NCBI GenBank assembly: GCA_964438485.1
Contig: CAYTLM010000002.1
Span: forward strand, 1 to 32,749
DNA from: an uncultured Leptospirales bacterium
GTDB lineage: Bacteria; Spirochaetota; UBA4802; UBA5550
Direction: 5' to 3'
Length of the DNA: 32,749 nucleotides
Below, piece after piece: positions 1 through 32,749 of the stretch (its first letter is position 1; the number at the start of each line of letters is the position of its first letter). The position numbers and the translations under genes were made by a program. Below the pieces are notes generated by a model that searched no databases, was not told the DNA's origin, and worked only from the letters and a program-made list of their open reading frames with translations.

Positions 1-71
1 ATTAACTTTTTTTATAGTTTTTTACTTAATTTATACCGCATTAGTATTAAAAAAGGTTCAATATTAACAGG

Positions 72-110
72 AATTTATTTATCCCCCTCTGGGGGAAGTC
101 GAAATAAATT
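72..110. repeat. Nested palindrome: AATTTATTT (72-80) / AAATAAATT (102-110) enclosing CCCCC-TCT-GGGGG (83-95)
   Basis: Read directly from the sequence; perfect 9-bp and 5-bp inverted repeats. Confidence 0.6.
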
Positions 111-180
111 TATTTAGCATGTCAGGTTAATCGACTGGGGGTCGAAAGAAAAAATGTGGGAAGAAGTGAGCTCATTGAGG

Positions 181-416
181 AGAGGGAGGTTAGGAGGGTG
201 AGGTCTTAGGGAATGGGGTCTTAGGGGTCAGAGCACCATCCGCCTTCTTCTCGATACAGCTCTGCGAGCCACTCGAAGTCCGGCGAAAACGGTTACCGAG
301 TGCCGACAAAGTCGGTGTATCGAGGTAACCAGGGGTCAGAGCACCCATTCCTAACGGTTACCGAGTGCCGGCGAAGTCGGTGTATCGAGGTAACCCTAAG
401 GTCGCTAACCCCTCCG
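181..416. repeat. GC-rich mosaic repeat cluster A (BIME/MITE-like)
   Basis: GC-rich island in an AT-rich intergenic region. It is built from modules that recur at 961-1066 and 1322-1397. GGAGGG..CTTAGGG (193-211) is the reverse complement of CCCTAAG..CCCTCC (394-415). Confidence 0.7.
291..395. repeat. Two direct copies of a 40-nt hairpin unit GGTTACCGAGTGCCGRCRAAGTCGGTGTATCGAGGTAACC (291-330, 356-395)
   Basis: The copies differ at 2 positions. Each folds as GGTTACC/GGTAACC plus CCGRC/GTCGG. They are separated by module AGGGGTCAGAGCACCCATTCCTAA (331-354). Confidence 0.8.
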
Positions 417-655
417 GCAAAATTAATTTATTCTTTAAAAAGAACTGGTTGATTTTTTTGTATTTTTAATATTTTAAGGAGAAAAAATTAATTTTATTAA
501 AAATAAGAAAATTTATTAATACTTGACAATGACTATTTTTATATCGATATGTTTTGTATCATATTTTTATTTAAATTCATGTTATATGCACTAATCTTTG
601 ATTATTATAGAAACAAAGTTTTTTAATGATATATATTATACGAGGCTGATAAAAA

Positions 656-874
656 ATGAATGCTTTAAGGATTAATGGCTATATAGGGAAAGACGGTTTA
701 AAAATCGGTATTAATAAACTCAAAATGTTTAAAAACAAAAGAGTCGAAATAATAATACTTCCTAAAGATGAAAAAACTCACAAAACTGATAAGACAAATT
801 TTTTTGAAGCTGTTGGTAAAGTTGATATTGATATAGATGAGATCAATTCTTTACGTGAACTCAGCAGAATTTAA
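656..874 (+). CDS. Small antitoxin-like protein (VapB/AbrB-like size and position), 72 aa
   Basis: Antitoxin-sized ORF immediately upstream of a PIN-toxin N-terminal remnant. The family assignment is by context only. Confidence 0.45.
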   Translation: MNALRINGYIGKDGLKIGINKLKMFKNKRVEIIILPKDEKTHKTDKTNFFEAVGKVDIDIDEINSLRELSRI

Positions 875-887
875 AGGCTATTGAATA

Positions 888-1034
888 TTGGAAAAAGAAA
901 AAAAACTACTTTTAGCAGATTCAAATATAATAATTGATTTTTGGAAATTGACAATGAAGTCACCTTCTTCTCGATACAGCTCTGCTGGACTCAAAGTCCG
1001 GCGAAAAATTAGGGGTCAGAGCATCCATTCCTAA
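888..1034 (+). pseudogene. Truncated PIN-domain (VapC-like) toxin: only about 24 N-terminal codons remain before the frame runs into repeat sequence
   Basis: TTG at 888 gives LEKEKKLLLADSNIIIDFWK, the canonical LLxDxNIIIDF start of PIN toxins including the first catalytic Asp. From about 961 the frame reads through repeat modules and stops at 1032-1034. Confidence 0.55.
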
Positions 1035-1066
1035 CGGTTACCGAGTGCCGACGAAGTCGGTGTCAC
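961..1066. repeat. GC-rich mosaic repeat cluster B (same modules as cluster A in a different arrangement)
   Basis: CCTTCTTCTCGATACAGCTCTGC occurs at 963-985 and 243-265. AGGGGTCAGAGCATCCATTCCTAA at 1011-1034 matches 331-354. CGGTTACCGAGTGCCGACGAAGTCGGTGT at 1035-1063 matches 290-318 and 355-383. Confidence 0.75.
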
Positions 1067-1094
1067 CTCAAAGACCCCTCCCCGGCTCTGCCGT

Positions 1095-1232
1095 GCCCTC
1101 ATTCGACGCTTTTTGCAACATCCTGTTGCGCGTCGAAACACACACATCCTGTGTGTAGCCCACAGTGGAGGCCAGCCGTTTTTGTACATCCTGTACAGGA
1201 CTGGCACGCTGTCATCGTGACAGCAGAGGGCT
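1095..1232 (-). ncRNA. Candidate CsrA/RsmA-titrating sRNA core (CsrB/Rsm-like): closing stem plus four hairpins, three carrying ACAGGAUGU
   Basis: Minus-strand hairpins at 1136-1103, 1156-1140 and 1205-1171 have GGA in the apical loop and ACA/UGU closing pairs, while the rest of each stem is unrelated. A fourth hairpin lies at 1224-1208. The closing stem is GCCCTC/GAGGGC (1095-1100 / 1227-1232). The strand call rests on GGA versus UCC loops and on a minus-strand promoter-like site. Confidence 0.45.
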
Positions 1233-1257
1233 GTGAATCATAAAAATCTCAGGTTTT

Positions 1258-1286
1258 ATATTAAACTTTCAGATCCATAAAATCAA
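1258..1286 (-). promoter_or_regulatory. Sigma70-like promoter candidate for the minus-strand hairpin element
   Basis: On the minus strand: TTGATT (1286-1281), 17-nt spacer, TAATAT (1263-1258). This sits just upstream of the structured core. Confidence 0.3.
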
Positions 1287-1321
1287 TAATTCAATACTTA
1301 CAAAAAATTCATGCCACAATT

Positions 1322-1397
1322 CCCTCTTCTCCATGTGGGGAAGAGGGTTAGGGAGATGGGGTCAGAAGAAGGCTATATTAAGGGGTCAGAGCCCCCC
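1322..1397. repeat. GC-rich mosaic repeat cluster C (partial)
   Basis: CCCTCTTC..GAAGAGGG hairpin, a G-rich module GAGGGTTAGGGAGATGGGGTCA resembling 184-230, and AGGGGTCAGAGC (1381-1392). AGAAGAAGG (1365-1373) is the reverse complement of CCTTCTTCT (963-971). Confidence 0.6.
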
Positions 1398-1496
1398 ATT
1401 AAAAATATAAAACTGAAATCAACAAAAATATATAAATTAATTGTCAACAATTAGCCTTATTCTATTATTGTCCCCTATACTGAAAAAATATTATTA

Positions 1497-1504
1497 TGTA
1501 TAAT
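1497..1504 (+). promoter_or_regulatory. Extended -10 promoter element TGTATAAT upstream of the patatin-like gene
   Basis: Perfect TGnTATAAT about 70 nt upstream of the ATG at 1574. Confidence 0.4.
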
Positions 1505-1573
1505 GTTAATATATGCTTTAAAAACCAGATATACCTGATATAAGTTAAAAATTCATTAAAATGGAGAGATACT

Positions 1574-2416
1574 ATGAAAAATATAAAATCAGTTATTTTT
1601 GCCGGAGGCGGATGCAGATGTTTATGGCAGGCTGGATTTTGGGATACTGTAATTCCTGCATTAAATATCAAACCTGAAATTGTGGCAGGAGTTAGTGCTG
1701 GTGGTGCAATGGCAGTTATGGCTACCAGCGGAAGAAGTAAAGCAGGGCTTGAATCGATGAAAGCAGCTACAGCTGCAAATAAAAAAAATTTTTATATAGA
1801 GAACATGTTTACAAAGAAAAAAGTTTTCCCTCATTATGATATATACAGAAACGCTATAATAGATATAATTGATGAAAAAACTTTTGAGAAAATAAAAAAA
1901 GGTCCTGAGATAAGGGTACTTGTTGCACATCCGCCTTTTTACCTTGGACCACGAAGCGGAACATTTACAGGTCTAATGTCTTATGTAGTTGAAAAAGCAA
2001 TCAAACAGCCGGTACACCCTGCTTTTGCCGGGAAACTGGGCTTTAAATCAACTGTAGTAAAGCTAAATGACTGCAGTAATGCAGAGGAAATAGCATATGC
2101 TATTTTATGCTCATCCTGCACTCCCCCATTTGTCCCAATAATGAAGCTTGGAGAAAAAACCGCCCTGGATGGAGGAATAATAGACAATGTGCCAGTTAAG
2201 GCAATAGGGGAAGATGAAAGCAGAGGCGACATGCTTATACTTATGTCAAAAACATATAAAAAGGGCAGAATCCCTGATATTCCTGGAAGAATTTATGTTG
2301 AACCATCAAAAACACCGGATGTATTCAAATGGGACTATACCAGCCCTGAAAAACTTCAGGAAGCATACGATGATGGCTGCAGAGACGGAGAGCTGTTTAT
2401 AAAACATAACAGGTAA
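1574..2416 (+). CDS. Patatin-like phospholipase
   Basis: GGGCRC oxyanion motif, GVSAG nucleophile elbow (GxSxG), and the DGG catalytic Asp motif (LDGGIIDNVP). Confidence 0.85.
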   Translation: MKNIKSVIFAGGGCRCLWQAGFWDTVIPALNIKPEIVAGVSAGGAMAVMATSGRSKAGLESMKAATAANKKNFYIENMFTKKKVFPHYDIYRNAIIDIIDEKTFEKIKKGPEIRVLVAHPPFYLGPRSGTFTGLMSYVVEKAIKQPVHPAFAGKLGFKSTVVKLNDCSNAEEIAYAILCSSCTPPFVPIMKLGEKTALDGGIIDNVPVKAIGEDESRGDMLILMSKTYKKGRIPDIPGRIYVEPSKTPDVFKWDYTSPEKLQEAYDDGCRDGELFIKHNR

Positions 2417-2422
2417 AAAAAT

Positions 2423-2448
2423 AAATGGCATAGTTTATTGTGCCATTT
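2423..2448 (-). terminator. Hairpin AAATGGCA/TGCCATTT between convergent genes; a T-run follows on the minus strand
   Basis: 8-bp stem with a 10-nt loop. The minus-strand reading is followed by ATTTTTTT. Confidence 0.5.
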
Positions 2449-2455
2449 AATAAAA

Positions 2456-3199
2456 TCAGTTCCCGTATTTTTTTCTTATTTCAATTAATTCTTCAATATT
2501 ATCTGTGATAATTCCGGTAGCACAGGGGCTTAAAAGTTTATACTCTTCCTCTGTATTTAAAGTCCAGAAAATAACCTGAGCCTTTATCATTCTTAAAAAA
2601 AGAACAATTATTCTGGATAAAAATCCGGGAATATTGTGAAACATCTCTACCGGAATATTCAAAAAATCGGGTTTAAACTTTCTAATATCAAGTAATGTCT
2701 TTACTAAACCTTTTTTTAAATCTTCACTTCCAAAAAGCATTCCTGTCATATATCCGGAATTTTTATAATCAGGGAGAAGATCGTGCCTGAAAGATGAAAT
2801 AATAATATTTCTCTTTGACCCTGCACGTTCAAGCCTGTTGATAATTTCCGGCGCATCCTCCGGTGTTATAGTTTCATCTTTCAGCTCAATATTTAGAATC
2901 TTGTTACGAGGCATCACCTCCAGGAAAACATCAAAATCAGGAACATTTTCTCCTGAGCCAAGATCAAGCTTTTTTATGTCATCCATACTCATCTTCCTGA
3001 TATCCCTGTCAAGCCCTATCAGCCTTAACATATCAATATCATGAATAATAAGAAAAAAACCTTCATCAGTTTTTTGCACATCACACTCAATCCCATCTGC
3101 ACCAGCATTAAAAGCTTTTTCAAAGGCAAGGAAGGTGTTTTCCGGATACCGACTGCTATATCCCCTGTGACCAAGTATAAAAATTTCTTTTTGCTTCAT
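2456..3199 (-). CDS. Glycerophosphodiester phosphodiesterase (GDPD family)
   Basis: ILGHRGYSSRYPENTFLAFEKAFNAGADGIECDVQ signature. Start moved to MKQKEIF (3199) because the longer ORF overlaps the upstream gene; 3217 is an alternative start. Confidence 0.8.
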   Translation of the reverse strand: MKQKEIFILGHRGYSSRYPENTFLAFEKAFNAGADGIECDVQKTDEGFFLIIHDIDMLRLIGLDRDIRKMSMDDIKKLDLGSGENVPDFDVFLEVMPRNKILNIELKDETITPEDAPEIINRLERAGSKRNIIISSFRHDLLPDYKNSGYMTGMLFGSEDLKKGLVKTLLDIRKFKPDFLNIPVEMFHNIPGFLSRIIVLFLRMIKAQVIFWTLNTEEEYKLLSPCATGIITDNIEELIEIRKKYGN

Positions 3200-3230
3200 C
3201 CACTTGTTCCCATTCATATTAAAAGTCTGT

Positions 3231-3947
3231 TTATTTGTGGCAGATGTAAATTGCAGCAGCACCTAAAGTTTTTGCCTTATACTCTACTTTTTTAAATCCG
3301 GCACTCCTTATCCTGTTTATCAGTTGATCTTTATCAAGGAAAGTTGAAATACTCCCTGCAAGATACCTGTAGGCTTCTTTTTTACCGGAAAATAATCCCC
3401 CGAAAAAGGGAAGAATTTTTTCAAGGTAAAGATTATAGAAAAATCTTACAACTCCATTCTCTGGTCTGGTAAGCTCGAGAATAAACAGGCTCCCCTCTAC
3501 ATCAAGAACACGAAATGTTTCTGATAAAAAAATATCCACATCAGGAATATTTCTTATTCCAAATGCTATTGTTATCACATCAAAGCTCTTTTCTATAAAA
3601 GGGAGTTTACCAGCATCTGCCTGTATATTGCTCCCTGAAAGCCATCCCTTATCAACACCCTTTTTTAGCATGTTAAAAGAAAAATCAAGGGAGTAAACCT
3701 GGCCACCTGCTAAAAAAAGCTTCCGGGTTAAATCCCCTGTGCCACAGCATATATCGAGAACTTTTTTATTTTCAAGCTTACCTGCAAGCTTTACCAAATC
3801 CTTTCTCCAGAAATTATCTATTCCTAAAGAAAGAAACCTGTTTAAAAAATCATAGGTTGGTACAATTGAATCAAACATTGTGCGCACATAGCGTTTTTTA
3901 TCACCTGGGTCACTATTGTTCACTTCATAGTTAGAGTAATCTTTCAT
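3231..3947 (-). CDS. ubiE: Demethylmenaquinone/ubiquinone C-methyltransferase (UbiE/MenG family)
   Basis: MFDSIVPTYDFLNRFLSLGIDNFWRK N-terminal signature and the SAM-binding motif VLDICCGTGD. Confidence 0.85.
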   Translation of the reverse strand: MKDYSNYEVNNSDPGDKKRYVRTMFDSIVPTYDFLNRFLSLGIDNFWRKDLVKLAGKLENKKVLDICCGTGDLTRKLFLAGGQVYSLDFSFNMLKKGVDKGWLSGSNIQADAGKLPFIEKSFDVITIAFGIRNIPDVDIFLSETFRVLDVEGSLFILELTRPENGVVRFFYNLYLEKILPFFGGLFSGKKEAYRYLAGSISTFLDKDQLINRIRSAGFKKVEYKAKTLGAAAIYICHK

Positions 3948-4081
3948 CTAAAATTCCCATAGTTCATATTAAAGAAATTCATAAAAATAAAGCCTATTAT
4001 TGCAAGATATTTATTTATTCAAAAAACCTTTGCGCAATAATAAGCCTGAAAAATTAATTCTCCTTTATTAAGGAATTAATA

Positions 4082-4111
4082 TTGACATTAATAATCACTA
4101 TGTCATATTAA
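4082..4111 (+). promoter_or_regulatory. Sigma70-like promoter candidate (TTGACA, 18 nt, TATTAA)
   Basis: TTGACA at 4082-4087 and TATTAA at 4106-4111, upstream of the small ORF at 4195. Confidence 0.3.
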
Positions 4112-4194
4112 ACTTATAAAGAAATTATTCCTGCTTTATGATATATGGAATAATTTAAAAAAAAATAAAAATCCCTGTAAAAAAGGAGAGCATA

Positions 4195-4374
4195 ATGGAT
4201 TTAGCTATCATTAATTTTATTAGGGAATATCAACAGCTGGTTTACAATACAATTGTTATTGCAGCAATTATTATCGGCTTTATATGTATTTCTGGAGCGA
4301 TAAGATTTGGAATTGCAATAAATAGAAGAAAAAAGGGAATTTATCCCCCTGCAACCAGTCAAATGGATCATTGA
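4195..4374 (+). CDS. Small membrane protein (59 aa, one hydrophobic helix), not in the supplied ORF track
   Basis: AAGGAG lies 7 nt upstream of the ATG. It contains the hydrophobic segment IVIAAIIIGFICISGAI. Its TGA overlaps the TTG start of the next gene (TTGA, 4371-4374). Confidence 0.45.
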   Translation: MDLAIINFIREYQQLVYNTIVIAAIIIGFICISGAIRFGIAINRRKKGIYPPATSQMDH

Positions 4375-5171
4375 TATTCAAATTATTAAGAACAGGTAAC
4401 ATTTTATTGAAATTCTTTAATTATTTGCTGCCGGTAATAATTATTCCCTTATCGGCAATAATTTTGCATTCAGATGAAACAGGAATCTACCAGATTCCTG
4501 TTTTTGATTATGTAACAGGACGTTTTGACCCATCTGCCCATAATGCTTTTGTGAATTTAAGCAATACAGCCATACCTGCAGCTCGCAAAAATATTTACCT
4601 TCGAAAAGAAGCAGTGGAAGCCTTTGAAAAAATGCTTGCTGATTTCAACAAAGACCACCCTGATATTAAAATCTGGATTCAAAGCGGTACAAGAAATTTT
4701 GCAGCTCAAAAGAGTATATGGGACAGAAAATGGACTGGCCAGCTAAGAACCACAGGAACATCTGATATAACCAGAATAAAAGACCCTGTTAAAAAAGCAG
4801 AGCTAATTCTCCGATATTCATCCATGCCTGGAACATCCAGACACCACTGGGGAACAGACTTTGACATAAACCAGCTCAACAACAGCTATTATAGCAAAGG
4901 CGAAGGTGCTATAATTTACAAATGGTTTACATTAAACGCTCATAAATACGGATTTGGCAACCCCTATACAGCAGGCAGGGGATCTGGTTATGAGGAGGAA
5001 AAGTGGCACTGGTCATATCTCCCTCTTTCAAAAATATTTCTCAATGACTGGAATACTCTTTACAGGGATAAGCCTGAAGCATTTAAGACAACAAATCTTT
5101 TCCAGGGATCAGAGGAATCAATACATCTGGCTCCTGTTTACGTAAATTCTATAAATGAGGAATGTAAATAA
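4371..5171 (+). CDS. M15-family (VanY-like) D-Ala-D-Ala carboxypeptidase/peptidoglycan peptidase with an N-terminal membrane anchor
   Basis: SGTRNFAAQ, SRHHWGTDFDI and EKWHWSY motifs (LAS-type Zn ligands). TTG start. Confidence 0.75.
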   Translation: MIFKLLRTGNILLKFFNYLLPVIIIPLSAIILHSDETGIYQIPVFDYVTGRFDPSAHNAFVNLSNTAIPAARKNIYLRKEAVEAFEKMLADFNKDHPDIKIWIQSGTRNFAAQKSIWDRKWTGQLRTTGTSDITRIKDPVKKAELILRYSSMPGTSRHHWGTDFDINQLNNSYYSKGEGAIIYKWFTLNAHKYGFGNPYTAGRGSGYEEEKWHWSYLPLSKIFLNDWNTLYRDKPEAFKTTNLFQGSEESIHLAPVYVNSINEECK

Positions 5172-5287
5172 TGCTTGAAATATTCAGCACTGCCTATACC
5201 TATTACAGAAATATAAAATCAGACCAAATAAAATTATAGGCATTTAAAATCTGGTCTTAAAAAAATAATAATTCAAACGAGGCAAAA

Positions 5288-5848
5288 ATGAAAGAGTTCA
5301 CAAGATGCAAAGCGTGCAATTATATAATACAAAAAGACAAGCTAAAAGACGTATGTCCAGCCTGTGGTGTTCCAAAAAAATTTTTTGAGGACTATAAATA
5401 CAATATTTCTAAAAAAAGATACCTCATAATGATGGAGCTCGATTTACACCCGATTCTTCTTCATTTTCCCCAGGCTATTTCAGTATTTATTCCTTTTTTC
5501 ATAATTCTATCAGTAATTCTTGATGCAGGCATGGGTATAAAACTTCTCAATGGTGCTGAGATCATGGCGTATCTTTTTCCACTAACTGTTGTGGCAGCTT
5601 ATGTTTCAGGTCTATTTGATGCAAAAACCCGGTTTAAAAAACTTTCTCCACCTGCGCTTAAAGCAAAAATTGCAATTGGTGCAATACTTTTAGCAATTTC
5701 TATAATTATTCCACTTCTTGTTTTCTTTATGGGAATTAAAGAAGTTGCAATTTATATATCAATTCTTTCAATTATAGCTTTAGCTATCCAGATTATTCTG
5801 GCTCGCATAGGAATTAAATTGATGTTTGCTTATCTGCCTGGTAATTAA
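5288..5848 (+). CDS. Zinc-ribbon (CxxC..CxxC) N-terminal domain fused to a DUF2231-like multi-pass membrane domain
   Basis: CKACNY..CPACGVPKKFFE rubredoxin-like ribbon followed by about four hydrophobic helices. Confidence 0.6.
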   Translation: MKEFTRCKACNYIIQKDKLKDVCPACGVPKKFFEDYKYNISKKRYLIMMELDLHPILLHFPQAISVFIPFFIILSVILDAGMGIKLLNGAEIMAYLFPLTVVAAYVSGLFDAKTRFKKLSPPALKAKIAIGAILLAISIIIPLLVFFMGIKEVAIYISILSIIALAIQIILARIGIKLMFAYLPGN

Positions 5849-5898
5849 GACTATAGGCTGGAATTAATTAAAATATAGATGTTGTTCCTAATCCGGAA

Positions 5899-6087
5899 TT
5901 AATCATTCCGGATTTCATCTGTTTTAGTTGCTTCATCTGTTTCATTTATTTCAGTTGCTTCATTTTCATCTTCGGATTCAGTCTTATCTGCTATCTGACC
6001 AAGCTTCCGAAGCCTTTTCTCTTCCTTTTTTTTCTTTTTTGCCAGATCTCTCTGACGCTTTTCATAAGCATAATTGTTTCTTGCCAA
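5899..6087 (-). CDS. Small charged protein (basic N-half, acidic C-half), 62 aa
   Basis: TTG start with AAGGA 7 nt upstream. Sequence begins MARNNYAYEKRQRDLAKKKKKEEK. No function recognised. Confidence 0.4.
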   Translation of the reverse strand: MARNNYAYEKRQRDLAKKKKKEEKRLRKLGQIADKTESEDENEATEINETDEATKTDEIRND

Positions 6088-6218
6088 ATTAACATCCTTT
6101 TACTCTCTATTTACAAATACTATTCAGGAACAGATATTTGTTTACTATAATACCTTATCTGGCAAGATTTGTCCATAACTTAAACTAAAAGAAAACGATA
6201 TGTTCCAGATTTAATTTT

Positions 6219-7568
6219 TCACCAATTAATTTCAAACCACCTTCTCCTGTTGTATCTTCTAAACACAAAAAAAGCATATGCTAAAATCGATGCATTCATA
6301 GACCACCATATTCCAGGTGCTCCAATCCCCATAACAATACCAAGCAGAAAACAGAGTGGAATTCTTATAAACCAGGAGCTAAGTACAACAATAAGCATAA
6401 CACCCCTTGTGTCCCCTGCTCCATTTAAAGCTCCTCCTAAAGTAAGAGCCACAGCCAAAAATGGCTCACTTATCATACTTATGCGAATATAGCGCACGCT
6501 TTCTCTTATTACAATTTCATCAGAAGAAACCAGTGTTGCAATAAACCCTGCATTTAAAACGATCACTAAAGTTATTGCTGTAATAATAATTACGCCAAGT
6601 GCCATTGTTATTAATCCAGCCCTGTAAGCATGATCATATTTTTTTTCACCCATAAGGTTACCAACTATTACTGCATTAGCCATGTTAAGTGCAATAGCAG
6701 GTAAAAATATAGCTGATTCTATACGGCCCCCATTTGTAAAAGCTGCAATTATTTCAACATTATTTTCAGGTAGTGCACTCAGTATAAGAAAAAGCACTGT
6801 TCCACCAATCTGCCATGAAATCTGCTGAAGCCCTGTAGGCCATCCAATTTTAAACAATATCCCAAGCAAGGACTTAATAAAGCTTCCGGTTTCCTTTATA
6901 AATTTCTTAACATGTAGAAAATTTATTGTACTCCCTATAAATACACTTACAACTGTTGAAAGAGCTATACCGTAATAAGAAACAGGAGTATAGAAAACAA
7001 AATAAAAGTTTAAAACAACATTCATTAAGCAGACAATCCCCATTGTTATAAGGGATTTTTTAACTCCCTTTGTAGCGCGAAGAATACCATTGCTGCTTAT
7101 AAGAAAATAATGAAAAATTAAACCAACTGCATAAATCCTAATCAGGGGAATTGCTATTTTCTTAATCTCATCTGGAACATTCATTATATTAACAACAGGT
7201 CCTGTTGTTACAAGTCCGGCTACTCCAAAAAATACGCCAGCAACTGCAGCAGATACAATAGATGTAAAAACAGAATCTGAAACACCCTTGGTGTCCCCGG
7301 AAGCAAAGATCCTTGATATTGTTGCAACAATCCCGGTTGTTAATGAATTAGCTACAACAACAAATATAAAATATATCTGCATGGAAAACCCAACAGCAGC
7401 CTGATATTCTCTGCCAAGCTTACCTGCAATAAATACATCTGTAAGGCTGATTAAAAATTCAAATCCCATTATTAAGATCATGGGCCAGGCCATGCTCCAG
7501 CTTAATGCTGCAAGATTTCTGTATTCATCACTCTTAATATAACCAATCAAAGCCTTTATATTTTTCAA
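6219..7568 (-). CDS. MATE family efflux transporter
   Basis: About 12 hydrophobic helices and typical MATE length and sequence pattern. TTG start. Confidence 0.85.
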   Translation of the reverse strand: MKNIKALIGYIKSDEYRNLAALSWSMAWPMILIMGFEFLISLTDVFIAGKLGREYQAAVGFSMQIYFIFVVVANSLTTGIVATISRIFASGDTKGVSDSVFTSIVSAAVAGVFFGVAGLVTTGPVVNIMNVPDEIKKIAIPLIRIYAVGLIFHYFLISSNGILRATKGVKKSLITMGIVCLMNVVLNFYFVFYTPVSYYGIALSTVVSVFIGSTINFLHVKKFIKETGSFIKSLLGILFKIGWPTGLQQISWQIGGTVLFLILSALPENNVEIIAAFTNGGRIESAIFLPAIALNMANAVIVGNLMGEKKYDHAYRAGLITMALGVIIITAITLVIVLNAGFIATLVSSDEIVIRESVRYIRISMISEPFLAVALTLGGALNGAGDTRGVMLIVVLSSWFIRIPLCFLLGIVMGIGAPGIWWSMNASILAYAFFVFRRYNRRRWFEINW

Positions 7569-7926
7569 AAACTATAATACCTCACTGAAGTTTAATTCAT
7601 ATAAAACATTATGCTAAATGCTAACTATTATTTTAATAGAAGAATTTTTTAAGCCTGCACTGGGTTGATAAATTTAATGCAGGGAGAAATTAAAAAATTT
7701 CTGAACCTCTATCCTTCAAAATAATAAACTTGACTATTTTGCTTAAAGATGCAAATTATTAACATAATCAATTAAAAAGCTTTTGAGTATTTTTACTGAT
7801 TTTTTTGCAATAAAAATTCATAAAATCAAACTATGATACAACAATTTCTTTTAACTTTGACATACATAGCTGATTAAACCCTTTTGTTTATAAATAATTA
7901 TACTCTTTACAGAGAGATTATATTAA

Positions 7927-8607
7927 ATGACGAATTATTATAATAATTACAAAAATATAAAGAATGATATTGATGAATATGCTTCTAAAATTTCAAGAGA
8001 TCCTGATTCAATAAAAATTCTTGCTGTTTCCAAAACTTTTCCTCATACAACAGTACAGGATGCTATTGATTCAGGCATAACACTTTTTGGAGAAAGCAAA
8101 ATTCAGGAAGCAAAATCCAAAATTCCCCTTCTTGCCGGAAATTTTGAATTTCACATGATTGGTCATCTCCAATCAAACAAGGCAAAGGATGCTGTAAATT
8201 TATTTTCCATGATACATTCATTAAGCTCTATCACAACCGCTGAAAAAATCAACCGTGAAGCCTTTAAACTTGGCAAAATACAGGATCTGCTTATTCAAAT
8301 AAACAGCTCTGGAGAAAAAACGAAAAGTGGAATTGACCCGGCACAGAGTGTTGACCTTGCAGGGGCTGTTTCTGAAATGAAAAATCTCAATCTTAAAGGA
8401 ATAATGACAATCGGACCGCTTACTGATGATGAATCAGAAATACACAAAGCCTTTGCCCTTACCCGCAGAACACTTGAAAATATAAACAAGGAACTAAAAT
8501 TATCTTTAAAAGAAATATCCATGGGCATGTCAAATGACTTCCTCATTGCAGTAGAAGAGGGTGCAACAATTATCAGAATTGGTTCAGCAATTTTTGGGAG
8601 CAGGTAA
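7927..8607 (+). CDS. yggS: YggS-family PLP-binding homeostasis protein
   Basis: ILAVSKT PLP-lysine motif and HMIGHLQSNKAK. Located adjacent to proC, as in many bacteria. Confidence 0.9.
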   Translation: MTNYYNNYKNIKNDIDEYASKISRDPDSIKILAVSKTFPHTTVQDAIDSGITLFGESKIQEAKSKIPLLAGNFEFHMIGHLQSNKAKDAVNLFSMIHSLSSITTAEKINREAFKLGKIQDLLIQINSSGEKTKSGIDPAQSVDLAGAVSEMKNLNLKGIMTIGPLTDDESEIHKAFALTRRTLENINKELKLSLKEISMGMSNDFLIAVEEGATIIRIGSAIFGSR

Positions 8608-8612
8608 AATAT

Positions 8613-9407
8613 ATGAAAAAAACAGATTTAACAATTGGCATTATAGGATTGGGCAATATGGGGCAAGCTATTTACAAAGGCTTATCTGCTTCAATACCCC
8701 TTGAAAATATTTATGCCTATGATATTGACCCTGCCAGGTGTAAAACAATACCTGAATTAAAAACCACCCCATTTATAGAAGAGGTTATAGAATCAACAGA
8801 TGTAATAATTGTTGCTGTTAAACCTCAAACAGTAAATGAAATCCTCTTAAAGCTTACATCCTACAGAGGAATAATTGTTTCTATTGCAGCAGGCGTTAAA
8901 ATTGAAGCCCTGAAAAAAACTTCCGGGTCTGATAAAAAGATCATTCGGGCAATGCCCAACACCCCTGCTCTTTCAGGATGCGGAATGACAGTGTTGTGTG
9001 CAAGTGAAAATGTTACAGAAGTTGAAATCAACTCAGTAGAAAAAATATTTCTAAACACAGGAAAAGTACTTGTTCTTGAGGAAAAATATATGGACGCTGT
9101 TACAGGTGTTTCAGGCAGCGGGCCTGCATATGTTTTTACCTTTATACAGGCATTGGCAGATGGCGCTGTAAAAATGGGTCTGCCCAGGGAATATGCACTT
9201 ACTATTGCTGCACAAACTGTTTTTGGTTCAGCAAAAATGTTTCTTGACAATTTTGATAATCCCATTAAACTTAGAGATGATGTTGCTTCTCCTGGAGGAA
9301 CAACTATTGAAGCAATTCATGTGCTGGAAAAAGCCGGTTTTAGCGGAATAATTATAGATGCAATTGAAGCTGCTGCTTTAAAATCAAAGGAGCTGGGTAA
9401 AATCTGA
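8613..9407 (+). CDS. proC: Pyrroline-5-carboxylate reductase
   Basis: IGIIGLGNMGQAI Rossmann motif and C-terminal SPGGTT motif. Confidence 0.9.
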   Translation: MKKTDLTIGIIGLGNMGQAIYKGLSASIPLENIYAYDIDPARCKTIPELKTTPFIEEVIESTDVIIVAVKPQTVNEILLKLTSYRGIIVSIAAGVKIEALKKTSGSDKKIIRAMPNTPALSGCGMTVLCASENVTEVEINSVEKIFLNTGKVLVLEEKYMDAVTGVSGSGPAYVFTFIQALADGAVKMGLPREYALTIAAQTVFGSAKMFLDNFDNPIKLRDDVASPGGTTIEAIHVLEKAGFSGIIIDAIEAAALKSKELGKI

Positions 9408-9412
9408 TAACA

Positions 9413-10378
9413 ATGCCAACTCTATACCAGTTAAATATAATAAAAAGATTTTCTATTGCAGCAATTGCTCTTTTATTTTTAATAGTGTTATCAGGAAATT
9501 TTATATCCTACTTTTTTTTCAAAAATGTCTCAGTTGATAAAAGCTCCTATGAAATTATAAATGGTTTTCCCTTTTTTACCTCTGAAGATGATTATATTCA
9601 ATTCATTGAAAAATATCCCTATAATCCAGGCGTGAAATTTAAAATATATACGGCAATGCAGCATGACACAATATGGAAAATTCGCTCTAAATTCGACATA
9701 TCAATTGAAACTCTCATATCTGCAAACCCTCACTTAAAAGACTTTAATATAAAGCCTGGCAACCGCCTTGTTATTCCTGCAGAAGAGGGCACACTTTTTG
9801 TATTTGACGATTATTTTGACGTTAAACGAATGAAGAAAATCTTCAATCGCAAATACCCTGTTTCCGGGAAATACAAGCCGGGTTTATTTAGAATAATATC
9901 TCCGGACGACTTACGACTGGTTTTTTTTAAAGATGCAATACCTCTTATTGTAAACCGTGATATTGAAAATCTTTACAAATACAAGCTTGCTTTTTTAAAT
10001 CCTTTAAACACAGGGTTTTTCACATCAATGTTTGGAGACAGGATAAATCCTTTTTCTCATGAAGCAGGAATGCAGTTTCATAATGGAATTGATATAGCAA
10101 CCAGAACCGGCACACCAATACGCTCAGCCAGAGAAGGCATGGTTTTTTATGCAGAATGGCGCGAAGGCTATGGCAATACAGTGTATATTCAACATCATGA
10201 TGGATACACATCAATGTATGCGCATTGTTTTAAAATTTTTGTCAAGCGGGGTGACTGGGTTAAAAAGGGTGATATAATAGCCTCTGTAGGCTCAACAGGC
10301 CGATCAACAGGACCACACCTTCATTACACTATAATGCGTCATGGTAAGGCGATCAATCCTTTAAAATTTATCTGGTAA
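9413..10378 (+). CDS. LysM-domain M23 metallopeptidase (membrane anchored)
   Basis: LysM-like YTAMQHDTIWKIRSKFDISIETLISANP and M23 motifs HNGIDIA and GPHLHYTI. Confidence 0.85.
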   Translation: MPTLYQLNIIKRFSIAAIALLFLIVLSGNFISYFFFKNVSVDKSSYEIINGFPFFTSEDDYIQFIEKYPYNPGVKFKIYTAMQHDTIWKIRSKFDISIETLISANPHLKDFNIKPGNRLVIPAEEGTLFVFDDYFDVKRMKKIFNRKYPVSGKYKPGLFRIISPDDLRLVFFKDAIPLIVNRDIENLYKYKLAFLNPLNTGFFTSMFGDRINPFSHEAGMQFHNGIDIATRTGTPIRSAREGMVFYAEWREGYGNTVYIQHHDGYTSMYAHCFKIFVKRGDWVKKGDIIASVGSTGRSTGPHLHYTIMRHGKAINPLKFIW

Positions 10379-10380
10379 TC

Positions 10381-11861
10381 ATGTTTTTTTTTTATCTTTT
10401 CTATCATCTCTTTTATATTTTTTCTCAGTCCCCTGGCACTCATTACAATACGCATCTTTTTTCTCTTTAATTCCTTTTTTTATATCCATTGAGAAAAGCA
10501 GAAATACTAAAGATGTTCTACTCAACTGCCTGTTTTTTTCCCTGCCTCTCTCTGCATTATTAAGCACTCCCCTTTTTCATGCAGGCTCAGTTAATTATGG
10601 CAAAAATTTCACTTTTTTACTTTTTACTATAATTTTTCTGATAATAATACCAAATATCATACTTTACTGCTTTTATGGTTTTTTACATCATATTTTAAAA
10701 AGCAGATTTTTTTACCTGAATATTTTAATTCCACCATCTTTATGGAGCATCACTGATTACATAAGAGAAATTTTTGATTTTTTCATACCCTGGTATTTTA
10801 TTGGCTATTCCCAGGTTAAAACTCCTTTTATTCAGATGGCAGATATTACAGGTATATATGGAGTTTCATTTTTTGTTGTGTTTTTCAATTACTCAGTCAC
10901 ATTGTTTTTTATACAAAAAAAGCAGCGCACTATCCTTAAATTTTTACCCCTGGCTGCCTTAACCTCCATTGTTTTGTTATACGGCATAATTAGTACAAAA
11001 GAAAAAATATCTGAAATTTCGCCTAATCAGACTATTGAAATTACAGGCATTCAGGGAAACACCGATTCTCTGGATCGATGGAACGAATCACTCTCCTATA
11101 TTACTTACAGCAAATATCTTGAACTTACAGAAAAAAATTATAAAGGATCAGGGATTCTCATATGGCCGGAAACAGTATTAAACTCTTCGGACAGGGTTAA
11201 TTACGATATTATTCATAAGGTTAATTCTGCTTACAGCTCAGATACAATTTTCATAACAGGAGGAACAAGAAAGGATTCCAGGGGAAGTTTTAATTCTGTG
11301 TTTATAAGTAAAAATGGAGCCCTGACCTATATTTATGACAAGATAGTATTATTCCCTTACTCTGAAAGGAAATTTGCAGGGCTAAGTCATGGCGGTGTAT
11401 TAGGATCTGTTGACACTTTTACTCCAGGAAAAAAACCAGGCATTTTTAAAGATGAACAGGCAAGCCCCGGGATTTCTATCTGTTTTGAATCGCTCTACCC
11501 ATCTTACATTAAAAAATCTGTTAAAGAAGGTGCAAATATACTTATCAATGTTGCAAATGATTCCTGGTTTGGAAATACCTATGAACCCCATATGCATCTT
11601 AACAGCACGATTGTCCGTGCTATTGAAAACAGGCGTTCCATGATCAGAGTAACAAATAGCGGTATAAGTGCCCTTATTACTCCTTTGGGTAAAATTACCT
11701 CCTCCCTTGATCTTGACAAAGAAGGAGCAGTAAAAGGGGCTTTGGAAAAAAGAAAAGATTTAACCATATACACCAGGTATGGAGATATTATTATAATAAT
11801 ATCAGTATTGGTTATTCTTTCTGCTATTTTATTATATTTAAAAAATCCTGTAAAAAAATAA
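10381..11861 (+). CDS. lnt: Apolipoprotein N-acyltransferase. The membrane domain (open frame from 10365) has no in-frame start; the ATG at 10381 is 1 nt out of frame across a T10 tract
   Basis: The frame of 10836-11861 stays open back to 10365 and encodes Lnt-like helices ending in FIPWYFIGYSQ. The CN-hydrolase E/K/C residues sit in WPE, YDK and CFE. ATG(T)10 at 10381-10393 would be in frame with 11 T. Confidence 0.8.
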
Positions 11862-11863
11862 CT

Positions 11864-12919
11864 TTATTGTTGATACTCTTTCATTATGTCAATTTTACCG
11901 GATTCTATTTGTTCTCTTCTTCTGATATGATCCACATTTTCTCCAAACATCTCTTTTTGAAGAGATTCTATTTGTTCCTGTTTATCAGAATCTGCAAGCC
12001 TGGTATCAGCCATTATTGATTCATACTTTTCCCTATATTCCTCTTCTTTTTCCTTTTCAGCAGCAAGTTCCCTATCCAGATTTTCCAGCCTCTCAACAAT
12101 TTCCTGAGAAAAAATTTCTTTTCTAACCTGGTTTATTTTTGTATTTTTTTCAGCATCACTCATTTCCTGAAAATCTTTTGAATAAAGAGAAAGCTTTTCA
12201 TTATAGGCAACATAGGGTTTTTTTGAACTTTCAACATTTTCCCAGTCCTTTCCCCACATCTCTTCATTAAGCACTTTAAGCTTTTTTTCCTTTTCATCTG
12301 CATAGATGCTATTATCATTTAAGATAGCTGAACGCCTTATTGGATATTCCTTCATTTTTAAAGATACGCCAAAAAGGACATCCGCATCATCCTGACCAAA
12401 CATTTCAACCTGTCTTTTTTTCATCATTCTTAGCACATTCAAATAATCCGAAGTCGAATTAAGTGAATTGATTTTTGAAAGCTCCTCAGCCATTATATTT
12501 TCATAATCTATATACTTTTGATATAGAGCAAAGAGTAAATCAGCCTCTTCTATATCCATTGATGAGCGTAAATATTTTTTTACAGCATCAAGATGTTCCT
12601 CAAGCTGCATATCCTTAAATCGGGTTTGAAGAAATTTAAAATATTTAAGAGTATAGCTATTAACGATTTTGTCCTTAAAAAATTCTTTTGTATTCTTTTC
12701 GTTAAAATCGACTTTTCTCAGGTAGGATTTTACATCCTCATAACTTACCTTTTCAGAAGATACAGAAATAATCCCCTCATCAGAGGAGCCTATATTTCTG
12801 GAAACCACATTTACAACTATAACAGCCAATAGCAAAAGTACAGGCAAAAGGACAATAATTTTTTTATTTTCCCCTTTCACAAATTCCCCCATTAGATTAA
12901 TTAAAAGAGGCTGCCACAA
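11864..12919 (-). CDS. Lipase-specific foldase (Lif-like chaperone), N-terminal membrane anchor
   Basis: Immediately downstream of the lipase gene. Single N-terminal helix followed by a long helical charged domain. Start uncertain (TTG at 12919 or ATG at 12892). Confidence 0.65.
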   Translation of the reverse strand: MWQPLLINLMGEFVKGENKKIIVLLPVLLLLAVIVVNVVSRNIGSSDEGIISVSSEKVSYEDVKSYLRKVDFNEKNTKEFFKDKIVNSYTLKYFKFLQTRFKDMQLEEHLDAVKKYLRSSMDIEEADLLFALYQKYIDYENIMAEELSKINSLNSTSDYLNVLRMMKKRQVEMFGQDDADVLFGVSLKMKEYPIRRSAILNDNSIYADEKEKKLKVLNEEMWGKDWENVESSKKPYVAYNEKLSLYSKDFQEMSDAEKNTKINQVRKEIFSQEIVERLENLDRELAAEKEKEEEYREKYESIMADTRLADSDKQEQIESLQKEMFGENVDHIRRREQIESGKIDIMKEYQQ

Positions 12920-12955
12920 TCTGGACAGCCTCTTGTTATTTTATGTAATAAAATT

Positions 12956-13843
12956 TTAGAATCCGCGATTTTTAAGATCACTTACCATATTTACAAAGAA
13001 TTCAGGTGCATCAAAGCCGGGTGTAATTCCTAAAAACTGATTAACTATATTAAGATGGTCAACTCCGCCACTCCAGAATGCTCCTTCAATAACTCCACGA
13101 AAATTCCCCCACTTGGCTGAAGGTACAGAAACCAGTCCATCATTTGCTCCCTCGTAATGAAGAGCTATAAGCCAGGGAATCTCAAGAACAAGACTGTTAG
13201 ACATATACCTTATTGTAGATGTATAACTCTGATAATATATCCCTGGCGCATCAGGGCAGTTAGGGTTAAATACATTCTGCATATAAGGCCTTGTTACCTC
13301 TATCCCATTCTCTAGAGAATTTGGGTTTGTGTCGCCAAAGAGGAATGTATAAACAAAATCAAGTGTATCCCCTACAAGATTCCATCCCTTCTTTGGAACT
13401 ATGTTAAAAATAGTATCAGCAACTGAGCTTCCTCTATGTGGCCCGGAAAGACTTGTATGTGATGCAACTTTAGATGCAAGGCCCAGGTTGGTGATTGCAT
13501 ATCTTGTATATATTGTTCCGTGTGAATGACCAATAATATTAGCTTTGCTTTTCCCTGTTATTGCCAGTATTTGCAAAAATTGTGCTTTAAAAGCAGCACC
13601 CTTATTTGCAGTAGTGTCCATTCCATTTACTGATGTTATATAAACATCTGCCCCTTCATCCTCAAGTGCAGCTTCCAGCCCCCACCAGTAATCAATAATG
13701 TTTAAAATTTTCGCCTGTGCTCCCATTCCATGTGCAAGCACAACAGGATATTGAGTATCACATTTAGGTGCACTACCAGCTGCAAAAACAAGTGCAGGAA
13801 CTGCCATAATTATAAATATAAATGCCAGACAATTTTTTTTCAT
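12956..13843 (-). CDS. Secreted triacylglycerol lipase (family I.1/I.2-like)
   Basis: Signal peptide MKKNCLAFIFIIMAVPALVFA, oxyanion region VVLAHGMG, and nucleophile elbow GHSHG. Confidence 0.85.
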   Translation of the reverse strand: MKKNCLAFIFIIMAVPALVFAAGSAPKCDTQYPVVLAHGMGAQAKILNIIDYWWGLEAALEDEGADVYITSVNGMDTTANKGAAFKAQFLQILAITGKSKANIIGHSHGTIYTRYAITNLGLASKVASHTSLSGPHRGSSVADTIFNIVPKKGWNLVGDTLDFVYTFLFGDTNPNSLENGIEVTRPYMQNVFNPNCPDAPGIYYQSYTSTIRYMSNSLVLEIPWLIALHYEGANDGLVSVPSAKWGNFRGVIEGAFWSGGVDHLNIVNQFLGITPGFDAPEFFVNMVSDLKNRGF

Positions 13844-13873
13844 CTTCCTTTCTCCTTTAAACTCAATAAAATA

Positions 13874-13902
13874 ATATTATTATCAATAGGAGAGAGTGTC
13901 AA
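13874..13902 (-). promoter_or_regulatory. Sigma70-like promoter for the lipase/foldase pair
   Basis: On the minus strand: TTGACA (13902-13897), 17-nt spacer, TAATAT (13879-13874). AAAGGAGAAAGGAAG follows before the ATG. Confidence 0.5.
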
Positions 13903-14087
13903 CACGAAATTACCGTCCAGACGGATTTTTCAAAAAAAATCAATTTTTTTGTGTTTAAGCTCGAATATACCGCACAATATCAGAGCGAAACTCAAATATA
14001 AACATAGTAAGCTTTTAGCGAGATAAAATATTATCCAAAAATGATGTTTGATCTAAAAAAACAGTTAGTTTAATTGGAGCAATATAA

Positions 14088-15974
14088 TCAGTCCAGCACA
14101 TCAAGAAGAGAGTAAAGATCATTGCCATCACCTGGATATTCTGCAGCAATAAAAGAAATAAGAAGTTTAAAATCATGGCTGCCATAATCATTAACAATTT
14201 CATTCCTGACTATTGATGAAAATGTAGCAGCAAATTTTCTGTCCTTTCCTGGAAAAACAACAATAAATTTATGTCTGTCTATTTTAGCTGAAAAATCACC
14301 GGAAGAAAGCCTGGATTTAATTACCTCTTCAATTTTACTGAAAAGGAGGCCTGTTTCAATCTGCCCAAAACGGTCATAAAATCTTTTGTAATTTTTTACA
14401 GACAGCAAAAGAAGCGTCATAGGCATGTCAAGCTCATCAGCCTGCCGGATCTCCTTCTCCACCCTGGTGTAAATATCCTGAGTCAAATCACGGTAAAGAT
14501 TTCTTTCCTTATCAAGCTGAAAAATCTGATTAGTGTATACAAATAAGAATTTGGACATCTTTCTTATTCTTATATCGATTTCAGACAATTCAATAGCCGG
14601 ATTAATCTTAAAAATTGCAATAAAACCTAAAAGCTCGCCTGCCATAATAAAAGGATAAGCTATAAACTCTTCCATTTTTTCAAGACGCACAGAGCCAAAT
14701 GATTCATTCATTACAGCAGACTCAATAAAATTATCTATAATTATTGAAGCGTTTTTCTTTATAAGAAAGGATACAAGCCTGTTGTCATTTTTTATAATAA
14801 ACCCTGAATCAGAAAACTGAAGCAAATCATCCTCTTCAAAAAACACGGGATAATAGTCTTCTCCATCAGTTTTCATAAATATGGCATAGGATTCCAGCCC
14901 AAGTGAATAGAAATTTTTTCTTACAATATCCATTAATGATTCAGCATGTGAAACATTAAGCAGGGAATTTTGAAAATATTCAACATCTGCAAGAACCTCA
15001 GACTCATTGCGAAGAACCAGCCTTTCTATCTCAGACTTTTCAAATTTATCAACAAAGGTAATAACATTAACTGCCATTTGCGAAAGGGATTTAAGAAATT
15101 CTTTTTCAGTTTCGTTAAACACCTCTCCATTGATTTTTTCACCAATACTCACAGCCCCTATTAACTGCTCGTCTTTAAACATGGGCACAAGAAGTTTTGT
15201 ATCAATAGAAATAAACCTGTAATATTCCTCTCGTAAAATAATATTATCTTTATAATCATCAATATCAATGATATCCATGGATTGTGTCATGCTTGCAAAA
15301 ATCCCTTCATTGATATACCAGATTAATGTCTCATCAGAAATATTAAGACCAATTGAGTCTATAATTACAAATTTATTTATGTCATCAGATGAAGGGAAAA
15401 GAATAGAGGCAGAGGAAACTCCAAGCTGGCCCATAATTGAAAAAAGAATAGTTCCACACACATCCTCAACTGATTCATTTTGATAAAATTCTTTTTGAAT
15501 TTCAAAAAGAACCATATAGTCATCAAAATAGGGCATATCAGGAAGGGAAGGCAAATCCTCTTCTTCACCAGCATTTAGATCCAACTCCTCCCCTGAGTCA
15601 GAAACACTATCATCAGTTTTTAAAGAAGTACTAATATTGTCAGATTCGGGAATAATACTCTCTTCAATAAGGTCAGCTTTTTCATGTTCTTCGGCTAAAT
15701 CATAGCTCTCTACTTCCTCTGTTCCGATGTTATCAGGAACAACAACAGGTTCATCAATATCATTATCAGAAATATTTTCATTCTCATTTTCAGCTATTAT
15801 TTCAGAGGGATTGTCTTCAGAATCAGAAGGATTATCAAGCATGGCTGCATCAGTTTTAATCATAAACTCTGTTTCTGCAGGGCCTGCAATAGTGTCAATT
15901 AAAGTTTCTTTGCCATCATTGTTAAGTTTCTGCTTGTACTGCAATGCTCTTTCAAGAAGACCCATTTCATGCAC
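14088..15974 (-). CDS. Acidic N-terminal region + GAF-like domains + degenerate GGDEF domain protein
   Basis: The C-terminus aligns to the GGDEF fold (MTLLLLSVKNYKRFYDRFGQ...), but the GG(D/E)EF position reads DRHKF and no RxxD I-site is seen. The start overlaps the upstream gene by 8 nt. Confidence 0.7.
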   Translation of the reverse strand: MHEMGLLERALQYKQKLNNDGKETLIDTIAGPAETEFMIKTDAAMLDNPSDSEDNPSEIIAENENENISDNDIDEPVVVPDNIGTEEVESYDLAEEHEKADLIEESIIPESDNISTSLKTDDSVSDSGEELDLNAGEEEDLPSLPDMPYFDDYMVLFEIQKEFYQNESVEDVCGTILFSIMGQLGVSSASILFPSSDDINKFVIIDSIGLNISDETLIWYINEGIFASMTQSMDIIDIDDYKDNIILREEYYRFISIDTKLLVPMFKDEQLIGAVSIGEKINGEVFNETEKEFLKSLSQMAVNVITFVDKFEKSEIERLVLRNESEVLADVEYFQNSLLNVSHAESLMDIVRKNFYSLGLESYAIFMKTDGEDYYPVFFEEDDLLQFSDSGFIIKNDNRLVSFLIKKNASIIIDNFIESAVMNESFGSVRLEKMEEFIAYPFIMAGELLGFIAIFKINPAIELSEIDIRIRKMSKFLFVYTNQIFQLDKERNLYRDLTQDIYTRVEKEIRQADELDMPMTLLLLSVKNYKRFYDRFGQIETGLLFSKIEEVIKSRLSSGDFSAKIDRHKFIVVFPGKDRKFAATFSSIVRNEIVNDYGSHDFKLLISFIAAEYPGDGNDLYSLLDVLD

Positions 15975-17754
15975 CTATTTCATTCATTACTTTCACATAT
16001 AGATCAAAGTATTCTGACTGGGCAAATTTTTTCACAGCCTCTTCAGGCAGCTTTTCAAATAAACCATCAAGATATGAAAGCAGCTTAGCCAGATCCTCTT
16101 TTTTCTCAGGAAACTGATTTGTAAAAGCTTCAACATTATTTCGATCTTCAAGTATTATAACCTGATCAGTAATGTTGATAATATCCTGTGAATCCGGAAT
16201 TAAATCATCAATCTCAGTAGAAAAAGATGCCTCCATATCAGCTTCAATATCTTTTTCAGATGCTTTTAAAAGATTATCAGATTCAATTTCTTCCCTGACA
16301 TTATAGCCATAGTCTCTTTCAATAAGAAATTTAAGCTCCTCAATATCCTCTTCAAATACTATAGCAGTACCTGAAGTGATATCATCCTCTATGGAGTCTT
16401 TTTCATCTTCAAGCAAGCTATCTGGATTATCAAGAAGATAGCTTACACTTTTGTTTTGAACATATCCTCTGTTTATAAAATCAAGGTCAGGATTTAAAAA
16501 ATCAATCTCAGAGTCAAAATCAATTTTACTGTAATATTCAGAAAAAAGAGAGTTTTCAATTATTTCACGCTCTTCAGAATTTAATCCAAGTATTTCAGTA
16601 ATCCTGCTTTCTATTTCAATTTTTGAAACATCATAGTAATCATCAATTTCCTGTATAAAACTGCTAAAATCATTTTTTACAATGGCATTTTCTATAAAAT
16701 CCAGATCAGAATCACTATAAAATATTTCATCTTTATCAACAATAAAAGCAACACCCTTATCATAAAGGGTTGTATCTTCAAGAATATAGGTATGGTCATT
16801 ATAATAATCAGTTTTTTCTGTAATTACAGACATGGGAGAATCGCTTACATGAATTATGCGTGAAAGCCTTTCAGTAAGAGGATCCTCCTGATAGGCTTTT
16901 ATATCATCTTTCCCGGGTTTATGTACCTGTATATCATCAATAAATTTGCGATTATAAACATCAGCCTCATCACTAAAACGCATAGGTACATTTTCTTTTT
17001 TAACTGTTCCCTCTTTAAAAATTTCTTCAAACTGTATATTAATAGAATTATCTGTGATTACAGCTGCTGGTCTTTCGATTAATTCTGCTTCTACATTTTC
17101 ACTAGTACTGATAGCTTCATCTGATAGCTCTTCATCGTGAAAAGAAATAAATTCATCATTCAAAATATCTGTTTCAATATCTTTAAAAATTTCCTCTTCA
17201 AGAGGTTTTGCATCTATTATTTCAGGCTCACCAGGTTCAACAAAAACAGACTCCTCTTCTATTGTTTCCCTGGATTTAATTTCATCAACAAATTCTGGTT
17301 CAGGCTCAACTTTTTCATCTATTTCATCAGCAATATCCAGAGTTATTTCATCATCAAGCATCTCATTATTAAAATTTTCAAACAATACTTCGTTATCATT
17401 ATCTGTTTCAGTAAAGACTTCTTCTACACTAACCTCTTCTGAAATATCCTTGATTCGTAATCCAGAAAGCTCTTCTTCTTTTTTATCGTTTTTTTCTTCA
17501 TCATTTGTACTGTTTTTAAGCGGGATTAATTCAAAATCTTCAAGTCCCTCGATCAAGTCATCCTCTGTGAGAAAAACTATTTCCTCATTGGCAATTTTTT
17601 CCGCTTCGTGCAAGTCGATATTTCCAATAGATGAAATATCAACTTCCTCAGGAAGATTGGTTCTGATCCTTTTTTTTAAATCAGCAGAAAGTTTACCCTC
17701 TACTTCCAGGGAGGTGTCTATATTAAAATTTTCTTTTTTATTTTTATCTGTCAT
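15967..17754 (-). CDS. Very acidic (D/E-rich) 595-aa protein of unknown function
   Basis: Long uninterrupted ORF with consistent codon usage. No recognisable catalytic motif. Conserved-looking C-terminal helix LLSYLDGLFEKLPEEAVKKFAQSEYFDLY. Confidence 0.65.
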   Translation of the reverse strand: MTDKNKKENFNIDTSLEVEGKLSADLKKRIRTNLPEEVDISSIGNIDLHEAEKIANEEIVFLTEDDLIEGLEDFELIPLKNSTNDEEKNDKKEEELSGLRIKDISEEVSVEEVFTETDNDNEVLFENFNNEMLDDEITLDIADEIDEKVEPEPEFVDEIKSRETIEEESVFVEPGEPEIIDAKPLEEEIFKDIETDILNDEFISFHDEELSDEAISTSENVEAELIERPAAVITDNSINIQFEEIFKEGTVKKENVPMRFSDEADVYNRKFIDDIQVHKPGKDDIKAYQEDPLTERLSRIIHVSDSPMSVITEKTDYYNDHTYILEDTTLYDKGVAFIVDKDEIFYSDSDLDFIENAIVKNDFSSFIQEIDDYYDVSKIEIESRITEILGLNSEEREIIENSLFSEYYSKIDFDSEIDFLNPDLDFINRGYVQNKSVSYLLDNPDSLLEDEKDSIEDDITSGTAIVFEEDIEELKFLIERDYGYNVREEIESDNLLKASEKDIEADMEASFSTEIDDLIPDSQDIINITDQVIILEDRNNVEAFTNQFPEKKEDLAKLLSYLDGLFEKLPEEAVKKFAQSEYFDLYVKVMNEIGA

Positions 17755-17947
17755 TATCTTTATTACATTTAAATTTTCGATTTATTCAAAGTCTTAATAA
17801 TATTTCTGTTATTTTTTACATTTACAGAACTGAATGTCAACACCTTTACATGCCTGAACAAGCACCACAATAGCTTAAACCTTTGTGAAGTGCAAATTAA
17901 TAATAAAGCATATCAATATATTATCGGCATTTTTTAATATATTAATT

Positions 17948-17984
17948 AAAAAAGGGAGCAGTCTTTAAAGAGCTCCCTTTTTTA
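17948..17984 (-). terminator. Intrinsic terminator of the atp operon (GGGAGC/GCTCCC stem flanked by A- and T-runs)
   Basis: Stem 17954-17959 / 17972-17977. The minus-strand reading is followed by TTTTTT. It lies directly after atpC. Confidence 0.6.
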
Positions 17985-18006
17985 ATTTTTTAATGCTATA
18001 TAAATT

Positions 18007-18411
18007 TTATTTTTTTGCTACTTTTAGTCTTATTTTAAGTTTATCCTGTTCAACTTTAATAAGAAATCTTTCTCTAAAATCAGGCTTTTCTGTTGCTATA
18101 GTATGATCATATTCTTCAATTTTCTTTTGAAGCTCATCTATATTAAGTTCACTTTGTTTGAAAGCCTTCTCTGCTAAAATAACAAGCCTGTTATTTTTTA
18201 TCTCTACAATTCCGCCTTCAATTACAAAATAATCTACACTTTTAGGGTTTCTTAGCCTTATTTCACCAATACCAAGCATTGAAATAAGTGGAGCATGATC
18301 ATAAAGAAAACCCATTTCACCATTATGAGCCTGTACAACAGCAAAACCTGCTTCGCCCTGATAAATCAGCCTTTCTGGTGTTAATATGGTACAGTCTAAT
18401 AAACGTTCCAT
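18007..18411 (-). CDS. atpC: F1 ATP synthase epsilon subunit
   Basis: Length, position after atpD, and typical epsilon N-terminal beta-sandwich sequence. Confidence 0.9.
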   Translation of the reverse strand: MERLLDCTILTPERLIYQGEAGFAVVQAHNGEMGFLYDHAPLISMLGIGEIRLRNPKSVDYFVIEGGIVEIKNNRLVILAEKAFKQSELNIDELQKKIEEYDHTIATEKPDFRERFLIKVEQDKLKIRLKVAKK

Positions 18412-18413
18412 TT

Positions 18414-19844
<1,431 letters not shown>

Positions 19845-19875
19845 TTAAATTAAGTTAAACCTGTTAACCTTTTAT

Positions 19876-20757
19876 TTACTCAAGAGCAGCTGCTCCGCCT
19901 ACAATTTCAGAAATTTCTGTTGTAATTTTATCCTGTCTTACCCTGTTATAGGTAATATTAAGTTCTCTTATCATCTCTTTTGCAGCATCTGTAGCATTCT
20001 TCATAGCAACACGCCTGGCAAAATGTTCAGAATAGGATGATTCAAGAAAACAGGTTAGTAATCGTACTTTCAAATATAATGGAAGAATATATGAAAATAT
20101 TTTTGCCGGTTCCGGCTCAAAAACATAATCAAGGCTTGCATTAGGAATCTCATCACTATCTATTTCCATATCCGGCGTAATTGGTAAAAGCTTCAATATA
20201 TCCGGTTTTTGGCTAGTATTTGAATGAACCTTGGTATAGGAAACATACACTTCCTGAACTTCTCCGCCAGTGAAATTTTTTGTAAGCTCTTCTCCTAATG
20301 CTGCGGCATCTTCAAAAGAAAAACTATCTTCAAGATTTAACATCTCTTTCTGAACATCCACTTTAATAAACTTGAAGTAAGATGTTGCTTTTTTTCCCAT
20401 TACATATAAAAGTACTTCTTTCCCTTCTGATTCAAGCTGTTCCTTAAACTTCACAGTATTTTCAATTACATGCGTATTATAGCCCCCGCAGAGTCCCCTG
20501 TTACTGGTAATCTGTAAAATAAGAACTCTGGAAGGATTTGGGACACTCCTGAACAAAGGGTGACTTATTGTTGAAAATCCAGCTGCCATTAAATTTGAAA
20601 TAACTCCATTAACCCTTTCTTCAAAAGGTTTGGACTGAGCGAGCCGCTCACTTGTTTTCTTCATCTTAGAGCTCGCAACCATTTCCATAGTTGAAGTTAT
20701 TTTTCTTGTATTTTTAACAGACGCTATCCGTCTTTTAATGTCTCTTTGATTAGCCAC
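19876..20757 (-). CDS. atpG: F1 ATP synthase gamma subunit
   Basis: N-terminal IKRRIASVKNTRKITSTMEMV and C-terminal ITTEISEIVGGAAALE. GTG start with GAGG RBS. Confidence 0.95.
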   Translation of the reverse strand: MANQRDIKRRIASVKNTRKITSTMEMVASSKMKKTSERLAQSKPFEERVNGVISNLMAAGFSTISHPLFRSVPNPSRVLILQITSNRGLCGGYNTHVIENTVKFKEQLESEGKEVLLYVMGKKATSYFKFIKVDVQKEMLNLEDSFSFEDAAALGEELTKNFTGGEVQEVYVSYTKVHSNTSQKPDILKLLPITPDMEIDSDEIPNASLDYVFEPEPAKIFSYILPLYLKVRLLTCFLESSYSEHFARRVAMKNATDAAKEMIRELNITYNRVRQDKITTEISEIVGGAAALE

Positions 20758-20776
20758 AACTCAATCCTCAAATGGT

Positions 20777-22291
20777 TTATTTTATAGTTTCAAGATATGA
20801 TTGTACAAAATCAGCCACAACCTTGTTTAACTGATCAATATCCCGAACCTGTTTTTCCTGGTTTATTTCATCAAGCATATGCTTATGAGATGCATTTATA
20901 TGCTCAAGGAGTTTAACTTCAAAATTCCTTACCTGAGCAACAGGAAGTTTATCCAGATGTCCCTGAGTTCCAGCATATATCATAATAACCTGGTCAGCAA
21001 CATTCATTGGAACATACTGTCCCTGTTTAAGAAGTTCAACAAGTCTCATACCTCTGTCAAGCTGTCTCTGTGTTGCAGCATCAAGCTCTGTACCCATCTG
21101 CGCAAAAGCTTCAAGCTCACGGAACTGGGCAAGGTCAAGCCTTAATGAACCGGCATATTTTTTCATAGCTTTTATCTGAGCTGAACCACCTACTCGTGAT
21201 ACTGAAATACCAACGTCAACAGCAGGCCGCACACCAGATGCAAAAAGGTTTGGAAGAAGATATATCTGACCATCAGTAATAGAGATTACATTAGTAGGGA
21301 TATAGGCTCCAACTTCACCTTCCTGTGTTTCAATAATAGGCAGAGCTGTAAGGCTTCCTGCACCCATTTCATCTGAAAGTTTACACGCTCTTTCAAGAAG
21401 CCTGGAGTGACAATAGAAAATATCACCAGGATAAGCTTCACGTCCTGGAGGTCTTCTAAGAAGAAGAGAAAGCTCACGATAGGCATTAGCCTGTTTTGAA
21501 AGGTCATCATATACGCACAGAGTATGCCCCTGCTTTTCATACATAAAATACTCGGCCATTGCTGTTCCAGCATAAGGCGCAATATACTGAAGAGGTGCCG
21601 GATCTGAAGCATTAGCAACAACTACTATTGTATATTCCATTGCACCGTTTGCTTCAAGTTTTTCAACAACGTCCGCAACAGTTGAACCCTTTTGTCCAAT
21701 AGCAACATAAACACAGATTACATCCTGCCCTTTCTGGTTTATTATTGTATCAACAGCAATAGCTGTTTTACCGGTTTTCCTGTCACCAATAATCAACTCA
21801 CGCTGACCCCGGCCAATGGGAATCATGGAGTCAATAGCTTTTATACCTGTTTGTAAAGGCTCATGCACAGGCTGTCTCTGGGCAATACCTGGAGCCAAAA
21901 ACTCAACAGGCCTTATCTCTGTTGTTGCTATGGGACCCTTGCCATCAAGCGGATCACCAAGAGGGGTTACAACTCTGCCCAGAAGAGCCTCGCCAACTGG
22001 TACAGCAAGGATTCGATCCAGCCTCTTTACAGAATCACCTTCTTTAAGAGTAAGATAATTACCTAAAACTGCAGCACCAATTGTGTCCTCTTCAAGGTTA
22101 AGAACCATTGCCTGAACACCATTTTCAAATTCAAGCATCTCACCTGCCATGGCATTGCCAAGCCCATGTATCTTGGCAATTCCATCACCTATCTGAATTA
22201 CGGTTCCAACCTCGCTGACTTCAAGCTCAGATTTATAGCTTTCAATTTCTCTCTTTATTATCGATTTTATTTCATCTGTTTTAATCTTCAT
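20777..22291 (-). CDS. atpA: F1 ATP synthase alpha subunit
   Basis: Walker A GDRKTGKT. Start set to ATG ([13 protein letters not shown]), which matches the usual alpha N-terminus. Confidence 0.95.
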
Positions 22292-22853
22292 AAGCCACTT
22301 CACTCCTGACTTTACTATTTAATAGATTGCGTTTTATATTTTTTAATCCCTTGGATAATGAACCATCAATTACAAGGTCACCAATTTTGATGATAATACC
22401 ACCCAGGATCGATTCATCTACTTTCTCAGTTACAATAATTTCTTTATTCAGTTTTTCCCCTATCTGACTTTTAATACTTGCAATCAGTGACTCATCAAGG
22501 GAGGCTTGGGTAATAATTGTAATCCGCTCCCTATTATTATGTTCATCACCTAATTCCACAAAAGCTTCATAAATGCCACTGATTGAGTCCTGACGATCAT
22601 TATCAATCAATAAATTCAATAAATTCAAAGTGTTTTCAGATATATTACCGGCAAAGACTTTATTTATAAAAGATTTCTTGGCTTCAATGGTAATACCAGG
22701 AGCGTATATATAACTTCTAAAGTCAGCTTCCTCAGTAAGAATCTGATTCACTACCCTCAGATCCTCTTCAACCTGGGAAATTATATTTTTTTCTTTTGCT
22801 ATTTCAAATAATGAATTAGCGTAAACTCGAGCCACATCATTTAGTAGTGCCAC
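22281..22853 (-). CDS. atpH: F1 ATP synthase delta (OSCP) subunit
   Basis: Position between atpF and atpA, typical length, and YANSLFEIA start. GTG start. Confidence 0.9.
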
Positions 22854-22895
22854 TTTACTTACCTTTTTTTCTTTTTTTAAGCCGGACAGTTCAGA

Positions 22896-23417
22896 TTACT
22901 GAACTGTCCCAACTTTATTAAGAGTCTCTTGTACAAGGACTTTTTGATCATCTGGATTAAGGTTTTTGCTTATTATCTTTGCAGCAATTTCTGTTGAAAG
23001 AATAACAATCTCAGCCTTAATTTCTGATAAAGCCTTATCTTTAGCCAGATTTATCTCTTTTTTAACTCTTTCAGATAAATCTTTAGCATCAGCATTAGCC
23101 TTATCAATGATCTCATTCCTGATATTCTCTGCAGCTGATTTTCCATTCGCGATTATTGTCGCAGCCTCATTTCTGGCTTCAGCCATCATTTCCTTATGCT
23201 GATTCAAGAGCTTTTCTGCTTCCAGCCTTGATCTATCAGCACTTTCAATGTCACTACGTACTTTTTCTGCTCTGGCATCTAGTGCCTCAACAACAGGTTT
23301 CCAGGCTGCTTTCCATAGGATCAGCAACAACACTGCAAATGTGATTATTGTCCACAGGAATAAACCCGGACTAACCTTAAGCAAACCTTCCTGTATCGCT
23401 TCCATAACAACTACCAA
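22896..23417 (-). CDS. atpF: Fo ATP synthase b subunit
   Basis: One N-terminal helix followed by a long charged coiled coil. Start uncertain (TTG at 23417 or ATG at 23405). Confidence 0.9.
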   Translation of the reverse strand: MVVVMEAIQEGLLKVSPGLFLWTIITFAVLLLILWKAAWKPVVEALDARAEKVRSDIESADRSRLEAEKLLNQHKEMMAEARNEAATIIANGKSAAENIRNEIIDKANADAKDLSERVKKEINLAKDKALSEIKAEIVILSTEIAAKIISKNLNPDDQKVLVQETLNKVGTVQ

Positions 23418-23455
23418 CTAATAATTATAAATTTACTTCTAATACTTAAAAACTA

Positions 23456-23734
23456 CTACTTCGCTACTTCTGCTACTGGTGCGCTCTGAACTGGAGCCTG
23501 TTTAAGATCCTGTGTTGCAAGCATGAAGATAACAACAAGAGCAAAGAATGTAAAACCTTCAATAAGAGCTGCAGCAATAATCATAGTAGTTCTTAAATCA
23601 CCGCTCACCTCAGGCTGACGTGCCATACCTTCAAGAGCTCCGGCTGCCAGTCTTCCGATTCCAAGGGATGCACCTACAACAATTATCCCTGCTCCAAGAC
23701 CTGCTGCCAAATAAGACATCGCTAAGTATTCCAT
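23456..23734 (-). CDS. atpE: Fo ATP synthase c subunit
   Basis: Hairpin of two helices, loop RQPE, carboxylate in ALIEGF. AGGAGG lies 6 nt upstream of the ATG at 23734. Confidence 0.95.
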   Translation of the reverse strand: MEYLAMSYLAAGLGAGIIVVGASLGIGRLAAGALEGMARQPEVSGDLRTTMIIAAALIEGFTFFALVVIFMLATQDLKQAPVQSAPVAEVAK

Positions 23735-23837
23735 CAATTTCCTCCTGAAAATCTAATGTTTTAATTTTTTTTTCTTAATTTAACCAAACAAGATTAATTA
23801 AGCAATCCTTATTTTTAACCTGTTCAAAAAATCAGGC

Positions 23838-24824
23838 TTAATGAGCATGTACTGCTGAGCCAATATACATAGCTGATAATACTGTAAAAATATAAGCCTG
23901 TATAAAACATACAAGCAACTCAAGCAAATATATAACAAGTGACAATGCCACTGAACCTATACCAACAGAATAGCTTTGAAACATCATAACGAGGTAAAGG
24001 AATATCACTATTACAACGTGCCCTGCTGTCATATTGGCAAATAGTCGTATGGTAAGAGCAAAGGGCTTTATAGCAAGGCCAAGCAATTCAATAGGCCACA
24101 ATAAAAAATACATAAGGAAAGGAACTCCACTTGGGACTATTCCTGAAAATATCCATTGAGGCCCCTGCCTTACTGTACCAACAGCAAACATCCCAAGCAT
24201 TGTACATACAGATAGACCCGCTGTTACACCCAAATTACCTGTAGCAGTTGCCATACCTGGAACCTGACCAAGATAACCCATAAAACCAATAAAGAAGAAA
24301 AGAGTAAGGAAATAAGGCATTGCCTTCTTTGTAAAACCGTGGCCAAGATTCGGCTCAACAATTTCATCGTGAACAAAGCTTATCAAGGCTTCCCATACGT
24401 TTACCCATCTTGACCTGGAGCCAAGTGGAGAATTTTTTATTTTTTTAGCCAGAGGTACAAATACCAGAATACAAAGAAACATTGAAAGCCACATCATTAA
24501 AACAATCTTTGTAATTCTTAAATCAAAAATCCCAAAAAACATAACAGGATCGGACTTGATTACTTCAGCTGGATGGCCATGAAAACACTCCACAACAGAC
24601 TGTGAATGAGGAATCTGAAAACCCAGAAAAGTATTCAGCTTAAAAACAAGATTATAAAACATATCAACCAGCCCGCTGGGCTCAACATGATACAACATCT
24701 CTTGATCAGTAACATGACCTACAACAATTTCATACACAGACTCATCTGGACAAGCCTTTGCACCAGTAGACGATATAAATGAATTAAGAAAGTGAACAAA
24801 ACGAACCATGGAATATAACCTCAT
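23838..24824 (-). CDS. atpB: Fo ATP synthase a subunit
   Basis: LTIRLFANMTAGH with the essential Arg. Start uncertain (ATG at 24824 or 24809). Confidence 0.9.
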   Translation of the reverse strand: MRLYSMVRFVHFLNSFISSTGAKACPDESVYEIVVGHVTDQEMLYHVEPSGLVDMFYNLVFKLNTFLGFQIPHSQSVVECFHGHPAEVIKSDPVMFFGIFDLRITKIVLMMWLSMFLCILVFVPLAKKIKNSPLGSRSRWVNVWEALISFVHDEIVEPNLGHGFTKKAMPYFLTLFFFIGFMGYLGQVPGMATATGNLGVTAGLSVCTMLGMFAVGTVRQGPQWIFSGIVPSGVPFLMYFLLWPIELLGLAIKPFALTIRLFANMTAGHVVIVIFLYLVMMFQSYSVGIGSVALSLVIYLLELLVCFIQAYIFTVLSAMYIGSAVHAH

Positions 24825-25110
24825 TTTATATTTATCCAGATTTCAATGCATGCAAAGGCATGGACTCATCTGAATAGATAAATTCAATTTAATCCTAATG
24901 GATTAACGGGAAAAGGAAATAATACTTTTTTTGAAAATTTTTTATATTTATAATTTTTCACACACACATAAACAAAACAAGCAATTTTTATCTTTTTTTG
25001 TTTAATATAGGAATTAAACAAAGCTATTAATTTTGTAAATCTTTTTTTTAAAAAAAAACAGTTTTTTTGAAAATTTTGCATATTCAGGTGCAATTCAATG
25101 GTATTTTCTG

Positions 25111-25374
25111 TCAATTCCACTTTTTTCGCACCTGCTCACCATTCTTTTTAATCTCCTTTTCTCTTTTAGCCATATTATCAAGTTCCTTGAACAGATGATA
25201 AAAACCCACAACCATTCCAAGAAGAGTTCCTATTGCAACAAACAGAGGTGATTTATCAAAATACAAATCAAGCCTGTAGCCTCCATAAACAAAAATAAAA
25301 ATTATAATAGCCAGCTGCATACCTATGGTAATATTGGCAAAAACAACCTGGGCAGTCCTGTCTTTCTTTTCCAA
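25111..25374 (-). CDS. AtpZ/AtpI-like small membrane protein (ATPase_gene1 family)
   Basis: Two hydrophobic helices, located upstream of the atp operon. TTG start with GAGG RBS. Confidence 0.6.
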   Translation of the reverse strand: MEKKDRTAQVVFANITIGMQLAIIIFIFVYGGYRLDLYFDKSPLFVAIGTLLGMVVGFYHLFKELDNMAKREKEIKKNGEQVRKKWN

Positions 25375-25630
25375 ATCAGCCTCTTTTTAAATAATTATTA
25401 ATACCTGTAAGCTTTATAATACCACTGATGCTTATTTCTTAATATTAACCTAATTTACAAATTTTACAACAAAAATATAATTATTTGATTTATAAAGCTG
25501 AGCAGCTAATGTTTTTTTCCCCCTTGTTCGATAATTTGCATATACTACAAAATCAGAAGCAGCTCAATCATTTTATTGTATCTGATTTTAATTATCAAGG
25601 CATTTACTATAATTAAAAGGAACCATAATA

Positions 25631-25879
25631 ATGAATATTTCTATTAATCTGATAAATACTGGAACTGAATTTATAGCAAACTGCCCTGAACTGGATATAA
25701 ACTGTTATGGCTCCAATAAGGACGAAGCAATGCAGAGAATACAAAAGGTTATTGCTTTTTATATTGAATCAGCAAAAGAACTTGGTCTTGATATTAATCC
25801 GCTAAAAGAAATCTCAATTGATGGTTTTGAAAACGTATACACCTATTTTAACAGCCTTTCTAAAGATACAATAAACTAG
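25631..25879 (+). CDS. HicB-like (UPF0150) antitoxin-fold protein, no adjacent HicA
   Basis: FIANCPELDINCYGSNKDEAMQRIQKVIAFYIE matches the HicB N-terminal pattern. Confidence 0.5.
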   Translation: MNISINLINTGTEFIANCPELDINCYGSNKDEAMQRIQKVIAFYIESAKELGLDINPLKEISIDGFENVYTYFNSLSKDTIN

Positions 25880-25904
25880 GAAAAACTATTGCATCAGCAA
25901 TATC

Positions 25905-26693
25905 TCATAATTTTTGCATATCCATGGATATTTGCGCATAGGCTGAATGGTTATGAATTGATTCCATATTCTCAGATTCAACAGAAAACCAGAGCACACC
26001 CTTTGTTTCCTTGAGCTTTAAAGCTGCATTCCTTACCATATCCTCAACAAAAACAGGGTTTTCGTAAGATTTTTCAGTTATATACTTTTCATCCTCGCGC
26101 TTGAGAAGGGAATAGATATCAGAGCTTGCAGAGGTTTCAGCAATCTCAATAATATCCTCTATCCATATTTTTTCCACAGCTTTTATCTGAACAGTAAAGA
26201 GGGATCTCTGATTGTGCGCACCATACCTGCTTATTTCTTTTGAGCAAGGACAAAGTGAAAGCACAGGAACCTTGACCTCCATCATGTAATAATCCTGATC
26301 TGAATTTGCAACAAGACGACAAGTATACTCCATTTTCCCTTTTTCACCAGATACAGGGGCTGCTTTTGTGATAAAATACGGGAACTCTATTTCAAAGTGT
26401 GCCCTTTCTGCCTCAAGCTGCTCCTTCATTTCATCAAGGATTCCCCTTATCTTTCGGGTATCAATGCCATTTCTGTGCCTGTTGAGGATTTCTACAAATC
26501 TGCTCATATGTGTGCCCCTGAACTGATGGGGAAGATTAACATACATATTTACAACAGCCACAGTGTGCTGGCTTCCATTATCCCTGTCCAGAACAACTAC
26601 AGGATAGCGAATATCCTTAACTCCCACCTTGTTAATAGGAATATTTCTGTGATCCGGCTCGGACTGTATATCTTTTAATTGTGTTTTTGCCAT
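25905..26693 (-). CDS. folE2: GTP cyclohydrolase FolE2 (type IB)
   Basis: NIPINKVGVKDIRYPVVV signature. Start set to MAKTQLKD (26693) because the longer ORF overlaps the end of map. Confidence 0.85.
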   Translation of the reverse strand: MAKTQLKDIQSEPDHRNIPINKVGVKDIRYPVVVLDRDNGSQHTVAVVNMYVNLPHQFRGTHMSRFVEILNRHRNGIDTRKIRGILDEMKEQLEAERAHFEIEFPYFITKAAPVSGEKGKMEYTCRLVANSDQDYYMMEVKVPVLSLCPCSKEISRYGAHNQRSLFTVQIKAVEKIWIEDIIEIAETSASSDIYSLLKREDEKYITEKSYENPVFVEDMVRNAALKLKETKGVLWFSVESENMESIHNHSAYAQISMDMQKL

Positions 26694-26736
26694 TACATTT
26701 CCCGCAATATTAAATATTTCTTTAAAACTAGAGGAT

Positions 26737-27501
26737 TTAATCAAACCCTGATGTAAGGAGAAAAGGGCCATCAGCAGTAACAGCAATAGTGTGCTCAAAC
26801 TGGGCAGAGAGCCCTCCGTCAGCTGTAATAGAGGTCCAGCCATCGTCAAGAACTATAAGCTCTCCCAGTCCCTGGTTCACAATAGGTTCTACTGTCATAA
26901 CCATGCCCTCTTTAAGGGTAAGCCCCTGACCCTTATACCCATAGCTTGGAACAACCGGGGATTCATGAAGGGCAAAGCCCACTCCATGACCAGTAAAGTT
27001 TTTAACAACTGAATATCCAAGACCTGTAACATAGGATTCTATTGCATATCCTATATCTCCAATTTTTTTCCCAGGGTGCATCTGTGAAATACCGCTTAAC
27101 AATGCACCAAATGCCCCTTTAACCAGACTAAGCGCATCCTTGCTGGCTTCCCCTACTACAAAAGTTGAACAGGAATCGGCAAAATAGCCATGCATCACAG
27201 TTCCAGTATCTATTTTTACAATATCGCCTTTTTGTATTCTGCATTTTTTTGAAGGGATTCCATGAGATGCAACATTATTCACAGATATGCAGGAAGCAAA
27301 GCCATAGCCCTTAATGGTTTTAAAGGCAGGCCTTGCCCTGTTTTTTAAAATAAAATCTTCTATATATGAATCAATCTCCCAGGTTGTTAAACCTGCAAGA
27401 TCCATTAAGCCTATCTGTATAAAGATGTCATAAATAATCCTGCCACAATCCCTGATCCTCTTTATATCATCTATGCTTTTTATTCGAACCTCTCCTTTCA
27501 T
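26737..27501 (-). CDS. map: Methionine aminopeptidase type I
   Basis: Pita-bread fold motifs: metal ligands in IVKIDTG, FTGHGVG and EPIV. Confidence 0.92.
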   Translation of the reverse strand: MKGEVRIKSIDDIKRIRDCGRIIYDIFIQIGLMDLAGLTTWEIDSYIEDFILKNRARPAFKTIKGYGFASCISVNNVASHGIPSKKCRIQKGDIVKIDTGTVMHGYFADSCSTFVVGEASKDALSLVKGAFGALLSGISQMHPGKKIGDIGYAIESYVTGLGYSVVKNFTGHGVGFALHESPVVPSYGYKGQGLTLKEGMVMTVEPIVNQGLGELIVLDDGWTSITADGGLSAQFEHTIAVTADGPFLLTSGFD

Positions 27502-27528
27502 GGTTTAAGCATAAAATCCAGACAAAAT

Positions 27529-28608
27529 TTATTTAACTGCTTCTTTTTTTTCAGAAGGAACTTCATTAGCTGTTTTATCCTTTTCAGATGTTTCAGGAGA
27601 ATCTATGAGACCTGCAAAAGCCTTTATTTTAGTCTCCATATCACTCATAATTAAAGGATTTTCACGAAGATATTTTTTTGCATTCTCTTTCCCCTGTCCT
27701 ATTCTTTCTTCACCATGAGAATACCAGGTACCTGCTTTATTTATAAGCTCATACTTCACTGCAAGATCAAGTATGCCCCCTTCTCTGGATATTCCTGAAT
27801 CATACATTATATCAAACTCTGCCTGCTTGAATGGAGGAGCAACCTTGTTTTTCACAACCTTTACCCTTACCCTGTTTCCTACTGCATCATCACCAGCTTT
27901 AAGGGTCTCAATTCTTCGAATATCAAGCCTTACTGATGAATAAAACTTCAGGGCATTTCCGCCAGTTGTTGTTTCAGGTGATCCAAACATCACGCCTATT
28001 TTCATTCTTATCTGATTAATAAATATAACGCATGTATTGGATTTTGCAATAATTCCGGTAAGCTTACGAAGTGCCTGGCTCATAAGCCTTGCCTGGAGAC
28101 CCATGTGGGCATCTCCCATATCTCCATCAATCTCTGCCTTAGGCACAAGAGCTGCTACTGAATCCACTACAATTATATCTATACCATTGGATCGAACAAG
28201 TGCTTCTACTATTTCCAGAGCCTGTTCACCTGTGTCAGGCTGGGAAACAAGAAGATCATCAGTGTTTACTCCCAGCTTTTTTGCATAAACAGGATCAAGG
28301 GCGTGTTCTGCATCAATAAACGCTGCTGTGCCTCCAGCCTTTTGTGCTTCACCAACCATATGCAGGGTGAGTGTGGTTTTGCCAGATGATTCAGGCCCAT
28401 AAATTTCCACTACCCTTCCTCGTGGCACTCCACCAACTCCAAGGGCTATATCCAGTTCAATTGAACCTGTAGAAATAGCAGCAACCTGCGCTTTTGCCGT
28501 ATTATCTCCAAGACGCATGATTGAGCCCTTTCCAAACTGCTTTTCTATTTGCAGCATAGCAGCATCAATGGCCTGATTTTTCATATTTAATTCTTTTTGA
28601 ACTGTCAT
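27529..28608 (-). CDS. recA: Recombinase RecA
   Basis: Walker [10 protein letters not shown] and the conserved L2 region. Start set to the ATG preceded by AGAGGAG (MTVQKEL). Confidence 0.97.
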
Positions 28609-28750
28609 AACTTCTCCTCTGGATTTCATTTATTTAGCTCTGGTGTAAACACACAGCCATATTGTTAATACGTTTTTAACAGCTTTCTGTATGACTTTTT
28701 TTAATAATTTCTGGTTTTTAAAACATTACAAACCTGAACTACATAAACGT

Positions 28751-28778
28751 ATAGTACATAGGTCGGATAATTTGTCAA
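28751..28778 (-). promoter_or_regulatory. Sigma70-like promoter candidate for recA
   Basis: On the minus strand: TTGACA (28778-28773), 16-nt spacer, TACTAT (28756-28751). Confidence 0.4.
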
Positions 28779-28837
28779 ACATTTCACTAAATTTTTGTTT
28801 AGTTTATTTTTTTTTATAATTTTAAAATCTTTTAGTC

Positions 28838-28869
28838 CCTGTTTCCTAAAAACTTCTACAAGAAACAGG
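28838..28869 (-). terminator. Hairpin CCTGTTTC/GAAACAGG just downstream of leuA
   Basis: 8-bp stem with a 16-nt loop. The trailing U-run is poor, so the call is weak. Confidence 0.3.
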
Positions 28870-28890
28870 TGACCCACTCTGCCCTAAAGA

Positions 28891-30471
28891 CTAAACGCCT
28901 TCAACCATAGAAACAACTGAAGGCCTTAGCCCCTCTTTTTTCATATATTCCAGTTTATTCAATGCATCAACAAATGAAAAAATCCCTGCAACTGATATAT
29001 CAATACTCATACCATTACCAAACACCTTAACCGGGTTGCCGTCAACAATTTCTTCAACTGTTACAGAAACCTCACATAAAGCATCAGAGCCTCCTGTAAT
29101 TGCAACCAGGTTAAATGCCTTGATATATGCCTTTGTGCCTGTTATCTTCTTAACAGCATTAACACCTGCATCAACTCCGCCATTACCATGTGCAACCTCA
29201 AAAAGACCCTCTTTTGATTCATAGGAATCCTTCAGTGTAACCATTGTCATTGGTGCAGAAAACAGCCCTGTGGAAATCTGCACATTCTCAACAGAGTATC
29301 TCCACTTTTGATCCTTTCTGTGAAGCACCTCTCCTATTATTGCTACAAGATCCTCTTCAAATATCTCCTTTTTTCGATCAGCTATGCATTTAAATCTTGA
29401 GAAAAAGGCATCAAGCTGATCCTGAGATAGTTCATATCCAAGTTCAGCAAGCCTGGACATAACAGCATGCCTGCCTGAATGCTTTCCAAGCACCAGCTTT
29501 GATTTGCTTATGCCTATATCCTCAGGCTTCATTATTTCATAGGTCATTGAATTTTTAAGCACACCATCCTGATGTATTCCTGATTCATGGGCAAAGGCAT
29601 TATCCCCTACTATAGCCTTATTGGGCTGCACTGAAACCCCTGTGATATTTGTAAGAAGCTTGCTGGCCTGCATAATCTGTTTAGTGTTTATATCAGTATA
29701 TAGATTAAAAATATCACTTCTTGTTCTCACAGCCATAACCAGCTCTTCCATTGCTGTATTACCTGCCCTTTCTCCAATTCCATTTACTGTACACTCTACC
29801 TGCCTGGCCCCTGCCTCTATTGCTGCAATTGAGTTTGCAACAGCAAGTCCAAGGTCATTATGACAGTGAACAGAGATAATTGCCTTATTAATATTCTTTA
29901 CATTATCAAAAAGATATTTGATTAGATTATGAAACTCCGTTGGTACTGTATAGCCAACAGTGTCAGGAATATTAACAACAGAAGCACCAGCCTCAATCAC
30001 AGCCTCCACCATTGAAGCAAGATAAACCCTGTCACTCCTTGTAGCATCCATTGGTGAAAACTCAACACTCTTTACAAGCTTTGAAGCATAGGCAACTGCA
30101 TCAACTGCCTGTCTTAACACCTCATCTCTGGTTTTTTTAAGCTGATATTCAATATGGATGTCAGAGCTGGAAATAAAGGTATGTATTCTTGGAGATACGG
30201 CTTTTTCCAGAGCCCTTGCAGCAGCATCAATATCCTTTTCATTTGCCCTTGCAAGACCTGCAATCTGGGTCTTTTTAAGTTTTTGTGACACCATCTGCAC
30301 TGCTTCAAAATCACCATCAGATATGACAGGAAAACCTGCTTCTATTATATCAACCCCTAGTTTTTCCAGCTGATCTGCATAAATAAGCTTTTCCTCTATG
30401 TTCATGCTAAAACCAGGGGATTGTTCACCATCTCTTAATGTTGTATCAAAAATATAAATTTTATCCTTCAT
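28891..30471 (-). CDS. leuA: 2-isopropylmalate synthase (long form with C-terminal regulatory domain)
   Basis: IFDTTLRDGEQSPG and HCHNDLGLAVANS motifs. Start set to the ATG with GGAG upstream (MKDKIYIFDTT). Confidence 0.9.
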   Translation of the reverse strand: MKDKIYIFDTTLRDGEQSPGFSMNIEEKLIYADQLEKLGVDIIEAGFPVISDGDFEAVQMVSQKLKKTQIAGLARANEKDIDAAARALEKAVSPRIHTFISSSDIHIEYQLKKTRDEVLRQAVDAVAYASKLVKSVEFSPMDATRSDRVYLASMVEAVIEAGASVVNIPDTVGYTVPTEFHNLIKYLFDNVKNINKAIISVHCHNDLGLAVANSIAAIEAGARQVECTVNGIGERAGNTAMEELVMAVRTRSDIFNLYTDINTKQIMQASKLLTNITGVSVQPNKAIVGDNAFAHESGIHQDGVLKNSMTYEIMKPEDIGISKSKLVLGKHSGRHAVMSRLAELGYELSQDQLDAFFSRFKCIADRKKEIFEEDLVAIIGEVLHRKDQKWRYSVENVQISTGLFSAPMTMVTLKDSYESKEGLFEVAHGNGGVDAGVNAVKKITGTKAYIKAFNLVAITGGSDALCEVSVTVEEIVDGNPVKVFGNGMSIDISVAGIFSFVDALNKLEYMKKEGLRPSVVSMVEGV

Positions 30472-30614
30472 ATAAGTATTCTCCATTTAAATTAAATTAA
30501 AATAAAATTATAATTAACCTGTACTGTACAGGTCCTTAAATGATTACAATTGTTTAAAAGTAAGACTATACGGGAAAAACATTCCCTGCACCTCCAGATT
30601 TGCAGTTTTAATCC

Positions 30615-30648
30615 AAAAAAAAGACCGTTACTCTGTTTCGTAACGGCC
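30615..30648 (-). terminator. Intrinsic terminator/attenuator between the leader ORF and leuA; also ends the decarboxylase transcript
   Basis: Minus strand: GGCCGUUAC-GAAACAGA-GUAACGGUC (9-bp stem with one G-U) followed by U8. Confidence 0.7.
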
Positions 30649-30676
30649 TTTTTTTAATCAACTATGTAAAAAGACA

Positions 30677-30751
30677 TCACAAAACAGTACCAGCTCCAGG
30701 CAGGTTAAGGAGAAGAACGAGAAGCAGAATATTATTTGTTTGTGATATCAT
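30677..30751 (-). CDS. Candidate leucine leader peptide MISQTNNILLLVLLLNLPGAGTVL (24 aa)
   Basis: AAGGA RBS lies 8 nt upstream of the ATG. Seven Leu occur in a 9-codon window. The stop is about 30 nt before the terminator hairpin and about 200 nt upstream of leuA. Confidence 0.55.
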   Translation of the reverse strand: MISQTNNILLLVLLLNLPGAGTVL

Positions 30752-30813
30752 AGTTATATTCCTTATAATAAATACTTTACTAAAAAAATATGTATCTTTG
30801 TCAATTTAAAAAA

Positions 30814-32556
30814 CTATAATTTTTCAAATCTTGATAAAAAATATCGATTAAAAATTTTCATGCCAAGCTGATTCTGTCGATCTATAATTTCTTTTAAAAT
30901 TTCAGGTGTGGTAAGTGGATTAATAGTTATTGCCCTTAACACTACACAGTCCTGATAATAATAAAAAGGCATATCAAAAGTTGTCCTGGAAACAAAGCTT
31001 TCATCCTCATCTCTTATTGCCTTATGCAGTTCTATGTTCAGCTCATTAAGGGCATGATTAAATTTTTCAACCCTTGAGAGATATTTTATTTTTTTTAATT
31101 TATGCTCATCTATTTCTGAATTGGTATTGGCTATTTTAAGCATAAGAGCTGCAATTTTTTCTTTTATCTGCCTGGGAACAAACCTGTAATTAAAAATAAA
31201 AAGTTCAGGCTGGTTCATTGCTTCAAAATTAGGGTGTACATCAACAAGGCCTCTTAAAACAGATGTAAGCTTAAAAGCGTGATCAAAGATCAGCTTAAAT
31301 CCCTGACGTCCAAAAATTTTTATGGTTGCCCAGGGTTTTAATGATGCAAATGGACGCGATCCCTCAACAGAAAACCTTCCCAGATCTATTGAATCCGGGC
31401 GTATAATATAATTGGAATTGTGCATTAAAGCTTTTGATTCTGTGCCATTTCGGAAAAAGACCATGCCAAGAGAAGGAGGCGCATAAAGAAGTTTATGCGC
31501 ATCAACAGTTACTGTATCAGCCCTTTCTATGCCTGAGAAAAGATGACGGTATTCATCTGCAAGCAGCACAGAACCTCCCCATGCTGCATCAACATGAAAA
31601 TGAGTTTTATACTTTGTAGCAATACGCCGTATAGCTTTAAGATTATCAATATTTCCTGTTTCTGTTGTTCCTGCTATTCCTACCAGTGAAATTATTTTTG
31701 TCTTAGGTCCGCCTTTCTGATTCTGTTCTTCAATTTCTTTACAGGCCTTTTCCAGTTTAATAATATCAATTTTATTTTTTTCATCAACCGGAATTTTTAA
31801 TATGCTTCTATTTCCTATTCCTATTAGCCTGCCTATCTTATCAATAGAGTAGTGGCCCCGCTTTGATACAAAAATCACTGCCCTGTTAACACCATAGTGC
31901 TGAAATGCATCATAAACCCCGGCTTCTCTGATTCCAGGGAACCTCCCATCAGGAGGGAAAGCCAAATTCCTTGCAGCTAAAAGGGCTGTGAAATTAGCCA
32001 TTGTACCATCAAGGGTAATATTCCCCAGAACAACGTCCTGATTTTGTATATTTTCTTTATAAAAATCTTTAGAGCGCTTAAACACTACCCTGTGCATCCA
32101 GGCCAGAAGTTCTTTTTCGAGAAAAGTTGAAGCCTTTGCAGATTCAATCTTCACCTGATTTTGATTAAGAGCAGTAATTATCATTTCAAGAAGAATAACA
32201 AAATAGGGCACAGCACTTGTCATATGACCTATATAATAGGGATTTCCTACCTTTACTGAATGGGCAATAACTTTGGTTTTTATTTCATACAATACGTTTT
32301 TCAGCAAATCAGGCTCTACTGGCACATCTATATCGGAAAAAATTTTTGCCAAATCAGATAGAAGAATAGAACTATGAATTCCCCCTTTTTCAGAAAAGAA
32401 CCTGTGTATCATGTCAAGGAGTTCATTTCCAAACTCATGAAATTTATCAGGAGAATCGGGCATAATAAAAAGTTTTTTTATTTGCTCCATATCAAGGGGA
32501 ATAGTGCTGCCAGGCTTATTATGTATCAAAGATGTATTCATTCTCTTTAACTGCAA
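30814..32556 (-). CDS. Group II pyridoxal-phosphate-dependent decarboxylase family protein (580 aa, substrate unknown)
   Basis: HFHVDAAWGG and the PLP-lysine motif VDAHKLLYAP. TTG start with AAGGA upstream; ATG at 32541 is the alternative. Confidence 0.8.
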   Translation of the reverse strand: MQLKRMNTSLIHNKPGSTIPLDMEQIKKLFIMPDSPDKFHEFGNELLDMIHRFFSEKGGIHSSILLSDLAKIFSDIDVPVEPDLLKNVLYEIKTKVIAHSVKVGNPYYIGHMTSAVPYFVILLEMIITALNQNQVKIESAKASTFLEKELLAWMHRVVFKRSKDFYKENIQNQDVVLGNITLDGTMANFTALLAARNLAFPPDGRFPGIREAGVYDAFQHYGVNRAVIFVSKRGHYSIDKIGRLIGIGNRSILKIPVDEKNKIDIIKLEKACKEIEEQNQKGGPKTKIISLVGIAGTTETGNIDNLKAIRRIATKYKTHFHVDAAWGGSVLLADEYRHLFSGIERADTVTVDAHKLLYAPPSLGMVFFRNGTESKALMHNSNYIIRPDSIDLGRFSVEGSRPFASLKPWATIKIFGRQGFKLIFDHAFKLTSVLRGLVDVHPNFEAMNQPELFIFNYRFVPRQIKEKIAALMLKIANTNSEIDEHKLKKIKYLSRVEKFNHALNELNIELHKAIRDEDESFVSRTTFDMPFYYYQDCVVLRAITINPLTTPEILKEIIDRQNQLGMKIFNRYFLSRFEKL

Positions 32557-32749
32557 TATATTTCCTTAACCTTTTCTTGTTATTAATCTAAATCCCTATG
32601 ATTAAGTTCATTTGAACTAAACAAGGTTAATAATTTATTATTATAAAAAAAATTAAGGAATAATTTTTTCAACCTCTTTATAAAAATAAACAAACCATTT
32701 CAATAGGTCATTTTATTATTTCAAGGGTTTTTTATAAAATCAGACTTAA

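Follow-up and report, generated by a model that had tools for sequence, protein, structure and literature searches.

What are the three hairpins, each carrying the same nine nucleotides at its tip, that can be read on the minus strand of a GC-rich patch in the DNA of an uncultured Leptospirales bacterium? They lie near the start of the 32,749-nt stretch analysed here (the window), and the original prediction took them for part of a candidate small RNA that sponges CsrA/RsmA. The reading that we prefer, with a probability of roughly 0.4, is that the element is a CsrA-type decoy hairpin module carried on strain-variable mosaic DNA. The analysis establishes its structure, the identity of its motif, the class to which it belongs, the strand bias of that class and its strain-specific position; binding by CsrA, transcription of the minus strand and titration are inferred.

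The minus strand has three copies of the 9-mer ACAGGATGT, at 1118-1126, 1144-1152 and 1186-1194, and the rest of the 32.7 kb has none. Dinucleotide shuffles give 0.20 expected copies against the three observed, and three or more copies appeared in 0 of 100 shuffles. Each copy forms the tip of a hairpin within minus-strand 1095-1231, and the stems are unrelated to one another. Folding of the minus strand from 1090 to 1240 gave an MFE of -64.7 kcal/mol (z = -4.1), with a multi-hairpin domain in both the MFE and centroid structures, and this domain was unchanged when folded in a 255-nt context. The count, the shuffles and the fold thus bear out the three identical 9-mer hairpins with unrelated stems, and the MFE fold reproduces the predicted hairpins H1 to H4. 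The features of the domain are as follows.

1095-1231, minus strand: closed multi-hairpin domain, with the helix GCCCUC (1231-1226)/GAGGGC (1100-1095) around H4, H3, a weak hairpin, H2 and H1
1102-1137 (core 1103-1136), minus strand: H1, two-tier, with outer stem UCGACGC/GCGUCGA of 7-8 bp, inner stem GCAACA/UGUUGC, apical GGA and 3' internal loop AAAAA
1118-1126, minus strand: copy 1 of ACAGGAUGU, from the 9-mer count
1140-1156, minus strand: H2, simple hairpin ACACACA-GGA-UGUGUGU, from the MFE fold and the 9-mer count
1144-1152, minus strand: copy 2 of ACAGGAUGU, from the 9-mer count
about 1158-1168, minus strand: weak 4-bp hairpin of the MFE fold
1171-1205, minus strand: H3, two-tier, with outer stem GCCAGUC/GGCUGGC, inner stem UGUACA/UGUACA, apical GGA and 3' loop AAAAC
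1186-1194, minus strand: copy 3 of ACAGGAUGU, from the 9-mer count
1208-1224, minus strand: H4, hairpin GCUGUCA-CGA-UGACAGC, which has no GGA and is found in the folds of both strands

Some details of the prediction needed correction. The closing helix GCCCTC/GAGGGC is present, but its right arm lies at 1226-1231 rather than 1227-1232; the domain is indeed closed and multi-hairpin, but counting the weak hairpin its junction is five-way rather than four-way. The covariation that had been claimed holds in the sense that the stems vary around a fixed loop, but the comparison is among three neighbouring paralogous hairpins rather than orthologues. All of the 9-mers and stems are intact, and the sole deviation is one U.G pair in the outer stem of H3, which on the plus strand is a C.A mismatch.

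The loop sequence points to CsrA. The SELEX consensus for CsrA is RUACARGGAUGU, with GGA in a hairpin loop, and the 9-mer has the ACA, GGA and UGU blocks of this consensus without the R. Annotated csrB of E. coli K-12 contains six CAGGAUG hairpins with unrelated stems, and direct comparison with it confirmed that the hairpins of the window are of the CsrB type. RNA from minus-strand 1095-1231 would present three near-optimal CsrA/RsmA hairpins, in each of which the GGA of ACA-GGA-UGU sits atop a short stem. A CsrA dimer bridges two GGA hairpins, and the GGA-to-GGA spacings in the element, 42 and 26 nt, lie in the range that CsrA can bridge. The domain, if transcribed, would therefore be expected to titrate CsrA, acting as a decoy that draws the protein off mRNA leaders.

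How far does the likeness to known sponges go? The element shares with CsrB/CsrC/RsmB and RsmX/Y/Z (RF00018, RF00084 and relatives) several short hairpins of unrelated stem with CAGGAUG and an apical GGA. It lacks their high GGA density, with 3 GGA in 138 nt against 22 in the 369 nt of csrB. Furthermore, unlike theirs, its hairpins have two tiers and an A-rich internal loop on the 3' side, and a closing helix surrounds them; the element has no canonical terminator, a promoter matching at only 8 of 12 positions and a locus that is not conserved in relatives. The host also differs from the Gammaproteobacteria of CsrB/Rsm, since it belongs to the Spirochaetota, for which the literature proposes the protein FliW as CsrA antagonist. 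RNA antagonists of CsrA are established in Gammaproteobacteria only, FliW being thought responsible elsewhere, and csrA adjoins fliW in Leptospira, Borrelia and Treponema. The 'CsrA-like ncRNA' of Leptospira biflexa is likewise a computational proposal of a CsrA-titrating spirochaete RNA; it was predicted from GGA-motif density only, and we liken it to the window element by its description. A tblastn search for CsrA, with approximate E. coli and B. subtilis sequences as queries, found no match in the window or in the loci fetched. The papers that a literature search on the 9-mer brought up, on primers and response elements, were all unrelated.

No Rfam family matched the window at its gathering threshold, and the Csr/Rsm models had no hit in 1-1700 even at E <= 10, as the original prediction expected of a new class. 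Rfam similarity is limited to Bacillaceae-1 (RF01690), at 18.5 bits and E = 2.1 over 1101-1155 of the plus strand, below the gathering score of 35. In this alignment H1 and H2 fall as a pair on both RUCCU terminal loops of the model, and the Bacillales arrays that were collected with the window 9-mer match RF01690. The two elements share two-tier hairpins, an apical RUCCU (AGGAY on the other strand) and ACA/UGU-like closing pairs; they differ in phylum, in the sequences of the internal loops and in copy number, with one copy seen here and eight in B. subtilis. Bacillaceae-1 is the two-tier module of Bacillales, annotated on the opposite strand. Its discoverers were themselves uncertain of the strand, and its reverse complement was proposed in 2015, as a prediction, to bind CsrA; we found no follow-up of this TwoAYGGAY/Bacillaceae-1 prediction in the literature. 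The claim that no such architecture had been described therefore has to be qualified, as Bacillaceae-1 is the same kind of hairpin on the other strand.

The two-tier module, with its outer stem, inner stem bearing the 9-mer loop and A-rich 3' internal loop, was found in Spirochaetota, Bacillales, Bacteriovoracaceae, Gammaproteobacteria and Acidobacteria. In 22 non-redundant modules from these taxa the loop and the geometry are common and every stem is different, and on the UCC strand 18 of the 22 have a 5' loop that exceeds the 3' loop in length. The window element is one instance of this cross-phylum class of arrays. Counts of pairs on the 22-module alignment serve as description only and are circular, because the modules were chosen for pairing. 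Among 57 unique hairpins within one base of the 9-mer, variation is almost confined to the nucleotide that follows GGA on its 3' side (U 49, C 5, A 1, G 1); at this position the CsrB repeat CAGGA[U/A/C]G, in the consensus quoted with the original prediction, is degenerate too. A model trained on other taxa only (R1) recognised the window element, which had no part in its training, as a two-tier module. Its three best matches in the window were H3 (20.5 bits), H1 (20.4 bits) and H2 (13.3 bits, a local match), with E = 4e-4 for H1 and H3 and 10.6 bits for the next best, most of the score coming from the 9-mer, which was the bait used to collect the training loci.

The arrays elsewhere are intergenic with unrelated neighbours, and number at least seven loci in one Lysinibacillus in addition to the eight of B. 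subtilis. No common neighbour gene or transposase was found beside the Spirochaetota arrays, one locus of which (L206) mixes both orientations. In two Ruminobacter loci (L129 and L132) the 9-mer lies within CsrB-like sRNA genes whose 3' ends have a terminator on the GGA strand, and in Bermanella (L195) an array lies 3' of a CsrB-like sRNA on the same strand. In several taxa, Proteobacteria included, arrays of fixed orientation directly follow an intrinsic terminator on the GGA strand, so that they would be transcribed by read-through only. Hairpin-type arrays were found in groups listed in the literature as CsrA-bearing, Akkermansiaceae being the single exception. Scans of viral, genome and metagenome collections for pairs and triples of the 9-mer were swamped by tandem repeats that contain it; true arrays with different stems were a minority of the scanned loci and were essentially missing from viral contigs.

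It is possible, though rather doubtful, that the two-tier ACAGGAUGU arrays of all these phyla form one class of RNA modules that titrate CsrA, a class that includes Spirochaetota, Bacillota, Bdellovibrionota and Acidobacteriota lineages thought to be FliW-only and can ride on strain-variable DNA. No earlier candidate for a CsrA decoy in spirochaetes would then have had near-optimal sites like those of the window element. If the arrays work as decoys, the orphan Rfam motif Bacillaceae-1 would acquire a function, CsrA RNA sponges outside Gammaproteobacteria would become directly testable through a defined 9-mer and module geometry, and their gain and loss between strains would be conceivable. 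For the window locus alone the stakes are smaller, as it is a single unconserved copy at a decayed toxin-antitoxin site.

Which strand would be the RNA? The plus strand of the region folds slightly better than the minus strand (-65.6 kcal/mol, z = -5.0), and since it folds at least equally well, fold energy gives no choice of strand at the window element. This is one reason to consider a plus-strand RNA with AUCCU loops, made by read-through from the toxin-antitoxin promoter, which might serve as a 3' stabiliser or insulator or pair through its UCC loops with the GGA of Shine-Dalgarno sequences. Both flanking genes are on the plus strand, with no terminator between the 72-aa ORF described below and the element; the sole Rfam similarity is on that strand as well, and weak terminator-like sites on the UCC strand lie past the arrays of Lysinibacillus and of locus L121. 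The class as a whole, however, favours the GGA strand, whose fold is the more stable one in 19 of 22 arrays, whereas the window element itself has no such bias. Isolated stem mismatches at hairpin-type loci are also one-sided: the UCC strand shows C.A six times and G.T never, each C.A being U.G when read on the GGA strand, and one of the six is the mismatch that a plus-strand RNA would carry in the outer stem of H3. An earlier tally that included tandem-repeat loci (TG/GT 6 versus CA 4) was uninformative, and the bias became one-sided on restriction to hairpin-type loci. The fold bias and the wobble pairs, which fit the GGA strand only, thus support the minus strand at class level; the predicted RNA strand stands to this extent, without help from the fold energy of the window copy. 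Since the strand of Bacillaceae-1 was doubted by its own discoverers, and recognition of ACAUCCUGU loops by any protein or mechanism is not known to us, we regard the plus-strand RNA as improbable.

Three further features describe the location of the element.

656-874, plus strand: 72-aa ORF, a putative antitoxin, partner of the PIN gene across all related cassettes
888-947, plus strand: remnant of a toxin gene of the PIN-domain (VapC) type, cut off by the patch after its first 20 codons
948-1400, no strand: GC-rich mosaic patch that carries the element, about 55% GC against a background of about 20%, with locally repeated modules

The original prediction had placed the element inside a mosaic repeat patch, and the repeated modules of 948-1400 agree with this. 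The patch starts at the exact point where related toxin-antitoxin cassettes lose homology and continue with an intact PIN gene. The vapC gene is pseudogenised: about 150 nt between TTTTTGGA repeats have been deleted from within it, and there has also been a replacement. A 9-bp inverted repeat, CCTTCTTCT/AGAAGAAGG (965-973 and 1363-1371), lies near both ends of the patch without a target-site duplication, and the event was a replacement rather than a clean insertion. Because the patch replaced most of vapC, the element is a recent or unstable acquisition.

The comparison with relatives is consistent with this. At the syntenic site upstream of the patatin gene, the element is missing from every relative examined (L244, L241, L245-248 and L310-312), with patatin identities of 95%, 86%, 85%, 77% and 72%, and it is also missing from all of the related toxin-antitoxin cassettes. 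In one relative the flanks are 99.7% and 95% identical and an intact vapC occupies the site; the contig of L244 ends within the repeats. A conserved sRNA locus is therefore not supported, and absence from close relatives is an outcome that the original prediction had named as counting against it. No similar module was found in 63 kb of the relatives' contigs, and neither the 9-mer nor the patch repeats in a further 36 kb. Pairs of GGGGTCAGAGC in L245-248 were tried as repeats and rejected, since they lie inside coding sequence. Three proteins of the window were sought by exact match in public assemblies, and no record turned up.

Such a history would also suit a relic, in which a fragment of a GGA-hairpin array was brought in by repeat recombination as the toxin-antitoxin locus decayed and has neither useful expression nor a present function. 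The pseudogenised vapC, with its deletion between repeats and its replacement, fits this reading, as do the restriction to three sites, the weak promoter and missing canonical terminator, the lack of conservation in relatives and the lack of strand asymmetry in the window copy. We consider it unlikely, since all three 9-mers and their stems are intact apart from one U.G pair and the domain has a closing helix of its own, which argues for a recent origin or continuing constraint. Nevertheless, because the insertion that holds this copy is strain-specific and has destroyed a toxin gene, a local role as a CsrA sponge is unproven.

The same location raises a DNA-level alternative, in which the hairpins belong to a mobile or recombinogenic palindromic repeat (REP/BIME- or MITE-like), which a transposase or host factor would recognise as cruciform or single-stranded DNA; on this view the patch would have entered or rearranged the toxin-antitoxin locus, with any RNA incidental. 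The repeated modules of the patch, its start against an intact PIN gene in related cassettes, its absence between 99.7% identical flanks, the L244 contig end and the inverted repeat are all in keeping with such an origin, and so is the behaviour of arrays elsewhere, which are multi-copy, intergenic among unrelated neighbours, of both orientations in L206 and, where they abut terminators in fixed orientation, suggestive of an insertion target. REP/BIME elements likewise form intergenic clusters of imperfect palindromes and other short repeats. However, the stem is the conserved part of REP elements, which are flanked by GTAG, and REP sequences are, as far as is known, lineage-specific. Near-identical copies with a conserved stem were seen neither in the window nor in relatives; here the stems vary, the 9-mer loop is identical across phyla and the asymmetry between strands is what an RNA would show (19 of 22; C.A 6 versus G.T 0), which would be unexpected for a purely DNA-level palindrome. 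As the stems all differ within each array, the hairpins do not derive by copying from a single master sequence. The element has no GTAG/CTAC flank and no target-site duplication, and no transposase or RAYT gene was found among the window ORFs or beside the other arrays. A second copy of the element was found neither in the window, about 100 kb of relatives' contigs and the metagenome scan, nor in plasmid and phage collections, where blastn of the patch had no match; our literature search found no paper linking CsrA to REP elements. On balance the DNA-level origin appears rather unlikely. Type III toxin-antitoxin RNAs, integron attC sites, rolling-circle origins and CRISPR repeats were rejected, as their conserved parts or repeat logic do not match variable stems with a conserved 9-mer of 3-nt loop.

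Returning to the decoy module that the patch carries, we consider how it might be expressed. Two features flank the domain.

1258-1286, minus strand: candidate promoter TTGATT-17-TAATAT, read from the sequence, with 8/12 matches in AT-rich DNA; weak
1004-1078, minus strand: second folded domain, GGGGUC (1078-1073)/GACCCC (1017-1012), followed by UAAUUUUU (1011-1004) and containing UUAGGAAUGGAUG

The predicted promoter-like site at 1286-1258 is present, but falls below the 9/12 threshold of our promoter scan. A scan of both strands of 100-1700 for simple hairpin-plus-T-run terminators found none; the nearest candidate, at 1078-1004, is only a branched helix followed by UAAUUUUU. With no terminator, a sub-threshold promoter, no Csr/Rsm match, low GGA density and no conservation, an autonomous sRNA gene at this locus is not supported. 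The domain at 1004-1078 is mostly a copy of a local repeat (repeat family D1), and on the minus strand it is a possible 3' end. The further minus-strand GGA sites predicted at 1034-1021 are present, and the 453-nt patch as a whole has 10 GGA on the minus strand versus 5 on the plus strand.

The 9-mer ACAGGATGT, which places GGA at the tips of three hairpins (H1 to H3), occurs on the minus strand of the window at 1118-1126, 1144-1152 and 1186-1194 and nowhere else in it. The original prediction had named these three copies, and shuffling bears it out: 0.20 copies are expected, and 0 of 100 shuffles reach three. For 1090-1240, the MFE fold of the minus strand (-64.7 kcal/mol, z = -4.1) agrees with the structure that had been drawn; its closing helix is present, with the right arm one base away from the predicted figure.

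Features of the element, window 1095-1231 (hairpins from the MFE fold)
1103-1136, minus strand, H1, two-tier hairpin
1140-1156, minus strand, H2, simple hairpin
1171-1205, minus strand, H3, two-tier hairpin
1208-1224, minus strand, H4, hairpin without GGA
1226-1231, right arm of the closing helix GCCCUC/GAGGGC, which encloses the domain

H1 and H3 are built alike, with an outer stem of 7 bp, an inner stem of 6 bp, a GGA apex and an A-rich 5-nt loop on the 3' side; beyond the 9-mer and an A-run, H1, H2 and H3 have nothing in common. The plus strand folds equally well (-65.6 kcal/mol, z = -5.0), so the choice of strand at this locus is not settled by folding.

No Rfam match was found at gathering thresholds, and, as had been anticipated for a new class, no Csr or Rsm family appears even at E<=10, where the sole relevant match is Bacillaceae-1 (RF01690; window 1101-1155, plus strand, 18.5 bits vs a gathering score of 35). 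The likeness to CsrB holds: the annotated csrB of E. coli K-12 (369 nt, 22 GGA) carries six CAGGAUG hairpins with no likeness among their additional stem bases (cat/atg, acac/gtgt, ctc/gag, actt/aagt, gtt/aac); this core recurs in the window hairpins, extended by one A..U pair. Compared with the CsrA SELEX consensus in the literature, RUACARGGAUGU with GGA in a hairpin loop, the 9-mer has the ACA, GGA and UGU blocks without the R.

We scanned 185,579 genomes for the 9-mer in three spaced copies. Most of the matches were tandem repeats, but they also included about 30 loci at which the 9-mer caps hairpins of differing stems.

Loci from the genome scan
Spirochaetota MAGs (L121, L163, L206, L218), 9-mer-capped hairpins
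Bacillales: Bacillus, Lysinibacillus, Robertmurraya
Bacteriovoracaceae
Ruminobacter, Colwellia, Thalassotalea, Bermanella, Steroidobacteraceae, a groundwater gammaproteobacterium
Pyrinomonadaceae, Akkermansiaceae, Burkholderiales

A fifth Spirochaetota MAG (L231) turned out not to contain hairpins. A metagenome scan contributed two more loci, L258 and L308. Pattern scans are saturated by minisatellite-like tandem repeats carrying ACATCCTGT; many such repeats from termite-gut and other metagenomes (L250-L307; periods of 14-50 nt) contain it by chance and are unrelated to the arrays.

A single geometry is common to 22 non-redundant hairpins, H1 and H3 included. Read on the UCC strand (the complement of the GGA strand, and the plus strand of the window), an outer stem of 5-9 bp is followed by a 5' internal loop of 3-7 nt, often T-rich, then by the inner stem and the 9-mer; the 3' loop is usually 0-4 nt, and the 5' loop is the longer in 18 of the 22. 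In most stem columns of the alignment, at least three of the four Watson-Crick pair types occur, a count that is descriptive only, because the modules were picked for pairing. L163 (GCCGTCGC-TTTTTT-GC ACATCCTGT GC-G-GCGACGG) and L206 (GCAGACGC / CGG ACAGGATGT CCG / AAAA / GCGTCTGC) are near architectural twins of H1. We trained a covariance model on the 20 modules from other taxa; on both window strands, its top three matches were H3 (20.5 bits), H1 (20.4 bits) and H2 (13.3 bits), the next scoring 10.6, with the score coming largely from the 9-mer itself. In three arrays (L165, L167, L190), adjacent modules have outer-stem arms in common in an X...X'...X pattern, so that each arm is able to pair with its left or right neighbour.

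The Bacillales arrays are Rfam Bacillaceae-1 matches, on the UCC strand. According to Gardner and Eldai, the discoverers of Bacillaceae-1 were unsure of its strand, and its reverse complement fits the CsrA-binding motif; this prediction is unvalidated, and we found no follow-up in the literature. At seven Lysinibacillus sp. loci (L144, L146, L151, L158, L178, L194, L230), these hairpins lie within a longer repeat of about 300 nt, which also has a GTGGGG...CCCCAC hairpin and a ACGGTCAG...CTGACCGT hairpin and occurs at at least seven loci in one genome.

At class level, four lines of evidence point to the GGA strand as the RNA, in agreement with the predicted minus strand. Of 22 arrays, 19 fold more stably on the GGA strand, the gain being 1 to 44 kcal/mol, and the UCC strand has C > G. 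Read on the UCC strand, the isolated stem mismatches of the hairpin-type loci comprise six C.A, equivalent to U.G on the GGA strand, and no G.T; one of the six lies in the outer stem of H3. A set of 57 unique hairpins with no more than one change from the 9-mer includes eight variants, seven of them altered at the base 3' of GGA (over the set, U 49, C 5, A 1, G 1), and the A preceding GGA is invariant. The CsrB repeat, given in the original prediction as CAGGA[U/A/C]G, is degenerate at the base 3' of GGA. Finally, two Ruminobacter loci (L129, ~350-620; L132, ~2250-2650) contain numerous GGA and combine ACAGGAUGU hairpins with a 3' terminator and its T-run on the GGA strand; they are apparent CsrB/Rsm-type sRNA genes, and neither matches an Rfam family at gathering score.

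Several observations count against this simple picture. Between its own two strands, the window copy has no asymmetry of fold energy. In L206, eight GGA-type hairpins lie between divergent genes (6629-7000), seven pointing one way and the eighth, a perfect two-tier module (6686-6725), the other. L121 and Lysinibacillus have weak terminator-like sites 3' of the array on the UCC strand. At five loci from four unrelated families (L195, 580-1000; L200, 6700-6910; L215; L224, 3250-3354; L167, 4354-4530; from two Colwellia species, Bermanella, Steroidobacteraceae and Bacteriovoracaceae), a ACAGGAUGU array begins 0-7 nt past the T-run of an intrinsic terminator on the same, GGA, strand. Arrays so placed would be transcribed only by read-through, or would insert at terminators. 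In Bermanella, the terminator closes a CsrB-like sRNA that is rich in GGA and undetected by any Rfam model. An RNA element on the plus strand of the window would suit the weak terminator-like sites on the UCC strand and the good plus-strand fold; set beside the four class-level lines, we regard it as quite improbable. L206 also contains a hairpin, TTGGACATCCATGTCCAA, of the SELEX-like form ACA-N-GGA-UGU.

The same loop across phyla, the variable stems and the RNA-type strand asymmetry suggest, as the most economical reading of these sequences, that the 9-mer loop is the binding site of a conserved RNA-binding protein. To our knowledge, CsrA is the only known conserved RNA-binding protein that recognises GGA in such loops. 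Surveys place csrA, usually with fliW, in Firmicutes, Spirochaetes, beta-, delta- and epsilon-Proteobacteria, Planctomycetes and Acidobacteria, and in Leptospira, Borrelia and Treponema it lies within a flagellar operon. The hairpin-type arrays from our scans belong to groups surveyed as csrA-bearing, with the exception of Akkermansiaceae. We therefore propose, tentatively (probability about 0.4), that 1095-1231 is a CsrA-type decoy module on the minus strand. Outside Gammaproteobacteria, CsrA decoys were proposed in 2015 for Bacillaceae-1 and TwoAYGGAY, and one has been proposed for L. biflexa from motif density; all are unvalidated. We found no earlier description in the literature of the two-tier geometry common across phyla, of strand evidence for the arrays, of the arrays in Spirochaetota or of arrays adjoining terminators. 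The locus alone is a modest finding; its greater interest is that it points to a class open to testing.

The window is chromosomal, and its genes include ATP synthase, recA, leuA and proC. Judging by protein matches, it is from an uncultured Spirochaetota: the named RecA matches are all Spirochaetota or Leptospirales MAGs (best 94-95%), and the named patatin matches at ~61% agree. The element lies inside a GC-rich patch (948-1400, ~55% GC; surrounding intergenic DNA ~20%), and a second such mosaic patch (150-410) has modules in common with it in direct orientation.

Modules of the patches
266-318, 331-383 and 1011-1063, 53-nt repeat family with a CCGNCGAAGTCGG hairpin
243-265 and 963-985, CCTTCTTCTCGATACAGCTCTGC, common to both patches
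four copies of GGGGTCAGAGC, common to both patches
~180-235 and ~1340-1395, G-rich TTAGGG-like stretches, common to both patches
965-973 and 1363-1371, 9-bp inverted repeat CCTTCTTCT / AGAAGAAGG, near the ends of the 948-1400 patch

None of these modules was seen in ~100 kb of relatives' contigs. The mosaic of local repeats would suit a repeat acting at the DNA level, a reading that we consider unlikely beside the variable stems and strand asymmetry of the class. The 150-410 patch also has the alternating-arm design of L165, L167 and L190, as GGTAACC...GGTTACC...GGTAACC, at 324-397.

The two patches lie on either side of a two-gene cassette, a 72-aa ORF without a Pfam match and a PIN-domain protein of 129-139 aa (window 656-947; L244, 293-944; L313-L320). 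L244, whose patatin is 95% identical, matches window 364-947 with 99.7% identity and 1566-3863 with 95%; between these blocks, it has an intact 139-aa PIN-domain (VapC-type) gene directly 3' of the 72-aa ORF. In the window, the ORF is intact while the toxin gene is cut to its first 20 codons (888-947), followed by a ~150-nt deletion between TTTTTGGA repeats and then the patch. Eight further cassettes (L313-L320) occur in unrelated genomic contexts of related metagenomes; the pair is therefore a mobile type II toxin-antitoxin cassette, and the element sits within a decayed locus of this kind. Alignment of these eight to the window reaches 947 where the contigs extend so far and never passes it, and all eight lack both the patch and the 9-mer. 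Relatives with patatin identities of 86%, 85%, 77% and 72% have neither cassette nor element upstream of patatin, a search of relatives' contigs (63 kb) with the hairpin-module model gave no match, and another 36 kb, from a strain whose RecA is 94% identical, has no 9-mer and no patch repeat motifs. The element is thus specific to this strain at this site. An inactive relic would fit the decayed locus; given the intact 9-mers and stems and the closing helix of the element, we think it unlikely.

Expression signals were sought in 100-1700, where no terminator-like site was found on either strand and promoter-like matches are frequent because the flanks are AT-rich. The predicted promoter, TTGATT-17-TAATAT (1286-1258), is present but matches at only 8 of 12 positions. 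A second minus-strand domain (1078-1004), closed by GGGGUC/GACCCC and followed by UAAUUUUU, is largely a copy of a local repeat; as a 3' end, it could give an RNA of ~250 nt with five GGA. Transcription of the plus strand would come by read-through from the toxin-antitoxin promoter, and the element is upstream of the best patatin promoter candidate (1441-1468). With a single unconserved copy, rearranging mosaic DNA and poor expression signals, we do not accept the proposed sRNA gene as a conserved gene here. Two promoter-like sites, 927-954 (minus) and 1441-1468 (plus), match at 10 of 12 positions with identical hexamers (TTGTCA-16-TATTAT) and face outward, flanking the 948-1400 patch. Elsewhere, window 24825-25904 (~1.1 kb) has no ORF of at least 120 aa and no Rfam match; in the matching region of two relatives (L321, L322), small genes of 88, 32 and 84 aa are called, one of them ATPase_gene1.
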